This document shows, piece after piece, positions 1 to 64,000 of a DNA stretch of 64,000 nucleotides. Positions within the stretch are counted from its first letter, which is position 1; every line of letters starts with the position of its first letter. Both the position numbers and the translations under genes were made by a program. A model generated the notes under the pieces. It did not search any database, was not told the DNA's origin, and was given only the letters and a program-made list of their open reading frames with translations. The stretch is from Escherichia coli 042 (GTDB lineage Bacteria > Pseudomonadota > Gammaproteobacteria > Enterobacterales > Enterobacteriaceae), in NCBI RefSeq assembly GCF_000027125.1, contig NC_017626.1. The stretch is one strand, 5' to 3'.

Positions 1-154
1 ATACCGCATTCATGCTCCTCGTGGTTATGTCCTGACTAGTCTTTACACTCTTTACAGGAACCATTGTCGTACATGATGGCCCAACCAATTGAGTGTACCG
101 CTGTCGACATGGAATCTTCTGCGATACAACAATTCGTATCTACAGAAGGTAACT

Positions 155-1075
155 ATGTTTCCAAAATGCAAATTTTCCCGCGAGTTTCTGCATCCTCGCT
201 ACTGGCTCACATGGTTTGGGCTTGGTGTACTCTGGCTTTGGGTACAGCTTCCTTATCCTGTTCTCTGCTTTCTCGGCACACGTATCGGCACAATGGCGCG
301 ACCATTCCTGAAACGTCGTGAATCTATCGCCCGTAAAAACCTGGAACTTTGTTTCCCGCAGCATTCTGCTGAAGAGCGCGAGAAGATGATCGCCGAAAAC
401 TTTCGTTCACTCGGCATGGCGCTGGTAGAAACCGGCATGGCATGGTTCTGGCCCGACAGTCGCGTCCGTAAATGGTTTGATGTGGAAGGGCTGGATAACC
501 TTAAACGCGCACAAATGCAAAATCGCGGCGTAATGGTTGTCGGCGTCCATTTTATGTCGCTGGAACTGGGCGGCCGCGTGATGGGACTTTGTCAGCCAAT
601 GATGGCCACCTATCGCCCGCATAATAATCAGCTGATGGAATGGGTGCAGACCCGTGGTCGCATGCGCTCTAACAAAGCGATGATCGGCAGAAATAATCTG
701 CGCGGCATTGTCGGAGCACTGAAGAAAGGTGAAGCGGTATGGTTTGCTCCCGATCAGGATTATGGTCGTAAAGGCAGCTCCTTCGCGCCGTTCTTTGCGG
801 TAGAAAATGTCGCCACAACCAATGGCACCTATGTCCTCTCCCGTCTCTCTGGCGCAGCCATGTTGACCGTAACGATGGTAAGAAAAGCGGATTACAGCGG
901 ATATCGTTTGTTCATCACCCCAGAAATGGAAGGCTACCCGGCAGATGAAAATCAAGCCGCTGCCTATATGAACAAGATTATCGAGAAAGAGATCATGCGC
1001 GCGCCGGAGCAGTACCTCTGGATCCACCGTCGCTTTAAAACGCGCCCGGTGGGTGAATCGTCGTTATACATTTAA
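155..1075 (+). CDS. lpxP: Lipid A palmitoleoyl-ACP acyltransferase (cold-induced LpxL paralogue)
   Basis: 306-aa ORF from ATG 155 with GAAGG 5 nt upstream. MFPKCKFSREFLHPRYW... is recognised as E. coli LpxP (HtrB/MsbB family). The ORF-track start at 89 is treated as an upstream extension. Confidence 0.93.
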   Translation: MFPKCKFSREFLHPRYWLTWFGLGVLWLWVQLPYPVLCFLGTRIGTMARPFLKRRESIARKNLELCFPQHSAEEREKMIAENFRSLGMALVETGMAWFWPDSRVRKWFDVEGLDNLKRAQMQNRGVMVVGVHFMSLELGGRVMGLCQPMMATYRPHNNQLMEWVQTRGRMRSNKAMIGRNNLRGIVGALKKGEAVWFAPDQDYGRKGSSFAPFFAVENVATTNGTYVLSRLSGAAMLTVTMVRKADYSGYRLFITPEMEGYPADENQAAAYMNKIIEKEIMRAPEQYLWIHRRFKTRPVGESSLYI

Positions 1076-1107
1076 CAAACTGCTCTTACTCTTTCCCTCC
1101 TCAAATC

Positions 1108-1143
1108 AGCCATAATAACCTCATGGTTTTTATGGCTTTTTTC
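1108..1143 (+). terminator. Rho-independent terminator after lpxP
   Basis: agccataa ... ttatggct stem followed by a T-run, 33 nt after the lpxP stop. Confidence 0.7.
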
Positions 1144-1429
1144 TTAAGGTTTTTTCCTTCGCTGAATCTCTAATTATTACCGTCAGAAATTAAACTGTCG
1201 CCGATATGAGACACCTGTAAGTTACTAAAAGTAAATAAGAAAATGCCTCTTGTCTCGTTTCAGTTTTAGGCGTACATTAGCGCCGTCTCGAGCAGTTTAG
1301 CTCAGAATTCTGGGGTGATGCCCACGGTAAAATACGGACTTTCAATGTCGTTTTGCCCGGTGTCAACTCACTGTATCAGGTGTAATGAAGTCATTCAGGC
1401 GTAACAGTAATTACGCGGAGAGATGTAAA

Positions 1430-1501
1430 GTGAAATATTTCTTTATGGGCATTTCTTTTATGGTCATCGTTTGGGCCGGTACTTTTGCCCTGATGATCTA
1501 A
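1430..1501 (+). CDS. ypdK: 23-aa small membrane protein
   Basis: GTG start with GGAGAG upstream. It translates to VKYFFMGISFMVIVWAGTFALMI*, a single hydrophobic helix that matches the known K-12 small protein YpdK. It is not in the ORF track because it is under 60 aa. Confidence 0.75.
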   Translation: MKYFFMGISFMVIVWAGTFALMI

Positions 1502-1520
1502 AAGCAAACTGTGCAATGAA

Positions 1521-1546
1521 AAACAGGAGCCATCTGGCTCCTGTTT
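1521..1546. terminator. Bidirectional terminator between ypdK and alaC
   Basis: aaacaggagcc-atct-ggctcctgttt is a perfect 11-bp stem with A/T runs on both sides, lying between convergent genes. Confidence 0.8.
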
Positions 1547-1566
1547 GCATTTCTGACGACGATTTT

Positions 1567-2805
1567 TTATTCCGCGTTTTCGTGAATATGTTTGCTGCTG
1601 GCGGGTAGTAAACCGTCGGCACGGAACATCGCTTTAATCCCACGAATCGCCTGACGAATACGGTCTCGGTTTTCAATCAGTGCAAAGCGAACATGCGTGT
1701 CGCCGTAGTCGCCAAAGCCGATCCCCGGAGAGACACAGACCTTCGCTTCGTTAAGCAGTTTCTTGGCAAATTCCAGTGAGCCCATGGCCGCATATGGTTC
1801 CGGGATTTTCGCCCAGACATACATCGAAGCCTTCGGCATTTCGACCATCCAGCCCGCTTCATGCAGCCCTTTAACCAGTACATCGCGGCGGCGTTTGTAC
1901 TGTTCGGCAATGTCGCACACGCACTGTTGATCGCCCTCCAGCGCCGCAATTGCCGCTACCTGCAACGGCGTAAAGGTGCCGTAATCGTGATAGCTTTTAA
2001 TACGTGCCAACGCGCTGACCAGCGTTTTGTTACCGACCATAAAGCCGATACGCCAGCCCGCCATGTTGTAGCTTTTCGACAGCGTAAAGAACTCTACCGC
2101 CACATCGCGTGCGCCCGGCACCTGCATGATTGACGGCGCTTTCCAGCCATCGTAGACGATATCGGCATAGGCCAGGTCATGGACCACCAGCACATCGTAG
2201 CGTTTCGCCAGCGCCACAACCTTCTCAAAGAATTCCAGTTCCACGCATTGCGCGGTTGGGTTCGACGGGAAGCCGAGGAGCATCATCTTCGGTTTCGGAT
2301 AACTTTCACGAATGGCGCGTTCCAGTTCGTTGAAGAAATCGACACCTTCCACCAGCGGCACTGAGCGTACCTGCGCCCCGGCAATCACCGCGCCGTAAAT
2401 ATGAATCGGGTAGCTTGGATTAGGCACCAGTACAGTGTCACCATGATCCAGCGTCGCCAGCATCAGATGCGCCAGTCCCTCTTTCGAACCAATGGTGACG
2501 ATAGCCTCTGATTCCGGGTCGATCTCAACGTCGTAGCGATCCTGATACCAGCGGGAAATGGCGCGACGTAACCGCGGAATGCCGCGTGACGTGGAGTAAC
2601 CATGCGTGTCCGGGCGCTGGGCCACCGTACATAATTTTTCGACGATGTGCGGCGGAGTCGCACCGTCCGGGTTACCCATACTGAAATCGATAATATCTTC
2701 GCCGCGCCGACGCGCAGCCATTTTCAGTTCAGCGGTAATATTAAAAACGTAGGGCGGGAGACGATCAATGCGCGTAAAGCGACGTTCAGGGCGAGTGTCA
2801 GCCAT
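1567..2805 (-). CDS. alaC: Glutamate-pyruvate aminotransferase (class I PLP aminotransferase)
   Basis: 412-aa ORF recognised as AlaC/YfdZ. It has the [13 protein letters not shown]-lysine motif. Confidence 0.93.
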
Positions 2806-3181
2806 AATTTCCTCAGATTAACGTTAGCGCCCGGACCGTCCGAGCGACGCTGCCACGATGGTGGCTGTTTTGAAAATAGCCTGATTAATTTCTGTCTGTC
2901 CAGCGTTTTAGAACATTTTTATCAATGGCTTTAAATGAGGAACTCTGCTTTAAAAACAGGAAATTTATCTATGCTAACAAGAAAATTACCACTCAAATTA
3001 TTAACATTATAATTTCAATAAATTTACCAATCAGAAGTGCATTATCAAGAGATGCATTGCTAATACACCATTTATCTTTCAATCCCCTTTTAAAATTGTG
3101 GTTTTTCCTCAAAAATGGCCTGCTGGTCATCAGCCTTCAGGTTACCTATCATAGAGGTTTAATCCTTATTCAGAGTCACCC

Positions 3182-4879
3182 GTGCACGAAATATTCAACA
3201 TGCTGCTAGCGGTCTTCGATCGGGCAGCGTTAATGCTTATCTGCCTGTTCTTTCTCATCCGTATCCGCCTGTTTCGCGAACTGTTGCACAAGTCGGCGCA
3301 CTCCCCAAAAGAGCTGCTCGCTGTTACCGCCATTTTCTCGCTGTTCGCCCTGTTCAGCACCTGGTCCGGCGTTCCCGTAGAAGGCTCGCTGGTGAACGTA
3401 CGTATTATCGCGGTGATGTCAGGCGGGATTCTGTTTGGCCCGTGGGTAGGCATTATTACCGGCGTGATCGCAGGTATTCACCGTTATTTAATTGATATCG
3501 GCGGCGTGACGGCGATCCCCTGCTTTATCACCAGCATTCTGGCGGGTTGTATATCGGGCTGGATCAACCTGAAAATCCCTAAAGCACAGCGCTGGCGCGT
3601 CGGTATTCTCGGCGGCATGTTATGTGAAACGTTGACCATGATTCTGGTGATTGTCTGGGCACCAACTACCGCATTGGGGATCGATATCGTCTCTAAAATC
3701 GGGATTCCAATGATCCTCGGTAGCGTCTGTATCGGCTTTATTGTGCTGCTGGTGCAAAGCGTTGAGGGCGAAAAAGAGGCCAGCGCCGCGCGGCAGGCCA
3801 AGCTGGCGCTGGATATCGCCAACAAAACGCTACCGCTGTTTCGCCATGTCAATAGCGAGTCATTACGCAAAGTTTGTGAAATTATTCGCGATGATATTCA
3901 CGCCGATGCGGTGGCGATTACTAATACCGATCATGTGCTGGCCTATGTCGGCGTGGGCGAACACAACTATCAGAATGGCGATGACTTCATTAGCCCGACT
4001 ACCCGACAGGCGATGAATTACGGAAAAATCATCATTAAAAACAACGATGAAGCCCACCGCACACCAGAGATTCATTCCATGCTGGTGATCCCATTGTGGG
4101 AGAAAGGCGTTGTGACCGGAACACTGAAAATTTACTACTGCCACGCGCATCAGATCACTTCCTCATTACAGGAAATGGCGGTCGGTCTGTCGCAAATCAT
4201 CTCCACGCAACTGGAGGTTTCGCGTGCCGAGCAGTTACGTGAAATGGCAAATAAGGCAGAGCTTCGCGCTCTGCAAAGCAAAATTAATCCCCATTTTCTG
4301 TTTAACGCTCTGAACGCTATTTCATCGTCAATCCGTCTGAATCCAGATACCGCTCGCCAGCTGATCTTTAATCTGTCGCGTTATCTGCGCTATAACATTG
4401 AATTAAAAGACGATGAGCAAATCGATATCAAAAAAGAGCTGTATCAAATTAAAGACTATATTGCCATTGAGCAGGCCCGCTTTGGCGACAAGCTGACGGT
4501 TATCTATGATATTGATGAAGAGGTGAATTGCTGCATTCCCAGCCTGCTGATCCAGCCGTTGGTGGAGAATGCCATTGTCCACGGTATCCAGCCTTGCAAA
4601 GGTAAAGGCGTTGTCACCATCAGCGTTGCAGAGTGCGGCAATCGGGTACGCATTGCGGTGCGAGATACCGGGCACGGCATCGATCCAAAGGTGATTGAGC
4701 GGGTCGAAGCGAATGAAATGCCGGGCAATAAAATTGGTCTGCTGAATGTCCATCATCGCGTGAAGTTATTGTATGGCGAGGGGCTGCATATCCGCCGCCT
4801 GGAACCAGGAACGGAAATTGCGTTTTACATTCCTAACCAACGCACCCCAGTCGCCTCACAGACTACGTTATTGCTTTGA
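3182..4879 (+). CDS. ypdA: LytS-family sensor histidine kinase (pyruvate-responsive YpdA)
   Basis: 565 aa from a GTG start. It has an N-terminal multi-TM 5TM-LytS region, a central GAF-like region, the [11 protein letters not shown]-box and a C-terminal HATPase. Matches K-12 YpdA. Confidence 0.93.
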
Positions 4880-4893
4880 GCCGGAGTGATATT

Positions 4894-5628
4894 GTGAAAG
4901 TCATCATTGTTGAAGACGAATTCCTGGCACAACAGGAACTGAGCTGGCTAATTAAAGAGCACAGCCAGATGGAGATTGTCGGCACCTTTGACGACGGTCT
5001 GGACGTGTTGAAGTTTTTGCAGCATAACCGCGTCGACGCCATTTTTCTGGATATCAATATTCCGTCGCTGGATGGTGTGTTGCTGGCGCAAAACATCAGC
5101 CAGTTCGCCCATAAACCATTTATTGTGTTTATCACCGCGTGGAAAGAACATGCGGTAGAAGCGTTTGAACTGGAGGCGTTTGACTACATTCTCAAACCGT
5201 ATCAGGAGTCACGCATTACCGGGATGCTGCAAAAACTGGAAGCGGCCTGGCAACAACAGCAGACCAGCAGCACGCCTGCCGCGACGGTAACGCGTGAGAA
5301 TGACACCATTAATCTGGTGAAAGATGAGCGAATAATCGTCACGCCAATTAACGATATCTATTACGCCGAAGCGCACGAGAAAATGACCTTTGTCTATACG
5401 CGGCGTGAATCCTACGTAATGCCGATGAACATTACCGAATTTTGCAGCAAACTGCCGCCGTCGCATTTTTTCCGCTGCCATCGCTCATTTTGTGTCAATC
5501 TGAACAAAATCCGCGAGATCGAACCGTGGTTTAATAACACCTACATTCTGCGGCTGAAAGATCTGGATTTTGAAGTGCCAGTCAGCCGCAGCAAAGTTAA
5601 AGAATTCCGCCAGTTAATGCATCTTTAA
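4894..5628 (+). CDS. ypdB: LytTR-family response regulator
   Basis: 244 aa from GTG 4894 (VKVIIVEDE...). It has a REC domain (FLDINIP) and a C-terminal LytTR domain. The ORF-track start at 4876 is rejected. Confidence 0.92.
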   Translation: MKVIIVEDEFLAQQELSWLIKEHSQMEIVGTFDDGLDVLKFLQHNRVDAIFLDINIPSLDGVLLAQNISQFAHKPFIVFITAWKEHAVEAFELEAFDYILKPYQESRITGMLQKLEAAWQQQQTSSTPAATVTRENDTINLVKDERIIVTPINDIYYAEAHEKMTFVYTRRESYVMPMNITEFCSKLPPSHFFRCHRSFCVNLNKIREIEPWFNNTYILRLKDLDFEVPVSRSKVKEFRQLMHL

Positions 5629-5640
5629 TCGGGAACTTTC

Positions 5641-6498
5641 ATGAAAGCACCAGGCTTGCCCGCCGATCAACAATTTTTCGCCGATCTGTTCAGCGGCCTG
5701 GTGCTTAACCCGCAACTACTGGGGCGCGTCTGGTTTGCCAGCCAGCCTGCCTCGTTACCGGTGGGCAGTTTATGTATTGATTTTCCCCGTCTGGATATCG
5801 TGCTGCGCGGCGAATACGGCAATCTGCTGGAAGCAAAGCAGCAACGTATGGTTGAAGGAGAAATGCTGTTTATTCCAGCGCGCGCGGCTAATTTACCGAT
5901 CAACAACAAACCGGTGATGCTGTTAAGCCTGGTGTTCGCACCGACCTGGCTTGGGTTATCGTTTTACGATAGCCGTACCACGTCGTTGTTGCATCCTGCT
6001 CGCCAGATCCAACTTCCCAGCCTGCAACGCGGCGAAGGTGAAGCAATGCTTACTGCCCTCACCCATCTTAGCCGTTCGCCGCTGGAGCAGAATATCATTC
6101 AGCCACTGGTGTTAAGTTTGCTGCATCTTTGCCGCAACGTGGTGAATATGCCGCCGGGCAATTCGCAGCCGCGCGGCGATTTTCTTTATCACAGCATTTG
6201 TAACTGGGTTCAGGATAATTATGCGCAGCCGCTCACCCGTGAGAGCGTGGCGCAGTTTTTTAATATCACGCCCAATCATCTGTCAAAACTGTTTGCGCAG
6301 CATGGAACAATGCGTTTTATCGAATATGTGCGTTGGGTGCGAATGGCGAAGGCGAGGATGATTTTGCAGAAATATCATCTGTCGATTCATGAAGTGGCGC
6401 AGCGTTGCGGCTTTCCGGACAGCGACTATTTTTGTCGCGTCTTCCGGCGTCAGTTTGGCCTGACGCCGGGAGAGTACAGCGCCCGTTTTCAGGGCTAA
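5641..6498 (+). CDS. ypdC: AraC/XylS-family transcriptional regulator
   Basis: 285 aa with a C-terminal double HTH (…FPDSDYFCRVFRRQFGLTPGEY). Matches YpdC. Confidence 0.92.
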   Translation: MKAPGLPADQQFFADLFSGLVLNPQLLGRVWFASQPASLPVGSLCIDFPRLDIVLRGEYGNLLEAKQQRMVEGEMLFIPARAANLPINNKPVMLLSLVFAPTWLGLSFYDSRTTSLLHPARQIQLPSLQRGEGEAMLTALTHLSRSPLEQNIIQPLVLSLLHLCRNVVNMPPGNSQPRGDFLYHSICNWVQDNYAQPLTRESVAQFFNITPNHLSKLFAQHGTMRFIEYVRWVRMAKARMILQKYHLSIHEVAQRCGFPDSDYFCRVFRRQFGLTPGEYSARFQG

Positions 6499-6500
6499 CG

Positions 6501-8996
6501 TCAGAAGGTTAATTCCGTTTCCAGCAGCGTCAGGATGCTTTGCGCATCTTGCGCGGCGAACAGCGACTGGCGGAAGTTTTTATTCACCAGTTTACGCGCC
6601 AGCTGCGAGAAGACTTTCACATGATTCATCCCTTCGTTAGCGCCCAGTGTCAGCATGATCACCAGTTCGACTTCGCCCATTTCTGACTGCCAGTCAACCG
6701 GTTTCACCAGCCGGGCAATGCTGATACTGGAATGACGGATCCACTGAGATTTGGTATGCGGGATCGCTACGCCAAAACCAACGCCAGTAGTAACAATCTC
6801 TTCCCGCTGCCAGACATCTTCTTCCAGCTCAAACGGATGTTCAGTACGCCCGTTAACACCAAGGTTGCCGCACAGGAACTGGATCGCCTGCTCTTTATTA
6901 CTAAAGTCCTGATCAACAAAGATATTCTCCAGCGCCAGCAGTGGGCGAACGTCTTCTTCCGGCGTAAAGGCGGTGAGTAACGCTTCAATTTCCTGCGCAC
7001 TGCGGCATTCACATGCCTGACGCGCCAGTTCCCGACACGCCTCGCTATCCAGTTGACGAAGCTGGCTTTTCACCGCCGGAATGCGCGGGCTACTCATGCT
7101 TAACTCGTCCAGGCCCAGCCCAAGCAGTAGAGGCAGATAACGACTTTCACCGCCTAGTTCACCGCAAATACCTACCCATTTGCCGCGCTGATGCGCAGTG
7201 GTAACAATCTGCTGCAACATGCGCAGGAACGATGGCGTAATCGGGTTATACAGCGGCGATACGCGCGGGTTATTACGATCGACCGCATACAGATACTGGG
7301 TCATATCGTTAGAACCGATACTGAAGAAATCGACCTCATCGCAGAAGTGGTCGATGATGTAGCACACCGACGGCACTTCCACCATGATACCCAGCGTAAT
7401 CGTCTCTGCATGACGCAGACCATCGCGTTTAAGCTCAACGATCGCTTTTTGGATCTCACCCTTCACCCATAAGATCTGATCGAGGCTGTGAACCATCGGG
7501 ATCATCAGCTGGGCGTTGCCGAAACTGGCGGCACGCAAAATAGCCCGCAGTTGAGTGCGGAACAGGCCAGCAAATTCCGGGTAAATTCGTACCGCACGAT
7601 AGCCGAGGAACGGGTTCTCTTCCTGGGGAATGTTGAGGTAAGGAATGCTTTTATCGCCGCCGATGTCCATTGTGCGGAAGATAATCGGCTTGTCGCCCGC
7701 GGCCAGTAGCACCTGCTGGTAGGCTTCAAATTGCTCCTGCTCGTCCGGCGCGCTGTCGCGATCCATATAGAGCATTTCAGTACGGAACAGCCCAACACCT
7801 TCCGCGCCGTTGGCAAACGCGCCAGGCGCTTCCAGAGCAGTGCCAATATTCGCCGCAATATCAATGCGCTTGTTATCACGGGAATAGGCCAGCTGCGCGG
7901 CGGCCTGCGCCTGTTGTTGCTGACGTTTATCCGCCAGCGTCTGCGCAACCTGATAATAACCGCTCACCGCGTCATCAGGATTAATCGCCAGCACGCCGCA
8001 CTGGGCGTCAAGCACCGCCGGTTGCCCGGCATAACGGGCAATCGCATCCAGCGGCAGGCCGCTAAGAACCGGGATCGCCGAGGCGCGGGCCAGAATCAGT
8101 GTATGCGAGGTGCGCCCGGTTTTCTCCAGAATCATGCCCGCAAGATTTTTTAAATCGAGGCTTAAAAACTGGCTTGGGGTTAAATCTTCAGCCACCAGAA
8201 TGGTCGGTTTTTCAAGCACCAGATTGTTGCGCGGCTTCAGTTCCGGCCAGGTGATATGCAGCAACTGTTCGCTGATATCGCGAATGTCGCTAACACGCTC
8301 GCGCAGATAATCGCTGGCAGAAGCAGATAGTTTGGCGCAAACCTGCTCCATATTGCTGATGATCGCCGCCCCCAGCCCCTGATGCTGTTCTGCCATCAGG
8401 CGACGGATATTGCCCGCAAATTCATCATCCTGGATCAGCGACAAATGGGCGCTGAGGATAGTTTTGCTTTCTCCGTCACGCTCACGCAATTGCTGGTTCA
8501 GTTGCTCGGCAAGCGTTGCCAGGCTGTGCTCCAGCAGGGTGGAATCTTGCGCACTGGCGGGGATTGCCCGATAACTATCGAGGCTGTCGCTCTGTAACAG
8601 GGTCAGCGTACCCACGCCGACGCCGCTTGCCAGCACATTGCCGTACAGTAAATCAGGATTCAGACGGCTTAATGAACGCGGCAGCGGATGCGCCGTCAGT
8701 TTTGCCTGTGTTGGCTGGATGCTGTCGCTGTCGATAAAGCGCACCTGGATGTACTCTTCCAGCACGCGCCGCGCCTGCTCTTCATCGCTGCCGCTAATGT
8801 TCAGGCTGCAACTGTCATTAAATAAAGTGCCAGTGCCAATCAGCGCCAGCGAGCTTTTGGCATCTGCCTTTGCGTTCTGGCGATGGTTAATAAAAGTGAT
8901 TTCGCTTTGCCACTGGTTGCACTGTTCTTTAAGTTCCCACGCCGGACGAGCATGCAGACCGTTTGGCAAAGGACAGAGAAATTGAATCGTTAACAT
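6501..8996 (-). CDS. fryA: Multiphosphoryl-transfer PTS protein (HPr-EI-EIIA fusion)
   Basis: 831 aa. It has an N-terminal HPr-like motif GLHARPA, the EI phosphohistidine motif GRTSHTLILARA and a C-terminal EIIA(Fru/Ntr-type) AIPHTK. Matches FryA/YpdD. Confidence 0.93.
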   Translation of the reverse strand: MLTIQFLCPLPNGLHARPAWELKEQCNQWQSEITFINHRQNAKADAKSSLALIGTGTLFNDSCSLNISGSDEEQARRVLEEYIQVRFIDSDSIQPTQAKLTAHPLPRSLSRLNPDLLYGNVLASGVGVGTLTLLQSDSLDSYRAIPASAQDSTLLEHSLATLAEQLNQQLRERDGESKTILSAHLSLIQDDEFAGNIRRLMAEQHQGLGAAIISNMEQVCAKLSASASDYLRERVSDIRDISEQLLHITWPELKPRNNLVLEKPTILVAEDLTPSQFLSLDLKNLAGMILEKTGRTSHTLILARASAIPVLSGLPLDAIARYAGQPAVLDAQCGVLAINPDDAVSGYYQVAQTLADKRQQQQAQAAAQLAYSRDNKRIDIAANIGTALEAPGAFANGAEGVGLFRTEMLYMDRDSAPDEQEQFEAYQQVLLAAGDKPIIFRTMDIGGDKSIPYLNIPQEENPFLGYRAVRIYPEFAGLFRTQLRAILRAASFGNAQLMIPMVHSLDQILWVKGEIQKAIVELKRDGLRHAETITLGIMVEVPSVCYIIDHFCDEVDFFSIGSNDMTQYLYAVDRNNPRVSPLYNPITPSFLRMLQQIVTTAHQRGKWVGICGELGGESRYLPLLLGLGLDELSMSSPRIPAVKSQLRQLDSEACRELARQACECRSAQEIEALLTAFTPEEDVRPLLALENIFVDQDFSNKEQAIQFLCGNLGVNGRTEHPFELEEDVWQREEIVTTGVGFGVAIPHTKSQWIRHSSISIARLVKPVDWQSEMGEVELVIMLTLGANEGMNHVKVFSQLARKLVNKNFRQSLFAAQDAQSILTLLETELTF

Positions 8997-9020
8997 AACC
9001 GCTCCGGGTTAATCAGGAGA

Positions 9021-10058
9021 TCATCTGAAATCCGTCAGTTGAACAACCGTCTCACGCGTAAGACGTTGAATAAGGGCAGATAAAAGCTGCTGCATCTGCA
9101 AAATGTCACGGCAATCGGCAATCGATGCGGCGCAATGTCCGTGGCGGGTCGCAGGCCCCATCACCACTGTGGGTACGCCAGTGCCGGTTAAGTGCACCGC
9201 CCCACCGTCCGTGCCACCGTTGCTGAACATATCTGCCTGTAACGGCACGCTAATTTCTGCCGCCACGGTTTCAATCCACGCGGTAAGTTTTGGCGGCGCA
9301 ATCAGCGATTTATCGCTTAACACCAGCATCGGGCCGTTACCAATCTGACGATGGTTAGCCGCGCCATAATCAAAGTTTTTCGCCCAGCAGGCGGTATCCA
9401 GCACAATCGCAACGTCCGGTGAAACCGCACGGGTAGCGGTTTGCCCGCCGCGTAAGCCGACCTCTTCGCTGGAGCTGGCCACCAACCACACTTCCGCAGG
9501 CAGTTCGGCATCGTGCAGCTCACGTAGTAAGGTAACTAACAGGTAGCAACCGAGGCGATCATCAAAGGCTTTCCCCATCACTCGCTGGTGAGGGAGAACC
9601 TGAAAAGTGGTATCAAAGGTGACGCGATCGCCTGGACGAATTCCCGCCTGCATCACTTCGTCATACGAGCGAGCGCCAATGTCCACGCGCATGGCGCTGA
9701 CGTCATTCCCCTGCCGGTCGCCGTCAAGCAGGCCAGGTATTTTGCACTCTTCACGGGTGGTGATCCGCACCGGCTGAAGCTGTCGGGCAGCCATGCGCAC
9801 GTTGCCAACTGGCAGCACATCAATCGCCCCTTCGCGGGAGATGCTGCGCACCATAAATCCCACTTCGTCCATATGCGCACAGATCATCACCTTCGGACCT
9901 GTCGATTCATTGAGGCGGATCAGCACCGATCCCAGCCCATCAAATCGCACTTCTTTTTGCAGGCGATCCGCTTCTTCCAGCAGGATCTGCCGTACTTCCT
10001 GTTCCGAGGAGGCGATCGCATCTGCCTCGCTCAACGCTTTTAGTAACGATAAATCCAT
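9021..10058 (-). CDS. ypdE: M42-family aminopeptidase
   Basis: 345 aa recognised as YpdE, a paralogue of FrvX and SgcX. Its start overlaps the ypdF stop by 1 nt. Confidence 0.92.
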
Positions 10059-11143
10059 TATGCCTCTCCCGTGAGCAACACTGTTTTCGGCATGGCGTAG
10101 AGCACTTCTGCGCCTTGCGGGGTGACCAGCACAACATCTTCGATGCGCACGCCCCCTTGCCCTGGCAAATAAATCCCCGGCTCCACGGTCAGTAACATGC
10201 CTGGCTGTAGCGTCGTGGTATCCCGCGGTGAAAAACGCGGCTCTTCATGGACTTCAATGCCGATAGCATGACCGGTGTTATGACCGAAATAGTCGCCATA
10301 ACCTGCTTCTGTAATGACCCGGCGCGCGGCATCGTCAACCTGCTGGCAGCGCACGCCGGGGCGAATCGCGGAGATTGCTGCGAGCTGTGCCTGCAGGACA
10401 ATCTGATAGACGTTAAACAGCGGGTGAGATTCGGCGCTCACCCCTTCGCCATTCACCAGCAAGGTGCGCGTCATATCAGAGCAGTACCCCTGATAGAGCG
10501 CACCAAAATCAAGAGTGACAAACTCGCCCGCTGCAACAATCTTGTCGCTGGCTTTACCGTGCGGCAGCGCGCCACGCCAGCCGCTGGCGACAATGGTGTC
10601 AAAAGAAGCTTTTTCTGCGCCCTGCTGGCGCATAAACCACTCCAGTTCAGCGGCTATCTCGCGCTCGCTCATCCCCGCCTGAATAAAGCGGCGAATATGC
10701 TCAGCACCGCGATCGGCAATCCCACAGGCGAGGCGGATTTTCTCCACCTCCTCTGGCGTTTTGATTTGCCGCAGCACATCCGGCGTGGCGCTAACCAGTT
10801 TCGCATTGAGTTCAGACTGCCAGCGGTGCGCGGTTTCCCAACTCACCTGCTGGCCCTCAAAACCGAGCGTTTGCAACTGCTCATCGGCAATGATTTGATT
10901 GACGATAGTGGTAAGCGTGTTCGTCGCGTCAAGCAAATGCAGCTGGTAGCCTTGCGTGCGGGCTTCTACATCCGCGTAATAGCGCGAATCCACCAGAATG
11001 TGCGCACTTTCACGGCTAATCACCACATAGCCTGATCCGGTGGAGATCCCCAGATGCGGCTGTTTGTTCTGCCGTGAGGAGAGAAGCACCGCATCCAGTT
11101 GTTGCGCCTTAAGCCAGTCGCGCAGCGAAGCGAGTAATGTCAT
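10058..11143 (-). CDS. ypdF: M24B Xaa-Pro/Met aminopeptidase
   Basis: 361 aa with a pita-bread fold signature ([13 protein letters not shown]). Matches YpdF. Confidence 0.92.
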
Positions 11144-11157
11144 CTGGATTTTCCTTC

Positions 11158-12405
11158 TTACAGGCTATCGATTAACAATTTGCCTTTACGGAACATCATC
11201 AGACGCAGGAACACCACCATCAGCGCAGTAATGACTGCCCCCAACGCGATCCCCGCCATGTAGACGCCGAGGTTAGTGACCAGCGGCCATGCCCAGATAG
11301 CGGACTCCGGGAACCATTGCACTGCGCCCAGCCAGACTGCAGCGGTTGAGCCGACAATCGCGCCGACCATATAGGACGGAATGGCGGTGATGGGGCTTTC
11401 CAGTGCAAACGGAATCGCACCTTCACTGATCCCCATAAACGCCAGGAACATGGCGGTTTTACCCTGCGGATAAAGCTGAGCACTGAACAGACGTTTGCCG
11501 GTTAAACGGCGGTCGATAATGGTCGCCAGACCCAGACCAATCGGCGGAATAACGATAGCGATAGAACGTGCGGTGACCGGTAATACGTGGTCCGTGGTAA
11601 AGCTGAAGGCAACGAAACCAGCTGCTTTGTTGATCGGGCCACCAAGGTCAATTGCTGTCGCCGCGGCGATCCCCATCGCGTACATCAGCGCGCCCTTCTC
11701 ACCTGCGGCAGTCAGCACGGTACGGATACCGCCGTTGATCCAGCCGCCAAAGGGGGTGATGACGTAGTACATCGCCAGCATGACAAAAATGGCGGAAAGA
11801 ATCGGTAGCAAAAATGTGGTTTTGAACGCTAACAGGAAATCCGGTAACTGGATTTTCTGGTTCATCCATTTCACAAGGTAACCAGCAACGATAGAAATAA
11901 TCAGGGCACCAATGAAGGTGGACGGCACCGGCGAAGAGGTCGCCCATTGCATAGTGCTGGGATCGAAGTTCAGCAGTTGCGTCGGCTGGGTAGACATCAA
12001 GCCGCCAATAAAACCAGCCGGGAACGCCAGTTTGCCGCCGATAGAGTTCGCCACAAAAGCGGCAAACATCGGAATGGCGAAACCAAACAACACGCCGCCG
12101 AAGGACTGCGACAGCCAGGCAAATTTCAGTAAGGAAAGGTCGAAACCGGAGAATTTCCCGCTATTAAGAGCATCCATGATGCCGATATCAGCAGGAATTT
12201 TAAGCCAGCTATAAGCAATCAGCTGGCTGAAAGCGAGGATCACACCGCCCATAATTAAGGTCGGCACCATGCGTGAAATCCCTGACATCACATGCTGCGG
12301 GAGTTCACCCCAGAAGCTGCTTTTAGAGGCCTGCGGATTCTTAACTGCCGCTGCCGCACCGGATGCGCCAGGCACAACGGTTGCACTGCGTTTTTTAATG
12401 GCCAT
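11158..12405 (-). CDS. fryC: PTS EIIC component, fructose-like
   Basis: 415-aa polytopic membrane protein. Matches FryC/YpdG. Confidence 0.92.
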
Positions 12406-12426
12406 AACAATTATCCCTGTCGAATA

Positions 12427-12753
12427 TTACTGTTGTTCAGAGGCAATCATCTCTTCGATTTCTTTGATGATGCCCGCAGCGTTTTTAATTGCGTCCTGCA
12501 AAGTGATTTCATAAACGTCGCGTGATTCGAAACGTTCGTTATCTTCCGGGGTAACCGCCACGGAGTGGATGATGATGGTCGCTTCGGCGATATCCTGCGC
12601 GGTCAGGCGATTCTGGATGCCGTCCGCGCCCTGAGTTTCAATTTTCACTTCATAGCCTGCTTCCACCGCCGCTTCTTCCAGCGCCTGGGCAGCCATAAAG
12701 GTGTGAGCCAGACCCATCGGGCAGGCACATAAAGCAATCAGTTTCTTACTCAT
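12427..12753 (-). CDS. fryB: PTS EIIB component, fructose-like
   Basis: 108 aa from ATG 12753 with a GAGGA SD. It has the active-site Cys motif CACPMGLAHT. The 125-aa ORF-track extension is rejected. Confidence 0.9.
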   Translation of the reverse strand: MSKKLIALCACPMGLAHTFMAAQALEEAAVEAGYEVKIETQGADGIQNRLTAQDIAEATIIIHSVAVTPEDNERFESRDVYEITLQDAIKNAAGIIKEIEEMIASEQQ

Positions 12754-12934
12754 CGTTAATTCCTCGTTCAGTGATAGTTGACGAGTGAAATTATGAACGT
12801 GCAAAACAAATCGCCGTTACCAGACAAATAATGCATTTACTGGAGAATTAATCCCGCTGCACGGAAGTGTGACGCAGGTCGGCCTTGTGAGGGGACACAA
12901 AGGAAAATTGAATTAACTGTATGATTTAAAAGAT

Positions 12935-12958
12935 TATCGGGAGAGTTACCTCCCGATA
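12935..12958 (-). terminator. Hairpin terminator after glk
   Basis: tatcgggag-(6 nt)-ctcccgata is a 9-bp stem lying 14 nt after the glk stop. The U-tract on the minus strand is moderate. Confidence 0.55.
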
Positions 12959-12971
12959 TAACAGGAAGGAT

Positions 12972-13937
12972 TTACAGAATGTGACCTAAGGTCTGGCGTA
13001 AATGTGCACCGGAACCGAGAAGACCCGGATTGTCATGGACGATGAGATACACCGGAATATCATGGACATATTCTTTAAAGCGCCCTTTATCTTCAAATGC
13101 GGCACGGAAACCGGAGGCTTTGAAGAACTCAAGGAAGCGCGGCACGATACCACCCGCAATAAACACGCCGCCAAATGTCCCGAGATTGAGCGCCAGATTG
13201 CCGCCAAAACGGCCCATAATGACGCAAAACAGCGACAACGCGCGGCGGCAATCGGTGCAGCTGTCAGCCAGCGCACGTTCGGTAATATCTTTTGGCTTGA
13301 GATTTTCTGGCAGGCGGTTGTCGGCTTTCACAATCGCGCGATACAAATTCACCAGCCCAGGACCAGAAAGCACGCGCTCTGCCGAAACATGACCAATTTC
13401 TGCACGCAGTATTTCGAGGATAATGCCCTCTTCTTCACTATTCGGCGCAAAATCAACGTGACCGCCTTCGCCTGGCAAGCTTACCCAACGCTTATCTACA
13501 TGGACCAGATGCGCAACCCCAAGCCCCGTTCCGGCACCGTAAACCGCAATAGGCTTACCTTCGACCGGTTCTGCGCCACCAAACTGAATCAGATGCTCTT
13601 TTTTCAGCATCGGGATCGCCATCGATACAGCGGTAAAATCGTTAATAATTTCCAGATGGCTAAAACCGAGATTCTTTTTCATTTCGGCAATTGAGAACGC
13701 CCAGGTATGGTTGGTCATTGCCACCCAGTCACCGGTAATTGGGCAAGCGATGGCAATACAGCCGTCTTTCACCTCGACCTTATGTTCTTCAAGATAAACG
13801 CGAATGACCGCTTCGAGGCTGGGGTAATCAAGCCCTGAATAGGTCTTAGCCTGCGAGATTTCACCACTGGCAATATCACACAGAGCAAGACGTGCGTTGG
13901 TGCCGCCCACATCACCGACTAATGCATACTTTGTCAT
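12972..13937 (-). CDS. glk: Glucokinase
   Basis: 321 aa, [19 protein letters not shown]... is recognised as E. coli Glk. Confidence 0.96.
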
Positions 13938-14140
13938 TCTTCAACTGCTCCGCTAAAGTCAAAATAATTCTTTCTCACACTGTAAATACCTGGGGGCATA
14001 ACAACAACGCCGGAAAGGCAGGCTCCCTGTAAATATCGATCTGGGTCACACAATTACTTTATCGTTTCAGCACCAATTGCAGCGATGCCTTTTTGCAAGC
14101 TGGGCAAACTAAGTATCTGACCCCGCATAAGGAATAGAAT

Positions 14141-15397
14141 ATGCTCCATCCGCGAGCCAGAACCATGTTGTTATTATCGCTCCCCGCCGTGGCAATTGGG
14201 ATTGCGTCCAGTCTTATTCTGATTGTGGTGATGAAAATCGCCTCGGTATTACAGAATTTGCTCTGGCAACGACTGCCGGGAACTCTGGGGATAGCCCAGG
14301 ATTCACCTTTCTGGATCATCGCCATATTAACGCTAACAGGTATTGCGGTGGGGTTGGTTATCCGTTTCAGCCAGGGGCATGCCGGACCAGACCCCGCCTG
14401 TGAACCGCTGATCGGCGCACCAGTTCCGCCCTCTGCGCTACCAGGACTTATCGTAGCATTAATTCTCGGTCTTGCTGGCGGCGTCAGCCTGGGGCCGGAA
14501 CATCCGATCATGACCGTCAATATCGCCCTTGCGGTTGCCATTGGCGCTCGTCTGTTACCGCGCGTCAACCGAATGGAGTGGACTATTTTAGCCTCTGCCG
14601 GCACCATCGGCGCGCTGTTTGGCACACCTGTTGCGGCGGCGTTGATATTTTCGCAAACCTTAAATGGCAGTAGTGAAGTTCCGCTATGGGATCGTCTTTT
14701 TGCGCCATTAATGGCGGCAGCAGCTGGTGCACTTACTACCGGATTATTTTTCCATCCCCATTTTTCACTGCCCATTGCGCATTACGGACAGATGGAAATG
14801 ACCGATATTCTCAGCGGTGCAATTGTCGCGGCGATTGCCATCGCAGCAGGGATGGTCGCCGTATGGTGCTTACCACGGTTGCACGCGATGATGCATCAAA
14901 TGAAAAATCCGGTGCTCGTGCTGGGTATTGGCGGATTTATTCTCGGTATTCTGGGGGTTATGGGTGGACCAGTTTCGCTGTTTAAAGGGCTGGATGAGAT
15001 GCAGCAGATGGTGGCAAATCAGGCTTTCAGCACCAGCGATTACTTTTTGCTGGCGGTGATTAAACTTGCCGCCCTGGTCGTTGCTGCCGCCAGTGGCTTT
15101 CGCGGTGGACGAATCTTCCCGGCAGTGTTTGTCGGCGTGGCATTAGGGTTGATGCTGCATGAGCACGTTCCCCCCGTTCCAGCGGCAATAACCGTTTCCT
15201 GCGCTATTCTCGGCATCGTGCTGGTGGTAACACGCGATGGCTGGTTAAGTCTTTTTATGGCGGCAGTCGTTGTACCCAATACCACATTGCTACCGCTGCT
15301 CTGTATCGTCATGCTTCCGGCATGGCTGTTATTAGCAGGTAAGCCGATGATGATGGTCAATCGTCCGAAGCAACAGCCACCCCACGATAACGTTTAG
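14141..15397 (+). CDS. yfeO: ClC-like ion transport membrane protein
   Basis: 418-aa polytopic membrane protein. Matches YfeO. Confidence 0.9.
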
Positions 15398-15511
15398 CAA
15401 AAAATGCTCTCCTTTATGATTTAAGAGTTATGGCGATGATACGGGGCTTTACCTCCCCGTAATATTGCGTTAACAGGCCGCTGACGGCTTCGATCGTGAA
15501 GGAGAATAACA

Positions 15512-15838
15512 ATGTTCAGGTCACTGTTTCTGGCGGCCGCCCTGATGGCATTTACCCCGCTTGCGGCAAACGCAGGTGAAATCACCCTACTGCCATCAAT
15601 CAAATTACAAATTGGCGATCGCGATCATTACGGTAATTACTGGGACGGTGGTCACTGGCGCGACCGTGACTACTGGCATCGCAATTATGAATGGCGTAAG
15701 AACCGCTGGTGGCGTCATGATAATGGCTACCATCGTGGCTGGGATAAGCGTAAAGCGTATGAGCGTGGCTATCGTGAAGGCTGGCGCGATCGTGACGATC
15801 ATCGCGGAAAAGGCCGCGGACATGGACATCGCCATTAA
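15512..15838 (+). CDS. ypeC: Secreted Arg/Asp/His/Trp-rich low-complexity protein (DUF2502)
   Basis: 108 aa with signal peptide [21 protein letters not shown]. The mature part is charged and aromatic repeats that end in GRGHGHRH. Matches YpeC. Confidence 0.88.
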
Positions 15839-15862
15839 ACGCGTCCGTCAATGGAGCACAAT

Positions 15863-15951
15863 GCCTGATGCGACGCTAGCGCGTCTTATCAGGCCTACAA
15901 ACCGTCTCTTTAACGCGTAGGGCGGATAAGGCGTTTTACGCCGCATCCGCC
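15863..15951. repeat. REP pair (BIME) between ypeC and mntH
   Basis: gcctgatgcgacgc...gcgtcttatcaggcctac together with the inverted gtagggcggataaggcg...cgccgcatccgcc. These are canonical E. coli REP palindromes. Confidence 0.88.
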
Positions 15952-15979
15952 AATGGTGCCAGATGCGACACCAGCTGAA

Positions 15980-17227
<1,248 letters not shown>

Positions 17228-17230
17228 CTA

Positions 17231-17252
17231 AAACATAGCCTTTGCTATGTTT
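17231..17252. promoter_or_regulatory. MntR operator of mntH
   Basis: Perfect inverted repeat AAACATAGC-cttt-GCTATGTTT, 13 nt upstream of the mntH ATG. It matches the MntR box described for this promoter. Confidence 0.8.
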
Positions 17253-17267
17253 CATGCTATGCCAAAC

Positions 17268-17286
17268 GAGAATGATTATCAAATTC
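17268..17286. promoter_or_regulatory. Fur box of mntH
   Basis: GAGAATGATTATCAAATTC matches the consensus GATAATGATAATCATTATC at 14 of 19 positions. It lies just upstream of the MntR box. Confidence 0.6.
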
Positions 17287-17423
17287 ATTTAAATGGGTTG
17301 TGGTGATTTCTCTGATAGACCAGGATTATGACTACGAAAAGATTGATGACTTGAATGTTATGGTTATGTTTAATGTTAGCACATTTACATAACTTTCAGC
17401 TTCCATACACAACATAGCAGAAA

Positions 17424-17439
17424 TGTATGACAGCTCACT
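17424..17439. promoter_or_regulatory. Candidate CRP site upstream of nupC
   Basis: TGTAT-gacagc-TCACT compared with TGTGA-N6-TCACA. nupC is known to be CRP/CytR controlled. The exact site assignment is not verified. Confidence 0.3.
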
Positions 17440-17553
17440 ATTTTTGAAGCTGGTCACAGGACGTCATTATAGTGTGTGTCAGATCTCGTTTTCCTTAACC
17501 ATGTTACATAGAATGTGCACGGAAATTTAACCTGCCTCATATTTGGAGCAAAT

Positions 17554-18756
17554 ATGGACCGCGTCCTTCATTTTGTACTGGCACTTGCCGTTGTTGCGAT
17601 TCTCGCACTGCTGGTAAGCAGCGACCGCAAAAAAATTCGTATCCGTTATGTTATTCAACTGCTTGTTATCGAAGTGTTACTGGCGTGGTTCTTCCTGAAC
17701 TCCGACGTTGGTTTAGGCTTCGTGAAAGGCTTCTCCGAAATGTTCGAAAAACTGCTCGGATTTGCCAACGAAGGGACTAACTTCGTCTTTGGTAGCATGA
17801 ATGATCAAGGCCTGGCATTCTTCTTCCTGAAAGTGCTGTGTCCAATCGTCTTTATCTCTGCACTGATCGGTATTCTCCAGCACATTCGCGTGTTGCCGGT
17901 GATTATCCGCGCAATTGGTTTCCTGCTCTCCAAAGTCAACGGCATGGGCAAACTGGAATCCTTTAACGCCGTCAGCTCCCTGATTCTGGGTCAGTCTGAA
18001 AACTTTATTGCCTATAAAGATATCCTTGGCAAAATCTCCCGTAACCGTATGTACACCATGGCAGCAACGGCGATGTCCACCGTGTCGATGTCCATCGTTG
18101 GTGCATACATGACCATGCTGGAACCGAAATACGTCGTTGCAGCGCTGGTACTGAACATGTTCAGCACCTTTATCGTGCTGTCGCTGATCAACCCTTACCG
18201 TGTTGATGCCAGCGAAGAGAACATTCAGATGTCCAACCTACACGAAGGTCAGAGCTTCTTCGAAATGCTGGGTGAATACATTCTGGCAGGTTTCAAAGTT
18301 GCCATTATCGTTGCCGCAATGCTGATCGGCTTTATCGCCCTGATCGCCGCGCTGAACGCACTGTTTGCTACCGTGACTGGCTGGTTTGGCTACAGCATCT
18401 CCTTCCAGGGCATCCTGGGCTACATCTTCTATCCGATTGCATGGGTGATGGGTGTTCCTTCCAGTGAAGCACTGCAAGTGGGCAGTATCATGGCGACCAA
18501 ACTGGTTTCCAACGAGTTCGTTGCGATGATGGATCTGCAGAAAATTGCTTCCACGCTCTCTCCGCGTGCTGAAGGCATCATCTCTGTGTTCCTGGTTTCC
18601 TTCGCTAACTTCTCTTCTATCGGGATTATCGCCGGTGCGGTTAAAGGCCTGAATGAAGAGCAAGGTAACGTGGTTTCTCGCTTCGGTCTGAAGCTGGTTT
18701 ACGGCTCTACCCTGGTGAGTGTGCTGTCTGCGTCAATCGCAGCACTGGTGCTGTAA
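17554..18756 (+). CDS. nupC: Nucleoside:H+ symporter (CNT family)
   Basis: 400 aa from ATG 17554 ([14 protein letters not shown]...). The ORF-track start at 17515 is rejected. Confidence 0.94.
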
Positions 18757-18766
18757 GACCATACAT

Positions 18767-18798
18767 AAAAAAGCCGGGGATCATTCCCCGGCTTTTTT
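18767..18798. terminator. Bidirectional terminator between nupC and pdeA
   Basis: aaaaaagccgggga-tcat-tccccggctttttt is a 9-bp GC stem flanked by an A-run and a T-run. Confidence 0.88.
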
Positions 18799-18805
18799 AC
18801 GCCTG

Positions 18806-20995
18806 TTAATCAGCTAATGGCTGCGGGCGACCAATCAAATACCCTTGCAGATATTGCACCCCGAGCTTATGCAATAGCGCCTGCTGCTGTTGCGTCTCGA
18901 CAAACTCCGCGACCACACTCAATGACTTCGCTTTCGCCAGATCGGTAATTGATCTCACAATCATCGCATCCAGCGTATTCGTGACGATATCTTTCACAAA
19001 GACGCCATCAATTTTGATGATATCAGCCTGCAAACGCTTTAACCGTTCGTAGTTGGCATAACCGGTGCCAAAGTCATCAATCGCAATCCGGAAACCAAAC
19101 TTATGCAGTTGCTCGATGTTGTACATGCTGCTTTCTGCGTTAGAAAACGCCTGCTCCTCGGTGATCTCAAGAATGACCGCCTGCGGGGAGATGTTATAAC
19201 GCTTAAACAGACGAATAATCCGCCCGGCAATATTCTTTTGCAGCAGCGTGAGCGGCATTAAATTGACTGAAAAGCGCGGGCCTTTTTTGTCGCAAGGATG
19301 TGTTGCCAGCCACTTCAACAGGGATTCCAGCACTTGCAAATCAAAACGCGCGCTAAGGTTAAACTGAGCAATAAGGGGCAGAAACTTATCCGGGGTCATA
19401 ATGCCACCGTCATATTTCAGTCGCGCGAGGATCTCATCATAACCTTCACCCTCTTTGTTGCGAATTGGCTGGGCGTAGAGCAGCAAATCACCCTGATCTA
19501 ACGCCGTGCGAATGGTATTCAGCAATAGCACCTGTTTAGTGGTCTGCCCGGAAACCATCTCCTCTCTGCTATCCAGCGCCAGCACATGGTGATGTGCGCA
19601 GGATTGCTCCGCCAGCCAGCTTAACTGCCCCAACAAGGGTTGCAGGGTTTCCTGATTTCCATCAAAACGCCCCCAGGCAGCACCATAGCCCATATCCAGC
19701 CCGGTATTGTTCCAGTGAATTTGCCGACTATTCAGGATGTTAACCATATGCTGGAGTCGCCCTTCCGTTTCCGGCCCACTCAGCACTAACAGCAGTTCAC
19801 TACCCGGCAATTGATACAACTTTTCATTTTCCTGCATCAACGGCAGCAGCGTACGGTAAATTGATCGGATACAGTGAACGCGCATCATTAAGCCGTAATG
19901 ACGACTCATAAACTCAAGATTATCAATGCGCAGGCAGCAAAAACTCTTGCCCGCCTCTTGCTCCGGCGCTTGTTCTAACGCACGAAAGTTGGGTAGGAGC
20001 GTTAACGGATCGGTCAGCGCCTGCAAATGCCAGCGGCGATTAAGCCATTCACTGCGATGATAAATGCGCACCATATAGAGCAGGCAAACGCTAAAGGAAA
20101 TCAGCACCGCGAGAATAAATGCCAGCGAATATTCGGTTTCCACCCCTTGCAAAAAGTTCTGGTTGTAATTCAGAAGGCAAAGCGTTGAAACAGCCCAGGT
20201 GAGATTTAAAAACGGATAGCGGAGCTTACCGACCCCGAGGGTAAAGATAATGAAGAAAACGGGCACCAGGTAACCGGCAATAAAGTCATTTTCATACGGT
20301 GTGCACAGCAGAAGTAGCAGCACGCTTAACGCTGCCAGCCAGCTTAAGGTAAATGCGCGTTTCTCTTTGCCCAACGACGGAGCGATATCCCTGCGCCACA
20401 ATATCTGCGCAAAGTGGGGACTTACAATCATGCGAGTGAGATAGTAGAAAAGCATGTTGTAAATCAGCACAGCGGTGAAAAGGCTTAGCAAATCAACGAC
20501 CGTGAAAATGGCATCCGCATCGCCGAAAAAGGTGGATATCTTTAGCGGGAAATCAAAGAAGCTCCCCACAAGATACATGCTGCATTTGATGCCGATCGGC
20601 GTCACCAAACCAAGCCAGAACAGACGTTGCCAGACATATCGGCTGGTCAATCCATAACGCCAACGCGTCCCCAGCTGCCAGCGTAATATTGCGCAGGCAC
20701 ACAACACGACAAACGTCTGGCTGCCGAGCATGACCGCAGTCTGTAAAAAAGAGAGATGAAAGTTCCACAGATTGGTGCAAAACATCCCGCATAAAACGGG
20801 AACGACACCGCGCCAGCCAAAGATAAACAAGATTGACAGCATTACGCACAGTGGCATCCACGCCAGAAAGATATAACTGGAATGGATAATGGCAAGTGGC
20901 GAAATAAAACGGGATAGCTGAATAAGTACCACGGTGAGCGTAAACGCTAGTGTGAATATCTTGATATTTTTTATCAGGTTATGCTCCACAAACAT
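18806..20995 (-). CDS. pdeA: c-di-GMP phosphodiesterase (MASE1 - degenerate GGDEF - EAL)
   Basis: 729 aa from ATG 20995 (MFVEHNLIKN...). It has a multi-TM N-terminus and a C-terminal EAL domain (…DDFGTGYANYERL…). Matches YfeA/PdeA. The 749-aa extension is rejected. Confidence 0.9.
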   Translation of the reverse strand: MFVEHNLIKNIKIFTLAFTLTVVLIQLSRFISPLAIIHSSYIFLAWMPLCVMLSILFIFGWRGVVPVLCGMFCTNLWNFHLSFLQTAVMLGSQTFVVLCACAILRWQLGTRWRYGLTSRYVWQRLFWLGLVTPIGIKCSMYLVGSFFDFPLKISTFFGDADAIFTVVDLLSLFTAVLIYNMLFYYLTRMIVSPHFAQILWRRDIAPSLGKEKRAFTLSWLAALSVLLLLLCTPYENDFIAGYLVPVFFIIFTLGVGKLRYPFLNLTWAVSTLCLLNYNQNFLQGVETEYSLAFILAVLISFSVCLLYMVRIYHRSEWLNRRWHLQALTDPLTLLPNFRALEQAPEQEAGKSFCCLRIDNLEFMSRHYGLMMRVHCIRSIYRTLLPLMQENEKLYQLPGSELLLVLSGPETEGRLQHMVNILNSRQIHWNNTGLDMGYGAAWGRFDGNQETLQPLLGQLSWLAEQSCAHHHVLALDSREEMVSGQTTKQVLLLNTIRTALDQGDLLLYAQPIRNKEGEGYDEILARLKYDGGIMTPDKFLPLIAQFNLSARFDLQVLESLLKWLATHPCDKKGPRFSVNLMPLTLLQKNIAGRIIRLFKRYNISPQAVILEITEEQAFSNAESSMYNIEQLHKFGFRIAIDDFGTGYANYERLKRLQADIIKIDGVFVKDIVTNTLDAMIVRSITDLAKAKSLSVVAEFVETQQQQALLHKLGVQYLQGYLIGRPQPLAD

Positions 20996-21167
20996 GAGTA
21001 CACTACTCTCACTGATCGGGGTTTTCAGGCACACAAATAATAAGTTTATTCGCATCGCGAAGCAAACAGGGGCCAGCCTGTTGCCGATTTTTCATCCAAT
21101 GATGCTTTCACCAGGCGGCACTAACCCGGACGTAGACTGTATTACAAAAGCGGCAAAAAGCAGAGAC

Positions 21168-21193
21168 AAAAAACCCCCGCTTTGCAGCGAGGG
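21168..21193 (-). terminator. Terminator of the alaW-alaX tRNA operon
   Basis: On the minus strand, ccctcgc-tgcaaa-gcggggg is followed by tttttt, 10 nt after the alaX 3' end. Confidence 0.65.
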
Positions 21194-21202
21194 TTGGAAA
21201 TT

Positions 21203-21278
<76 letters not shown>

Positions 21279-21317
21279 ACGATGCGTTTACGTACCAAAT
21301 TTGCTGGGTGCAAAATT

Positions 21318-21393
<76 letters not shown>

Positions 21394-21425
21394 GTCACGT
21401 AAAGCTTGTCGAGTTGACGGGCGGC

Positions 21426-21454
21426 ATCATATGAATTCCGCCCGAATGTGTCAA
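21426..21454 (-). promoter_or_regulatory. sigma70 promoter of alaW-alaX
   Basis: On the minus strand, TTGACA-17 nt-TATGAT is followed by the GC-rich discriminator gccgccc, about 30 nt upstream of alaW. Confidence 0.75.
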
Positions 21455-21628
21455 CGGCAAAATGCAGCGTGTAGTTTCAATCGCTGAAAAATCAGGCAAA
21501 TGAACAATTTTGGAAAACCGCTCGCATTCAGTAGTTATTCATGTCACGGTTTCCTGTAAAGTGGTGTTATAAAATGAACTACTAATAGACCCACATACAT
21601 TCAGGGAATTGTTATGTTCAAGGAGAGG

Positions 21629-21973
21629 ATGACACCAGATGAACTTGCCAGATTGACCGGCTATAGCCGCCAGACCATCAATAAATGGGTACGCAAGGAA
21701 GGCTGGACAACGTCACCAAAACCAGGCGTCCAGGGTGGCAAAGCCCGACTGGTTCACGTCAATGAACAGGTTCGTGAATATATTCGCAATGCTGAACGTC
21801 CAGAAGGTCAGGGAGAAGCGCCTGCCCTGTCTGGTGATGCGCCGCTTGAAGTGTTGCTGGTGACACTGGCGAAAGAGATGACGCCAGTTGAACAAAAACA
21901 GTTTACATCCTTGCTTCTGCGGGAAGGGATTATCGGATTGTTACAACGCTTAGGGATTCGCGATAGCAAATAA
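21629..21973 (+). CDS. yfeC: Small HTH DNA-binding protein (DUF1323)
   Basis: 114 aa from ATG 21629 with AAGGAGAGG immediately upstream. An alternative start at 21614 gives 119 aa. Matches YfeC. Confidence 0.88.
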   Translation: MTPDELARLTGYSRQTINKWVRKEGWTTSPKPGVQGGKARLVHVNEQVREYIRNAERPEGQGEAPALSGDAPLEVLLVTLAKEMTPVEQKQFTSLLLREGIIGLLQRLGIRDSK

Positions 21974-21974
21974 T

Positions 21975-22367
21975 ATGAAAAGATTACGCAATAAAATGAC
22001 CACCGAAGAACTGGCTGAATGCCTCGGTGTGGCTAAACAAACTGTTAACCGTTGGATCAGAGAAAAAGGCTGGAAAACGGAAAAATTTCCTGGCGTGAAA
22101 GGCGGTCGTGCCAGACTTATTCTGGTCGATACGCAAGTTTGTGAGTTTATTCAGAACACGCCAGCCTTCCATAACACGCCGATGCTTCTGGAAGCCGAAG
22201 AACCCCTTGCCGAATACGCACCGGGTATTCGCACCCCTGCTTATCGGCAAATCATCAGCGCAATAGACAACATGACTCATAGCGAGCAGGAAAAAGTTGC
22301 GCAATTTTTGTCACGCGAAGGAATTCGTCATTTCCTTGCTCGTCTCGACATAGATGAATCAGCATAA
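21975..22367 (+). CDS. yfeD: Small HTH DNA-binding protein (DUF1323), paralogue of YfeC
   Basis: 130 aa, starting 1 nt after the yfeC stop. By eye it is about 45% identical to YfeC over the first 60 residues. Confidence 0.9.
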   Translation: MKRLRNKMTTEELAECLGVAKQTVNRWIREKGWKTEKFPGVKGGRARLILVDTQVCEFIQNTPAFHNTPMLLEAEEPLAEYAPGIRTPAYRQIISAIDNMTHSEQEKVAQFLSREGIRHFLARLDIDESA

Positions 22368-22370
22368 ATT

Positions 22371-22409
22371 AAAAACGGCAGGGGTATCTCTCCTGCCGTT
22401 TATCTTTTT
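22371..22409. terminator. Bidirectional terminator between yfeD and gltX
   Basis: aaaaacggcagg-(9 nt)-cctgccgtt followed by tatcttttt, lying between convergent genes. Confidence 0.8.
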
Positions 22410-22418
22410 ACACGCTAA

Positions 22419-23834
22419 TTACTGCTGGTTTTCGCGTTCAGCAATAAAAGCCAGCGCTTTGTTGATACGCTCGATACTGCGGGTCTTACCGATTGCGTGA
22501 ACAGTAACATCCAGCGCCGGAGACTGCCCCGCACCGGTTACGGCGACACGCAGCGGCATACCAACTTTACCCATACCCACTTCCAGCTCATCCGCCGTCG
22601 CCTGAATAGCGTGATGAACGTTTTCAGCGGTCCAGTCAGTAATCGCAGTCAGTTTGTCACGAACCACTTCCAGCGGCTGACGCGCTACTGGGCGCAGATG
22701 TTTTTTCGCGGCGTCGGCATCGAACTCAGCAAAATCTTCGTAGAAATAGCGGCAGCTCTGTGCCATCTCTTTCAGCGTCTTGCAGCGTTCACCCAGCAGT
22801 TTCACTAGATCAGCCAGCTGCGGGCCGTTACGGGTATCGATATTTTCCTGCTCAATGTGCCACTGTAAGTGAGTAGCAACATACTCCGGCGGCAGCGCGT
22901 TAATGTAGTGATGGTTCAGCCACAGCAGCTTGTCGGTGTTGAACGCACTGGCAGATTTGCTGACGGCATTCAGAGTGAAGTATTTGATCATCTCTTCACG
23001 AGTGAAGATTTCCTGATCGCCGTGGGACCAGCCCAGACGCACCAGATAGTTCAGCAGTGCTTCTGGCAGATAACCGTCATCACGATACTGCATTACGCTG
23101 ACCGCCCCGTGACGTTTGGACAGTTTTTTACCGTCATCGCCGTTGATCATAGAAACGTGTGCGTAAACCGGTACCGGCGCTTTCAGAGCCTTAAGAATGT
23201 TGATCTGGCGCGGTGTGTTGTTGATATGGTCTTCGCCACGGATAACGTGGGTGATTTCCATATCCCAGTCATCGACAACCACACAGAAGTTATAGGTTGG
23301 GGAACCATCGGTACGGCGAATGATCAGATCATCCAGTTCCTGGTTGCTGAACTCGATCGGACCACGGATCTGATCGTCAAAAACAACAGAACCTTCCTGC
23401 GGGTTAGCAAAACGTACAACGCACGGTTCATCATCAGCATGATGATCATGGCTGTGGCGGCAGCGACCGTCATAACGCGGCTTCTCACCTTTCGCCATTT
23501 GCTCTTCGCGCAGCGCTTCCAGGCGCTCTTTAGAACAATAGCATTTATAAGCTGTGCCCTCTTCCAGCATCTGATCGATCACCGCGTTGTAGCGATCAAA
23601 ACGTTTGGTCTGGTAGTACGGACCTTCATCCCACTCCAGGCTCAGCCAGTTCATGCCATCCATAATGGCTTCGATAGCTTCCGGCGTGGAACGCTCAAGA
23701 TCGGTGTCTTCAATACGCAGCACGAACTCACCGCCGTGGTTACGTGCAAAAAGCCAGGAGTAAAGAGCAGTACGCGCGCCGCCAACGTGCAGATAGCCTG
23801 TTGGGCTTGGCGCGAAGCGAGTTTTGATTTTCAT
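22419..23834 (-). CDS. gltX: Glutamyl-tRNA synthetase
   Basis: 471 aa with HVGG (HIGH) and KLSKR (KMSKS) motifs. Recognised as GltX. Confidence 0.97.
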
Positions 23835-24047
23835 GAAATGGCCTTACGTTTAGAAAGATGCCGACAACCGGCAAATCCTGGAAAAATTGAGTGGGCGATA
23901 TTCTATCACTCCCGCCTGATTCCTCAATGTAGTTCGGGTTGCAACCTTACGCATTATTGTTTTCGTTGACAAATTGCGCAACACGGTCTGTTTTGCGATC
24001 ATCTTGCTTAAATTTACGACGAACGAACAATTTCTTTAGAAAATGCG

Positions 24048-24075
24048 TTGACTCATTTTGAACTCTCCCTATAAT
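24048..24075 (+). promoter_or_regulatory. sigma70 promoter of the valU-valX-valY-lysV operon
   Basis: TTGACT-16 nt-TATAAT followed by a GC-rich discriminator, 17 nt upstream of mature valU. Confidence 0.75.
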
Positions 24076-24092
24076 GCGACTCCACACAGCGG

Positions 24093-24168
24093 GGGTGATT
24101 AGCTCAGCTGGGAGAGCACCTCCCTTACAAGGAGGGGGTCGGCGGTTCGATCCCGTCATCACCCACCA
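24093..24168 (+). tRNA. valU: tRNA-Val (UAC)
   Basis: GGGTGATTAGCTCAGCTGGGAGAGCACCTCCCTTACAAGGAGG...CACCCACCA, 76 nt, with anticodon TAC. Confidence 0.97.
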
Positions 24169-24212
24169 ACTACTTTATGTAGTCTCCGCCGTGTAGCAAG
24201 AAATTGAGAAGT

Positions 24213-24288
24213 GGGTGATTAGCTCAGCTGGGAGAGCACCTCCCTTACAAGGAGGGGGTCGGCGGTTCGATCCCGTCATCACCCACCA
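24213..24288 (+). tRNA. valX: tRNA-Val (UAC)
   Basis: Identical 76-nt copy. Confidence 0.97.
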
Positions 24289-24334
24289 CTTTCTCGCCAG
24301 CTAAATTTCTTGTAACAATGTGAAGTACCGAAGT

Positions 24335-24410
24335 GGGTGATTAGCTCAGCTGGGAGAGCACCTCCCTTACAAGGAGGGGGTCGGCGGTTCGATCCCGTCA
24401 TCACCCACCA
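24335..24410 (+). tRNA. valY: tRNA-Val (UAC)
   Basis: Identical 76-nt copy. Confidence 0.97.
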
Positions 24411-24414
24411 CTTC

Positions 24415-24490
24415 GGGTCGTTAGCTCAGTTGGTAGAGCAGTTGACTTTTAATCAATTGGTCGCAGGTTCGAATCCTGCACGACCCACCA
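24415..24490 (+). tRNA. lysV: tRNA-Lys (UUU)
   Basis: GGGTCGTTAGCTCAGTTGGTAGAGCAGTTGACTTTTAATCAATTGG...CGACCCACCA, 76 nt, starting 4 nt after valY. Confidence 0.97.
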
Positions 24491-24494
24491 ATGT

Positions 24495-24521
24495 AAAAAA
24501 GCGCCCTAAAGGCGCTTTTTT
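24495..24521 (+). terminator. Terminator of the val-lys tRNA operon
   Basis: aaaaaagcgcc-ctaaa-ggcgctttttt. Confidence 0.88.
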
Positions 24522-24554
24522 GCTATATGCGGTTTGTAAGATTGATTTTTCTTC

Positions 24555-24581
24555 TCAAGTTCCTTGTTCTTCTGCCGATAT
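24555..24581 (+). promoter_or_regulatory. Candidate sigma28 (FliA) promoter
   Basis: TCAAGTTC-11 nt-GCCGATAT compared with the consensus TAAAGTTT-N11-GCCGATAA. The -35 matches 6 of 8 and the -10 matches 7 of 8, with exact spacing. It lies 28 nt upstream of the FlxA-like ATG. Confidence 0.6.
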
Positions 24582-24609
24582 TACCTCGTACAGTGACGAG
24601 GACTGAACA

Positions 24610-24951
24610 ATGGCCACTATCTCTCCAACTTCAATTCCTTCCATACAAACACAGAGTAGTAACAGGGCATCAGAAGGTAGCGATGTTGCTTCACAAATTG
24701 CGCGGATAAGTCAGCAAATCATCAAACTCACTCAACAAATTAAAGAGATTGCAGACACTAGCGGCAGTGCTGAAGACAAGCAAAAACAGGCCGAATTGAT
24801 TCAGCAGCAAATCACCCTACTGGAAACACAACTGGCGCAGTTGCAAAGACAGCAGGCAGAAAAAGCGCAGGAGAAAGAGCAGCGTTTGTCTCTGAATGCA
24901 TCCCTTCCAAATCCTGTTGAAAAAACGACTCAGATCGATATCTATATCTGA
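24610..24951 (+). CDS. FlxA-like glutamine-rich coiled-coil protein (strain-specific)
   Basis: 113-aa ORF with a GAGGA SD 7 nt upstream. It has an S/T/Q-rich N-terminus, heptad-like [13 protein letters not shown]…[28 protein letters not shown] and the C-terminal motif QIDIYI. As I recall, this resembles the FlxA family (PF14282). It is absent from this position in K-12. Confidence 0.6.
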
Positions 24952-25868
24952 TACAGCGGATCCCCTTCCCGCCCAGCCATTAGAGCACGGCCCTGGCCTC
25001 GTACCACGTCCCATAACGCTTGTGCGGCGGTGGAAAGTGAACGGTTCTTCCTGCGCACCAGCATCAACTGGCGTTCCACCACCGGCGTAATGCGCTTTAC
25101 CACCAGCGGGCTACCTTCAGGTAACGGCAGCGCCAGTGCGGGAAGAATACTAATGCCGATGCCTGCGGCTACCATCGGGAACAGCGTCGCCGGATGTCCA
25201 ATCTCCTGCACAATATTCGCCTGAATACCATTGCGCGCCAGCGCTGCGTCAATCAGCGGTCGGCTGCCTGACGCGTAATCCTGCAACACCAATTTCGCTC
25301 CCTGTAATGCCTGCCAGGGTACATAATCTTCCGCGGCCAAAGCGCTATCGCGATGGCAAAGCAAGAAGAAAGGCTCGGAAAGAATCGCTTCACATTGCAG
25401 ATCGCCCACTGGGCCTGGATCGATGACGATGCCAAAATCGACATCTCCCTGGCGAATACTTTCCATCACCCACTGCTGCGGACGATCGTGCAGGATAAAC
25501 TGAATATCTGGATAGCGGCGATGGCTTTCAGCAATGCATTGCGGAATAAGATGCGCGGAAATGGTCTGGCTGGCAGCGACCCGAACTTTTCCGCTCAGTT
25601 GTTGCCCCATACGCCCGGTATCGCGCAACGTGCTGTTAAGTTCATCCAGCAGTCGCTCAAGACGCAAAGCCAACTGCTGCCCTGCATCTGTAAGCACCAC
25701 TTCACGCGTGGTTCTGTCCAGCAGGCGAACACCAGTATGATTTTCCAGCTCCTTCACACTGTGACTTACTGCCGACTGACTCAGGCCGATACGCTCTCCT
25801 GCACGACTAAAACTTTTCTCCTGCGCTACTGTGACGAAAACCTTTAATTGTTTTAAAGAATAATTCAT
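24942..25868 (-). CDS. yfeR: LysR-family transcriptional regulator
   Basis: 308 aa with an N-terminal wHTH ([23 protein letters not shown]). Matches YfeR and is divergent from yfeH. Confidence 0.92.
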
Positions 25869-25957
25869 CTGTTTTATTCATGAATGGATGCAATAAATCA
25901 ATTTTATTTCTCAAACTGGAAGAAGCACAATAGAACCATCGATCATCTGGAGTCTTT

Positions 25958-26956
25958 ATGAAACTTTTTCGTATCCTCGATCCTTTCACCTTAACCCTGA
26001 TCACGGTGGTGTTGCTGGCCTCTTTCTTTCCGGCCAGAGGCGATTTCGTCCCCTTCTTTGAAAATCTGACCACTGCAGCTATTGCCCTGCTGTTCTTTAT
26101 GCACGGCGCGAAGTTGTCGCGTGAGGCGATTATTGCTGGCGGTGGGCACTGGCGACTGCATTTGTGGGTAATGTGCAGCACCTTCGTATTGTTTCCGATT
26201 CTGGGCGTGCTGTTTGCCTGGTGGAAACCGGTAAATGTCGACCCGATGCTCTACTCCGGTTTTCTCTACTTGTGCATTCTCCCCGCTACCGTGCAGTCTG
26301 CAATCGCCTTTACTTCAATGGCGGGCGGTAACGTCGCGGCAGCGGTTTGTTCTGCGTCAGCATCCAGCCTGTTGGGGATTTTCCTTTCACCATTGCTGGT
26401 TGGTCTGGTGATGAATGTTCACGGTGCAGGGGGCAGCCTTGAGCAGGTCGGTAAAATTATGCTGCAACTGCTGCTGCCGTTTGTGTTGGGGCATCTTTCC
26501 CGGCCGTGGATTGGTGACTGGGTGTCGCGCAATAAAAAATGGATTGCGAAAACTGACCAGACGTCCATTCTGTTGGTGGTTTATACAGCGTTCAGCGAAG
26601 CCGTCGTTAATGGTATCTGGCATAAAGTTGGCTGGGGATCATTGCTGTTTATCGTGGTGGTCAGCTGCGTTCTTCTGGCTATCGTGATCGTAGTTAACGT
26701 CTTTATGGCACGCCGACTGGGCTTCAATAAGGCAGATGAAATTACTATCGTCTTTTGTGGTTCGAAAAAGAGTCTGGCAAATGGCATCCCGATGGCAAAC
26801 ATTCTTTTCCCCACATCGGTGATCGGTATGATGGTGCTGCCTCTGATGATTTTCCATCAGATCCAATTGATGGTCTGTGCGGTGCTGGCGCGTCGATACA
26901 AACACCAGACCGAACAGTTACAGGCGCAGCAGGAAAGCCGCGCCAATAAAGCTTAA
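25958..26956 (+). CDS. yfeH: BASS/ACR3-like membrane transporter
   Basis: 332-aa polytopic membrane protein. Matches YfeH. Confidence 0.9.
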   Translation: MKLFRILDPFTLTLITVVLLASFFPARGDFVPFFENLTTAAIALLFFMHGAKLSREAIIAGGGHWRLHLWVMCSTFVLFPILGVLFAWWKPVNVDPMLYSGFLYLCILPATVQSAIAFTSMAGGNVAAAVCSASASSLLGIFLSPLLVGLVMNVHGAGGSLEQVGKIMLQLLLPFVLGHLSRPWIGDWVSRNKKWIAKTDQTSILLVVYTAFSEAVVNGIWHKVGWGSLLFIVVVSCVLLAIVIVVNVFMARRLGFNKADEITIVFCGSKKSLANGIPMANILFPTSVIGMMVLPLMIFHQIQLMVCAVLARRYKHQTEQLQAQQESRANKA

Positions 26957-27171
26957 AGAGGACGCTTCAGGGGCTGGACCAGTTGCGTCAGCCCCTCAGT
27001 TTTAATCAGCAGCGTGATTTGCATTAGCTCACCGAGCTTCCCTGCCGGGAACTCATCTTTGCGGGCAAACCACAGAAGATACTCCTCCGGCAGGTCGATT
27101 AAGCGACGCCCTTTGTATTTGCCAAACGGCATTATCGTATTGGCTATTTCAATCAGCTGCTCTTTTTCCAT
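26953..27171 (-). CDS. ypeB: DUF3820 small protein
   Basis: 72 aa from ATG 27171 (MEKEQLIEIANTIMPFGKYKGRRL...), starting 1 nt after the ligA stop. The 103-aa ORF-track extension overlaps ligA and is rejected. Confidence 0.85.
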   Translation of the reverse strand: MEKEQLIEIANTIMPFGKYKGRRLIDLPEEYLLWFARKDEFPAGKLGELMQITLLIKTEGLTQLVQPLKRPL

Positions 27172-27172
27172 C

Positions 27173-29197
<2,025 letters not shown>

Positions 29198-29205
29198 TCA
29201 ATGCT

Positions 29206-29229
29206 AAAAACCCCCGACAAGCGGGGGTT
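29206..29229 (-). terminator. Hairpin between zipA and ligA (terminator/attenuator-like)
   Basis: On the minus strand, cccccg-cttgt-cggggg is followed by ttttt, lying between the zipA stop and the ligA start. Confidence 0.5.
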
Positions 29230-29258
29230 CGAAGAGGAGTTAATTTGCCTTAAGTGTA

Positions 29259-30257
29259 TCAGGCGTTGGCGTCTTTGACTTCGCGGATGATGTCCTGGTA
29301 CTCGCGCAATTTCTGCGGAGTCATCATACGGCGCTGATCGTCAAGCACTACACCGCCCACTTCATCGGCAATATGCTGCGCAGATTGCAGCATCAGCTTG
29401 AAGTTCTGCAGCTCGTCACCGTAAGACGGTACCTGCATAAAGATAGTGACACCCGGAGTAGTGAAATCCTTCATTTCAGGATCAAAGGTTCCCGGTTTCA
29501 CCATATTCGCCAGGCTGAATAACGCCGGGCCGCTGCCATCCGGGCTAAGATGACGATGGTAAATATTCATATCGCCAAAAATGAAGCCCGCTTGTTGAAT
29601 GCTGTTAAGAAGCAGTTCACCGTTTAGCTCGCTACCGTGATGCGCCGCGACGTTCATGATAATCACCGCTTCTTTGCGCTTCGGTTTATCCATAACTGGA
29701 GCCGGTTCCGCTACAGGCTCAGGCTGTGGTGCCGCTACAGGCTCTGCAGGCTGGAAAGCCTGTTGTGCCGGTTGCGGTGCTGAATGCACTGGCTGCGGCG
29801 CTGATGCGACCTTTGGCGAAACTGGCTGCTGCAACGGCTGTTCAGGCTGCGGCTGATAGGCAGGCTGCTGCACGGGTTGCTGCACCGGCTGCGCTGGACG
29901 CGGAGCATGTTGCGGCGGTACCTGCGCTTCAGGCGGCGGCTGGACCGGTTGACGCGGCTGCGCAGACGCATAAGGCGGTTGGTACTGGTGTTGCGGCGAC
30001 GGACGAGCAGCCTCATGCTCCTGGGCGTTAGCCGGGGCATGATTCACGCGGTGAACACGAACCTCACCAACGCCCTCATCATCTTCGACATCCTCGTCAT
30101 AAGAATCGTCGTCACGTTTTGACTTCATTCGTTTTAGTGGCCGATCGCGGAACATAGAAGATCGTTCTTTACGGCTGGTCCAGAAACCATGTACCAGTAA
30201 AGCGATTATGGCGATCGCGCCAACAATGATTAATATCAGACGCAAATCCTGCATCAT
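29259..30257 (-). CDS. zipA: Cell division protein ZipA
   Basis: 332 aa from ATG 30257 ([22 protein letters not shown]...). It has an N-terminal TM helix, a charged region, a P/Q-rich linker and a C-terminal FtsZ-binding domain. The ORF-track start at 30308 is rejected. Confidence 0.94.
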
Positions 30258-30486
30258 TATATTCTCTGTTGTTCTAACACCTTGCCACCACGGCAAACAT
30301 TTACTCACTAAGAGTATTTGCCGATTACCTCAAGTGCAAGTGCACTATTAACTTTCACAGCACAAAGATAGATGAAATCGTGCTTTTTGCTGTTTTTTCG
30401 AACATATCCTAACTGTCCATTGCGCAATTACCCGGTAAAATACGCAGAATTTTCCTGGGATTGGTCAAAAGGAGCTCATCCTGATT

Positions 30487-31248
30487 ATGGTTTCATCATT
30501 CACATCTGCCCCACGCAGCGGTTTTTACTATTTTGCGCAAGGCTGGAAGCTCGTCTCGCAACCTGGGATTCGGCGTTTCGTTATTTTACCGCTGCTGGTC
30601 AATATTTTGTTGATGGGGGGCGCATTCTGGTGGCTCTTTACGCAACTCGATGTCTGGATCCCGACTCTCATGAGTTATGTTCCGGACTGGTTACAATGGC
30701 TGAGCTATCTGTTGTGGCCTCTGGCAGTCATCTCCGTGCTGTTAGTGTTTGGCTATTTCTTCTCAACGATTGCTAACTGGATTGCCGCTCCGTTTAACGG
30801 TTTATTGGCTGAACAACTGGAAGCACGATTGACTGGCGCTACACCGCCAGATACCGGGATTTTCGGTATCATGAAAGATGTGCCGCGAATCATGAAACGC
30901 GAATGGCAAAAATTTGCCTGGTATCTGCCGCGCGCAATTGTATTACTAATTCTTTACTTCATCCCTGGTATTGGGCAAACCGTCGCGCCGGTACTGTGGT
31001 TCCTGTTTAGCGCCTGGATGTTAGCCATCCAGTATTGCGATTACCCCTTCGATAACCACAAAGTGCCGTTTAAAGAGATGCGCACCGCCCTGCGCACACG
31101 CAAAATCACCAATATGCAGTTTGGTGCTTTAACCAGCCTGTTTACGATGATCCCGCTGCTTAATCTGTTCATCATGCCCGTTGCCGTTTGTGGTGCGACG
31201 GCGATGTGGGTCGATTGCTATCGCGATAAACACGCGATGTGGCGGTAA
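30487..31248 (+). CDS. cysZ: Sulfate transporter CysZ
   Basis: 253-aa membrane protein recognised as CysZ. Confidence 0.93.
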
Positions 31249-31286
31249 CAATCTACCGGTTATTTTGTAAACCGCTTGTGTGAAAC

Positions 31287-31308
31287 AGGGGTGGCTTATG
31301 CCGCCCCT
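31287..31308 (+). terminator. Candidate terminator after cysZ
   Basis: aggggtggc-ttat-gccgcccct stem with one G.U pair, followed by a weakly T-rich tract. Confidence 0.45.
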
Positions 31309-31432
31309 TATTCCATCTTGCATGTCATTATTTCCCTTCTGCATATAGATATGCTAAATCCTTACTTCCGCATATTCTCTGAGCGGGTATGCTAGCTGTT
31401 GTATCCCAATTTCATACAGTTAAGGACAGGCC

Positions 31433-32404
31433 ATGAGTAAGATTTTTGAAGATAACTCGCTGACTATCGGTCACACGCCGCTGGTTCGCCTGAATCGCAT
31501 CGGTAACGGACGCATTCTGGCGAAGGTGGAATCTCGTAACCCCAGCTTCAGCGTTAAGTGCCGTATCGGTGCCAACATGATTTGGGATGCCGAAAAGCGC
31601 GGCGTGCTGAAACCAGGCGTTGAACTGGTTGAACCAACCAGCGGTAATACCGGGATTGCACTGGCCTATGTCGCTGCCGCTCGCGGTTACAAACTCACCC
31701 TGACCATGCCAGAAACCATGAGTATTGAACGCCGCAAGCTGCTGAAAGCGTTAGGTGCAAACCTGGTGCTGACCGAAGGTGCTAAAGGCATGAAAGGCGC
31801 AATCCAAAAAGCAGAAGAAATTGTCGCCAGCAATCCAGAGAAATACCTGCTGCTGCAACAATTCAGCAATCCGGCAAACCCTGAAATTCACGAAAAAACC
31901 ACCGGTCCGGAGATCTGGGAAGATACCGACGGTCAGGTTGATGTATTTATTGCTGGCGTTGGGACTGGCGGTACGCTGACCGGCGTCAGCCGCTACATTA
32001 AAGGCACCAAAGGCAAGACCGATCTTATCTCTGTCGCCGTTGAGCCAACCGATTCTCCAGTTATCGCCCAGGCGCTGGCAGGTGAAGAGATTAAACCTGG
32101 CCCGCATAAAATTCAGGGTATTGGCGCTGGTTTTATCCCGGCGAACCTCGATCTCAAGCTGGTCGATAAAGTCATTGGCATCACCAATGAAGAAGCCATT
32201 TCTACCGCGCGTCGTCTGATGGAAGAAGAAGGTATTCTTGCAGGTATCTCTTCTGGAGCAGCTGTTGCTGCGGCGTTGAAACTACAAGAAGATGAAAGCT
32301 TTACCAACAAGAATATTGTGGTTATTCTACCGTCATCGGGTGAGCGTTATTTAAGCACCGCATTGTTTGCCGATCTCTTCACTGAGAAAGAATTGCAACA
32401 GTAA
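31433..32404 (+). CDS. cysK: Cysteine synthase A (O-acetylserine sulfhydrylase A)
   Basis: 323 aa recognised as CysK, with the PLP-Lys motif NPSFSVKCR. Confidence 0.97.
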
Positions 32405-32426
32405 TGCCAGCTTGTTAAAAATGCGT

Positions 32427-32454
32427 AAAAAAGCACCTTTTCAGGTGCTTTTTT
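32427..32454 (+). terminator. cysK terminator
   Basis: aaaaaagcacct-tttc-aggtgctttttt. Confidence 0.88.
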
Positions 32455-32524
32455 GTGGCCTGCTTCAAACTTTCGCCCCTCCTGGCATTGATTCAGCCTG
32501 TCGGAACTGGTATTTAACCAGACT

Positions 32525-32549
32525 AATTATTTTGATGCGCGAAATTAAT
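32525..32549. promoter_or_regulatory. Candidate Mlc operator in the ptsH P0 region
   Basis: AATTATTTTGATGCGCGAAATTAAT has AT-rich arms around a central CGCG, as in NagC/Mlc operators. The ptsHI operon is known to be Mlc-controlled. The site is recalled from memory and not verified. Confidence 0.45.
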
Positions 32550-32787
32550 CGTTACAGGAAAAGCCAAAGCTGAATCGATTTTATGATTTGGTTCAATTCT
32601 TCCTTTAGCGGCATAATGTTTAATGACGTACGAAACGTCAGCGGTCAACACCCGCCAGCAATGGACTGTATTGCGCTCTTCGTGCGTCGCGTCTGTTAAA
32701 AACTGGCGCTAACAATACAGGCTAAAGTCGAACCGCCAGGCTAGACTTTAGTTCCACAACACTAAACCTATAAGTTGGGGAAATACA

Positions 32788-33045
32788 ATGTTCCAGCAAG
32801 AAGTTACCATTACCGCTCCGAACGGTCTGCACACCCGCCCTGCTGCCCAGTTTGTAAAAGAAGCTAAGGGCTTCACTTCTGAAATTACTGTGACTTCCAA
32901 CGGCAAAAGCGCCAGCGCGAAAAGCCTGTTTAAACTGCAGACTCTGGGCCTGACTCAAGGTACCGTTGTGACTATCTCCGCAGAAGGCGAAGACGAGCAG
33001 AAAGCGGTTGAACATCTGGTTAAACTGATGGCGGAACTCGAGTAA
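32788..33045 (+). CDS. ptsH: PTS phosphocarrier protein HPr
   Basis: 85 aa, [27 protein letters not shown]... Confidence 0.98.
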
Positions 33046-33089
33046 TTTCCCGGGTTCTTTTAAAAATCAGTCACAAGTAAGGTAGGGTT

Positions 33090-34817
33090 ATGATTTCAGG
33101 CATTTTAGCATCCCCGGGTATCGCTTTCGGTAAAGCTCTGCTTCTGAAAGAAGACGAAATTGTCATTGACCGGAAAAAAATTTCTGCCGACCAGGTTGAT
33201 CAGGAAGTTGAACGTTTTCTGAGCGGTCGTGCCAAGGCATCAGCCCAGCTGGAAACGATCAAAACGAAAGCTGGTGAAACGTTCGGTGAAGAAAAAGAAG
33301 CCATCTTTGAAGGGCATATTATGCTGCTCGAAGATGAGGAGCTGGAGCAGGAAATCATAGCCCTGATTAAAGATAAGCACATGACAGCTGACGCAGCTGC
33401 TCATGAAGTTATCGAAGGTCAGGCTTCTGCCCTGGAAGAGCTGGATGATGAATACCTGAAAGAACGTGCGGCTGACGTACGTGATATCGGTAAGCGCCTG
33501 CTGCGCAACATCCTGGGCCTGAAGATTATCGACCTGAGCGCCATTCAGGATGAAGTCATTCTGGTTGCCGCTGACCTGACGCCGTCCGAAACCGCACAGC
33601 TGAACCTGAAGAAGGTGCTGGGTTTCATCACCGACGCGGGTGGCCGTACTTCCCACACCTCTATCATGGCGCGTTCTCTGGAACTGCCTGCTATCGTGGG
33701 TACCGGTAGCGTCACCTCTCAGGTGAAAAATGACGACTATCTGATTCTGGATGCCGTAAATAATCAGGTTTACGTCAATCCAACCAACGAAGTTATTGAT
33801 AAAATGCGCGCTGTTCAGGAGCAAGTGGCTTCTGAAAAAGCAGAGCTTGCTAAACTGAAAGATCTGCCAGCTATTACGCTGGACGGTCACCAGGTAGAAG
33901 TGTGCGCTAACATTGGTACGGTTCGTGACGTTGAAGGTGCAGAGCGTAACGGCGCTGAAGGCGTTGGTCTGTATCGTACTGAGTTCCTGTTCATGGACCG
34001 CGACGCGCTGCCCACTGAAGAAGAACAGTTTGCTGCTTACAAAGCAGTGGCTGAAGCGTGTGGCTCGCAGGCGGTTATCGTTCGTACCATGGACATCGGC
34101 GGCGACAAAGAGCTGCCATACATGAACTTCCCGAAAGAAGAAAACCCGTTCCTCGGCTGGCGCGCTATCCGTATCGCGATGGATCGTAAAGAGATCCTGC
34201 GCGATCAGCTCCGCGCTATCCTGCGTGCCTCGGCTTTCGGTAAATTGCGCATTATGTTCCCGATGATCATCTCTGTTGAAGAAGTGCGTGCACTGCGCAA
34301 AGAGATCGAAATCTACAAACAGGAACTGCGCGACGAAGGTAAAGCGTTTGACGAGTCAATTGAAATCGGCGTAATGGTGGAAACACCGGCTGCCGCAACA
34401 ATTGCACGTCATTTAGCCAAAGAAGTTGATTTCTTTAGTATCGGCACCAATGATTTAACGCAGTACACTCTGGCAGTTGACCGTGGTAATGATATGATTT
34501 CACACCTTTACCAGCCAATGTCACCGTCCGTGCTGAACTTGATCAAGCAAGTTATTGATGCTTCTCATGCTGAAGGCAAATGGACTGGCATGTGTGGTGA
34601 GCTTGCTGGCGATGAACGTGCTACACTTCTGTTGCTGGGGATGGGTCTGGACGAATTCTCTATGAGCGCCATTTCTATCCCGCGCATTAAGAAGATTATC
34701 CGTAACACGAACTTCGAAGATGCGAAGGTGTTAGCAGAGCAGGCTCTTGCTCAACCGACAACGGACGAGTTAATGACGCTGGTTAACAAGTTCATTGAAG
34801 AAAAAACAATCTGCTAA
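33090..34817 (+). CDS. ptsI: PTS enzyme I
   Basis: 575 aa with active-site motif [14 protein letters not shown]. Confidence 0.98.
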
Positions 34818-34857
34818 TCCACGAGATGCGGCCCAATTTACTGCTTAGGAGAAGATC

Positions 34858-35367
34858 ATGGGTTTGTTCGATAAACTGAAATCTCTGGTTTCCGACGACA
34901 AGAAGGATACCGGAACTATTGAGATCATTGCTCCGCTCTCTGGCGAGATCGTCAATATCGAAGACGTGCCGGATGTCGTTTTTGCGGAAAAAATCGTTGG
35001 TGATGGCATTGCTATCAAACCAACTGGAAACAAAATGGTCGCGCCTGTAGACGGCACCATTGGTAAAATCTTTGAAACCAACCACGCGTTCTCTATCGAA
35101 TCTGATAGCGGCGTTGAACTGTTCGTCCACTTCGGTATCGACACCGTTGAACTGAAAGGCGAAGGCTTCAAGCGTATTGCTGAAGAAGGTCAGCGCGTGA
35201 AAGTTGGCGATACTGTCATTGAATTCGATCTGCCGCTGCTGGAAGAGAAAGCCAAGTCTACCCTGACTCCGGTTGTTATCTCCAACATGGACGAAATCAA
35301 AGAACTGATCAAACTGTCCGGTAGCGTAACCGTGGGTGAAACCCCGGTTATCCGCATCAAGAAGTAA
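34858..35367 (+). CDS. crr: PTS glucose-specific EIIA
   Basis: 169 aa, [29 protein letters not shown]... Confidence 0.98.
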
Positions 35368-35381
35368 TTCTTGCCGCAGTG

Positions 35382-35410
35382 AAAAATGGCGCCCATCGGC
35401 GCCATTTTTT
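35382..35410. terminator. Bidirectional terminator between crr and pdxK
   Basis: aaaaatggcgcc-catc-ggcgccatttttt. It overlaps the pdxK stop codon. Confidence 0.88.
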
Positions 35411-36260
35411 ATGCTTCCGCCAGCGGCGGCAAAATCAATTCATCGCTCTCATGCTGCTGGGTGTAGCGCATCACTTCCAGTACGCGCAACCCCGCACGGT
35501 GCACCGCATCGTTTAACGCCTTCCCTTTCAGCAAACCACTGATAAGCTGAGCACAAAACAGGTCGCCAGTCCCTTTCAGGTCGGTTTTTACCCGTGAATG
35601 GGAAATGACATTCACGCTGTCGGCAGTGACCACCACCACCTGCATCTCCTGATTTTCTTCATTACCGGAGGCGCTGGTAATCACCACCCATTTTAATGTG
35701 TCTGAAAGCAGACTTTTTGCGGCAGCAATGGCACTGTCGAGATCGCGGCAATTTTTACCGGTCAGGATTTCCAGCTCAAAAATATTGGGGGTAATTCCCT
35801 GCGCCAGCGGCAGTAAATATTGTCGATACGCCTCGGGAAGGTCAGGTTTGACATAAATTCCGCTATCAATATCGCCAATCACTGGATCGACCATGATCAA
35901 TAGGTCAGGATGATCTTTGCGTAGCGCAGTCAGCCACTCGGCAAGGATTTTGATTTGCGATGCCGTTCCCATATAGCCCGTGGTTACAGCACGAAGTTGG
36001 CGCAACGCATCACGCTCCTGAAGCGCACGCAAATAGCCGCTAAACCATTCGTCCGGAATCGCACCACCGTAGAAAGTGTCATAATGCGGTGTATTGCTCA
36101 GCAATACAGTCGGCACGGCAAAGACATTCAAGCCGTTCTGTTTGATAGCAGGCACGGCAATGCTGTTGCCTACGCTGCCGTACACTACCTGCGACTGCAC
36201 GGCGACGATATCCGCCTGCAATGCCCTGCTCTTATCGTTAAACAACAACAAACTACTCAT
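35409..36260 (-). CDS. pdxK: Pyridoxal/pyridoxine/pyridoxamine kinase
   Basis: 283 aa of the ribokinase-like family. Matches PdxK. Confidence 0.94.
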
Positions 36261-36273
36261 TTAATTTTTTCTC

Positions 36274-36339
<66 letters not shown>

Positions 36340-36364
36340 CACAAAACAAGGATAAGGTAATTCA

Positions 36365-36739
36365 ATGAAGAAAATCATTTGTCTGGTCATTACGCTGCTA
36401 ATGACACTCCCCGTTTACGCGAAGTTAACTGCCCATGAAGAAGCCCGTATCAACGCCATGCTGGAGGGATTAGCACAGAAAAAGGATTTGATATTTGTGC
36501 GTAACGGCGATGAACACACCTGTGATGAAGCGGTTTCCCACCTGCGTCTGAAGCTCGGCAACACGCGCAACCGCATTGACACCGCCGAGCAGTTTATTGA
36601 TAAGGTGGCCTCGTCGTCATCGATTACCGGGAAGCCGTATATCGTGAAGATGCCCGGTAAAAGCGATGAGAACGCACAACCTTTTTTACATGCGCTAATT
36701 GCGCAGACGGATAAAACGGTGCCTGCGGAAGGGAATTAA
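36365..36739 (+). CDS. yfeK: Secreted protein of unknown function (DUF5329)
   Basis: 124 aa with signal peptide [19 protein letters not shown]. Matches YfeK. Confidence 0.88.
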
Positions 36740-36771
36740 TCCGCTCTGGCAAGGTAGTTACAGGAGGTAAC

Positions 36772-37506
36772 ATGAAAAAATGCTTTATTTATAACGATGA
36801 AAAATCGAATAAATTTTGGTGGATAGATTACAAAGAGGATAGTTTAGCGGTCAACTATGGCAAGGTAGGTAGTATTGGTAAATTCCAGACAAAAGAGTTC
36901 GATAATGAAGAACAGTGTCTGAAAGCAGCCAGTAAATTGATTGCCGCAAAAATGAAGAAAGGCTATCAAGAAGATCCAAACGTTAACTTCATGGATCGCT
37001 ACTATTTTGATGATGAAGAAATTGGGTTACATGTTAAAACGTCACACCCAAACTTCCAGTGCCATTTTACTGATCCACTTTATATGTGTTGCTGGGATGA
37101 AGAATCTCCTTTTGGCAGCGATGAAGGTGCTGATGCTCTAAACGTTCTTGAAAATAGCCTCCGTAAAGAGCCGGATCTGGACTGTGCTGATTTCCCTCAA
37201 ATGTTAATTGAAACTGTGTGGGGTATGAAATACATCGCTATGGACAGTATTCTTGAAGAGGATGTTCGTGCGCAATTACTAGTCGATGAAATGAGCACTA
37301 TCCAGAGCAATATGATTACCTACGCGACTGCATTCGGTCAGATTAAAGTCATGGGTAAAATCTCCCATAAACTTAAAAAGATGGGACTCAATGCACTAGC
37401 GCGTCATCAGCTTACCGCAAAAATTCTTCAATGGGGTGACGGTCAGGACTCACCAATACTTCAAAAAATGATTGACGATCTAACCGCTTTTCCACACGAA
37501 AATTAA
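36772..37506 (+). CDS. yfeS: WGR-domain protein of unknown function
   Basis: 244 aa. The N-terminal ~70 aa (KFWWIDYKEDSLAVNYGKVGSIGKFQTKEF…AAKMKKGYQE) has the WGR-domain pattern. Matches YfeS. The gene is visibly AT-rich relative to its neighbours. Confidence 0.85.
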   Translation: MKKCFIYNDEKSNKFWWIDYKEDSLAVNYGKVGSIGKFQTKEFDNEEQCLKAASKLIAAKMKKGYQEDPNVNFMDRYYFDDEEIGLHVKTSHPNFQCHFTDPLYMCCWDEESPFGSDEGADALNVLENSLRKEPDLDCADFPQMLIETVWGMKYIAMDSILEEDVRAQLLVDEMSTIQSNMITYATAFGQIKVMGKISHKLKKMGLNALARHQLTAKILQWGDGQDSPILQKMIDDLTAFPHEN

Positions 37507-37556
37507 ATACTGTATTTGCCGGCAGCAACAACTGTTGACAAAGTGCGCTCTGTTTA

Positions 37557-37656
37557 TGCCGGATGCGGCGCAAACGCCTTATCCGGCCTACAAAATCATG
37601 CTAATTCAATATATTGCAGAAATATCGTAGGCCTGATAAGCGTAGCGCATCAGGCA
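37557..37656. repeat. REP pair (BIME) after yfeS
   Basis: tgccggatgcggcgcaaacgccttatccggcctac together with the inverted gtaggcctgataagcgtagcgcatcaggca. Confidence 0.88.
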
Positions 37657-37694
37657 GTTTTGCATTTGTCATCAATCTCAAGTGCTATTAATCC

Positions 37695-38606
37695 TTAAAT
37701 CCCCGCCCCCTGGCTAAAATGCTCTTCCCCAAACACCCCGGTAGAAAGGTAGCGATCGCCGCGATCGCAGATGATCGCGACCACCACCGCGCCGGGGTTA
37801 GCTTTTGCCACGCGCAGTGCTCCGGCAACCGCGCCGCCGGAGCTGACGCCACAGAATATTCCTTCCCGCACTGCCAGTTCGCGCATGGTGTTTTCCGCTT
37901 CTCGCTGATGAATATCCAGCACCTCATCCACCAGAGAAGCGTTGAAAATCCCCGGCAGATATTCCGCAGGCCAGCGGCGAATGCCGGGAATGCTACTGCC
38001 CTCTTCCGGCTGCAGGCCAACAATGGTCACCGGTTTGGATTGTTCGCGCATAAAGCGTGAAACGCCGGTGATAGTGCCGGTTGTTCCCATGCTGGAGACA
38101 AAATGGGTAATGCGCCCGCCAGTTTGCTGCCAGATTTCCGGCCCGGTGGTGGTGTAATGGGCGTAGGGATTATCAGGATTATTGAACTGATCGAGCAGCT
38201 TTCCTTCACCACGATTCGCCATCTCCAGCGCCAGATCGCGCGCACCTTCCATGCCCTGCTCTTTGGTGACAAGAATCAGTTCCGCACCATAAGCACGCAT
38301 CGCCGCACGGCGTTCCTGGCTCATGTTGTCGGGCATCAGCAATTTCATGCGATAGCCTTTAAGCGCGGCAATCATTGCCAGCGCAATGCCGGTGTTACCA
38401 CTGGTGGCTTCGATCAGCACGTCCCCCGGTTTAATTTCCCCGCGCTTTTCCGCCTCGACGATCATCGAAAGTGCCGCACGATCTTTTACCGAACCTGCCG
38501 GGTTATTGCCTTCCAGTTTCAACCAGATTTCACTGCCGTTATTCGGCCCCATTCGCTGCAACTTCACCAGAGGCGTATTGCCAATTGTTTGTTCTAATGT
38601 ACTCAC
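37695..38606 (-). CDS. cysM: Cysteine synthase B
   Basis: 303 aa from GTG 38606 (VSTLEQTIGNTPLVKLQR...). The ORF-track extension to 38684 runs into a REP and is rejected. Confidence 0.94.
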   Translation of the reverse strand: MSTLEQTIGNTPLVKLQRMGPNNGSEIWLKLEGNNPAGSVKDRAALSMIVEAEKRGEIKPGDVLIEATSGNTGIALAMIAALKGYRMKLLMPDNMSQERRAAMRAYGAELILVTKEQGMEGARDLALEMANRGEGKLLDQFNNPDNPYAHYTTTGPEIWQQTGGRITHFVSSMGTTGTITGVSRFMREQSKPVTIVGLQPEEGSSIPGIRRWPAEYLPGIFNASLVDEVLDIHQREAENTMRELAVREGIFCGVSSGGAVAGALRVAKANPGAVVVAIICDRGDRYLSTGVFGEEHFSQGAGI

Positions 38607-38628
38607 GATCTCTATCCATACGTGGTGT

Positions 38629-38665
38629 TGCCTGATGCGACGCTTACGCGTCTTATCAGGCTTAC
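38629..38665. repeat. Single REP between cysA and cysM
   Basis: tgcctgatgcgacgcttacgcgtcttatcaggcttac. Confidence 0.85.
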
Positions 38666-38685
38666 AGGTTACAAACCTTGCCATT

Positions 38686-38718
38686 AAAAAGCCCGGATCG
38701 CGGGAAGCGCCTCCGGGC
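38686..38718 (-). terminator. Terminator/attenuator-like hairpin after cysA
   Basis: On the minus strand, gcccgga-(14 nt)-tccgggc is followed by ttttta, 22 nt after the cysA stop and inside the cysPUWAM transcription unit. Confidence 0.4.
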
Positions 38719-38739
38719 GTTTAACATTCACTCAACCTA

Positions 38740-39837
38740 TCAGGCGCTTTGTGCGAGAGCAAGTTCCTCATCGCGGGTTTCAATACGCTCGTCGCCGTTA
38801 TACAGCCGCGCATGTTGCAGACCAACGAATAAACGCTCGCCACGTTGCGGGGCGTCGTCGCCGTGCATCACGACCGTCAGCGCTTCGTTGTACCACCCCA
38901 GCGGCTGCACGACTAATTGGGTGTAGTGGCCTTTCGGGCTGGCTTCCAGTACCTGTACCGGCAGCGGCGAATCGAGGCTGGTACGGCGGCTGATATCCAC
39001 TTCCCAAGGGCGCAGGAAGAGATCCACCGGCCCCTGATACGCAGGTGTGTAGCCCAGCGGCCAGCGATGCGCGCCAACATGGAACTGCCCGCCGCGAATG
39101 GTTCCCTGCAGGCGGTTCACTTCGCCCATAAATTCGAGCACAAAGCGGGTCGCTGGTTCGCGCCATACCTGATCCGGCGCATCAGACTGCTCGATATTGC
39201 CCTGGCTCATCACCACTACACGATCGGCTACTTCGGTCGCTTCTTCCTGGTCATGGGTAACGAATACGCTGGTAAATTTCAGTTCTTCATGCAGTTGACG
39301 CAACCAGCGACGCAGCTCTTTACGCACCTGCGCATCCAGCGCGCCAAACGGTTCATCAAGCAGCAGAATTTGCGGTTCCACAGCCAGCGCACGCGCCAGC
39401 GCCACGCGCTGTTTCTGCCCGCCGGAAAGCTGTGCCGGATAACGATCCGCCAGATGCGCAAGCTGCACCATCTCCAGCAATTTTGTCACTTTCGCTTTGA
39501 TGGCTGCGGCATTCGGGCGCTCGCGACGCGGCAGCACCGTCAGGCCAAAAGCGATATTGTCGAATACCGTCATATGACGGAACAGCGCGTAATGCTGGAA
39601 CACGAAACCGACTTTGCGATCGCGCGCGTGCAGACGGCTGACGTCGGTGCCGTGGAAGCGAATATGCCCGCTGGTTTGATGCTCCAGCCCAGCAATAATG
39701 CGCAGCAGCGTGGTTTTCCCGGAACCAGACGGCCCCAGCAATGCGACCATCTGACCAGAAGGAATATCCAGTGAGATATCGTTCAGCACCTGGGTGCGAC
39801 CAAAAGACTTCTTAATATTGGCAATCTCAATGCTCAT
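38740..39837 (-). CDS. cysA: Sulfate/thiosulfate ABC transporter ATPase
   Basis: 365 aa with Walker [10 protein letters not shown], signature LSGGQKQR and Walker B LLLDEP. It overlaps the cysW stop by 11 nt. Confidence 0.96.
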
Positions 39838-40702
39838 GATGCTCCTCCTGCTGCGCGCGTTTTTCCTGATTCTCCAGACGCCACTGCAACATACTCTTTA
39901 AAAACAGGGTGATAATCGCCATCAGCGTCAACAACGCGGCAGCGGTAAAGGAGCCGACGGTGTTGTAGTCTTGCTCCAGCAATTCAATCTGTAACGGCAG
40001 CGAAAGTGTTTCGCCGCGAATCGAGCCGGAAACCACCGACACCGCACCAAACTCGCCAATCGCGCGGGCGTTGGTCAGCACCACGCCATAAAGCAGCGCC
40101 CAGCGAATGTTCGGCAATGTGACGCGGCGAAACATCTGCCAGCCAGACGCGCCAAGCAAAATCGCCGCTTCGTCTTCCTGGCTGCCCTGGCTTAACATCA
40201 CCGGCACCAGCTCGCGCACCACAAACGGACACGTCACAAAGATGGTGACCAGCACCATTCCCGGCCAGGAGAACATAATTTGCAGATTATGTTCATCCAG
40301 CCAGCCACCGAGCGGGCCGTTAGAGCCGTAAAACAGCAGATACACCAGACCGGCTACCACAGGCGACACGGCAAACGGAATGTCCAGCAGCGTCAGCAGT
40401 AACTGGCGTCCAGGGAAGTTAAAGCGCGTCACCAGCCAGGCCAGCAGAATGCCGAACACCAGGTTTACCGGTACGGCAATCAGCGCGATCATCACCGTCA
40501 GCCAGATGGCGTGCAGCATGTCCGGATCGGCCAGATTCTGTAAAACCGGCATCAGCCCTTTGCTGAACGCCTGTACGAAGATATAAATCATCGGCACCAG
40601 CAGGATGAACGCCGAAACCAGCATCCCGATACCAATCAGAAACCACTTGCCCCAGTTAATCGGGCGCGCGCCATAACGCTTCAATTGGGTAACTTCCGCC
40701 AT
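39827..40702 (-). CDS. cysW: Sulfate/thiosulfate ABC transporter permease
   Basis: 291-aa membrane protein with a 1-nt overlap with cysU. Confidence 0.95.
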
Positions 40703-41535
40703 TAATGACCTACCACACGCCGACCAAAGCGACTTTGCAGAGTGTTAATTGAGAACAACAGCAGCAGGGATGCCGCGAGGATCACCGAAGCAATCGCGCT
40801 CGCCGCCGGGTAATCAAACTCCTGCAAGCGCACAAAAATCATCAGCGACGTCACTTCCGTCTTCCAGGCGATGTTCCCGGCGATAAAAATCACCGCGCCA
40901 AACTCACCAAGACTACGAGTAAACGACAGCGCCACGCCCGCCACCAGCGCCGGAGAAAGTTCCGGCAGCACCACTTTGCAGAAACTCTGCCAGCGCGTTG
41001 CACCAAGCGTTTCTGCAGCTTCTTCATATTCCGGGCCTAACTCTTCCAGCACCGGCTGCACGGTACGCACCACAAACGGAATACTGGTAAAAGCCATCGC
41101 CACCGCAATCCCCAGCCAGGTATAGGTAACTTTGATATCAAACTTCGCCAGCCATTCACCGTAAAAACCGTTCACGGAAAAGAGCGAGGCCAGCGTTAAA
41201 CCGGCGACTGCCGTTGGCAGCGCAAAGGGTAAATCCATCAGCGCATCAAGCAGCGTGCGGCCCGGAAAGCGATAACGGGTTAAGATCCACGCCATCAGCA
41301 GGCCGAAAACGCCGTTAAAAATTGATGCCACAAACGCCGACAGCAGCGTCACTTTGTAGGCCGCGACCACCTGCGGGTTGGTGATCACCTCCCAGTACTG
41401 CGCCCAGCTCATCTCAGAGAGCTGCATCACCAGCGCGGAGAGCGGCAGCAGCAAAATCAGGCACACAAACAGCAGACTGGTGCCGAGGCTTAAGGTAAAG
41501 CCCGGCAGCACGCGTCTTGATGAAACTGCAAACAT
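40702..41535 (-). CDS. cysU: Sulfate/thiosulfate ABC transporter permease
   Basis: 277-aa membrane protein with a 1-nt overlap with cysP. Confidence 0.95.
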   Translation of the reverse strand: MFAVSSRRVLPGFTLSLGTSLLFVCLILLLPLSALVMQLSEMSWAQYWEVITNPQVVAAYKVTLLSAFVASIFNGVFGLLMAWILTRYRFPGRTLLDALMDLPFALPTAVAGLTLASLFSVNGFYGEWLAKFDIKVTYTWLGIAVAMAFTSIPFVVRTVQPVLEELGPEYEEAAETLGATRWQSFCKVVLPELSPALVAGVALSFTRSLGEFGAVIFIAGNIAWKTEVTSLMIFVRLQEFDYPAASAIASVILAASLLLLFSINTLQSRFGRRVVGH

Positions 41536-42551
41536 TAATTACGCCCCGCCGCTAACAGCTTGTCTAACTCGCCGCCGCTGGTGAAGTGGGTTTTCATCAC
41601 TTCCGGCCAGGAGCCAAATTTGTCTTCCACGCGGAACAGTTCGGTCTGCGGGAATTTGTCTTTCAGTTTGTCCATGACTTCCGGGTTATTTACGCGGTAG
41701 TAATAGTCGGTGATGATGGTTTGCGCCTGCGGGCTGTAGAGCCAGTTCAGGTAAGCTTTTGCTGCTTTTTCCGTACCGTTGGCCTGCACATTTTTATCGA
41801 CCCACGCCACCGGGAATTCCGCAAGAATGTTAGTTTTCGGAATAACTACTTCGAAGCCCTGCGCTTCATACTGTTTACGAATGTTGTTCACTTCCGATTC
41901 GAAGCTAATCAGCACATCGCCCAGCCCGCGCTCGGCAAAGGTGGTGGTCGCGCCACGGCCACCGGTATCGAACACTTCAACGTTTTTCAGGAACTGGGTC
42001 ATAAACTGTTCGGTTTTGGCTTTGTCGCCACCGTCAGCTTTATCCGCTGCGCCCCATGCCGCCAGATAGGTGTAACGTGCGTTACCCGACGTTTTCGGGT
42101 TCGGGAAAATCAGCTTCACGTCGGAGCGCACCAGATCGTTCCAGTCGTGGATATTTTTCGGGTTGCCCTTACGCACCAGGAAACCCATGGTGGAGTAGAA
42201 CGGCGAGCTGTTATTCGGCAGGCGCGTTTGCCAGTCGGCCGGGATCAGCTTGCCTTTGTCGTGCAGGATTTGTACGTCAGTCACCTGGTTATAAGTGACA
42301 ACGTCGGCTTTTAAGCCCTGCAAAATCGCCAACGCCTGTTTTGATGACCCGGCATGAGATTGTTTTATCGTCAGTTTGTCGCCGCCGTTATCTTTGGCCC
42401 ATTGTTGCTCAAACGGCGGGTTCAGGGCGGCAAACAGCTCGCGGGAGACGTCATAAGAACTGTTCAGCAGTTCCGTTGCCTGTACATGGCCCGCCAGCAG
42501 CAGAGAAGCGACCAGCGCGAGTGAGTTCTTTTTCAGTAAGTTAACGGCCAT
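41535..42551 (-). CDS. cysP: Periplasmic thiosulfate-binding protein
   Basis: 338 aa with a signal peptide. Matches CysP. Confidence 0.95.
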
Positions 42552-42721
42552 TGCGCACCCTTATAAATTTAATGACTTTCTAATAGCCATCATATTTATA
42601 ACGGACGTGAAAGGAGTAACGGTTTTATATACCGTTTGGTGATTTGGAAGTTGAAAAGGGAATAAGAACCGGGTTCAAGACGAAATCCTCCCCACAAATG
42701 CAGGGAGGAAACAGAGGTGAA

Positions 42722-43513
42722 TCAGATGCCGACGCTAACCGTCTCCGGCAGTGTGCTGCCGCCATCAATCACATTCTGTGTACCGGTTAAATAACTTGAT
42801 TCATCCGATGCGAGGAAGGCTGCCAGTTCGCCGACTTCCAGCGGATCGGCGAGGCGACGCATCGGGATTGCTTTTGCCATTTCAGTCAGCACCGATTCTG
42901 GATCTTCCGGGTTCGACTGGCGGGCAATGCTTTCCGCCATTGGCGTGCGTACGTATCCCGGGCAGATGGCGTTAACGCGAATACCAGACCGCGCGTACTC
43001 CACCGCCAGCGATTTAGTCAGGCCAACAATCGCCGCTTTCGTTAAGGCATACGCCGTTTCACCCGGATCGGCCACCATATCGCCAGTGACTGAAGACATC
43101 ATCACAATGCGACCATCTTTGCGGGCAATCATCTCCGGCAGCACCGCCTTCGTGACGTTCCATACACCTTTAATATTGATATCAATATGGAAATCGCGAT
43201 CTTCATCGCTCATATCGAGGAAACTGCCCAGACGACAAACGCCTGCGTTATTCACCAGGATATCAATGCGCCCTTCTTTTTCCTTCGCGCGCTTGATAGC
43301 TGCGGCGACCGACGCCGGGTCACGCACATCGGCGACAACCGCCGTACAGCGATGACCACGACCACACAGTTCGTCCGCCAGCTTTTCGATCTCAGGGGAG
43401 ATATCCAGCAAGATTAGGTTTGCGCCATGACGCGCAAAAGTTCTGGCAATTCCTTCGCCAATTCCCTGCAATGCGCCCGTAATCAGTGCTGTCTTGCCCG
43501 TGAGTTTACCCAT
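42722..43513 (-). CDS. ucpA: Short-chain dehydrogenase/reductase
   Basis: 263 aa from ATG 43513 with an AAGGAGAG SD. It has the motifs TGALQGIG and YALTKAA. The ORF-track extension to 43579 is rejected. Confidence 0.92.
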   Translation of the reverse strand: MGKLTGKTALITGALQGIGEGIARTFARHGANLILLDISPEIEKLADELCGRGHRCTAVVADVRDPASVAAAIKRAKEKEGRIDILVNNAGVCRLGSFLDMSDEDRDFHIDINIKGVWNVTKAVLPEMIARKDGRIVMMSSVTGDMVADPGETAYALTKAAIVGLTKSLAVEYARSGIRVNAICPGYVRTPMAESIARQSNPEDPESVLTEMAKAIPMRRLADPLEVGELAAFLASDESSYLTGTQNVIDGGSTLPETVSVGI

Positions 43514-43641
43514 TTTAATGCTCTCCTTGTTAATACAGAGCGTTACACTCCATTCCCTCTGAAAATACAGGATAAACAAAATATTGCTGCGGATCAGCTC
43601 ACTAATTCAGGAAAATCTCAATTCAGTCGCTGCTTTATGCA

Positions 43642-44499
43642 TCATTTCAGGCGTTGCGTTAGCTCACTGCTGCGCTCAATCATTTTCAATGACTCCACAT
43701 CATTGAGTTGCACAAGGCCAACAAACAGTAAATCGGTAACAGAATTTTGCGCCGTGCGGGTAGACATCGACGAGCTACGCCATTCGGTTTCACCGGAAAC
43801 GGTATCGAGCGTGAAATGCGCCAGCCGCCGCAGCGGAGAATCGGTTAACGAGGTAATGGCAATCACCGTTGCCCCCTGCTTTCGTGCTGCCTCGGCGCAC
43901 AAGACAATCTCTTTTTTACTGCCGCTGTAAGAGATAGCGATTTGTACATCGCCTTTTTTTAGCGCCTGAGAAACGGTGGCTTGTACGTGCGTGTCGGCTT
44001 CACAGGCCACGCGATAGCCAATTTTCATCAGTTTGAACGACAGATCGCGCCCCACCAGCGCCGACCCGCCCAGGCCCGTTATCTGGATAAACGGTGCTTT
44101 ACTGATGGCCTCAATGATTTTTTGCAGCCGCGCGTAGTCGAACAACGCGCAGGTTTGCTCCAGCGCCAGCTCTTTTTCGCGATTCAGTTTGCGGGCAATC
44201 ACTTCCAGCGAATCATCACTGGTAATCGAACTGTGCAGGTGCAGCGCCGTGGCATTCGTTTTCTCCCGGCTGGCACTGTATTCGCCAATTAACGCCATAC
44301 GCAATTCAGTAAATCCTTGCGCGCCGAGCTTCTGGGCAAACTTCACAATACTCGACTGACTGATGCCGAGCTGTTTCGCCATCTTGCGCGAAGAGACAGA
44401 TTTCAGCTCACTCACGTTGGCCCGCAGAAAGTCAGCAATTTTTTGCTCGTTCCCGGTAAATTCACTTTCCGCATTGCGTATTTTCGTCAGGTACAACAT
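43642..44499 (-). CDS. murR: RpiR-family repressor of MurNAc catabolism
   Basis: 285 aa from ATG 44499 ([14 protein letters not shown]...) with an AGGAG SD. It has HTH and SIS domains. The 396-aa ORF-track extension would overlap murQ and is rejected. Confidence 0.92.
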
Positions 44500-44662
44500 C
44501 TTCCACTCTCCTGGGCTGGCAGCAAAAATTCCGCTTAAGTTCTTATGACGCTCTTCACACTCTGCGAGTGTAGACTCAATGATTCCTTTAAGTCTGTCAA
44601 TTCGGGATATATGATTCCATACATCTGCAATTATTTGATCGTAAATAGTAAGGTCACCACCG

Positions 44663-45559
44663 ATGCAACTTGAAAAGATGATTACCGAAGGCTCGAACGC
44701 CGCCTCGGCTGAAATTGACCGCGTATCAACGCTGGAAATGTGCCGGATTATCAACGATGAAGATAAAACCGTGCCGCTTGCCGTTGAGCGCGTACTGCCG
44801 GATATCGCCGCGGCGATCGATGTTATCCACACCCAGGTAAGCGGCGGCGGGCGTCTGATTTATCTCGGTGCGGGAACATCCGGTCGTCTGGGGATTCTGG
44901 ATGCCAGCGAATGTCCGCCCACCTACGGCGTGAAACCAGGCCTGGTAGTTGGATTAATTGCTGGCGGCGAATATGCCATTCAGCACGCGGTGGAAGGCGC
45001 GGAAGATAGCCGGGAAGGTGGTGTTAACGATCTGAAAAATCTTAATTTAACGGCACAGGATGTGGTGGTTGGGATTGCGGCCAGCGGACGCACGCCGTAT
45101 GTGATTGCCGGACTGGAATACGCGCGCCAGCTCGGCTGCCGCACAGTGGGAATTTCCTGTAATCCGGGGAGCGCCGTTTCAACCACCGCAGAGTTTGCCA
45201 TTACACCGATTGTAGGTGCCGAAGTAGTCACCGGTTCTTCGCGAATGAAAGCAGGCACGGCGCAGAAACTGGTGCTCAATATGCTTTCCACCGGGCTGAT
45301 GATTAAATCCGGCAAAGTGTTCGGCAACCTGATGGTCGATGTGGTCGCCACCAACGAAAAACTGCATGTGCGCCAGGTCAATATCGTCAAAAACGCTACC
45401 GGATGTAGCGCAGAGCAAGCGGAAGCGGCATTGGTTGCCTGCGAGCGCAACTGTAAAACGGCCATTGTGATGGTGCTGAAAAATCTCGATGCCGCAGAAG
45501 CTAAAAAACGCCTGGATCAACACGGCGGCTTTATTCGTCAGGTTTTAGACAAGGAATAA
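44663..45559 (+). CDS. murQ: N-acetylmuramic acid 6-phosphate etherase
   Basis: 298 aa with a SIS domain. Matches MurQ. Confidence 0.95.
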
Positions 45560-45562
45560 CCC

Positions 45563-46987
<1,425 letters not shown>

Positions 46988-46991
46988 TAAT

Positions 46992-47109
46992 ATGAAACGG
47001 ACAATGCTCTGTCTTTCTCTGCTGGCTGTCAGCTGTAGCGTCAGCGCCGCAAAATACCCTGTTCTGACAGAAAGTAGTTGATCAAGTGTATGCGGCGTTA
47101 AAGCAGTAA
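46992..47109 (+). pseudogene. yfeW: Deletion remnant of yfeW (penicillin-binding protein 4B)
   Basis: ATG 46992 encodes only MKRTMLCLSLLAVSCSVSAAKYPVLTESS*, a signal peptide plus a few residues that matches the YfeW N-terminus as I recall it. In a different frame, 47077-47109 reads VDQVYAALKQ*, which looks like the C-terminal tail. The ~1.2-kb body of the gene is missing. Confidence 0.7.
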
Positions 47110-47110
47110 T

Positions 47111-47147
47111 AAAAAGGCCAGTCAGTTGTGATACTGGCTGGCCTTTA
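47111..47147. terminator. Bidirectional terminator between the yfeW remnant and yfeX
   Basis: aaaggccagtcag-(8 nt)-ctggctggccttt is a 13-bp stem including one G.U pair. Confidence 0.8.
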
Positions 47148-47166
47148 ATCATCGAATCAGAAACGA

Positions 47167-48150
<984 letters not shown>

Positions 48151-48161
48151 TCAGACGCAAA

Positions 48162-48737
48162 TTAACGCCGCCAGATAATTTTACTGACTTTCCAGTTTTT
48201 CAGGGTATCGTCCGAAGGCATTAACCCTTCAGGACCACTCCATTCCCCGCTGAACTGGTAGCTAATATGTTGACTGCCTTCGGCTTTACATTCGACGGCA
48301 CGATTATCATCACCATCAGCTTTTTGGCAATTGCCAAATGCTTTGCTGTAAAGGTCGCTAAACGGTGTACCGATTTTAACACCGGTGTCAGCAGGAATAT
48401 CGCTATCCAGCACATCAATGCGGCTGATCGTACCCTGATCGCCGTTAATCACCATCGCCACGTTGTCGCCTTTCATCACTTCAAAAAAGCGCACCACGTT
48501 GCCGTTCGCGGTTTTCATTCCGCTGCGCAGGCGATAATCGCCATCAAGCGCATCGGCAATGGGTTGTTCTTGCAGTGGTGTGGACGCCGTTAATTCACCA
48601 ACGCCCTGCTCGCTCACTTTGGTGGACGACCCAAACCAGTTCCACGGGTTAGCGGCAGACCAGTTAACTGACGACATCGTGGAACAGCCGGTCAGCATCA
48701 GCGGCATAGCGCATAACATTAAACGCAGCGATTTCAT
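48162..48737 (-). CDS. yfeY: Outer-membrane lipoprotein (DUF1131)
   Basis: 191 aa with lipobox LTGC. Matches YfeY. Confidence 0.9.
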   Translation of the reverse strand: MKSLRLMLCAMPLMLTGCSTMSSVNWSAANPWNWFGSSTKVSEQGVGELTASTPLQEQPIADALDGDYRLRSGMKTANGNVVRFFEVMKGDNVAMVINGDQGTISRIDVLDSDIPADTGVKIGTPFSDLYSKAFGNCQKADGDDNRAVECKAEGSQHISYQFSGEWSGPEGLMPSDDTLKNWKVSKIIWRR

Positions 48738-48797
48738 GTCACTTCCTTTGGTTATTCAATAACGTTGCTTGGAGTGCAAATTCACCAAAAAGTGCCG

Positions 48798-49247
48798 TTA
48801 TTCTTTTTCTTCATTAAAACAAGCGCGTAAACGTCGATTGGTCAGCAGCCAGATTAACGCCACAATATCCGCCACTACCAGCGCCAGCCCGATACCGCTA
48901 ACGGATTCACCGTTCAGCCACAGCCACGGTTGCCAGCAAAGTAAAACCACTTGCGCCAACAGCAACAGAAAATAGAGCACATGCCAGATACGGGGAAATG
49001 AAGCCCGCCGACCACTCAGCAAAAACGCCAGCACCGCCGGAATGCCGGGAATCAACCCCAGCCAGAAATTATCGTGATCGGGATAAAACAGATTTAGCAG
49101 CGCAGTACCCTGCTCGCGCGACGCACCGGCAATGACAAACAGCACCCAGGTTCGCGCCTGAAGCAATAGCACAAGCCAGAAGAGCAAGGGTAAACGCAGG
49201 CGACCGTGCGCATCATAATGGACAGGATGAAACTCAGTACTCTTCAT
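48798..49247 (-). CDS. yfeZ: Inner membrane protein
   Basis: 149 aa and 4 predicted TM helices. Matches YfeZ. A start two codons upstream (49253) is also possible. Confidence 0.88.
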
Positions 49248-49659
49248 CTTCAATCAAACGCTTACCCAGACTTAGCACGTCGGCGTGTTCATATCCCAGG
49301 CGTTCATACATTCCGAGCACCATGTCGTTATCTTCCGGCACGTTGATCTGAATTTTCGGGCAGCCGCGAGCAATCAGCTTTTTCTCCAGCCGATTAAGCA
49401 ACGCATTAGCAATCCCACGCCCACGAAACTCTGGATGCACGCCAAGATAATAAGCAGACCCGCGATGCCCGTCATAACCGCCCATCACCGTTCCGACCAC
49501 TTCACCGTTTACCTCAGCGACCAGAAACAAACTGACGTCATGGTTCATCTTACGCTCGATGTCCATTTCCGGATCGTTCCACGGACGCAGCAAGTCGCAA
49601 CGCTCCCAAAGGGTGATGACCTCTTCGAAATCTTCCTGGCGAAATACGCGTATCTCCAT
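49234..49659 (-). CDS. ypeA: GNAT-family acetyltransferase
   Basis: 141 aa from ATG 49659 ([14 protein letters not shown]...) with GNAT motif [11 protein letters not shown]. The 178-aa ORF-track extension is rejected. Confidence 0.92.
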
Positions 49660-49872
49660 GGTATTCGTTACCTTTTTGCGGGTTAAAAGGCTGATTATGG
49701 CGTGAACGGTCGAATTAGCCAATATCTGACGAAAATCGGTTGAAAAAGTGGCATAATGAGGAGTTGTCAACTATTGAAATGAAAAGTAAAACAATTCTCA
49801 ACAGCAAACGGTCGTAACGGATTACGCGATACGATATAACATCTGGAACTTTATTATTACAACTCAGGCCGT

Positions 49873-50742
49873 ATGAGCACTTTTAAACCACTAAAAACAC
49901 TCACTTCGCGCCGCCAGGTGCTGAAAGCCGGTTTGGCTGCCCTGACGTTGTCAGGAATGTCGCAAGCCATCGCCAAAGACGAACCTTTAAAAACCAGCAA
50001 CGGACACAGCAAGCCGAAAGCTAAAAAATCTGGCGGCAAACGTGTCGTTGTTCTCGATCCAGGCCACGGCGGGATTGATACCGGAGCGATCGGGCGCAAC
50101 GGTTCGAAAGAAAAACATGTGGTGCTGGCGATTGCTAAAAACGTCCGTTCCATTTTGCGTAATCATGGGATTGATGCGCGTTTAACGCGTTCTGGCGATA
50201 CGTTTATCCCACTTTACGATCGCGTTGAAATCGCCCATAAACATGGCGCAGATCTGTTTATGTCAATTCATGCCGATGGCTTTACCAACCCGAAAGCTGC
50301 CGGTGCTTCGGTATTTGCCCTCTCTAACCGTGGGGCAAGTAGCGCAATGGCGAAATACCTGTCTGAACGCGAAAACCGCGCCGATGAAGTTGCCGGTAAA
50401 AAGGCGACTGACAAGGATCACCTATTGCAGCAAGTGCTGTTTGATCTGGTGCAAACCGATACTATTAAAAACAGCCTGACGCTCGGCTCGCATATTCTGA
50501 AAAAGATTAAGCCGGTGCATAAACTGCACAGCCGCAACACCGAACAAGCCGCGTTTGTGGTGTTGAAATCGCCGTCGGTTCCTTCGGTGCTGGTGGAAAC
50601 CTCGTTTATCACCAACCCGGAAGAAGAGCGGCTGTTAGGCACGGCAGCATTTCGCCAGAAAATCGCCACAGCGATTGCCGAAGGCGTGATCAGTTATTTT
50701 CACTGGTTTGACAACCAGAAAGCACACTCGAGAAAGCGGTAA
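49873..50742 (+). CDS. amiA: N-acetylmuramoyl-L-alanine amidase A
   Basis: 289 aa with a Tat-type signal (SRRQVLKAGLAAL) and an Amidase_3 domain. Matches AmiA. Confidence 0.95.
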   Translation: MSTFKPLKTLTSRRQVLKAGLAALTLSGMSQAIAKDEPLKTSNGHSKPKAKKSGGKRVVVLDPGHGGIDTGAIGRNGSKEKHVVLAIAKNVRSILRNHGIDARLTRSGDTFIPLYDRVEIAHKHGADLFMSIHADGFTNPKAAGASVFALSNRGASSAMAKYLSERENRADEVAGKKATDKDHLLQQVLFDLVQTDTIKNSLTLGSHILKKIKPVHKLHSRNTEQAAFVVLKSPSVPSVLVETSFITNPEEERLLGTAAFRQKIATAIAEGVISYFHWFDNQKAHSRKR

Positions 50743-51645
<903 letters not shown>

Positions 51646-51650
51646 CTCCC

Positions 51651-52703
51651 TCACCCCCATTCCCGCATCCGCTGATGCAGCGTCAACGACGGCTTCTCGG
51701 CAAACAGCTGCTGGTAATCCGTGGCAAATTGCCCCAGATGCCAGAATCCCCACTGCATGGCGGCGTCTTTTACCGTTGTGCTTTGCGACCAAGGGCTTAT
51801 CAGTTCGCGGCGTACGGCGTTCAGGCGAATGCGTTTCAGCCACGCATTTGGGCCAATGCCTAAAATAGCGTGAAACGCGTTTTGTAGCGTGCGGCGGCTG
51901 ACATGCAGTTGATTACACAAGTCCAGCACCGTCACCGGTTCGGACATGTTTTCCAGCACATATTCACGGGCGCGGGAAAGCAACCGACGGTAACTCTGAT
52001 GACTGATGCTTTCCGCCGTCACCATTGGCTGCGCTTCTTCCAGCATCGCCCCCATCGCCATGAGCAAATTATCCCCCAGCACTTTACGCACAGCAGGCTG
52101 ATGAAGATTTTCCGGGTTCTCGCAAAATGTCGCCAGCGCCTGTTGGACAAAGCCCCACAGCGCGGCTTTATGCTGTTCTTTCACTTCCAGCGCCGACTGG
52201 CTACGCAGCATATGTAATACCCGATCCGGATTATGCAAAAAGTTAGCCTGACGGGTGATGACATCTTCAGAAAGCACTACGCCCAGGATCGTGTAATCGT
52301 CCGGCGTACTTAATTCAAACTCGGTTCCACCGGGGCGCGTCGCTATTTCTGCGCTTCCCAGACATTGCGAACCGATAAATCCCTGCTCACCGCGCGTCGC
52401 CGGAATGCCAAACCAGAACGAGTTCGGCCAGACCAGGCACGACTGACGCAGCGCCAGACCGGTGTATTCACGAAAAACCTGAATATCATCGAGTAGAATT
52501 TCCGTAAATTCACCATGAAACTTGCCCGGATGCAGCTGATCGTAAATCTGCTGCCAGGCGGTAATCGTTAAAGCATGTTCATAGACATCCGTTGTCTGTC
52601 GTTGATGAACATTATCCACTTCGACCTTCGGCGTGAGCTTCAGGTTTTCGGGTAAGGGTTCATGATAAAGATGGTGCAAATTGGCTGTACGGGTCTTTTT
52701 CAT
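51651..52703 (-). CDS. eutR: AraC-family activator of the eut operon
   Basis: 350 aa with a C-terminal AraC HTH. Matches EutR. Confidence 0.95.
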
Positions 52704-52710
52704 GATGTTA

Positions 52711-52736
52711 ATGCCGGGTGTTGTAGGACACCCGGC
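52711..52736 (-). promoter_or_regulatory. GC-rich hairpin immediately upstream of the eutR start codon
   Basis: tgccgggtg-(8 nt)-cacccggca is a perfect 9-bp stem ending 7 nt before the eutR ATG. No purine-rich SD is visible between them. Confidence 0.35.
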
Positions 52737-52748
52737 ACCTCCGACAGG

Positions 52749-53249
52749 TTAATGGGGCTTGAGACGATAACGACTACTGCGTTTACGTAACGTCCCGGCA
52801 GAAAAGAGCTGTTCGAGCGCATTTCTGGCTTTTTCGAGCGGCCAGCCAAAGTGGGCTGCCACTTCTCCTGCCGTCATTCCCTGACGTACTGATGTTAACA
52901 GCGCCAACAACTCGTCAGCAGATTCCGCGACGATAACTGGCGCGTCGGGTTCCTTTACGGGTTGCTTCGGCTGGCGGTTAAAGCCAGTAACCAGCCACTG
53001 GATGTCATCGTCTGGCCGACCGATCTCCTTGCGGCTGATGACACGCCCGGTACGCATCGCGGCAGCACAACCTGCGTCCAGCGCCGCACGACACGCCGCC
53101 AGATCGCCTTCCACCACCAGCGTTAGGCGACCAGGGTCAAGCACTTCGTGACTGAGCAGACGAACGTTAGCTGCTTTGAGCATGGCATCAGCTGCATCTA
53201 TCGCGGCGACCATGCCGTCCACTTCCAGCAATCCCAGTGCATTGATCAT
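52749..53249 (-). CDS. eutK: BMC shell protein with C-terminal nucleic-acid-binding HTH
   Basis: 166 aa from ATG 53249 (MINALGLLEVDG...). It has a BMC domain and a basic C-terminal domain. Confidence 0.93.
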   Translation of the reverse strand: MINALGLLEVDGMVAAIDAADAMLKAANVRLLSHEVLDPGRLTLVVEGDLAACRAALDAGCAAAMRTGRVISRKEIGRPDDDIQWLVTGFNRQPKQPVKEPDAPVIVAESADELLALLTSVRQGMTAGEVAAHFGWPLEKARNALEQLFSAGTLRKRSSRYRLKPH

Positions 53250-53261
53250 CGGCAACCTCCG

Positions 53262-53921
53262 TTACGCACGCTGGATAGGATTACGCGCGATTTCCAGCAC
53301 TGCATCGGTAAAGGCGTTACAGGCTGCTTTACACGCTGCCTGGCTACCGGTTAAAAATGCTGCCGAGTAGTTGGTTTCAGACGGTGGCGGGACATAGGTC
53401 ACCAGCTGTACGTCGGCAGATTTCAGGGCTGCATCAATGCCATAGGTCGCTTCCAGCGGCGGTGCCACCAGATACGCCATCGGATCGCCAAGCGTGATCC
53501 CGGCGGTTGATGAGAGATAAGAACCGGTACGCGAAACTACATGTGCCAGGAAGGCTGTATTTTCTGCGTCATTAGCCCACTGGAAAGCAGCGCCATTTTC
53601 AATATGCGCAACCATCGCATCCAGACCAGCACGCACTTCCGCCGGGTTTGGCCCACCGAGCATAATCAGCACTTCACCGGCAGTCGGTGACGGTCCGTGT
53701 GCAGCGCCCGCATACAGCGAGCGGCCATACACCACTTCGACCATCGCCTGCTTGGTCGCTTCGTCAGCCGCAATGTAGGTGACGTCATCGGAATCAGCAG
53801 AAATCAGCCCGAGGCTACGAATATGCGGCGGCAATTTCAGTTCACGCGCAAATTCGGCGTTAACGGAGGCAATCACCCGCATGGCGGTGACCGACGGTCG
53901 AATCAAATCTAAAGCTGGCAT
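53262..53921 (-). CDS. eutL: Tandem-BMC (pseudohexameric trimer) shell protein
   Basis: 219 aa. Matches EutL. Confidence 0.95.
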
Positions 53922-53930
53922 GATGCCTCC

Positions 53931-54818
53931 TTATCGGGTCATGTTGATGCCGGATGCTTTCTGCTCCAGCATACGTTTCGCCAAATCCACAATGACGGCT
54001 GCGGCTTCAACCGGCGGCGTGCCGCCCTGGTGAATGTTAGAAATACAGGTGCGATCGGCCTCAACGGTGGTCGCCATACGCGGCGAGTAAACGGCGTAGC
54101 AGGAGAGGCTTTCTGACTGCCCTAATCCCGGGCGTTCCCCCACCAGCAGGATCACTACTTTCGCGCCGAGGATCTCACCGATCTGATCTTCAATCTTCAC
54201 GCGACCATAACGAACAAAGAATGGCGTACCGACTTTCAGCCCGGCCTGTTTCAGGCCCGCCATCAGCGGCGGCAGGATCTCTTCGTAGTTCACGGTGATC
54301 GCATCAGTTGACAGGCCATCAGAAATAACGACCTGCACGTCCGGATTAGCAACACACTGTGCTTTCAGCGCTTCAACAGCTTCTGCACACAGGCGGCGGC
54401 CCATATCCGGACGAGTCAGGTAGAGATTTTTGTCGCTAATTTCAGAGCGGACTTCCAGCAAGCCCTGCGCTTTCACCCACTCTTCTGGCACTTCTTTCAG
54501 TACGGTATCTTTCGAACGAGAGTGATCGGCCAGGAAACGCAGCAACGCCTGGGTACGCGGACGCGGACCGGCACGACCGGTACAAACGCGGGCCACGGTG
54601 CTGCGACGCAGTTCTGTTAATACGTCTGCGCGATGCGGGTTTTCAACGCCAATCCACGCTTTTGCTTCCGCAGAGCCTAAATCCAGCGCGCAGCTTTCCG
54701 AGGTCACCGGTGCCGCACAGGTGGTGGTGGCGCACTTTGCTTCTGACGGCGCGGGGGCCGCTTGTCCCATTGACGCCATCACGCTGCGTACAATTTCTTC
54801 AATCTGTTTTTGATCCAT
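53931..54818 (-). CDS. eutC: Ethanolamine ammonia-lyase small subunit
   Basis: 295 aa. Matches EutC. Confidence 0.96.
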
Positions 54819-54838
54819 GATGTGTTATCTCCGCGTCA

Positions 54839-56200
54839 TCAGAAGAACAGTGACGGATCGCCCGCCCGTTTGGTCAGGCGACCGTTTGCCATAATGCCCA
54901 TGCTTTCCAGCCAGCGTTCAAACTCCGGTGACGGGCGCAGGTTGAGTAACTGACGCACAGTGGCGGTATCGTGGAAGGCGGTGGTCTGGTAGTTGAGCAT
55001 GATGTCATCACCCAGCGGCATCCCCATGATGTAGTTACAGCCTGCGGTGGCGAGCAGGATCATCAGGTTTTCGTTGAGGTTCTGGTCAGCGTCAGCGTGG
55101 TTGGTGTAGCAGCAGTCACAGCCCATAGAGATGCCGCTCAGCTTACCCATAAAGTGATCTTCTAAGCCCGCACGGATAATCTGGCGGTCGTTGTAGAGAT
55201 ACTCCGGCCCAATAAAGCCGACCACGGTGTTGACGATAAACGGATCGTAATGACGCGCCAGCCCATAGTTACGCGCTTCCATCGTCACCTGGTCAGCGCC
55301 GAAGTTCGCGCCAGCGGACAGCGCAGAACCCTGCCCGGTTTCGAAGTAGAGGCAGTTTTCCCCGGCGATACGGTTGAACTCCGCGCCCACTGCGCGTGCT
55401 TCATCGAGCATCGCCAGCTCCACGCCAAATTCTTTCAGCCCTTTTTCGCTGCCGCAGATACTCTGGAAAATCAGCCCGCCTGGTGCGCCACGACGGATCG
55501 CTTCAATCTGGGTGGTGACGTGCGCCAGCACGCAGCCCTGGGTCGGAATGTTGAATTTGTCGATCACGCCGCAAATGGTGTCCAACACGCGGCTTAAGTT
55601 TTCCACGTCGTCAGTCACCGGGTTAACGCCGATCACCGCATCGCCCACCCCGAAGGAAAGCCCTTCGTAGATTTGCGCGGCGATACTTTGCACGTCGTCA
55701 CGGGTGTCGTTTGGCTGCAAGCGGGCGCTGAAGGTGCCCGGAATACCGATGGTGGTATTGGCCTTTTTGATCACCGGCATTTTCTTCGCGCCGTAGATCA
55801 GGTCCGCGTTGGAGCAAATCTTCGCTACCGCCGCGACCACTTCCGAGGTCAGCCCTTTGCGGGTAAAGGCAATGTCGTCCACGCTGGTTTCATCGCTCAG
55901 CACATACTCACGCAGTTCGCTGATGCTCCAGTTTTTAATCTGGTTGTAGGCCGTTTCGTTAACGTCGTCCTGAATCAGCCGCGTCACGCAGTCATCTTCA
56001 TAGGCAATCACCGGATTATTGCGGATGTCCGCTACGGTCATTTCCGACAACACCTGCTTTGCCGCCACGCGCTCTTGTGAGCTTGCCGCTGCAACGCCCG
56101 CCAGCACATCCCCCGAACGCAGTTCGTTGGCTTTAGCCAGCACCTCTTTTACATCCTTAAACTGATATACATTGCCGAACAATGTGGTCTTTAGTTTCAT
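54839..56200 (-). CDS. eutB: Ethanolamine ammonia-lyase large subunit
   Basis: 453 aa. Matches EutB. Confidence 0.96.
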   Translation of the reverse strand: MKLKTTLFGNVYQFKDVKEVLAKANELRSGDVLAGVAAASSQERVAAKQVLSEMTVADIRNNPVIAYEDDCVTRLIQDDVNETAYNQIKNWSISELREYVLSDETSVDDIAFTRKGLTSEVVAAVAKICSNADLIYGAKKMPVIKKANTTIGIPGTFSARLQPNDTRDDVQSIAAQIYEGLSFGVGDAVIGVNPVTDDVENLSRVLDTICGVIDKFNIPTQGCVLAHVTTQIEAIRRGAPGGLIFQSICGSEKGLKEFGVELAMLDEARAVGAEFNRIAGENCLYFETGQGSALSAGANFGADQVTMEARNYGLARHYDPFIVNTVVGFIGPEYLYNDRQIIRAGLEDHFMGKLSGISMGCDCCYTNHADADQNLNENLMILLATAGCNYIMGMPLGDDIMLNYQTTAFHDTATVRQLLNLRPSPEFERWLESMGIMANGRLTKRAGDPSLFF

Positions 56201-56211
56201 AAGTCGTTCCC

Positions 56212-57615
56212 TCAGGAAGGAAATGCGAGTGATTTCACCGTCACCGGCACAACCGATCCGCCAAAAAGAGGCGTACCAATGTCGATATAGTCCCCCGCGC
56301 GGACAATCACTTCGTCAATGACTGCCAACGGGAGTTGCTGTAGCTGTGGGCGCAACAACATGCCCAGAGCTTTACCAAAGTCCTGCCCGGCCACCACCAG
56401 CAGGGGATGCGGATTCGGAAAACGCGCGACGAAATCGACCAGCGCGTTGATGACCGTCAGTACCGCGGCGTAACGCACAGGCAGCGAGGCGGGAAGCGCC
56501 AGCACGTACGCGTCAGTTTTGGGGCAAAGATCCAGCTGAATCAGCGCCTGTTGCCAGGCACTCACCAGATCCGTTTCATCAATTGGGATCGCCACCGGCA
56601 AATTGCGCAGCGGCAGTTGTACGCCCTCCAGCCAGATTGTGCTGCCAGAGAGCGAAAGGGTATGTGCACCCGCGCCAATCACCGTGGCACGTACGGTTTG
56701 CGCTGGAAACTGCACGTTCATCTCACGCAGGCGCGGATGGTCATGCAGCGCCGTTGCCAGAAGCGGGCCGATATCGGCAAAACAGAACGGATCGGCGGGC
56801 TGGTGGCGATAACATTCGCCCACGCCGCCAGAAAGCGTAATGATTTCGGGCGTAACACCTGCGGGCAGCAAACCGGTTTGCATCAATGCCTGCGCGAGCG
56901 GCGAGAGCGTTCCGTCGATCACTTCGACAATCAGCTCTGCCATCCGGCGGGTAACCTGCACCAGCTGCGCGCCGGTCAGCGAACGGGCGTCAGTGCCAGC
57001 ACCGAAGCACTCATCCACAATCATCTGCCCCGGTTTATGAGCGTAAACCACGCGCCCCTGGCTGTCGGTTTCCAGCAGGCGACCGCCGACGTTGAGGCAG
57101 GCGGTGCCGCTGATTTTTCCGGCATCGAACAGGGCGTAGTTCGCGGTGCCACCGCCGATATCGATATTCAGTACCCGACACAACCGTTGTTCAGAAAGGG
57201 TTTGCGCCCCGGCACCGTGACCGGCGATCACGGATTCGAGATGCGGCCCGGCGCTGGCGACGACAAAATCGCCCAGCGATTGGGAGAGCGTCATCACCGC
57301 CGGGCGAGCATTGCGGGTTTTCGCGCTTTCACCGGTGATGATGATGGCACCAGAATCAACGCTTTCCGGCGCAATGCCCGCAGCCTGGTATTGCTCGAGG
57401 ATTAAGGTTTTCAGTTCCGCTTCTTTTAAACCACCCTGTTTATCGACAGGGGTAAAGAACACCGGGCTTTGCCAGCTAATTTCGCGTTTGATGAATTCGT
57501 AGCGCGGCACCTGCGACACCGCCGCACGGTTAACCAGCTCCAGGTGGGAGAAGATCACCTGGGTGGTGGTGGTGCCGATATCGATACCGACGCTCAGTAG
57601 CTGGCGAGTGTTCAC
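56212..57615 (-). CDS. eutA: Ethanolamine ammonia-lyase reactivase
   Basis: 467 aa. Matches EutA. Its stop is 11 nt from the eutB start. Confidence 0.95.
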   Translation of the reverse strand: MNTRQLLSVGIDIGTTTTQVIFSHLELVNRAAVSQVPRYEFIKREISWQSPVFFTPVDKQGGLKEAELKTLILEQYQAAGIAPESVDSGAIIITGESAKTRNARPAVMTLSQSLGDFVVASAGPHLESVIAGHGAGAQTLSEQRLCRVLNIDIGGGTANYALFDAGKISGTACLNVGGRLLETDSQGRVVYAHKPGQMIVDECFGAGTDARSLTGAQLVQVTRRMAELIVEVIDGTLSPLAQALMQTGLLPAGVTPEIITLSGGVGECYRHQPADPFCFADIGPLLATALHDHPRLREMNVQFPAQTVRATVIGAGAHTLSLSGSTIWLEGVQLPLRNLPVAIPIDETDLVSAWQQALIQLDLCPKTDAYVLALPASLPVRYAAVLTVINALVDFVARFPNPHPLLVVAGQDFGKALGMLLRPQLQQLPLAVIDEVIVRAGDYIDIGTPLFGGSVVPVTVKSLAFPS

Positions 57616-58838
57616 GATTGTGCCTCCGCTTCGGTTTTAGCCGCGGTCGCGTCTTCTTTTGGCACCAGCATCATCGCCACGCCAATCGCCGTTACGCCGC
57701 CGATCAATTTGCCGACAATCATCGGGAAAATCATGGCGTTCATGTTGGCAGCGGCGAAGCCTAAGTGGTCGCCCAGGGCGAAAGCAGCGGAAACGGCGAA
57801 GGCGCAGTTGATGACTTTGCCGCGGGTATCCATCTGCTTCATCATGCCGAACATCGGGATGTTGTTAGCAAGCGTTGCCACCATGCCAGCTGCCGCGATG
57901 TTGTTCATATTCAGCACTTTACCGACGCTCATCAGCGGTTTTTCAAACCAGCGGGTCAGCAGCAGCACCATCGGGTACGCCCCTAACAGAACGCAGGAGA
58001 TAGAACCGATAACTTCAATGGCGCGCATCACTTCACCGGGTTTGTCGCCAGGGGCCATAAAGATAGGATCCAGACCGGGGATCAGTTCCCAGCCAAGGAG
58101 GAATTTCACTACCGCGGCAGCAAGACCGAGGGTGATCAATGCAACGAGGAATTTGGCGAAGATCTGGAAGCCGTTGATCATTTTTTCCGGGATGAATTTC
58201 AGCCCCAGCGCCACCAGCACCGCAACGATAAGTACCGGGATCATGTTCATCAGGATCAGCGCAAAGGTGAATTCCACCGGCTGACCGTTGATCTGCACAC
58301 CGGAGTACATAGCAACCAGACCACCAGCAATACAGCCAATCGGAATGGTCACAATGCCCGCCAGCACGCCGAGCGCCAGATAACGACGGTCAGAAGGTTC
58401 GATAATGCCGAGCGCCACCGGAATGGAAAACACAATCGTTGGCCCCATCATCGACCCGAGAATTAACCCAGAGTATAGCCACGCTGCTACGTCGCCGCCC
58501 GCCAGCTCTTTGGCGAGGAAGAACCCGCCCATATCGCACGCCAGCAGTGTTCCGGCGAACATCGATGGGTTTGCGCCGAGCATTTCGTAAACCGGGATAA
58601 TCACCGGTCCGAGTACGTGGGCCAGAACAGGTGCCAGCGCGGTCATACCAACCATCGCCAGGCCCAGTGCGCCCATCGCCATAAAGCCTTCTTCAAACTG
58701 CCCGCCGGATCCTTCGATACTTTTACCGAACTTACCGAGGAAACGAGCAGAACCGCCGAACTGCGACAGGATCCTGTCTACGGCAGCTATCAGCATAAAG
58801 AACATCATGATGTACATGATGATTTCGTTAATTCCCAT
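57612..58838 (-). CDS. eutH: Ethanolamine permease/facilitator
   Basis: 408-aa polytopic membrane protein with a 4-nt overlap with eutA. Confidence 0.95.
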   Translation of the reverse strand: MGINEIIMYIMMFFMLIAAVDRILSQFGGSARFLGKFGKSIEGSGGQFEEGFMAMGALGLAMVGMTALAPVLAHVLGPVIIPVYEMLGANPSMFAGTLLACDMGGFFLAKELAGGDVAAWLYSGLILGSMMGPTIVFSIPVALGIIEPSDRRYLALGVLAGIVTIPIGCIAGGLVAMYSGVQINGQPVEFTFALILMNMIPVLIVAVLVALGLKFIPEKMINGFQIFAKFLVALITLGLAAAVVKFLLGWELIPGLDPIFMAPGDKPGEVMRAIEVIGSISCVLLGAYPMVLLLTRWFEKPLMSVGKVLNMNNIAAAGMVATLANNIPMFGMMKQMDTRGKVINCAFAVSAAFALGDHLGFAAANMNAMIFPMIVGKLIGGVTAIGVAMMLVPKEDATAAKTEAEAQS

Positions 58839-58868
58839 CGCCTTTACTCCCTGTTAGTTGTTATTTAT

Positions 58869-59352
<484 letters not shown>

Positions 59353-59353
59353 T

Positions 59354-60541
59354 TTATTGTGCCGCTGCGTACAGGCCGACAATCTGCTCCAGGCTGGCGG
59401 TACGCGGGTTGCTGCGCAGACAAATATCTTCCAGCGCGGCCTGCGCCCATGCGCCGTAATGTCCGGTGGTTGCGCCCACGTCTGCCAGCCGCTTGTTGAT
59501 CCCGACTTCCGCAATCAGCTCACTTACCGCGTTAATAGCGTCACGATCGTCGGATTTTTTAGTTCGCAGCGCCCGACCAATCTGACTAAAGCGTTCACGA
59601 CAAACCATCCGGTTAAATTCCATCACCGTTGGCAGCAACATGGCGTTCGCCAGACCGTGCGGAATATGCAGCGCCGCCCCCGTTTGATGCGCCATCGCGT
59701 GGCATATCCCAAGCCCCGCACTGGAAAACGCCATTCCCGCCATGCATGAAGCCAGCAACATACTCTCGCGCGCGGCAAGGTCGTGACCGTAGCCCACCGC
59801 TTTCGGCAGTGATTTACCAATCATCGCGATTGCGCCAATCGCCAGGCTGTCGGTAAACGGTGTAGCGTTCAGCGCGCTGTACGCTTCAATGGCATGGGTT
59901 AACGCATCAATGCCAGTCATCGCCGTGACATGCGACGGCACGCCTTCGGTCAGCGCGGCGTCGAGGATCGCCACATCCGGCATCAACGAGGCATGTGCTA
60001 ACACCTGCTTGCGCCCGCTCACCGCGTCGATAATCACCGTTACGTTGGTGGTTTCAGAACCGGTTCCGGCAGTAGTTGGAATGGCAATCAGCGGCAGGCG
60101 CGGTTGCAGAACGCTGGTTTCTGACATTTCTGCCAGCGTGCTATCCGGGTTCGTCACCAGTAGTGCCACCGCTTTCGCCGCATCCAGCACCGAGCCGCCG
60201 CCAAACGCAATCACCCCATCGCACCCCGATTCACGCAACTGCGCCACGGCTGCACACACGTCGGTGATGCACGGTTCGCCCACCGGACATGACCAGAGCG
60301 TCATGGCGATACCTTTAACGGCCAGGCTACGCGTCAGCCCGGCGGTCATCCCTGCCTGATGCAAAAAGCTGTCTGCCATCACGAACAGATGTTTCAGCCC
60401 ACGCGTTTGCGCTTGCTGTCCGCAACTGCTCACCGCGCCCGGACCGCAAAGCGTCACCGGTGGAACGCTAAATGTTTTTACCCGTTGCAGATTCAGGGTA
60501 TCGAACGCCTGAAAGAGCGCGGTCTGCAATTCATTTTGCAT
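59354..60541 (-). CDS. eutG: Iron-containing alcohol dehydrogenase
   Basis: 395 aa. Matches EutG. Confidence 0.95.
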   Translation of the reverse strand: MQNELQTALFQAFDTLNLQRVKTFSVPPVTLCGPGAVSSCGQQAQTRGLKHLFVMADSFLHQAGMTAGLTRSLAVKGIAMTLWSCPVGEPCITDVCAAVAQLRESGCDGVIAFGGGSVLDAAKAVALLVTNPDSTLAEMSETSVLQPRLPLIAIPTTAGTGSETTNVTVIIDAVSGRKQVLAHASLMPDVAILDAALTEGVPSHVTAMTGIDALTHAIEAYSALNATPFTDSLAIGAIAMIGKSLPKAVGYGHDLAARESMLLASCMAGMAFSSAGLGICHAMAHQTGAALHIPHGLANAMLLPTVMEFNRMVCRERFSQIGRALRTKKSDDRDAINAVSELIAEVGINKRLADVGATTGHYGAWAQAALEDICLRSNPRTASLEQIVGLYAAAQ

Positions 60542-61367
60542 AGATCCCCTCCGCTTTCTCTCGCCCGCTACTGGCGATCGCCAGCGGGGTCATAAACAAA
60601 CTGTGCTGCGGTAGATGCACCTGTAACGCCGGGAATTGTTTGCAAAACAGTTCCGCTACGCCCGGTTGCATACAGGAGCCGCCCGCCAGCCATAAATCAG
60701 TAATGCCCTGCCCTTCAATATGCCGGGCGACAATGTCCGCCATTTTTTCGTACACCGGTTTCACCGCAGGCCAAATCTCTTCACCGTGACCGCGCTTGTA
60801 CTGCTCCGCCTCTTCCAGCGAAATACGGCGATTTCCGGCGAGAGTCAGAGAGATGTGATGTCCGCCAGTGGCTTCATCCGCCGAGTACGTCACCTTGCCC
60901 TTTTTCACGATGGCAATGCCGGTGGTGCCGCCGCCGATATCCACTACGCCTGCGTTGTCCAGTTGCAGCAGATCCGCGACTGCGGTTGGCTCATCCAGCA
61001 CATGGCTCACTTCCAGTCCAGCAGACTCCAGCACGTTGATGGAAATACGCGGGTCCGTACCTGGAGGAAATGAGGTCGCCGCATGGCTAAAACGGCGACC
61101 GAATTGCTGCTCAAGAGTGTCGAGATGGCGACGAACAATGGTGACCGCACCGAAGAAATCCCAGACGATGCCGTCGCGGACCACATCGGCCCAGTCGAGA
61201 CATACCGCCACCGGCTGACCGTCGCAGTCGACAACCATCGACACCACATCGCAGGTGCCCAGATCCACCCCCAGCCACAGCGGAGATTCCGTTGCGGCAG
61301 GTGTCTGGTTACACAGCGTTGCCGCCGTTTGCAGACGCGGGGTGAGCCATTGTTCGTCGTGCGCCAT
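60531..61367 (-). CDS. eutJ: DnaK/actin-like ATPase chaperone
   Basis: 278 aa. Matches EutJ. It overlaps eutG by 11 nt. Confidence 0.94.
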   Translation of the reverse strand: MAHDEQWLTPRLQTAATLCNQTPAATESPLWLGVDLGTCDVVSMVVDCDGQPVAVCLDWADVVRDGIVWDFFGAVTIVRRHLDTLEQQFGRRFSHAATSFPPGTDPRISINVLESAGLEVSHVLDEPTAVADLLQLDNAGVVDIGGGTTGIAIVKKGKVTYSADEATGGHHISLTLAGNRRISLEEAEQYKRGHGEEIWPAVKPVYEKMADIVARHIEGQGITDLWLAGGSCMQPGVAELFCKQFPALQVHLPQHSLFMTPLAIASSGREKAEGIYAK

Positions 61368-61377
61368 CGGTTACTCC

Positions 61378-62781
61378 TTAAACAATGCGAAACGCATCAA
61401 CTAATACACAGCGACGCAGACGGACAAACGTACGCGCGCTGGTTACCCCTTCACCGGTTGGCGTGGTGATGGTCATGGTGGTCCAGCCTTCCCCGCCCAG
61501 CCCCAGCCCGGCAATGCACGGTCCGTTCTTAACGAAAATGCTGGTATCAATGGCGTTCGCCATCTGGTTCATGTTCTCGATGTTGCGCGAGTGCATTGCC
61601 GCCGTGTGATGGCAACCGCCTTCCAGTTTCACCGCCAGCGCAATGGCATCCGCCACGTTGGCGACGCGCACGACGGGCAGCACCGGCATCATCAGTTCGG
61701 TCACGGCAAACGGATGTTCTGCAGTGGTTTCCACAAACAGCAAACGCGTTTCTTGCGGCACGTTCAGGCCGATTGCCGCCGCGATTTTCGCCGCATCGCG
61801 ACCTACCCAGTCACGGCTGACGGTGCCTTTTCCGCGCTCGTCGATATTTTTCAGCAACACCGGTTGCAGCTGCTGCGCCTGTTCTGCGGTCAGTTTCACC
61901 GCGTGCTGGCCTTCCATCAGACGCATCAGTTCATCGGCTACGCTATCAACAACAATCAGTACCTTTTCGTCGGCACAAATGATGTTGTTATCGAAAGAAG
62001 CGCCTTTGACGATGGACTGAGCGGCACGGGCGAGGTCGGCGGTTTCATCCACCACTACCGGCGGGTTGCCAGCGCCTGCGGCAATCAGACGTTTATTGGT
62101 GTGTTTACGCGCCGCTTCTACTACCGCTTCGCCGCCCGTCACCACCAAAAGGCCGATGCCCGGAAACTTGAATAAGCGTTGCGCGGTTTCGATATCCGGA
62201 TTTGCCACAGTAACCAGTAAGTTTTCCGGCCCGCCTGCGGCAACAATCGCCTGGTTGAGCAGCGTGATCGCCCGCTGGGAGACTTTTTTCGCCGCCGGAT
62301 GCGGGGCAAAAATGACGCTGTTGCCCGCGGCAATCAGGCTGATGGCGTTGTTAATTACGGTTGCCGCCGGGTTAGTGGAAGGCGTCACCGAAGCCACCAC
62401 GCCCCAGGGCGCGTTTTCAATTAAAGTCAGGCCGTTGTCGCCGGTCAGCACCTGTGGTGAGAGGCACTCAACGCCTGGTGTGCCGCACGCCTGAGCGACG
62501 TTTTTGGCAAATTTATCTTCGACGCGGCCCATGCCGGTTTCACTGACGGCAAGTTCCGCTAAATCTCTGGCGTGTTTTTCGCCTGCCTCACGAATGGCAG
62601 CAATGGCTAACTGGCGCATTGCCACGCTTTTTAACCCTTGCTGGGCAATTTTGGCTGCCGCAACGGCGTCATCCAGGGACGCGAAAACGCCCATCTCATG
62701 AACGGCGGCGGGCGGCGTATCACTGCTTTGCATTTTCAGCAGTACCGCTTTCACCACCTGTTCAATATCCTGTTGATTCAT
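61378..62781 (-). CDS. eutE: CoA-acylating acetaldehyde dehydrogenase
   Basis: 467 aa. Matches EutE. Confidence 0.95.
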   Translation of the reverse strand: MNQQDIEQVVKAVLLKMQSSDTPPAAVHEMGVFASLDDAVAAAKIAQQGLKSVAMRQLAIAAIREAGEKHARDLAELAVSETGMGRVEDKFAKNVAQACGTPGVECLSPQVLTGDNGLTLIENAPWGVVASVTPSTNPAATVINNAISLIAAGNSVIFAPHPAAKKVSQRAITLLNQAIVAAGGPENLLVTVANPDIETAQRLFKFPGIGLLVVTGGEAVVEAARKHTNKRLIAAGAGNPPVVVDETADLARAAQSIVKGASFDNNIICADEKVLIVVDSVADELMRLMEGQHAVKLTAEQAQQLQPVLLKNIDERGKGTVSRDWVGRDAAKIAAAIGLNVPQETRLLFVETTAEHPFAVTELMMPVLPVVRVANVADAIALAVKLEGGCHHTAAMHSRNIENMNQMANAIDTSIFVKNGPCIAGLGLGGEGWTTMTITTPTGEGVTSARTFVRLRRCVLVDAFRIV

Positions 62782-62792
62782 GATGTTCTGCC

Positions 62793-63080
62793 TTATTTGT
62801 GGAAAATTACCTGACCGCCAGACACCACCTCATCGACGATGCCAATCACGCACAGATCGACCGGTGACGTTTCGCTTTTATGCGCCTGGCGGGCGGAACT
62901 GCCACTCACCAGCAACACCCACTCCCCGGTTCCCGCGCCAATATTGTCGATTGCGACGGCGCATTGCCCGTCAGGATTACCTTGTGGATCAATCATTTCC
63001 ACCATCAGCAATTTGTCATGCGCCAGTCCGTGATGGCGTACGGTACAAACAATTTGTCCAGTGACGACTGCCAGTTTCAT
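62793..63080 (-). CDS. eutN: BMC vertex (pentamer) protein
   Basis: 95 aa of the EutN/CcmL family. Confidence 0.95.
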   Translation of the reverse strand: MKLAVVTGQIVCTVRHHGLAHDKLLMVEMIDPQGNPDGQCAVAIDNIGAGTGEWVLLVSGSSARQAHKSETSPVDLCVIGIVDEVVSGGQVIFHK

Positions 63081-63140
63081 ACCCGCCTCCGTGGCGTATT
63101 TCAGGTAAAAGCTCCCCCTACCCTCCGCGGAAGGTAAACT

Positions 63141-63176
63141 GAAAAATGAGAGAGCGTGACGCCCGAATCGACGTCA
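63141..63176 (-). terminator. Weak terminator-like hairpin between eutM and eutN
   Basis: On the mRNA strand, gtgacg-(10 nt)-cgtcac is followed by gctctctcattttt, 11 nt after the eutM stop. Confidence 0.3.
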
Positions 63177-63186
63177 CACAGGGTGA

Positions 63187-63480
63187 TTACAGGTTGCTGC
63201 TATCGCCTTTCAGGCCGATCGGGAAGACTTCTTCCAGGTCGCCGTGCGGACGCGGGATAACGTGTACAGATACCAGCTCGCCGATACGCTGTGCCGCTGC
63301 AGCACCTGCGTCGGTCGCGGCTTTACAGGCTGCAACATCACCACGAACCATGGCAGTACACAGGCCGCCGCCAATCTGCTTAACACCAACCAGCTTGACG
63401 CGCGCAGCTTTCACCATCGCGTCAGAAGCCTCAATCAGTGCAACCAGGCCCCGGGTTTCGATCATTCCTAATGCTTCCAT
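63187..63480 (-). CDS. eutM: Major BMC hexamer shell protein
   Basis: 97 aa from ATG 63480 ([28 protein letters not shown]...). The ORF-track start at 63522 is rejected. Confidence 0.95.
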
Positions 63481-63518
63481 TGTGCTTTCCTCTTTATCAG
63501 GGTCCAGAACGGGACCGT

Positions 63519-64000
63519 TCATTCAACCAGTGTTTGTAAACTGCTTTCGCGGTTCACTTCTGTCTGACGCGGCACAGCTGCCACCAGCGCCAGTTCGATA
63601 ATTTCCTGCACGCTACAACCACGAGAGAGATCGTGCATCGGCGCGGCAAGTCCTTGTATCAATGGCCCGACGGCACGATATCCGCCGAGTCGTTGTGCGA
63701 TTTTGTAGCCAATATTTCCGGCTTCCAGCGACGGAAAAACCATCACATTGGCCTTGCCTTGTAGCGGGCTGGCAGGCGCTTTTTGCGCCGCCACTTCCGG
63801 CACGAAGGCGGCGTCAAACTGCAACTCGCCATCGACTACCAACTGCGGCGCGCGCTCACGGACGATTTCTGTCGCCTGCTGGACATTGGCAACGCAGGGG
63901 TGACGGGCGCTGCCGTTACTGGAAAACGACAACATCGCCACGCGCGGCTCTTCTCCGGTGATGGCGCGCCAGGTTTCGGCGCTGGCAAGCGCGATATCCG
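63519..64000 (-). CDS. eutD: Phosphotransacetylase, 3' part (gene continues beyond the window)
   Basis: The C-terminal ~160 codons of a Pta-like protein end in …[35 protein letters not shown]. The reading frame stays open to the window edge, so the ORF-track Met at 63941 is internal. Confidence 0.9.

Follow-up and report, generated by a model that had tools for sequence, protein, structure and literature searches.

The alaC–glk interval of Escherichia coli 042 raises the question of where the AraC-type regulator gene ypdC belongs: with the two-component system genes that it follows, or with the fry PTS operon that it faces. Within the window, by which we mean the whole 64,000-nt stretch of DNA analyzed, this interval is the annotated E. 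coli alaC/ypdA–ypdB(pyrSR)–ypdC/fry region, and sequence reading, Pfam domains, and protein identity to K-12 bear out the gene identities and coordinates given in an earlier note on this DNA. On the minus strand, alaC (yfdZ, 1567–2805; an open reading frame matching Pfam Aminotran_1_2) encodes a glutamate-pyruvate aminotransferase 100% identical to K-12 AlaC. It is followed by a 376-bp spacer (2806–3181), AT-rich as had been remarked (36.7% GC vs. 52.7% for the whole window), and by three plus-strand genes: ypdA (pyrS, 3182–4879), a LytS-type sensor histidine kinase with 5TM-5TMR_LYT, GAF, His_kinase, and HATPase_c domains; ypdB (pyrR, 4894–5628), a response regulator with Response_reg and LytTR domains, annotated from the GTG at 4894 although the mechanical open reading frame begins with the TTG at 4876; and ypdC (5641–6498), a full-length AraC/XylS-type regulator (HTH_18/HTH_AraC). 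Convergent to these lies the minus-strand operon fryB–fryC–ypdF–ypdE–fryA (6501–12753, from open reading frames, Pfam, and K-12 annotation), comprising fryA (fused HPr-EI-EIIA, 6501–8996), ypdE (M42 peptidase, 9021–10058), ypdF (M24 peptidase, 10058–11143), fryC (EIIC, 11158–12405), and fryB (EIIB, 12427–12753). The gene order alaC(−), spacer, ypdA–ypdB–ypdC(+), fryA(−) is the same in K-12, where b2379–b2388 share it with 99–100% amino-acid identity, and 5422 of 5426 complete E. coli genomes carry the region; we regard the locus as ordinary. YpdA and YpdB are the K-12 PyrS/PyrR system itself, the proteins being 100% identical with domains, neighbors, and Asp53 (D53 of the YpdB translation) shared. 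We consider it reasonably likely that two separate modules meet here at ypdB|ypdC, that YpdC acts as an activator of fry, and that a TGCATT repeat upstream of ypdA arose by chance.

The earlier note had described ypdABC as a unit parked against an unrelated fry operon; comparative genomics instead assigns ypdC to the fry module. In a sample of 80 YpdB-centered loci, each from a different species, 64 contain neither ypdC nor fry, and 51 of the latter have glk no more than 150 nt past ypdB. Both ypdC and fry occur at 14 loci, fry without ypdC at none of the 80, and ypdC alone at two: In L068 an insertion places fryA 8 kb downstream of ypdC, and in L052 fry is absent and ypdC is reduced to pseudogene fragments. 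A further locus, L020, has ypdC with fry absent within 9 kb. Where ypdB and glk are adjacent, the genes for YpdC orthologues (58–82% identity) face fryA tail to tail at another chromosomal site: In Klebsiella sp. MISC125 this is between asnS and a porin gene, and in Enterobacter, Pseudenterobacter, and a 63%-identity group the flanking genes are a flavin-reductase gene and rna. Salmonella bongori has the order alaC–ypdC–fry–glk with ypdAB deleted, which fits a report that Salmonella lacks YpdAB (PMC5552118). In every resolved locus, at no fewer than three chromosomal sites, ypdC is convergent to fryA–ypdE–ypdF–fryC–fryB. Over the 80 species YpdB is 88–100% identical, and YpdC diverges in step with FryA.

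Judged by this synteny, the module boundary is that between ypdB and ypdC (5628|5641), not that between ypdC and fryA. Module 1 would be YpdA/YpdB (PyrS/PyrR), a pyruvate-responsive LytS/LytTR system with ypdB as its last gene, forming part of a backbone alaC–ypdA–ypdB–glk conserved across the Enterobacteriaceae, with alaC as the left flank. Module 2 would be a cassette of ~7.2 kb (5641 to ~12885), in which ypdC stands tail to tail with the PTS/peptidase operon, and which appears, in the course of enterobacterial evolution, to have been moved or lost in one piece. A link between YpdAB and fry is unsupported among these loci: In most genera they lie apart, and each is found without the other. 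Because YpdC accompanies the fry operon, and not the pyruvate sensor, across the enterobacteria, it is probably the regulator of that operon, the link between ypdC and fry being one of gene neighborhood rather than of function.

An alternative would make YpdC an auxiliary factor in YpdAB/pyruvate regulation (e.g., modulating yhjX, btsT, or ypdAB itself), its adjacency to fry being incidental. The ypdC start lies 12 nt past the ypdB stop, and a promoter scan found no promoter-like site between the two genes, so in Escherichia ypdC is probably read through from ypdAB; moreover, ypdABC is handled in the field as a single unit, and a strain deleted for ypdABC is in use. However, the 64 ypdAB species without ypdC at the locus, the orthologues that sit beside fry away from ypdAB or, as in S. 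bongori, without any ypdAB, and the contrast between a strongly conserved YpdB and a YpdC that tracks FryA make this role very unlikely. We retain YpdC as the probable fry regulator; its read-through from ypdAB in Escherichia would be a by-product of the landing site of the cassette and not a sign of joint action. In two of the three chromosomal contexts ypdC lacks a dedicated promoter.

The protein itself has the makeup of an AraC-type regulator: It matches the AraC HTH_18 domain (Pfam, E = 1e-20), its AlphaFold model (pLDDT 86.7) combines a beta-sandwich at the N terminus with a pair of HTH motifs and resembles Rns, CsvR, ToxT, and RhaR in fold, and its NCBIfam hits to RhaR, RhaS, and AraC are sub-threshold, none reaching an equivalog threshold. 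The caution voiced earlier that its role is not established still holds: YpdC is classed as uncharacterized (PMC4797297), and ChIP-exo in K-12, under the conditions used, gave no YpdC peaks at all and hence none at fryB (PMC8464067), as would be expected if the inducer was absent. The negative result could also be taken to mean that ypdC–fry is a cryptic or decaying island, in which YpdC would be all but inactive in E. coli and the block upstream of fryB merely a basal promoter. This would agree with the lack of a known substrate for the Fry PTS and with repeated loss or breakage, as seen in the 64 species without the cassette, the ypdC fragments of L052, and the insertions that split ypdC from fryA (L068, L090, and probably L020). 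Against decay, Citrobacter, Klebsiella, the Enterobacter group, and each Escherichia species in the sample have all six cassette genes intact, FryA is 77–99% identical and 831 aa long throughout, and both the noncoding control sequences and the synonymous sites of a hairpin (described below) are conserved across contexts, which indicates that selection is still acting; we consider a decaying island unlikely.

The systems frv (frvABXR) and frw of E. coli are likewise fructose-family EIIB/EIIC systems of unknown substrate, and frv includes frvX, for a homologue of M42-type peptidases, along with its own regulator gene, frvR. Compared with these, fry has its own fused HPr-EI-EIIA (FryA), both M42 and M24 peptidases, and an AraC-type regulator as partner.

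If YpdC regulates fry, its site of action would lie upstream of fryB. In an alignment of 12 loci from the three chromosomal contexts, ~105 bp upstream of fryB are conserved in all three contexts, and homology ends upstream of ~12885. The intrinsic terminator of glk (12935–12958, minus strand, terminator scan; a 10-bp stem followed by ATCTTTT) falls outside the cassette; glk itself lies at 12972–13937 on the minus strand (open reading frame and K-12 annotation). The conserved region looks like an AraC-type promoter (candidate control region 12790–12883, minus strand). It contains an invariant −10 element, CATAAT (12790–12795), with no recognizable −35 element and no sigma70 consensus promoter called by the promoter scan; a direct repeat, TCCAGTAA (12837–12844) and TCTGGTAA (12817–12824), with a period of 20 within a conserved block (12816–12848); and a CRP-like site, nnnGA-N6-TCACA (12868–12883), of whose weak left half GA alone is conserved. 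The repeated unit of this putative operator is just an 8-mer, and the pattern is unique in the window at zero mismatches. With transcription assumed to start 7 nt after the −10 element, the repeats lie at −61/−54 and −41/−34 and the CRP-like site is centered at −92.5; this geometry, including the overlap with the −35 position, rests on the assumed start. YpdC would bind an inducer in its N-terminal beta-sandwich and then occupy TCCAGTAA-N12-TCTGGTAA, which would abut the missing −35 of the fryB promoter (PfryB), and together with CRP it would activate the fry operon, as AraC does at PBAD or RhaS at rhaBAD.

The likeness to AraC at PBAD and RhaS/RhaR at rhaBAD extends to the C-terminal double HTH and N-terminal beta-sandwich of YpdC, to boxes ~20 bp apart abutting a missing −35 together with a good −10, and to a CRP-like half-site ~92 bp upstream of the presumed start. 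Unlike in those systems, ypdC converges on the operon's 3′ end instead of diverging from its promoter, it lacks its own promoter in two of three contexts, and its ChIP-exo is negative. Among the ideas of the earlier note, action of YpdC at the fryB upstream region is the best supported, and it provides a testable target for YpdC.

The other end of the cassette is compact: ypdC ends at 6498 and the fryA stop codon occupies 6501–6503, so that exactly 2 nt (6499–6500) separate the stops, as had been noted. Taken literally, the remark that a terminator would not fit here is correct, and the terminator scan found no terminator-like site on either strand between 6250 and 7000, but such junctions are not unusual. 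The stops of ypdC and fryA are 0–16 nt apart in Escherichia, Pseudocitrobacter, Klebsiella, and the Enterobacter group, and the tight junction would be ancestral to the cassette. The one strong structure nearby is a perfect 10-bp GC-rich palindromic hairpin, CCGGCGTCAG-TTTGGC-CTGACGCCGG (6444–6469, folded as minus strand), which lies inside the ypdC codons F-R-R-Q-F-G-L-T-P-G, 31 nt downstream of the fryA stop. Its minus-strand fold has a z of −5.4, none of 200 shuffles being as good, and its synonymous-codon identity is in excess (8–10 of 10 vs. ~50%). The hairpin is kept wherever the two stops are 0–16 nt apart and degraded where insertions part ypdC from fryA.

As no U-run follows, this is not a canonical terminator but a candidate stem-loop with which the fry mRNA may end. 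The hairpin would probably define or protect this 3′ end, with Rho ending untranslated fry read-through. Stable stem-loops occur at processed 3′ ends of Rho-terminated mRNAs, and the fry hairpin resembles these in being GC-rich, with a 10-bp stem and no U-tract, 31 nt past the last stop, and in RNA untranslated on that strand; it differs in being embedded in the coding sequence of a convergent gene. It should be noted that the strand asymmetry of the fold stems mostly from third-position G's in the ypdC codons (pair counts), so either may be the acting strand, and that a perfect palindrome could work in the RNA of one strand or the other, or in the DNA itself.

The same observations could suggest that the junction is regulatory, with fry transcripts running antisense into ypdC or ypdABC transcripts into fryA, and mutual damping by transcriptional interference or antisense RNA: The stops abut in several genera, no intrinsic terminator was found on either strand of the scanned interval, and the sole strong structure sits within ypdC. 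Yet the cassette is kept with gaps of 102–1134 nt in Citrobacter and S. bongori, and Kluyvera tolerates insertions of 5–8 kb between ypdC and fryA. Furthermore, in Pseudescherichia, Enterobacter sp. kpr-6, and Kosakonia, relatives that lack the fry block, the convergent stops of ypdB and glk are 0–2 nt apart or overlap, so tight packing need not carry meaning. We regard a regulatory junction as having only a small chance of being correct, and favor a hairpin at the fry 3′ end.

For YpdAB, the literature confirms the distant gene yhjX as target (PMC4847170, PMC5552118), and yhjX is the sole target described, ypdB mRNA remaining unchanged at a 43-fold rise of yhjX (PMC6545925). It had been suggested that TGCATT, present as reported at 3038–3043 and 3053–3058 (plus strand) with no further copy in the spacer, might be a LytTR site. 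Conservation within the spacer is lowest where the copies lie, and the 11-mers quoted around them agree at 7 of 11 bases. At least one 6-mer direct repeat at a distance of 6–25 occurs in 88% of 2000 dinucleotide-preserving shuffles of the spacer; five such hits are observed, a total reached by 22% of shuffles, and a longer repeat, GCTTTAAA at 2928 and 2947, was absent from the earlier note. LytTR sites are repeats of 9–11 nt with spacers of 11–13 nt, the period at yhjX being 21, whereas the TGCATT pair is a 6-mer with a period of 15 nt (~1.4 helical turns). The earlier remark that the spacing is shorter than at yhjX was sound; it is too short for a LytTR site. The defined site, GGCATTTCAT-N11-GGCATTTCAT, is also unlike the pair in sequence (5 and 4 mismatches out of 10); the best properly spaced motif pair in the spacer has 7 mismatches, equaled or bettered by 54% of shuffles. 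Both copies are intact in E. coli proper only, with one or none in other Escherichia species, and copy 2 overlaps a block, ATTGyWAATACAmCA, common to Escherichia and Citrobacter only. On these grounds the pair is a chance repeat and not a YpdB operator.

The contrary case, in which YpdB controls its own ypdABC operon or the divergent alaC through TGCATT, can draw on the direct repeats bound by LytTR regulators and on GCATT within the YpdB motif. It can also draw on the alaC–ypdA spacer of Kluyvera cryocrescens, where GGCATTTCATTCTGTT agrees with site A of yhjX and its spacer in 15 of 16 positions, no more than ~5 nt away from the position equivalent to copy 2, and on 9/10 motif matches in the spacers of Kluyvera genomosp. 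1 and one C. amalonaticus. Set against the short period, the mismatches, the shuffles, the restriction to E. coli proper, and the flat ypdB mRNA under yhjX induction, we hold such an operator in E. coli to be highly improbable. The genuine-looking box upstream of ypdA in Kluyvera may point to ypdAB autoregulation in some lineage.

Other parts of the spacer are better conserved in a 20-genus alignment. Next to alaC lie its predicted promoter and a ~60-nt leader (2821–2902, minus strand), with −35 TGGACA (2897–2902) and −10 TATTTT (2873–2878) called by the promoter scan; the leader could be folded as a single sequence and by RNAalifold (four pairs with double-sided changes) into two adjacent hairpins, one with compensatory changes (2852–2865) and one nearly invariant (2821–2850), and matched no Rfam family. 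Block B (TTAACA..ATATCAAT..TTAC; 3001–3028) and block C (AATCCCCTTTTAAAATTGTGGTTTTTCC; 3081–3115) are assigned to neither strand. The predicted sigma70 promoter of ypdA (3124–3152, plus strand), which would drive Module 1, consists of TGGTCA, 17 nt, and TATCAT, with a predicted transcription start near 3159; across the 20 genera CTGGTCAT hardly varies, and the −10 TATCAT does not vary at all. In S. bongori this promoter block is gone along with ypdAB, and block C, being kept there despite the deletion, may serve alaC.

The interval 1567-13937 corresponds to the E. coli alaC / ypdA-ypdB-ypdC / fryA-ypdE-ypdF-fryC-fryB / glk region, with the gene order of K-12 b2379-b2388 (alaC-pyrS-pyrR-ypdC-fryA...glk) and proteins 99-100% identical to their K-12 counterparts; YpdA and YpdB are orthologous to b2380 and b2381 by 100% amino-acid identity together with synteny. 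YpdA is a LytS-type kinase (Pfam 5TM-5TMR_LYT, 2e-42; GAF, 6e-07; His_kinase PF06580, 4e-25; HATPase_c, 7e-11), and YpdB is a response regulator with a receiver and a LytTR domain (Response_reg, 2e-24; LytTR, 1e-34), the phospho-acceptor Asp53 of which is seen in the translation and for which a D53E variant is in use (PMC4847170). FryA is a fused HPr-EI-EIIA protein according to Pfam. The positions and identities that the earlier note had given for the genes are confirmed by the ORFs, the Pfam domains and the match to K-12. The 3.7-kb interval 2806-6503 is found in 5422 of 5426 complete E. coli genomes; the alaC-ypdA spacer at its start (2806-3181) is 376 bp long with a GC content of 36.7%, compared with 52.7% for the window.

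To delimit the units within this region, the window proteins were mapped onto 80 YpdB-centred loci from different species, with flanks of 10 kb. This revealed a conserved backbone of alaC (minus strand), ypdA and ypdB (plus) and glk (minus). Both ypdC and fry are absent from 64 of the 80 loci, and in 51 of these 64 glk follows within 150 nt of ypdB. The two are found together between ypdB and glk in 14 loci, which comprise all Escherichia species, seven Citrobacter and Pseudocitrobacter faecalis; none of the 80 loci encodes fry without ypdC. Only two loci were scored as carrying ypdC by itself: L068, where fryA lies 8 kb downstream past an insertion, and L020 (Citrobacter amalonaticus), where at least 9 kb of other genes come after ypdC. 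One locus (L052) has ypdC pseudogene fragments only, without fry.

A second sample was drawn from genomes with ypdB next to glk, and consisted of their YpdC orthologues. In Klebsiella sp. MISC125, ypdC (82% identity) and, convergent with it, fryA-ypdE-ypdF-fryC-fryB are flanked by asnS and a porin gene; in Enterobacter hormaechei, Pseudenterobacter and a group of orthologues at 63% identity, the six cassette genes (ypdC with fryB-fryC-ypdF-ypdE-fryA) lie between a flavin-reductase gene and rna. Salmonella bongori has alaC, a 566-bp gap (9435-10000 of locus L085) and ypdC-fry-glk but no ypdAB: a clean deletion has removed ypdA-ypdB and the ypdA promoter, and has left the alaC leader and one conserved spacer block (block C, described below). 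YpdAB is reported to be missing from Salmonella (PMC5552118), in agreement with this deletion. Kluyvera sichuanensis carries ypdAB-ypdC, a 5.5-kb insertion and then fryA. Thus ypdC co-varies with fry in at least three chromosomal contexts, and ypdAB and ypdC-fry each occur without the other. On gene order, the module boundary is the one between ypdB and ypdC, and the synteny shows YpdC to belong, by its neighborhood, with fry and not with YpdAB; the earlier view of ypdABC as a unit parked against fry places the seam one gene too far downstream. Our literature search found no paper that assigns a target to YpdC or notes the linkage of ypdC and fry, and a comparative study of LytS/LytTR systems never mentions ypdC (PMC5552118).

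Three records in the comparison are unusual in themselves. Two, titled Enterobacter hormaechei (L003 and L009), have alaC-ypdA-ypdB 98-100% identical to E. coli together with an Enterobacter-type ypdB/glk junction and no ypdC-fry, a pattern for which inter-genus recombination, a chimeric assembly and a mislabeled record are possible explanations. In E. coli ECDA1023 (L002, 6671-9983), alaC and ypdA are split into several tblastn fragments of 42-99% identity with a frameshift-rich appearance, which is probably an assembly error rather than biology.

YpdC itself is, as judged by profiles and a structural model, a full-length AraC/XylS-type regulator with a predicted N-terminal ligand-binding/dimerization domain of the sugar-regulator type. 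The C-terminal two-HTH domain (~100 aa) matches HTH_18 (1e-20) and HTH_AraC (5e-13) in Pfam; profile matches in the PDB are the DNA-binding domains of AraC, SoxS, GadX, and MarA, and fold matches with TM scores of 0.8-0.9 were obtained to isolated AraC-type DNA-binding domains. The AlphaFold model (pLDDT 86.7) consists of an N-terminal beta-sandwich of eight beta-strands (residues 30-126), linker helices and two HTH motifs. Full-length matches in Foldseek are Rns, CsvR, and ToxT, and the RhaR regulatory domain and cupins are matched weakly; NCBIfam matches to RhaR, RhaS, and AraC are all below threshold.

In E. coli the ypdC start is located 12 nt past the ypdB stop, and no promoter-like site was found in the 3' part of ypdB. 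The ypdC of the Enterobacter group either starts 1-2 nt past the flavin-reductase gene or overlaps it, and in Klebsiella a gap of 158 nt precedes ypdC. Since these contexts have no upstream sequence in common, the cassette ypdC seems to be expressed by read-through from the host locus. Such read-through would, in Escherichia, tie the supply of YpdC to the ypdAB promoter, a tie that we ascribe to where the cassette inserted and do not take as a sign of common function. It should be noted that studies of pyruvate sensing with ypdABC deletion strains thereby also lose the probable fry regulator.

The earlier note had proposed the region upstream of fryB as one to test, and an alignment of 260 nt from this region in 12 loci, covering all three chromosomal contexts, supports that choice. 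About 105 bp upstream of fryB are conserved, and further upstream homology ends in the glk, rna or porin-gene flanks. Within the conserved part, and on the minus strand, we found a conserved CRP-like nnnGA-N6-TCACA (12883-12868) with a good right half and a weak left half, a conserved block (12848-12816) holding the direct repeat TCCAGTAA (12844-12837) and TCTGGTAA (12824-12817), 20 nt apart, and a predicted -10 element, CATAAT (12795-12790), which is invariant in the 12 loci. The promoter scan called no consensus sigma70 promoter upstream of fryB, as there is no -35 element. Assuming a transcription start 7 nt after the -10 element (~12783), the CRP-like site would be centered at -92.5, with the repeats at -61/-54 and -41/-34; given this assumed start, the layout would be the same as in PBAD and rhaBAD. 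YpdC is probably the AraC-type activator of the fry cassette, and would act at the candidate operator 12816-12848.

The main evidence against YpdC as an activator of fry is that ChIP-exo of YpdC gave no peaks (PMC8464067), a negative outcome that is expected if the inducer was absent. Together with the lack of any target assignment in the literature we searched, this result agrees with the earlier description of the role of YpdC as open. YpdC is among the few remaining uncharacterized transcription factors of E. coli, and for the orphan Fry PTS neither a substrate nor a regulator is known; what the comparison adds is a concrete and testable assignment of the one to the other, with a candidate operator and promoter. 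A second operator-like match with three mismatches, inside fryA (6704-6731), was dismissed as chance, as in orthologues it shows ordinary drift at third codon positions. As for the substrate, the genes for M42 and M24 aminopeptidases, ypdE and ypdF (9021-11143), lie between fryC and fryA in all chromosomal contexts; that a fructose-family PTS cassette always carries these two genes hints at a substrate that is not a plain sugar but a sugar-peptide or amino-acid conjugate.

At the other end of the cassette, the convergent genes ypdC (stop ending at 6498) and fryA (stop codon 6501-6503) are 2 nt apart. The same 2-nt gap is found in all Escherichia and in Pseudocitrobacter, with 0-3 nt in the Enterobacter group and 16 nt in Klebsiella; wide gaps occur in S. 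bongori (102 nt) and Citrobacter (287-1134 nt). From this distribution over genera, the tight apposition is a widespread trait of the cassette that is probably ancestral, and it does not come from accidental parking. A scan of 6250-7000 found no intrinsic terminator on either strand, in line with the earlier remark that the 2-nt gap has no room for one. The convergent geometry alone is unremarkable: in Pseudescherichia, Kosakonia, and one Enterobacter, all without the cassette, the ypdB and glk stops overlap or have no more than 2 nt between them, again without a terminator. In most other genera the ypdB|glk junction contains a hairpin of 30-50 nt.

A second observation added here is a hairpin inside ypdC that appears to be under selection. 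The sequence CCGGCGTCAG-TTTGGC-CTGACGCCGG (6444-6469) forms a perfect, GC-rich 10-bp palindrome within the last 55 nt of ypdC, 31 nt beyond the fryA stop, and its minus-strand fold has a z-score of -5.4, with none of 200 shuffles as good. Wherever 0-16 nt separate the two stops, the stem is kept entire, even at loci with YpdC orthologues of only 58-68% identity; it is degraded in three loci with insertions between ypdC and fryA; in one of these (L020) the amino acids are kept and three stem positions are changed. Of the 10 hairpin codons, 8-10 show synonymous-codon identity to E. coli, compared with ~50% in the rest of ypdC (Fisher p of 0.003-0.1 per pair, the pairs being non-independent). Pairing is preserved to 94.8% on the minus strand and 89.5% on the plus strand, and G.U-preserving changes number 13 and 2, respectively. 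We discounted this asymmetry as proof of function on the minus strand, because it follows largely from the third-position G's of the codons: G to A on the plus strand dominates the synonymous transitions available in these ypdC codons. As no U-run follows the hairpin on either strand, it is not a canonical terminator; we read it instead as a putative protective 3' stem-loop of the fry mRNA, with Rho ending untranslated read-through. The processed end of the mRNA would then be expected just past the hairpin, at about 6440-6444 on the minus strand.

The most far-reaching reading of these observations, to which we give only a small chance of holding in full, is that ypdC and fryBC-ypdFE-fryA are a self-contained, relocating cassette of 7.2 kb. 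Its promoterless regulator would be wired to whichever host gene lies upstream (the pyruvate-sensor operon in Escherichia, the flavin-reductase gene in Enterobacter), the 3' end of the operon mRNA would be made by a selected hairpin in synonymous sites of the convergent ypdC, and fry read-through into ypdC could give negative feedback on its own activator.

Upstream of ypdA, the earlier note had flagged the TGCATT pair at 3038 and 3053 as a possible LytTR site. The quoted 11-mers agree at 7 of 11 positions; the exact repeat is 6 nt long with a 9-nt spacer, that is, a period of 15. The YpdB site in the yhjX promoter is GGCATTTCAT-N11-GGCATTTCAT, and LytTR sites are generally repeats of 9-11 nt with spacers of 11-13 nt and a period of ~21 (PMC4847170); the yhjX motif is reported to be highly conserved. 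Directly compared with GGCATTTCAT, the two copies have mismatches at 5 and 4 of 10 positions. Among 2000 dinucleotide-preserving shuffles of the spacer, 88% contain one or more 6-mer direct repeats 6-25 nt apart, and the five such hits of the actual spacer are matched or exceeded in 22%. Its best motif pair at a period of 19-23 has seven mismatches, equaled or beaten in 54% of shuffles, and the scan of the whole window found no pair with five mismatches or fewer, with the published yhjX site scoring 0 as a positive control. No species but E. coli proper has both TGCATT copies intact: within Escherichia, one copy or none is left in E. ruysiae, E. whittamii, E. albertii, and two more lineages, other genera have no pair at the equivalent position, and in an alignment of 20 genera the repeat sits in the least conserved stretch of the spacer. 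Moreover, published work names yhjX as the only target of YpdAB and reports no change in ypdB mRNA when yhjX is up 43-fold (PMC6545925; PMC5552118).

Four tests (chance, architecture, motif, and conservation) agree on these sequences, and the TGCATT pair is a product of chance rather than a signal. As the locus is a known and annotated, textbook part of E. coli and the flagged repeat is noise, the earlier finding as written is ordinary; its interpretation holds for the open role of YpdC and for the interest of the fryB upstream region, and fails for the repeat and for where the units divide.

Some support for a YpdB site ahead of ypdA comes from another genus. In Kluyvera cryocrescens, GGCATTTCATTCTGTT (L030, 8152-8167) is found upstream of ypdA with 15 of 16 positions identical to yhjX site A plus spacer: it contains a perfect YpdB half-site and the adjoining spacer, a second unit with 6 of 10 matches follows 20 nt downstream, and the site is within ~5 nt of the place equivalent to the flagged E. 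coli site. Sites that match at 9 of 10 positions lie upstream of ypdA in a second Kluyvera and in one C. amalonaticus. Given GGCATTTCATTCTGTT at this position, YpdB autoregulation may exist in Kluyvera, in that genus only; the idea of a YpdB site upstream of ypdA is to this extent borne out, and the E. coli sequence at TGCATT would be at best a decayed, out-of-phase remnant of one.

Other motif occurrences were of less weight. Matches to the YpdB motif with at most one mismatch number 4 in the window against 7.5 expected, so there is no enrichment. A single perfect GGCATTTCAT lies inside ypdA (4713-4722, minus strand) and is conserved in many species, presumably due to coding constraint. The 8-mer GCTTTAAA is directly repeated at 2928-2935 and 2947-2954 (period 19), longer than the TGCATT repeat, and is absent as a conserved feature from other Escherichia species. 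The 8-mer TGCATTAT, common to the first TGCATT copy (3038-3045) and the fryB operator (12828-12835), was considered as a YpdC site upstream of ypdA and ruled out: it occurs twice in the window against 3.1 expected, its flanks are unalignable, and the first copy is unconserved even within Escherichia.

Phylogenetic footprinting of the spacer showed four conserved blocks, A-D. Block A (2806 to ~2905) contains the alaC promoter given by promoter prediction (-35 TGGACA, 2897-2902; -10 TATTTT, 2873-2878) and a leader of ~60 nt (2821-2865, minus strand), which is almost invariant over at least 20 enterobacterial genera. The predicted alaC transcription start is near 2866. The leader, which may be a cis-regulatory or stabilizing element not described before, forms two adjacent minus-strand hairpins. 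The one at 2852-2865 has compensatory changes at three pairs; the other, at 2821-2850, hardly varies and has a single compensated pair, in Kluyvera. A search of 2806-6503 (spacer, leader, and junction) with Rfam covariance models gave no match at E <= 1, and the sole Rfam match in 1-14500, to a plastid family (1452-1546), is attributed to chance. A long-range helix predicted by RNAalifold between 2896-2903 and the alaC Shine-Dalgarno region is probably spurious, its bases coinciding with the conserved predicted -35 element. SgrR activates alaC (PMC4021124); the spacer blocks match the SgrR-bound region upstream of sgrS at 13-14 of 18 positions at best, a level that 70% (13 of 18) or 19% (14 of 18) of shuffles attain, and the comparison assigns no block to SgrR.

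Blocks B (3001-3028) and C (3081-3115) are strongly conserved and noncoding. Block D (3124-3152; TGGTCA, 17 nt, TATCAT), with an invariant -10 and a nearly invariant -35 region, is the only good sigma70-like site ahead of ypdA and is gone along with ypdAB in S. bongori; it is taken to be the ypdA promoter, with a predicted start near 3159. Block C survives in S. bongori despite the deletion of ypdAB, and may therefore belong to the control of alaC.

Follow-up and report, generated by a model that had tools for sequence, protein, structure and literature searches.

Gene content of the fry locus

The operon fryB-fryC-ypdF-ypdE-fryA occupies positions 6501-12753 on the minus strand of the window, by which we mean the whole stretch of 64,000 nucleotides of Escherichia coli 042 DNA analysed here. 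This assignment is based on the ORF listing and on the annotation that RefSeq gives for a genome of 100% identity, and, together with Pfam, both sources confirm the five products (EIIB, EIIC, M24B, M42 and HPr-EI-EIIA) that had been read from the sequence alone. Successive genes are separated by 21, 14, -1 and 24 nt, the corresponding medians over 40 loci being 20.5, 16, -1 and 25 nt. The sequence-only reading was right about the 1-nt overlap, formed by the ypdF stop codon and the ypdE start, while its spacers of "0-24 nt" are really 14-24 nt. Because 5415 of the 5426 complete E. coli genomes carry the block, it is a core feature rather than an arrangement due to chance. In Escherichia, its neighbours are ypdA and ypdB (pyruvate-sensing two-component genes) and alaC (alanine transaminase). 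The feature itself is not new, since the fry operon, both peptidase structures and the frvX and sgcX paralogues are already on record.

Table 1. Features of the fry locus in window coordinates (FryA domain limits are approximate)
Feature	Position	Strand	Description and basis
terminator-like hairpin	12935..12958	-	10-bp stem with 5 GC pairs, then T-rich tail
TCACA element	12868..12872	-	invariant in the upstream alignment of 13 genera
operator-like block CCAGTAAATGCATTATTTGTCTGGTAAC	12816..12843	-	upstream alignment of 13 genera
-10 hexamer CATAAT, fryB promoter (predicted)	12790..12795	-	13-genus alignment
fryB	12427..12753	-	PTS EIIB, 108 aa, catalytic Cys11; ORF listing, RefSeq annotation, Pfam PTS_IIB
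fryC	11158..12405	-	fructose-family PTS EIIC, 415 aa; Pfam PF02378 (PTS_EIIC)
ypdF	10058..11143	-	M24B aminopeptidase, 361 aa; Pfam Creatinase_N + Peptidase_M24
ypdE	9021..10058	-	M42 aminopeptidase, 345 aa; Pfam Peptidase_M42
fryA	6501..8996	-	fused HPr-EI-EIIA protein, 831 aa; five Pfam domains
FryA HPr	about 8745..8981	-	PTS-HPr, aa 6-84; Pfam
FryA EI	about 7047..8642	-	PEP-utilisers_N / PEP-utilizers / PEP-utilizers_C, aa 119-650; Pfam
FryA EIIA	about 6519..6938	-	PTS_EIIA_2, aa 687-826; Pfam
ypdC	5641..6498	+	AraC-family regulator; ORF listing, RefSeq annotation, Pfam

On the criteria of domains and catalytic residues, the operon does encode a complete private phosphorelay, as had been proposed. 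All three motifs quoted earlier for FryA were located: GLHARPA in HPr (aa 13-19, His15), GRTSHTLILARA in EI (aa 294-305, His298) and AIPHTK in EIIA (aa 744-749, His747), the three histidines being invariant in 36/36 orthologues. All EI and HPr domains exceed the Pfam cut-offs, the protein scores 503 bits against TIGR01417 PTS_I_fam (cut-off 341.7), and its EI part is 39% identical to the PtsI encoded in the same window. Cys11 of FryB is invariant in all 40 orthologues. FryC matches PF02378 at 53 bits (cut-off 30.7) and the fructose-family model TIGR01427 PTS_IIC_fructo marginally (157.7 bits vs a cut-off of 157.55), and it falls far below each of the substrate-specific EIIC equivalogs FruA, FrwC, MngA and FrvB.

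YpdE scores 286 bits against Peptidase_M42 (PF05343) and 680 bits against the NCBIfam equivalog NF007421, and an orthologue has been solved (PDB 1YLO). All 43 enterobacterial and 13 Firmicute sequences share its residues H62, D64, D167, E198, E199, D221 and H308. YpdF matches PF01321 and PF00557 (Creatinase_N and M24) with invariant metal ligands D212, D223, H292, E321 and E335, and PDB 5CNX is deposited as "Aminopeptidase YpdF". Homologues of YpdE still carry the labels "cellulase M", "endoglucanase" or "FrvX" in old annotations, so one could suggest that the M42 protein is a "CelM/endoglucanase"-type glycoside hydrolase acting on the imported sugar. We regard this as extremely unlikely: every M42 metal and catalytic residue is invariant, the M42 "cellulases" were shown to be aminopeptidases, and YpdE is cited as a characterised aminopeptidase in PMC3511314.

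The same source credits Zheng et al. 2005 with the aminopeptidase activity of both YpdE and YpdF and mentions unpublished data for a dodecameric YpdE, while the specificity of YpdF is quoted in PMC7939560 as MP-, MA-, MS-, AP- and NP-. Since both enzymes, as cited there, cleave unmodified peptides in vitro, no special conjugate is needed to explain their activity. This favours an explanation by co-regulation, in which neither substrate is special (a plain sugar or polyol for the PTS, plain peptides for the peptidases) and the two activities are expressed together on account of a common niche (e.g., glycoprotein debris) or of starvation. The same explanation is supported by the advantage that an in-frame fryA deletion gives in prolonged culture in peptide-rich LB (PMC5364489). 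A ypdE deletion in strain UTI89 loses to its competitor in the mouse bladder, with a competitive index of 0.30 (PMC8767336), which together with the fryA phenotype speaks for relevance of the operon in vivo.

Upstream region and the putative regulator YpdC

Just past the glk stop codon, the terminator-like hairpin bounds the fry module on its upstream side. Between it and fryB, the operator-like block CCAGTAAATGCATTATTTGTCTGGTAAC overlaps the -35 position and contains a pair of CCAGTAA/CTGGTAA repeats at a distance of 20 nt. The block occurs once in the window, with a chance expectation of 0, and is kept although the DNA farther upstream varies between chromosomal contexts. We predict that it is the site of the AraC-type activator YpdC. 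Five of the six positions of the -10 hexamer are invariant across the 13 genera, Hafnia having CATACT. A consensus promoter scan misses the predicted fryB promoter because no -35 consensus match was found there, as is expected of an activator-dependent promoter.

About 45 nt upstream of the operator-like block lies the TCACA element, which may represent a CRP half-site centred near -92.5. Since the left half of such a site matches at just 2/5 positions, we treat the CRP reading as tentative; if correct, it may point to catabolite control, again in line with co-regulation. Promoter- or terminator-like sites are not in excess inside the fry operon, and from this, from the tight spacing over 40 loci and from the one conserved promoter block, we infer a single transcript across the operon.

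The ypdC gene is convergent with fryA, their stop codons being 2 nt apart, and its product matches PF12833 and PF00165 (C-terminal double helix-turn-helix domain). It adjoins the fry operon in nearly all enterobacterial loci, even those without glk and ypdAB; in Sodalis, it is located upstream of the operon on the same strand. Since ypdC moves with the operon, it is probably a dedicated regulator. Under laboratory conditions, YpdC gave no ChIP-exo peaks (PMC8464067), a point against dependence of the operon on YpdC.

Conservation of the module and its Firmicute counterpart

All genes of the operon are under purifying selection, with dN/dS of 0.01-0.16 as compared to 0.03 for glk: 0.013-0.034 for fryB, 0.011-0.048 for fryC (the most constrained gene), 0.086-0.160 for ypdF, 0.040-0.097 for ypdE and 0.024-0.115 for fryA. 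These values, together with the invariant catalytic residues, indicate that the function of the operon is kept. The five fry genes and ypdC move together, in the same order, through about 20 enterobacterial genera. Their chromosomal surroundings are of at least five kinds (glk/ypdAB, rna/rnk, ompF/asnS, Hafnia, Sodalis and a further one in locus L170), and ypdAB and alaC do not move along with them. In Sodalis-type loci, a PatB-family lyase gene directly follows fryA; the E. coli-type operon has no such gene, which counts against the reading proposed below.

The private EI-HPr-EIIA fusion and the neighbouring ypdA/ypdB and alaC genes in Escherichia would suit a regulatory phosphorelay, with FryA and FryB as sensors of the PEP/pyruvate state that, like PTS-Ntr or DhaM, control the activity or expression of the peptidases. 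This is very improbable, however, since a full-length EIIC is always present as the most constrained gene, the ypdAB and alaC genes are not part of the travelling module, and the Firmicute operons described below carry EIIA-B-C with no private EI or HPr.

The recurrence of the PTS-peptidase association, named in the sequence-only reading, proved stronger than that reading could show: PTS genes adjoin ypdE, with the order kept, in every good-quality and sufficiently long enterobacterial locus retrieved via YpdE, and the peptidases are retained beside all FryC homologues of 65-76% identity. The association is also recurrent and non-random outside the enterobacteria, as YpdE-type M42 genes of Firmicutes lie in a lactose/cellobiose-family PTS operon in 23/23 contexts (16/16 genome loci and 7/7 further ones), with an M24B gene in 21 of the 23. 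The order of this operon is a PRD regulator, M42, EIIA-B-C, M24B and a PatB-type C-S lyase, sometimes with RDD. Its EIIA, EIIB and EIIC match PF02255, PF02302 and PF02378, respectively, and its EIIC scores 261 bits against TIGR00410 (cut-off 236). Such operons with a YpdE-type M42 gene occur in many gut Firmicutes.

The Firmicute PTS-operon M42 proteins are the closest non-enterobacterial relatives of YpdE and form a joint clade with the enterobacterial sequences (bootstrap 100/100), FrvX and SgcX falling outside it. The YpdE equivalog NF007421, with a curated whole-protein cut-off of 412 bits, is passed by the PTS-linked proteins of C. difficile (564.8) and Clostridium sp. cel8 (502.1) and failed by FrvX (280.6) and SgcX (187). 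The Firmicute M24B proteins score below the 393-bit curated cut-off of the YpdF equivalog NF007310 (C. difficile 247.3, locus L083 242.2); they are of the short type, not YpdF orthologues by this model, and among solved structures they come closest to 3Q6D rather than to YpdF. The M24B half of the pair may therefore have been recruited independently. In the lyase family TIGR04350 (PatB/MalY C-S lyase, curated cut-off 340 bits), the gene following M24B or fryA scores 367.4 in C. difficile, 363.1 in Sodalis, and 339.6, 330.6 and 312.2 in loci L088, L059 and L083, PatB being the sole family match at E<=1e-40 in the last three.

Since a YpdE-type peptidase is also tied to a different sugar-transporter family in Firmicutes, the pairing looks functional, and these gene contexts indicate that the PTS-peptidase link is independent of the PTS family. 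Because species-level loci share ancestry, only about five association events can be counted as independent. Gene clustering can mirror co-regulation without a common substrate, and the non-orthologous M24B partners of the two operon types speak for this. Nevertheless, one M42 clade retains its PTS partner despite the swap of PTS family, the operons lack a sugar-product enzyme yet carry up to three amino-acid-side enzymes, and ypdF and ypdE, mutually overlapping, lie between fryC and fryA, which is unusual for hitch-hikers. Co-regulation thus appears unlikely, although it deserves serious weight.

Possible substrate and comparison with known systems

We suggest, with about even confidence, that the fry operon serves the inducible catabolism of a compound whose PTS-phosphorylatable sugar or sugar-like head carries an amino-acyl or short peptidyl moiety; this moiety would have a free N-terminus and would be trimmed after import. 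PEP would phosphorylate FryA, the phosphate passing from His298 of EI to His15 of HPr and His747 of EIIA and then to Cys11 of FryB, and FryC would import and phosphorylate the substrate. Amino acids would then be removed in the cytoplasm by YpdE (an M42 enzyme of broad specificity) and YpdF (M24B, cutting Xaa-Pro and Met-Xaa bonds), leaving a common sugar phosphate for which no dedicated enzyme would be required. In the Firmicute and Sodalis versions, the PatB-type PLP beta-lyase/racemase may add a further amino-acid-side step. A single YpdC-dependent promoter ahead of fryB would drive transcription. We infer from this arrangement both what kind of substrate is handled and that FryBC transport and peptidase action are coupled.

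The sequence-only reading had named a glycated or fructosyl-peptide as a possible substrate, phosphorylated on import and then trimmed, and for this we found no specific support. An Amadori peptide or amino acid would fit the fructose family of FryC and the SIS-domain gene upstream of the operon in Peptostreptococcaceae, and it has a precedent in Salmonella gfrABCDEF, a mannose-family PTS importing glucoselysine and fructoselysine. In gfr and E. coli frl, the sugar-amino-acid conjugate is imported (in gfr by the PTS) and then split in the cytoplasm, with release of the amino acid and a sugar phosphate, by means of SIS-type deglycases or fructosamine kinase, with no aminopeptidases. In contrast, none of the annotated fry-type or Firmicute operons contains, from first gene to last, a glycosidase, an isomerase, a sugar kinase or a deglycase, the SIS deglycases and fructosamine kinases of the frl/gfr type included. 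Moreover, an N-alpha-fructosyl group blocks aminopeptidases. The EIIC of the Firmicute counterpart belongs to the lactose/cellobiose family, the extra enzyme that recurs is of the PatB type (a PLP C-S lyase/racemase), and the sole SIS gene nearby, that of Peptostreptococcaceae, is grouped in C. difficile with genes for a class II aldolase, PfkB and a NagA-like protein, i.e., with an aga/tagatose-type set. An Amadori substrate is therefore very improbable. The aga-like set adjoining the Firmicute-type operon in Peptostreptococcaceae weakly favours the other candidate of the sequence-only reading, an amino-sugar-peptide conjugate.

Among the known systems, the cel, chb and lac-type beta-glycoside PTS operons encode a phospho-beta-glycosidase, unlike the Firmicute counterpart, in which neither this enzyme (GH1, GH4) nor another glycoside hydrolase was found in eight Pfam-annotated contexts. 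The TET-type M42 aminopeptidases (PhTET1-3, PepA, YsdC) have the fold family and metal ligands in common with YpdE, but the housekeeping TET genes (loci L069-L080) are tandem M42 paralogues outside the YpdE clade, and none of the PTS families searched was matched near them.

Closer to fry are frvA-frvB-frvX-frvR and sgcX-sgcB-sgcC-sgcQ-sgcA-sgcE-sgcR, in which the K-12 annotation confirms the M42 paralogues that the sequence-only reading had placed in two other orphan PTS operons, frvX and sgcX overlapping their PTS neighbours. FrvX and SgcX are 35% and 31.5% identical to YpdE, and unlike fry, both operons lack an M24B partner and private EI/HPr; frv has a fused EIIBC and a PRD-type regulator, and sgc a galactitol-type EIIC plus an epimerase. 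The sgc operon is induced on nitrogen-containing carbon sources, its deletion mutants showing no growth phenotype across 190 Biolog carbon sources (PMC13343008, July 2026).

In E. coli malX-malY, as cited in PMC5845896, a PTS EIICB is encoded with the MalY beta-C-S lyase. This combines a PTS permease with a PatB/MalY-family PLP lyase, as in the Firmicute and Sodalis versions, although with a glucose-family EIICB, at another locus and without peptidases. A further described system is the 8-kb cluster of Latilactobacillus sakei LT-13 (PRD proteins, aminopeptidase, PTS Lac IIA/IIB/IIC, RDD, aminopeptidase, malY; PMC5845896, Kato and Oikawa 2018). Its architecture is that of the Firmicute operon found here, and its M42-type aminopeptidase falls in the YpdE-containing clade. 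The PLP enzyme Ls-MalY was shown to act both as a cystathionine beta-lyase and as a broad amino-acid racemase (PMC5845896). As compared to fry, the cluster has a lactose/cellobiose-family instead of a fructose-family PTS, no private EI/HPr and a PRD instead of an AraC-type regulator, and it adds the PatB/MalY lyase and the RDD protein. It was handled in that paper as a strain-specific context, with no link to fry or wide conservation noted. To this record, our analysis adds the mobility of the fry module, purifying selection on its genes, the conserved promoter/operator block and the Firmicute operon as a cross-phylum counterpart.

Composition and mobility of the fry operon

The five minus-strand genes of the fry operon (fryB-fryC-ypdF-ypdE-fryA) occupy the positions proposed in an earlier sequence-only reading, since the ORF list and the RefSeq annotation, taken from the record of an E. 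coli chromosome 100% identical to the window, agree on them. The EIIB, EIIC, M24B, M42 and fused HPr/EI/EIIA functions assigned in that reading are matched by Pfam, and the three FryA motifs that it quoted are present and contain His15, His298 and His747; FryA is one polypeptide of 831 aa. The genes are separated, in the order from fryB to fryA, by 21, 14, -1 and 24 nt, and the block was found in 5415 of 5426 complete E. coli genomes. Structures of both peptidases have been solved (1YLO for Shigella YpdE and 5CNX for YpdF), and the M42 paralogues named in that reading do exist in the K-12 annotation: frvX within frvABXR and sgcX as the first gene of sgcXBCQAER. Because genes, structures and paralogues are on record, the finding is, as a description, already in the databases; the operon itself, the domains of its products, the structures of the two enzymes and the parallel with frvX/sgcX were all known already.

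Features of the fry region and its surroundings in the window, with dN/dS (Nei-Gojobori) against the orthologues of Escherichia ruysiae, Citrobacter, Salmonella, Pseudocitrobacter and Superficieibacter
Feature	Coordinates	Strand	Basis or remark	dN/dS
alaC (alanine transaminase), ypdA-ypdB (two-component system)	1567-5628		upstream of ypdC	
ypdC				0.066-0.153
fryA	6501-8996	minus	ORF list and RefSeq annotation; Pfam HPr, three Enzyme I domains, EIIA	0.024-0.115
ypdE	9021-10058	minus	ORF list and RefSeq annotation; Pfam M42	0.040-0.097
ypdF	10058-11143	minus	ORF list and RefSeq annotation; Pfam Creatinase_N and M24	0.086-0.160
fryC	11158-12405	minus	ORF list and RefSeq annotation; Pfam EIIC	0.011-0.048
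fryB	12427-12753	minus	ORF list and RefSeq annotation; Pfam EIIB	0.013-0.034
Shine-Dalgarno sequence	12765-12761		conserved block upstream of fryB	
CATAAT	12795-12790		conserved block upstream of fryB	
Candidate operator CCAGTAAATGCATTATTTGTCTGGTAAC	12843-12816		two CCAGTAA/CTGGTAA repeats 20 nt apart; extends to the -35 position	
TCACA element	12872-12868		conserved block upstream of fryB	
Hairpin after glk	12958-12935		separates glk from the fry operon	
glk			housekeeping neighbour	0.027-0.033
ptsH, ptsI (general PTS genes)	32788-34817		about 24 kb away	

A YpdE scan with one genome per species yielded 79 loci, of which four were left out of all counts as apparently error-rich assemblies. 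These four (L021, L044, L046 and L065, E. coli/Shigella “complete” records CP1783xx and CP1825xx) show 40-80% protein identity at every gene, including glk, and fragmented matches. The gene order fryB-fryC-ypdF-ypdE-fryA is kept in every good-quality enterobacterial locus, in genera that include Escherichia, Citrobacter, Salmonella, Kluyvera, Klebsiella sp., Pseudocitrobacter, Pseudescherichia, Scandinavium, Superficieibacter, Pluralibacter, Buttiauxella, Enterobacter spp., Hafnia and Sodalis, with median intergenic gaps of 20.5, 16, -1 and 25 nt (40 loci). The AraC-type gene ypdC adjoins the operon in nearly all of them. The flanks vary: glk/ypdAB, dcuC-rna/rnk, ompF/asnS in a Klebsiella species, and other contexts in Hafnia and Sodalis. 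Therefore, the five fry genes and ypdC move as a module of six, with ypdAB, alaC and glk outside it. The reverse survey, which started from EIIC genes and covered close relatives only, again gave the five genes and the AraC gene around FryC homologues of 65-76% identity (3/3 loci), while a FryC scan of metagenomes returned E. coli contigs only.

Two neighbours were considered as parts of the system and rejected: ypdAB, which is missing from most non-Escherichia contexts, and alaC, as a possible E. coli counterpart of the PatB gene, since it encodes an AlaC equivalog sharing only about 22% identity with PatB and is not carried along with the module. A PatB-family lyase gene immediately follows fryA in the Sodalis-type loci and is absent from the other enterobacterial loci. 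Upstream of ypdC-fryB, the same Sodalis-type loci (L042 24-5797 and L172 1-5231) carry an extra M24 peptidase, two M20-family amidohydrolases, an Ldh_2 dehydrogenase and a glyoxalase-fold protein.

In 13 loci of the rna/rnk context (e.g., L024 14504-15418), the immediate upstream neighbour of ypdC, on the same strand, encodes an alpha/beta-hydrolase; this product matches Abhydrolase_1 and Hydrolase_4, and its match to the proline-iminopeptidase family is weak. The gene might supply the module with a third hydrolase in these genera, or it might be native to that chromosomal site. Contigs labelled Chryseobacterium sp. 18061 (L027) and Leadbetterella sp. DM7 (L073) also carry a fry locus of enterobacterial type or a 249-nt stretch that is identical to E. 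coli ypdE, probably through contamination or mislabelling in public assemblies.

Selection and the putative fryB promoter

All phosphorylation sites, metal ligands and catalytic residues are invariant among 36-43 enterobacterial orthologues. Together with the low dN/dS values, this means that “cryptic” stands for uninduced in the laboratory, not for decaying. There are also published hints that the operon is active: a ypdE deletion mutant of UTI89 is outcompeted in the mouse bladder with a competitive index of 0.30 (PMC8767336), an in-frame fryA deletion of 48 bp emerged in prolonged LB culture and conferred an advantage there (PMC5364489), and Cpx activation has a slight effect on ypdF and fryA (PMC2731931).

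Alignment of the 260 nt upstream of fryB from 13 genera revealed unalignable DNA followed by a conserved block of about 95 nt, and the candidate operator within this block occurs once in the window. By analogy, the layout is that of a predicted activator-dependent promoter of the araBAD type, and its arrangement suggests that it may depend on YpdC, for which zero ChIP-exo peaks were recorded in standard media (PMC8464067). A full CRP site at the TCACA element was rejected, as only one half matches. A consensus scan gave promoter- and terminator-like matches inside the operon at or below shuffle expectation, and it missed the conserved fryB promoter because the latter has no -35 match. An Rfam search of window 5500-14200 gave zero matches.

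Within E. coli, one part of ypdE stands apart. An 81-nt megablast query had indicated that 59% of the genomes do not possess ypdE codons 72-98 (window 9765-9845), which proved to be a short-query artefact: with a 281-nt query these codons are spanned in 5413 of 5426 genomes. A rare in-frame deletion allele of 81 bp, removing 27 residues, does exist (L047, P0024). The 281 nt around these codons are only 90-95% identical in 2063 genomes, while the whole 7.5-kb region (window 6001-13500) falls below 95% in just 4 E. coli genomes; therefore, divergence is locally concentrated in this part of ypdE. The same 7.5-kb region is matched at 99% or more in only 11 of 5425 E. coli records, for example in the wood-wren strain A10, and at 95-99% in nearly all the remaining ones. 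The source lineage of the window is uncommon.

The counterpart operon in Firmicutes

Outside Enterobacterales, the closest relatives of YpdE (41-45% identity) come from Clostridioides difficile, Romboutsia, Terrisporobacter, Pseudolactococcus, Latilactobacillus, Clostridium thermobutyricum and Erysipelotrichaceae. In 16 of 16 Firmicute loci, the YpdE-like M42 gene belongs to the same operon, which encodes a PRD/EIIA-type regulator, the M42 peptidase, EIIA, EIIB and EIIC of the lactose/cellobiose family, an M24B peptidase (missing only in Longicatena) and a PatB-family PLP C-S lyase. A second protein search added seven contexts with this operon (Clostridium sp. cel8, Ligilactobacillus, Holdemanella, Enterococcus camelliae, Clostridium intestinale, Granulicatella and a metagenomic genome), and an RDD membrane protein is often encoded behind it. 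In more distant Clostridium loci, two tandem M42 genes accompany lactose-family EIIB/EIIC and an RDD protein. The recurrent association of PTS and peptidase genes stated in the sequence-only reading is upheld by the neighbourhood survey; since the loci, though taken one per species, are phylogenetically related, they represent only about five independent association events (fry, frv, sgc, the Firmicute operon and the Clostridium tandem-M42 loci). At archaeal and other distant loci, tandem M42 genes occur with zero PTS matches among the families searched.

In a neighbour-joining tree of 53 M42 sequences (352 columns), enterobacterial YpdE and the Firmicute PTS-linked M42s form a clade in 100 of 100 bootstrap replicates, counted as outgroup-rooted monophyly, with FrvX and SgcX outside. 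The NCBI YpdE equivalog (NF007421, cut-off 412 bits) is passed by the Firmicute M42s (565 and 502) and failed by FrvX (281) and SgcX (187). The agreement of the two indicates one peptidase lineage tied to PTS in two phyla despite different PTS families. The Firmicute M24B scores below the cut-off of the YpdF equivalog (NF007310) and is not the reciprocal best match of YpdF among solved structures. This partner may have been acquired on two separate occasions, which would speak for a functional requirement over common ancestry. The curated PatB cut-off is passed in C. difficile and Sodalis, and the scores fall just short of it in three other lineages.

The fusion of EI, HPr and EIIA, from which a “private” phosphorelay had been deduced, is real; it is, however, an enterobacterial feature of the module, which the pathway does not need. 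The Firmicute operons have no private EI/HPr. This absence and the high constraint on EIIC make it highly improbable that the system is a purely regulatory phosphorelay.

Several Firmicute loci have additional neighbours. In seven Peptostreptococcaceae loci, including that of C. difficile (L049 1008-7759), the operon is immediately preceded by an aga/tagatose-like set; this set comprises a NagA-like amidohydrolase, GntR/UTRA, PfkB, a GFO/MocA oxidoreductase, SIS and a class II aldolase, has no transporter of its own, and is a weak hint at an amino-sugar phosphate as product. In Holdemanella (L085 14042-14419), the gene immediately downstream of the operon encodes RidA (Ribonuc_L-PSP), and in Clostridium sp. 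cel8 (L083 14111-15552) the genes after the operon encode YeeE-type sulfur transport and TusA; these neighbours, each a single-case hint, are compatible with a beta-elimination or sulfur-releasing step. The RDD-family protein recurs with M42-PTS genes, including the Latilactobacillus sakei cluster, being encoded after PatB in seven loci (L062, L063, L083-L086, L089) and before EIIB in three Clostridium loci (L066, L067, L075). One of the latter, from Clostridium nitritogenes (L067 4169-13135), and its relatives have a different M42-PTS arrangement, with an aspartase-like lyase, RDD, lactose-family EIIB and EIIC, a GrdB-like fragment, two tandem M42 genes and a sigma-54 activator. In Pseudolactococcus raffinolactis (L056 11833-14399), the EIIC and M24B genes are each split into two ORFs, which could be due to pseudogenisation or sequencing error.

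Proposed pathway and comparison with known systems

Between the first and last genes of the Pfam-annotated operons, zero glycosidases, sugar kinases, isomerases, deacetylases or deglycases were found, and these operons hold two or three enzymes acting on amino acids or peptides. We infer that the PTS imports a sugar joined to an amino-acyl or peptidyl part, which is trimmed in the cell; to our judgement, this model has about an even chance of being correct. The imported molecule would carry a common sugar, for which no special enzyme would be necessary once it is freed, and the dedicated chemistry would sit on the amino-acyl side. YpdE would trim residues broadly, YpdF would handle the Xaa-Pro and Met-Xaa bonds blocking YpdE, and PatB, where present, would beta-eliminate or racemise the last residue. 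Complementary specificities of YpdE and YpdF were reportedly described by Zheng et al. in 2005, as quoted in citing papers. Alternatively, PTS and peptidases may simply be co-regulated without sharing any molecule, which we consider possible although rather unlikely.

A broader version of the conjugate model is that YpdE-type M42 and a PTS, usually with M24B and a PatB-type PLP lyase, constitute a horizontally mobile pathway common to Enterobacteriaceae and gut Firmicutes for the PTS uptake of glyco-amino acids or short glycopeptides, in which the bond between sugar and amino acid would be broken by peptidase action and PLP-dependent beta-elimination, not by a glycosidase. We put this forward as a speculative and, on balance, unlikely proposal. 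Its candidate substrates would be O- or S-glycosyl Ser/Thr/Cys peptides from Pro/Thr/Ser-rich host mucins, and also N-aminoacyl amino sugars and sugar-cysteine adducts.

The Amadori or fructosyl-peptide substrate suggested by the sequence-only reading is very unlikely: a deglycase is absent from the annotated operons, the EIIC family is swapped in Firmicutes, the recurring enzyme is PatB instead, and N-alpha-glycation is expected to block aminopeptidases. The least probable option, which we regard as hardly credible, is that the M42 protein is a “glucanase”; its peptidase site is intact, and PMC3511314 contradicts this label, citing YpdE as a characterised aminopeptidase.

The fry, frv and sgc systems are among the few E. 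coli PTS still without a substrate: fryA was called unassigned in 2017 (PMC5364489), sgc was unexplained in 2026 (PMC13343008), and no functional assignment for fry was found in the literature searched. If transport and peptidase action are coupled, the PTS would handle conjugates of sugars with peptides or amino acids, a class relevant to gut and urinary-tract nutrition given the attenuation of the ypdE mutant in the bladder. If the mobile-pathway proposal is true, it would extend the PTS to a new class of substrates, bring a new kind of catabolic logic and assign a function to an orphan operon of E. coli known since genome sequencing. The comparison narrows the substrate search: the constant parts are M42, M24B and PatB, not the EIIC family, and a sugar enzyme is not needed. 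Tractable handles are the predicted PfryB operator with YpdC, the Firmicute PRD regulator and the already purified L. sakei MalY.

Among known systems, frv and sgc of E. coli K-12 are comparable in that frvX and sgcX each overlap PTS genes. The cross-phylum M42-PTS-M24B-PatB module may be undescribed as such in the literature searched, and it turns a vague curiosity into a testable hypothesis. Its Firmicute type has a described member in the strain-specific 8-kb cluster of L. sakei LT-13, reported without a link to fry or a remark on the breadth of its conservation. The MalY of this cluster uses PLP and acts both as a cystathionine beta-lyase and as an amino-acid racemase of broad specificity (PMC5845896).

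Follow-up and report, generated by a model that had tools for sequence, protein, structure and literature searches.

The DNA between the tRNA gene lysV and yfeR in the window, by which we mean the whole stretch of 64,000 nucleotides that was analysed, most probably (we put it at about 0.8) contains a native chromosomal gene of the flxA family with a FliA promoter, in place of which the xap block was swapped in by homologous recombination in K-12-type strains. According to this reading, the FlxA-like gene would have occupied its site downstream of valU-lysV, tail-to-tail with yfeR, already before the divergence of the enterobacterial genera. As its upstream sequence suggests, it would be transcribed from a FliA promoter at 24555-24581 in late flagellar assembly, after export of FlgM. 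In some lineages xapR-xapB-xapA, with or without yfeN, would have entered the lysV-yfeR region, and the K-12 allele would have lost the flxA-like gene as far as the yfeR stop codon. The alleles would then have been exchanged within and between species by homologous recombination, with the tRNA operon and yfeR as arms.

The lysV-yfeR region is a common two-allele accessory locus, and its gene is already annotated; the NCBI pipeline names it 'FlxA-like family protein' in more than 1000 complete genomes. What is added here is the evidence for an ancient chromosomal gene with a predicted FliA promoter and for a recombination-driven exchange of alleles. In a search of the literature on the locus (xapA/yfeN/yfeR, lysV, xapR, 'FlxA-like'), no paper describing the polymorphism was found.

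The FlxA-like gene between lysV and yfeR

The valU-valX-valY-lysV operon (24093..24490, plus strand) comprises three tRNA-Val(UAC) genes followed by the tRNA-Lys(UUU) gene lysV at 24415-24490 (ARAGORN, Rfam tRNA). Its bidirectional intrinsic terminator at 24493..24523 (AAAAAAGCGCC-CTAAA-GGCGCTTTTTT) acts on both strands by prediction and consists of a perfect 11-nt inverted repeat, which is common to K-12, Pseudocitrobacter and Salmonella. Its folding energy is -19.1 kcal/mol (z -5.8) for the plus strand and -16.5 kcal/mol (z -4.1) for the minus strand. The FlxA-like gene itself is an ATG-initiated ORF of 113 aa at 24610..24951 on the plus strand, as defined by the ORF list, the match to PF14282 and an alignment of orthologs. 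It is convergent with yfeR (24942..25868, minus strand), which codes for a LysR-family regulator of 308 aa (ORF list, RefSeq annotation), and the two genes overlap by 10 nt. Besides the FlxA-like gene and short frames overlapping it, the ORF list contains nothing in the lysV-yfeR interval. For the identical region of strain 118UI, the RefSeq annotation lists a 'FlxA-like family protein' (WP_000201400.1) and then yfeR.

The ends of lysV (24490) and yfeR (24942), the limits of the ORF and the length of the overlap given in the earlier note all agree with ARAGORN and the ORF list. Its observation that an integrase and a repeat of the tRNA 3' end are missing was borne out as well. No integrase is annotated by RefSeq in the identical region of strain 118UI, no mobility genes are found between lysV and yfeR in the ORF list or the 118UI annotation, and a repeat search of 24300-25100 detected no second copy of the lysV 3' end. 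An Rfam search of positions 23800-25200 for an RtT element had no match at E<=1.

A Shine-Dalgarno sequence, GAGGA (24599-24603), is located 6 nt before the start codon of the FlxA-like gene. Part of it is paired in a 5'-UTR hairpin, CCUCGU/ACGAGG, at 24584..24603 on the plus strand (-8.6 kcal/mol, z -2.4). This hairpin is restricted to the E. coli and Pseudocitrobacter alleles, and its significance is uncertain. Inside the FlxA-like ORF, a possible terminator of yfeR (24790-24805, minus strand) was considered and rejected, because its fold is not better than that of shuffled sequence (z -0.5).

As expected by the earlier note, the protein belongs to the Pfam family FlxA (PF14282), which it matches with 55.7 bits against a cut-off of 26.3 bits (E=5.9e-15; profile positions 4-82 of 101). 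BLASTP to K-12 FlxA yields 45% identity over the helical core (E=3e-13), and a C-terminal IDIY[IV] motif is common to both proteins. Asp110 and Tyr112 (D110, Y112) are invariant in 15 aligned sequences, K-12 FlxA included. No NCBIfam family scored above its cut-off for the FlxA-like protein. The FlxA family is small, with 89 clusters at E<=1e-3 among 1.84 billion representative proteins; a word-indexed protein search returned 8 relatives only, and the family was reached with an alignment as the query. Its members are found in two contexts, namely the chromosomal lysV-yfeR locus and Qin-like prophage regions beside relBE-hokD-ydfV. A tblastn search against 50,697 phage records (INPHARED) gave no match, with the restriction that low-complexity filtering may hide weak ones. 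Hence, an origin as a phage moron is disfavoured.

Judged by its conservation, the FlxA-like ORF is a real gene. Some observations could be taken to indicate a Q-rich spacer that is open by chance, or the remnant of a gene in decay: within E. coli dN/dS amounts to 0.5-0.6, the O157:H7 allele carries a D110G exchange in the conserved C-terminal motif, some alleles show a G-to-A change in the -10 element, and K-12 and Salmonella do without the gene. However, the frame is intact everywhere examined, that is, in 1306 E. coli genomes and, with 112-115 aa, in 38/38 orthologous loci from other genera. Between genera dN/dS is 0.11-0.14, conservation extends to the promoter, the spacing of the Shine-Dalgarno sequence and the start codon, and the match to Pfam is significant. 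A non-functional ORF is refuted by these conservation data, and we assign it next to no probability.

An AlphaFold2 model based on a 24-sequence alignment (mean pLDDT 65) predicts a disordered N-terminus (residues 1-21) and a helical hairpin formed by helices 22-49 and 54-97, followed by a disordered tail. A Foldseek comparison of this model with the PDB resulted in no match at E<=0.001; generic helical hairpins and CdsO (FliJ-like) were non-significant. A profile search against PDB sequences returned designed coiled coils alone, which is a composition effect.

A predicted sigma-28 promoter

The putative sigma-28 (FliA) class-3 promoter at 24555..24581 on the plus strand, TCAAGTTC-N11-GCCGATAT, agrees with the consensus TAAAGTTT-N11-GCCGATAA at 13/16 positions, where a spacer of 11 (+/-1) nt was taken as the criterion for promoters of this class. 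No other sequence in the 64 kb matches with 3 mismatches or fewer (chance expectation, 0.35), and 28 nt separate the end of the -10 element of this putative promoter from the ATG of the FlxA-like gene. A sigma-28 element is present at the corresponding position in 38/38 orthologous loci, in which the -10 element ends 26-31 nt from the start codon and the sequence of the spacer is free to vary. It was also found in 10 further loci of the family, K-12 flxA included; the promoter of the latter, located in Qin, is TAAAGATT-N11-GCCGATAG. In total, 48/48 loci match the consensus at 12/16 positions or better, and the distance from the end of the -10 element to the ATG is 23-32 nt. As a background, 22/914 windows of 140 nt reached at least 12/16 and 1/914 reached at least 13/16. 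In an alignment of 17 upstream sequences from at least 10 genera (78 nt), the mean column identity is 56%, and no columns are invariant apart from GCCGATA, one A of the -35 element and the ATG; T-AAG is nearly so.

Several E. coli alleles (ATCC 8739, O27:H7, EC38) have ACCGATAT in place of GCCGATAT, which is a G-to-A exchange in the -10 element. Both this variant and that of the window have a functional precedent, since they are matched by the proven FliA promoters of flgKL (TCAAGTCC), motAB (GCCGATAT) and ycgR (ACCGATAA) (PMC4183435). The predicted -35 element of the window resembles that of flgKL and the predicted -10 element is identical to that of motAB. In contrast to the class-3 genes flgKL, motAB, tar and ycgR, the window gene is not known to take part in flagellar structure or chemotaxis. 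For K-12 flxA, FliA dependence and dispensability for motility were described (Ide and Kutsukake 1997, cited in PMC4183435), and a FliA ChIP-seq peak was detected in vivo (PMC4183435). The published FliA ChIP-seq covers K-12, a strain without the FlxA-like gene at lysV-yfeR (PMC4183435).

From its predicted promoter, the lysV-yfeR FlxA-like gene is very likely a class-3 member of the flagellar regulon. The earlier note had stated that the protein is of no known function; the conserved, predicted FliA promoter sharpens this statement. The chromosomal FlxA-like copy is missing in motile K-12-type E. coli and in motile Salmonella. Since motile Salmonella do without it, the gene is predicted to be dispensable for motility.

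Two alleles and their probable exchange

In K-12 (L001) the order of elements is valU-valX-valY-lysV, an RtT-like repeat, xapR, a DUF1427 ORF, xapB, xapA, yfeN and yfeR. According to blastn and direct alignment, homology between the window and K-12 extends through window position 24536 (L001 7046) and resumes at 24941 (L001 11445), 1 nt outside the yfeR stop codon. Thus far the earlier note was right in that, relative to K-12, xapR-xapB-xapA-yfeN is absent and one FlxA-like ORF is found instead. The 46 nt past lysV (24491-24536), terminator included, are common to the window and K-12; the left breakpoint falls beyond the terminator of the tRNA operon, not inside a tRNA gene. The allele-specific DNA comprises 404 bp in the window (24537..24940, plus strand) versus 4398 bp in K-12, the xapR-DUF1427-xapB-xapA-yfeN block. 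With both breakpoints defined in this way, as the earlier note had proposed, blastn and direct alignment revealed no microhomology at either window/K-12 junction.

The K-12 block is flanked by a REP-like sequence after the left junction and by the yfeN terminator hairpin before the right junction. A duplication of the lysV 3' end in K-12 and EC38 is part of a 156-bp RtT-like repeat, and RefSeq annotates an RtT sRNA at the corresponding place in both strains. The repeat is found with either allele; EC38, for example, combines RtT with the FlxA-like gene.

A census was taken of 5426 complete E. coli genomes, with presence defined as at least 80% coverage of the FlxA-like segment or the xap block. 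The FlxA-like segment was found in 1306 genomes (~24%) and the xap block in 4066 (~75%), together accounting for ~99%; yfeN directly adjoins yfeR in 4073 of the 5426. In not one of these genomes were both alleles seen together, and a third allele with both genes (L047 type) was searched for in E. coli and is absent. The FlxA-like and xap alleles segregate in E. coli and appear mutually exclusive. The question whether K-12-like genomes also carry the ORF is answered in the negative, as their yfeN-yfeR junction is direct. An HMM search of six-frame ORFs revealed no remnant of the FlxA-like gene in K-12, Salmonella or several Citrobacter loci without the gene. The xap block itself occurs in two E. 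coli forms that are ~7% apart, with 2435 genomes at least 99% identical to K-12 and 1642 at 90-95%.

Carriers of the FlxA-like allele include O157:H7, BL21(DE3), HS and ATCC 8739; in practical terms, these strains lack xapABR-yfeN at lysV-yfeR. A set of human clinical isolates shares 14 kb of identical sequence with the window. K-12, BL21, HS and ATCC 8739, all of which we take to be phylogroup A, differ at this locus, with xap in K-12 and the FlxA-like gene in the other three. Consequently, the alleles are independent of the clonal frame.

For a view beyond E. coli, YfeR was used as a query against one genome per GTDB species, and the 63 loci obtained were annotated by tblastn and ARAGORN; E. 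albertii and E. fergusonii are not among these loci. The FlxA-like gene adjoins the 3' end of yfeR in 38/63 of these species-representative loci, from about 10 genera, and the commonest state is the FlxA-like gene at the yfeR 3' end and then lysV. It lies directly downstream of valU-lysV in Kluyvera, Scandinavium, Pseudocitrobacter, Pseudescherichia, Citrobacter, Leclercia, Silvania, Superficieibacter and Cedecea. Across genera the gene either abuts or overlaps yfeR tail-to-tail, and protein identity at the syntenic position ranges from 46 to 88%. Cedecea colo lacks yfeR and yfeH, but has the gene behind the tRNA operon all the same. More distant family members on further metagenomic and genomic contigs show a matching arrangement.

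The xap genes are distributed differently. They are found on the lysV side of the FlxA-like gene with yfeN in Kluyvera (L015/17/18/20) and without yfeN in Citrobacter (L034/36/46/54/56), on its yfeR side in Leclercia and Silvania (L048/49/52), and they are absent from most other genera in the scan of 63 loci. Salmonella has neither gene at the locus, only RtT-like repeats and REP-like sequence. The K-12 arrangement equals that of Kluyvera minus the FlxA-like gene, which is deleted up to the yfeR stop codon. Because of the genera-wide synteny of the one and the two different insertion points of the other, we regard the FlxA-like gene as an old resident and xap as a patchy cassette. At the family level, the FlxA-like gene is the resident and xap is incoming. 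Within Escherichia xap could be older and the FlxA-like allele re-imported, since the other species-level representatives of the genus that were retrieved (L004, L053/L062) have the xap allele.

The earlier note had interpreted the segment as an islet linked to the tRNA gene, by which the xap block was replaced. A small islet that integrated beside tRNA-Lys and displaced an ancestral xap block would account for the position directly 3' of a tRNA gene and for the GC content of 43.8%, compared with 52.7% in the whole window. The xap genes in the other Escherichia lineages L004 and L062 also fit, and the dS of 0.10 to a Pseudocitrobacter-like genome is consistent with an import into E. coli. However, the low GC content results from the Q/K/E-rich protein, there is no integrase, att repeat or mobility gene, and the left breakpoint is located after the tRNA terminator. 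The same position and orientation in about 10 genera argues for vertical residence. This interpretation did not survive the deep synteny of the FlxA-like gene and the patchy occurrence of xap; at the family level it is largely refuted, and overall we consider it unlikely.

Alternatively, the ancestor of E. coli may have possessed the order lysV-xapRBA-yfeN-flxA-like-yfeR, from which reciprocal deletions gave both alleles. This order, including yfeN, exists in the Kluyvera loci mentioned above, both genes also occur together in Citrobacter, and both E. coli alleles have their left boundary in the same region after the terminator. On the other hand, none of the 5426 E. coli genomes (0/5426) shows both genes. 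A precise loss of 4.4 kb that restores the pre-insertion sequence is improbable in itself; the left junction of the window is continuous with the xap-free loci of 'Enterobacteriaceae bacterium G50' and P. faecalis. We therefore judge reciprocal deletion to be improbable, to about the same degree as an islet. It differs from the preferred explanation in the order of events only.

The preferred explanation, residence of the FlxA-like gene and replacement by recombination, is supported by the pattern of identity along the locus. Across genera, identity amounts to 97-100% in the tRNA operon and to ~80-87% in its flanking genes. Collinearity of the K-12-type allele with Pseudocitrobacter vendiensis continues across the two junctions (4.7 kb at 87.7% nucleotide identity). 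E. coli yfeR is 87-90% identical to that of Pseudocitrobacter versus 73-75% to Citrobacter, Salmonella and Kluyvera, while the flanking genes yfeH and ligA are ~80-82% identical between E. coli and Pseudocitrobacter, Citrobacter, Salmonella and Kluyvera. The dS of the FlxA-like gene of the window is 0.10 to G50 and 0.55 to P. faecalis; its flanks are 72-92%, mostly 80-88%, identical to G50. For G50, a dS of about 0.6 would be expected, and a value so far below that of the flanks is the mark of a transfer. These values are signs of an exchange between Escherichia and Pseudocitrobacter.

Within E. coli, the yfeR 3' ends of the FlxA-like strains ATCC 8739 and EC38 are 99.2-99.5% identical to K-12, and the last 200 nt of yfeR in the window are 92-94% identical. 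Since identity to K-12 differs in this way among FlxA-like strains, the recombination end-points vary between lineages. We infer that homologous recombination is the best explanation of the swap, with the near-invariant tRNA operon as the left and yfeR as the right homology arm of the dimorphic locus. An exchange anchored in these two arms would also explain the missing integrase and att repeats.

Known systems and possible function

The closest known counterpart of the window gene is flxA in the Qin prophage of K-12, with which it shares PF14282, a length of ~110 aa, the IDIY[IV] tail and a sigma-28 promoter 23-31 nt before the ATG. In contrast, K-12 flxA is situated in a defective lambdoid prophage beside relBE-hokD-ydfV, whereas the window gene is chromosomal, syntenic and convergent with yfeR. 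PHROG 11044 is matched weakly by the window protein (1.4e-9) and strongly by K-12 FlxA (1.8e-71). The xapABR-yfeN block of K-12 fills exactly the interval of the window gene, from the lysV terminator to the yfeR stop codon, but is unrelated in content, as it encodes a LysR regulator, a nucleoside symporter, xanthosine phosphorylase and a Tsx/OmpK-type channel on 4.4 kb versus 0.4 kb.

Integrase-mediated tRNA-linked islands have in common with the locus the site immediately 3' of a tRNA gene and the replacement of content from strain to strain. Unlike them, the window locus has no integrase, att duplication or mobility genes, its breakpoint is past the operon terminator, and its content is one conserved housekeeping-type accessory gene with synteny in about 10 genera. 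The window locus cleanly illustrates integrase-free content replacement beside a tRNA operon, apparently driven by homologous recombination.

Usually, flxA is described as a curiosity of a K-12 prophage. Its chromosomal counterpart is widely conserved in the Enterobacteriaceae and always located behind a predicted sigma-28 promoter. Therefore, the FlxA family looks like a genuine part of the flagellar regulon that has remained unstudied. This regulon was mapped in K-12, which happens to be without the chromosomal copy.

As to function, we tentatively propose that members of the FlxA family may be late substrates of flagellar type III export or FlgM-like cargo that senses export, the lysV-yfeR gene being the ancestral form and the prophage flxA a captured one; we hold this to be a possible but rather doubtful assignment. 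In K-12 (DH5alpha), FlxA rose in the culture exoproteome together with FlgK, FlgL, FliD, FliC, FlgM and FlgE, in a fraction that contained cytoplasmic proteins as well (PMC6391000). At 42 C, with inefficient flagellar export of FlgM, FlxA protein was increased and its mRNA decreased (PMC6551532). Less likely than a role in export, and ranked below it, is an antisense brake on yfeR exerted by FliA-driven transcription across the 10-nt overlap. Like the exoproteome and 42 C observations, the universal class-3 promoter and a disordered N-terminus that precedes a helical hairpin are weak hints of export.

Divergence of yfeR and possible exchange between genera

The E. coli yfeR gene (window 24942–25868, minus strand) was compared with loci L005, L006 and L051, among others. 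It shares 87–90% nucleotide identity with yfeR from Pseudocitrobacter and only 73–75% with yfeR from Citrobacter, Salmonella and Kluyvera. The flanking genes yfeH and ligA are about 80–82% identical to their counterparts in Pseudocitrobacter, Citrobacter, Salmonella and Kluyvera alike. These identities suggest that the lysV-yfeR segment was transferred between genera. For the FlxA-like gene of the window (24610–24951, plus strand), dS is 0.10 in the comparison with 'Enterobacteriaceae bacterium G50'. A predicted hairpin (CCUCGU/ACGAGG; window 24584–24603, -8.6 kcal/mol, z -2.4) is located in the 5'-UTR of this gene, and part of the Shine-Dalgarno sequence is paired within the predicted fold. 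Alleles from E. coli and Pseudocitrobacter have the hairpin, whereas it is not evident in those of other genera.

Chromosomal and prophage members of the FlxA-like family

In Cedecea colo (L071 3713–8691) a FlxA-like gene is located between the gltX-tRNA region and ypeB-ligA, while yfeR and yfeH are missing. Therefore, the FlxA-like gene has been linked to the tRNA operon for longer, or more stably, than to yfeR. The prophage flxA copies, located in Qin-like prophage regions (L070 10411–10743, and L075–L077), are always adjoined by relBE-hokD-ydfV and retain the sigma-28 promoter. Thus, K-12 is missing the chromosomal family member, yet possesses a prophage flxA copy.

Unusual alleles and doubtful records

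In E. coli O157:H7 F8798 (L067 720–1661) the annotation lists yfeR as a pseudogene that contains an internal stop. The FlxA-like protein of the same strain carries a D110G exchange within the C-terminal IDIY motif, which is otherwise invariant.

The xap block (K-12 L001 7047–11444) occurs in two sequence forms in E. coli genomes, which are about 7% apart. One form is at least 99% identical to K-12 and was found in 2435 genomes; the other, with 90–95% identity, was found in 1642 genomes, e.g. LF82. The distance between the two forms is probably larger than the typical divergence of the E. coli core genome. A further divergent xap block, with 79–91% protein identity to K-12, is present in a record labelled E. 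coli SCPM-O-B-8794 (JAATUR010000016.1; L004 10969–17551), where an additional xapB-like paralogue (61%) lies between yfeN and xapA. Since the flanks of this locus are only 91–93% identical to the window, the record probably represents another Escherichia species.

A record labelled Enterobacter hormaechei B17-3 (CP169086.1; L047 10001–14700) combines a divergent yfeR (79.5%), a FlxA-like gene with 48% identity and xapA-xapB-xapR in a single locus, flanked by gltX, yfeH and ligA with 98–99% identity to E. coli. This arrangement was not found among 5426 E. coli genomes. Possible explanations are a mislabelled record, a chimeric record or a rare third allele.

Two records carry non-enterobacterial labels. 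Chryseobacterium sp. 18061 shows a typical enterobacterial ligA-yfeH-yfeR-FlxA-like-lysV arrangement, and Brevibacterium sp. UMB10442 is represented by a 330-bp contig with an enterobacterial yfeR fragment. In both cases contamination or mislabelling is the likely source of the enterobacterial sequence.

RtT-like repeat and tRNA genes at lysV

A 156-bp RtT-like repeat, which duplicates the lysV 3' end and the terminator, was found in K-12 (L001 6875–7000), strain EC38 (L003 2031–2156) and Salmonella diarizonae (L040), and is absent from window 24491–24536. Zero, one or two copies of this repeat follow lysV, independently of the downstream allele.

The content of the tRNA array differs between strains with an identical FlxA-like islet. 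The order of the tRNA genes is Val-Lys-Val-Lys in strain 118UI (L002 2638–3000), compared with Val-Val-Val-Lys in the window (24093–24490).

Follow-up and report, generated by a model that had tools for sequence, protein, structure and literature searches.

The site 28 nt ahead of the FlxA-like gene in Escherichia coli 042 is very probably a sigma-28 (FliA) promoter, an assignment read from sequence that would make the gene a member of the flagellar regulon. The assignment is based on the match of the site to sequences bound by FliA, on its statistical rarity in the window (the whole 64,000-nucleotide stretch of the strain 042 chromosome analyzed here), on its position relative to the start codon, and on the conservation of its bipartite footprint; from these we infer that the gene depends on FliA. 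The original prediction had presented the gene as an uncharacterized member of the regulon. The promoter statistics and the footprint favor its membership, but the gene itself already carries the name flxA in O157:H7 Sakai, where the orthologue (ECs_3279) is described as a hypothetical protein.

The gene follows a tRNA operon and meets yfeR tail to tail (Table 1), and the order continues past yfeR with yfeH, ypeB, and ligA. An Rfam search returned tRNAs only. Both octamers, their exact 11-nt spacing, the 28 nt between the -10 octamer (last base, 24581) and the ATG (24610), and a leader hairpin whose 3' arm contains most of the GAGGA all lie in the sequence where they had originally been predicted.

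Table 1. Features of the FlxA-like locus, in window coordinates
Feature	Position	Strand	Basis or description
gltX	22419-23834	-	ORF list; gene order around the FlxA-like ORF
valU-valX-valY-lysV tRNA operon	24093-24490	+	tRNA search
Intrinsic terminator of the tRNA operon	24494-24521	+	A-run, GCGCC/GGCGC stem, CTAAA loop, T6 tract
-35 element TCAAGTTC	24555-24562	+	6/8 matches to TAAAGTTT
Spacer CTTGTTCTTCT, 11 nt	24563-24573	+	Between the -35 and -10 octamers
-10 octamer GCCGATAT	24574-24581	+	7/8 matches to GCCGATAA; CGA core intact
Inverted repeat	24584-24601	+	6-bp RNA hairpin: CCTCGT (24584-24589), loop ACAGTG (24590-24595), ACGAGG (24596-24601)
Predicted transcription start	24587-24590	+	Inferred from the aer rule, 6-9 nt past the octamer
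Shine-Dalgarno GAGGA	24598-24602	+	7 nt before the ATG
FlxA-like ORF, 113 aa	24610-24951	+	ATG at 24610; Pfam PF14282
yfeR, LysR-family regulator	24942-25868	-	ORF list, Pfam, synteny

Relative to the sigma-28 consensus, the -35 element is mismatched at two of eight positions and the -10 octamer at one of eight. Promoters bound by FliA carry comparable -35 elements, namely, TCAAGTCC at flgKL (TCAAG) and TCAACTTC at modA (TCAAC) (PMC4183435). At the aer promoter, the transcription start was mapped 6 bp past the -10 octamer, with CGA occupying positions -11 to -9 (Hollands et al. 2010, PMC2859248). Applied strictly, this rule would place the start at C24587; the purines within the predicted start region are G24588 and A24590, and the leader is predicted to be about 20 to 23 nt long.

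A consensus search allowing at most three mismatches returned one match in the window against 0.35 expected, and at least one match arose in 27 of 100 shuffles. Because this search is too weak by itself, we used a weight matrix derived from the 52 sites at which ChIP-seq detected FliA in K-12 cells (Fitzgerald et al. 2014, PMC4183435, Table 2), in line with the original proposal to score the site against a FliA matrix. The score of the site, computed from the informative columns, is 21.0 bits (exact p = 2.05e-8 per position), a value for which chance predicts about 0.003 occurrences in the window (128,000 positions) and about 0.2 in a whole genome. It is the top matrix match in the window by a margin of more than 6 bits; matrix versions using all columns give it 19.6 bits, against about 13 bits for the runner-up in the window. 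Of the 52 ChIP-seq sites, just 5 (tar, flgMN, hypD, yhjH, and motAB) rank above the window site, which outscores modA, flgKL, tsr, fliD, fliA, and fliC; the K-12 flxA promoter scores 21.5 bits.

A scan of one genome per species recovered 32 loci encoding FlxA-like relatives, distributed among Pseudocitrobacter, Shigella, Kluyvera, Scandinavium, Citrobacter, Enterobacter, Pseudescherichia, Franconibacter, Lelliottia, Buttiauxella, Dryocola, and Qin-type E. coli. When both strands of each locus (approximately 6 kb) were searched with the matrix, the best match was the homologous site in all 32, and wherever the gene start could be matched directly, it lies 27 to 31 nt upstream of the start codon. 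We aligned 31 distinct upstream sequences, drawn from other genera and from the Qin-type copy, by anchoring them on the octamer. Across this alignment (T)GCCGATA is invariant, and the -35 element is mostly TCAAG, with TCAAC, TGAAG, TAATC, TAACC, or TAAAG in the remainder. The spacer measures 11 nt in the related loci, except for two with 12 nt, and its sequence is not conserved between genera. Information thus peaks at TCAAG and (T)GCCGATA only, with essentially none in the spacer or in the 25 nt upstream, a pattern that a two-element promoter would be expected to leave and hardly anything else would. Where the neighbor has changed, the motif has remained with the FlxA-like gene: lysV is upstream in most genera, and a divergent xapA is upstream in Citrobacter. 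The original description of the site as a sigma-28 class-3 promoter agrees with the locus in every sequence property, and with a footprint conserved before the orthologues.

Outside the clade formed by E. coli and Pseudocitrobacter, a T-rich block (CTCTATTTT or CCTTATATTT) is present 2 to 9 nt past the octamer (e.g., positions 2972 to 2985 of locus L015). It falls in the predicted start region, where its conservation almost equals that of the -35 element, and it could be an initial transcribed sequence or could pair with an A-rich segment that precedes the Shine-Dalgarno sequence.

The leader hairpin raises the question of translational control. It folds at -8.6 kcal/mol (z = -2.4) and accounts for 85% of the ensemble, with 5 of 200 shuffles folding as well; its 3' arm takes in GAGG, most of the Shine-Dalgarno sequence, and its 5' arm straddles the predicted start. 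It had been suggested that the hairpin could act as a translational gate on mRNA made by FliA, with the Shine-Dalgarno sequence hidden in the stem, and both the stability of the stem and its history lend this some appeal. The hairpin is retained in Shigella flexneri, O157:H7, and BL21; Pseudocitrobacter has a G-U-compatible change together with two changes in the loop; and in Kluyvera all four close relatives carry, at the corresponding position, a stem with other arms (CCTTAT/ATAAGG), equivalent to two compensatory pair changes. These sequence patterns hint that the stem matters in some RNA. For the FliA transcript itself, however, the aer rule predicts a start that strips the 6-nt 5' arm of 3 to 6 of its nucleotides, leaving most of that arm untranscribed. 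RNA beginning at 24587 or 24588 is predicted to form only a weak stem (-4.4 to -4.6 kcal/mol), with the Shine-Dalgarno sequence in its loop, and in most other genera the leader from the predicted start has little or no structure (0 to -3 kcal/mol). Because the predicted start cuts the 5' arm, we consider a gate on the FliA transcript decidedly unlikely, unless transcription begins 2 to 3 nt further upstream.

The same folds allow a different role for the stem. The probability that the Shine-Dalgarno sequence is unpaired is 0.00 in the long RNA against 0.3 to 0.4 in RNA beginning at the predicted start; among the orthologues, mean accessibility rises from 0.25 in long RNAs to 0.47 in those initiated at the predicted start, a difference computed without control genes and not counted as evidence. 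Longer RNAs pair more in general. In such a model, the hairpin may act as a promoter-dependent license for translation, in which RNA reading through from the tRNA genes would be locked and RNA initiated by FliA would be translatable. If this is true, the protein would be produced only from FliA-initiated transcripts despite a noisy neighborhood.

A second alternative to FliA-driven expression is that the gene owes most of its expression to read-through out of the tRNA operon or to an unrecognized sigma-70 promoter, the sigma-28-like motif being incidental or minor. The ORF begins 120 nt past a type of unit that is transcribed as heavily as almost any, terminators leak, and GATATT, within the octamer, matches TATAAT at four of six positions. 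Yet a strong terminator intervenes (a 13-bp stem within a 150-nt fold), ending 33 nt before the -35 element, and no sigma-70-like promoter is predicted from this terminator to the ATG. Nor would read-through explain why TCAAG-N11/12-GCCGATA has stayed invariant amid drifting flanks, or why the motif is retained in Citrobacter, where the upstream tRNA operon is missing; moreover, the long transcripts it supplies are those in which the Shine-Dalgarno sequence is predicted to be fully paired. We therefore regard this explanation as highly improbable. The terminator consensus scan did not report the terminator of the tRNA operon, probably because an A/T extension of the stem takes up the T tail.

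That the bipartite motif is instead a binding site for some other protein, or a leftover of integration at lysV, is barely credible: tRNA-Lys genes are integration hot spots, and in K-12, S. flexneri, and Pseudocitrobacter the 3' end of tRNA-Lys and the terminator occur in duplicate immediately upstream, but both halves of the motif fit the FliA matrix at exact spacing, their distance to the start codon is fixed, and the motif persists away from lysV in Citrobacter and also precedes the prophage copy whose dependence on FliA is proven.

With the site read as a sigma-28 promoter, FliA holoenzyme would bind both elements and initiate transcription at approximately 24587 to 24590, yielding a transcript with a leader of about 20 nt and an exposed GAGGA, and the terminator of the tRNA operon would isolate the FliA-driven unit. 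According to class-3 logic, FlhDC is needed for the production of FliA, and export of FlgM releases FliA. What is known of this cascade leads us to expect that the FlxA-like coiled-coil protein would be made only late in flagellar assembly, after FlgM export has freed FliA. Promoter and gene together would constitute a conserved module adjoining yfeR across the Enterobacteriaceae.

At the other end of the unit, the FlxA-like ORF and yfeR are convergent, and their 3' ends overlap by 10 nt. No plus-strand terminator is predicted past the FlxA-like stop codon (window positions 24942 to 25200), and in view of this and of the overlap, the FliA-driven transcript may enter yfeR in the antisense direction. 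The overlap amounts to 10 nt in Citrobacter and 4 nt in Enterobacter.

The 113-aa product matches Pfam PF14282 (FlxA) with an E value of 5.9e-15 and 55.7 bits (cutoff, 26.3). It is 45% identical to K-12 FlxA across 74 aa (E = 3e-13), and the two have in common a QLxQLxRQQAE core and a C-terminal IDIY. An alignment of orthologues shows the C-terminal IDIYI to be conserved, and the N terminus is rich in Ser and Thr and predicted to be disordered. The AlphaFold2 model, computed from an alignment of 34 family members, is an antiparallel helical hairpin (helices 22 to 49 and 54 to 97) with disordered residues 1 to 23 and a disordered tail; its mean pLDDT is 65, rising to 77 to 86 within the helices. 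Searching the PDB by sequence returned designed coiled coils only, and searching it with the model in Foldseek returned only generic helical hairpins, all with E values of at least 0.3; an NCBIfam search gave nothing above the cutoff. Family searches found FlxA-like relatives in the Enterobacteriaceae only.

The K-12 prophage flxA was found to be dispensable for motility, and it may be a poor proxy for the role of the family. Given the disordered N terminus and the helical hairpin of the model, members of the FlxA family may be conserved proteins of the late flagellar stage that have a genuine role, for example, as a substrate or partner of the export apparatus. Stated together with the suggestion that the hairpin licenses translation, this is a proposal that we hold to be unlikely.

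Within the coding sequence, an A6 run (24919 to 24924) has lost one A in two clusters of 159-aa proteins from read-archive assemblies (P0001 and P0002). The loss shifts translation into an overlapping +1-frame ORF (24896 to 25090) and replaces the conserved IDIYI end; either genuine slippage or faulty assembly could account for these clusters.

The FlxA-like gene is present in 1,307 of 5,426 complete E. coli genomes (24%), including those of O157:H7, O145:H28, and the B/BL21 lineage. The original prediction had treated it as a chromosomal paralogue of the prophage gene. It is instead a vertically inherited, syntenic chromosomal lineage adjoining yfeR, and not a derived copy: it is located in the core chromosome between lysV and yfeR, with synteny conserved across genera, and in E. 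coli, Citrobacter, and Enterobacter it always converges with yfeR and overlaps the end of that gene. By sequence comparison, the Qin flxA of K-12 is a separate phage lineage. K-12 does not carry the chromosomal gene, the block from 24541 to 24940 (the promoter and nearly the whole ORF) being replaced there by xapR-xapB-xapA-yfeN. FliA studies in K-12 consequently never saw it. In Salmonella, the matches are to prophage-type copies only, and K-12 and Salmonella thus both appear to lack a FlxA-like chromosomal gene. To our knowledge, FliA regulons have been mapped almost only in these two.

The breakpoints of the K-12 replacement (L037, 1870 to 6430) exactly flank the promoter and the ORF. In the window, and in the 24% of E. 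coli genomes, the FlxA-like module is alone in the lysV-yfeR interval, and in Citrobacter (L039) the interval holds xapRBA together with the FlxA-like gene, the latter in the position of K-12 yfeN.

Of the E. coli genomes having the region 24548 to 24612, 558 match the window throughout and 756 depart from it at one or two positions. In BL21, M11, and S. flexneri, the first base of the octamer is A instead of G, resulting in ACCGATAT and a matrix score of 18 bits, and this A variant is probably present in many other E. coli strains as well. Octamers of the form ACCGATAA are functional at the ycgR and fliD promoters (PMC4183435).

Several further features of the region vary among strains. In E. 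coli HH45 the module has decayed: short insertions interrupt the octamer and the leader, and the frameshifted gene carries a pseudogene annotation (L044, 560 to 720). In O157:H7 Sakai, yfeR (ECs_3280; L038, 15445 to 16371) is annotated as a pseudogene next to an intact ECs_3279. The duplicated tRNA-Lys 3' end, with its second terminator copy 3' of lysV, is located at 1830 to 2040 in K-12 (L037) and at approximately 2728 to 2930 in S. flexneri (L004) and Pseudocitrobacter (L003). It is absent from the window (24491 to 24540), from O157:H7, and from BL21; its sequence suggests a trace left by an early integration event at lysV. In BL21-RIPL, gltX and the other tRNA-Val genes are replaced by mobA-mobB, which immediately precede valY-lysV (L036, 1 to 1500); this arrangement indicates a chromosomal rearrangement via the tRNA copies.

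Our search of the literature on the gene (ECs_3279, flxA of O157) found no start-site, ChIP, or fliA-mutant expression data, and the papers dealing with flxA outside K-12 concern the prophage copy or the presence or absence of the gene only. In the accessible part of the table of 5' UTR lengths for genes shared by EDL933 and K-12, part of a Cappable-seq study of EDL933 (PMC10469882), the FlxA-like gene is not listed.

If the sigma-28 assignment is correct, a small coiled-coil protein would be a conserved class-3 regulon member in many motile Enterobacteriaceae, O157:H7 and roughly one in four sequenced E. coli would be among its carriers, and K-12 flxA, the sole family member to have been studied, would be a prophage-borne side branch. 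ECs_3279 then offers a concrete gene with which to ask about the function of FlxA, and its promoter adds one more clean sigma-28 promoter to regulon models beyond K-12. Concepts of the sigma-28 promoter are unchanged, and the assignment will not surprise specialists, but it is useful for annotating the regulon outside K-12.

Among known systems, the sigma-28 promoter of aer resembles that in the window in having an imperfect octamer (GCCGACAT). It differs in requiring CRP bound at -49.5 (PMC2859248). In the window, the terminator of the tRNA operon occupies the equivalent position, which makes a similar activator site unlikely. The flgKL and modABC promoters are closer in sequence, with a TCAAG or TCAAC -35 element and a TGCCGATA(A/T)T -10 region, and the modA sequence TCAACTTCCTGCTTTTCCTGCCGATATT closely resembles the 28-mer of the window, TCAAGTTCCTTGTTCTTCTGCCGATATT. 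The flgKL and modABC promoters are both bound by FliA in vivo (fold above threshold, 47 and 32; PMC4183435), but they drive a hook-filament junction operon and a molybdate transporter, respectively, and flgKL additionally has class-2 input, whereas the window promoter shows no sign of an upstream activator site or of a second promoter.

The flxA promoter of K-12 (Qin prophage, b1566) likewise drives a PF14282 protein of about 110 aa from an octamer-N11-GCCGATA arrangement with a short leader. Its layout is TAAAGATT-N11-GCCGATAG with 22 nt to the ATG, compared with 28 nt in the window, and it is prophage-borne, with a TAAAG -35 element and no leader hairpin, whereas the window gene is chromosomal and has a TCAAG -35 element. 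The proteins diverge as well: PHROG 11044, a family of unknown function, is matched by K-12 FlxA with an E value of 2e-71 and by the window protein with one of 1e-9, and a tblastn search of 50,697 phage records with the window protein produced no match. The dependence of K-12 flxA on FliA, noted in the original prediction, is strong: FliA binds there in vivo, and deleting fliA lowers expression from 280 to 2 (PMC4183435), with a second study giving a 28-fold decrease in a fliA deletion and an 8-fold increase upon overexpression. The promoter of the Qin copy, which scores within half a bit of the window site, belongs to one of the most strongly FliA-dependent genes known.
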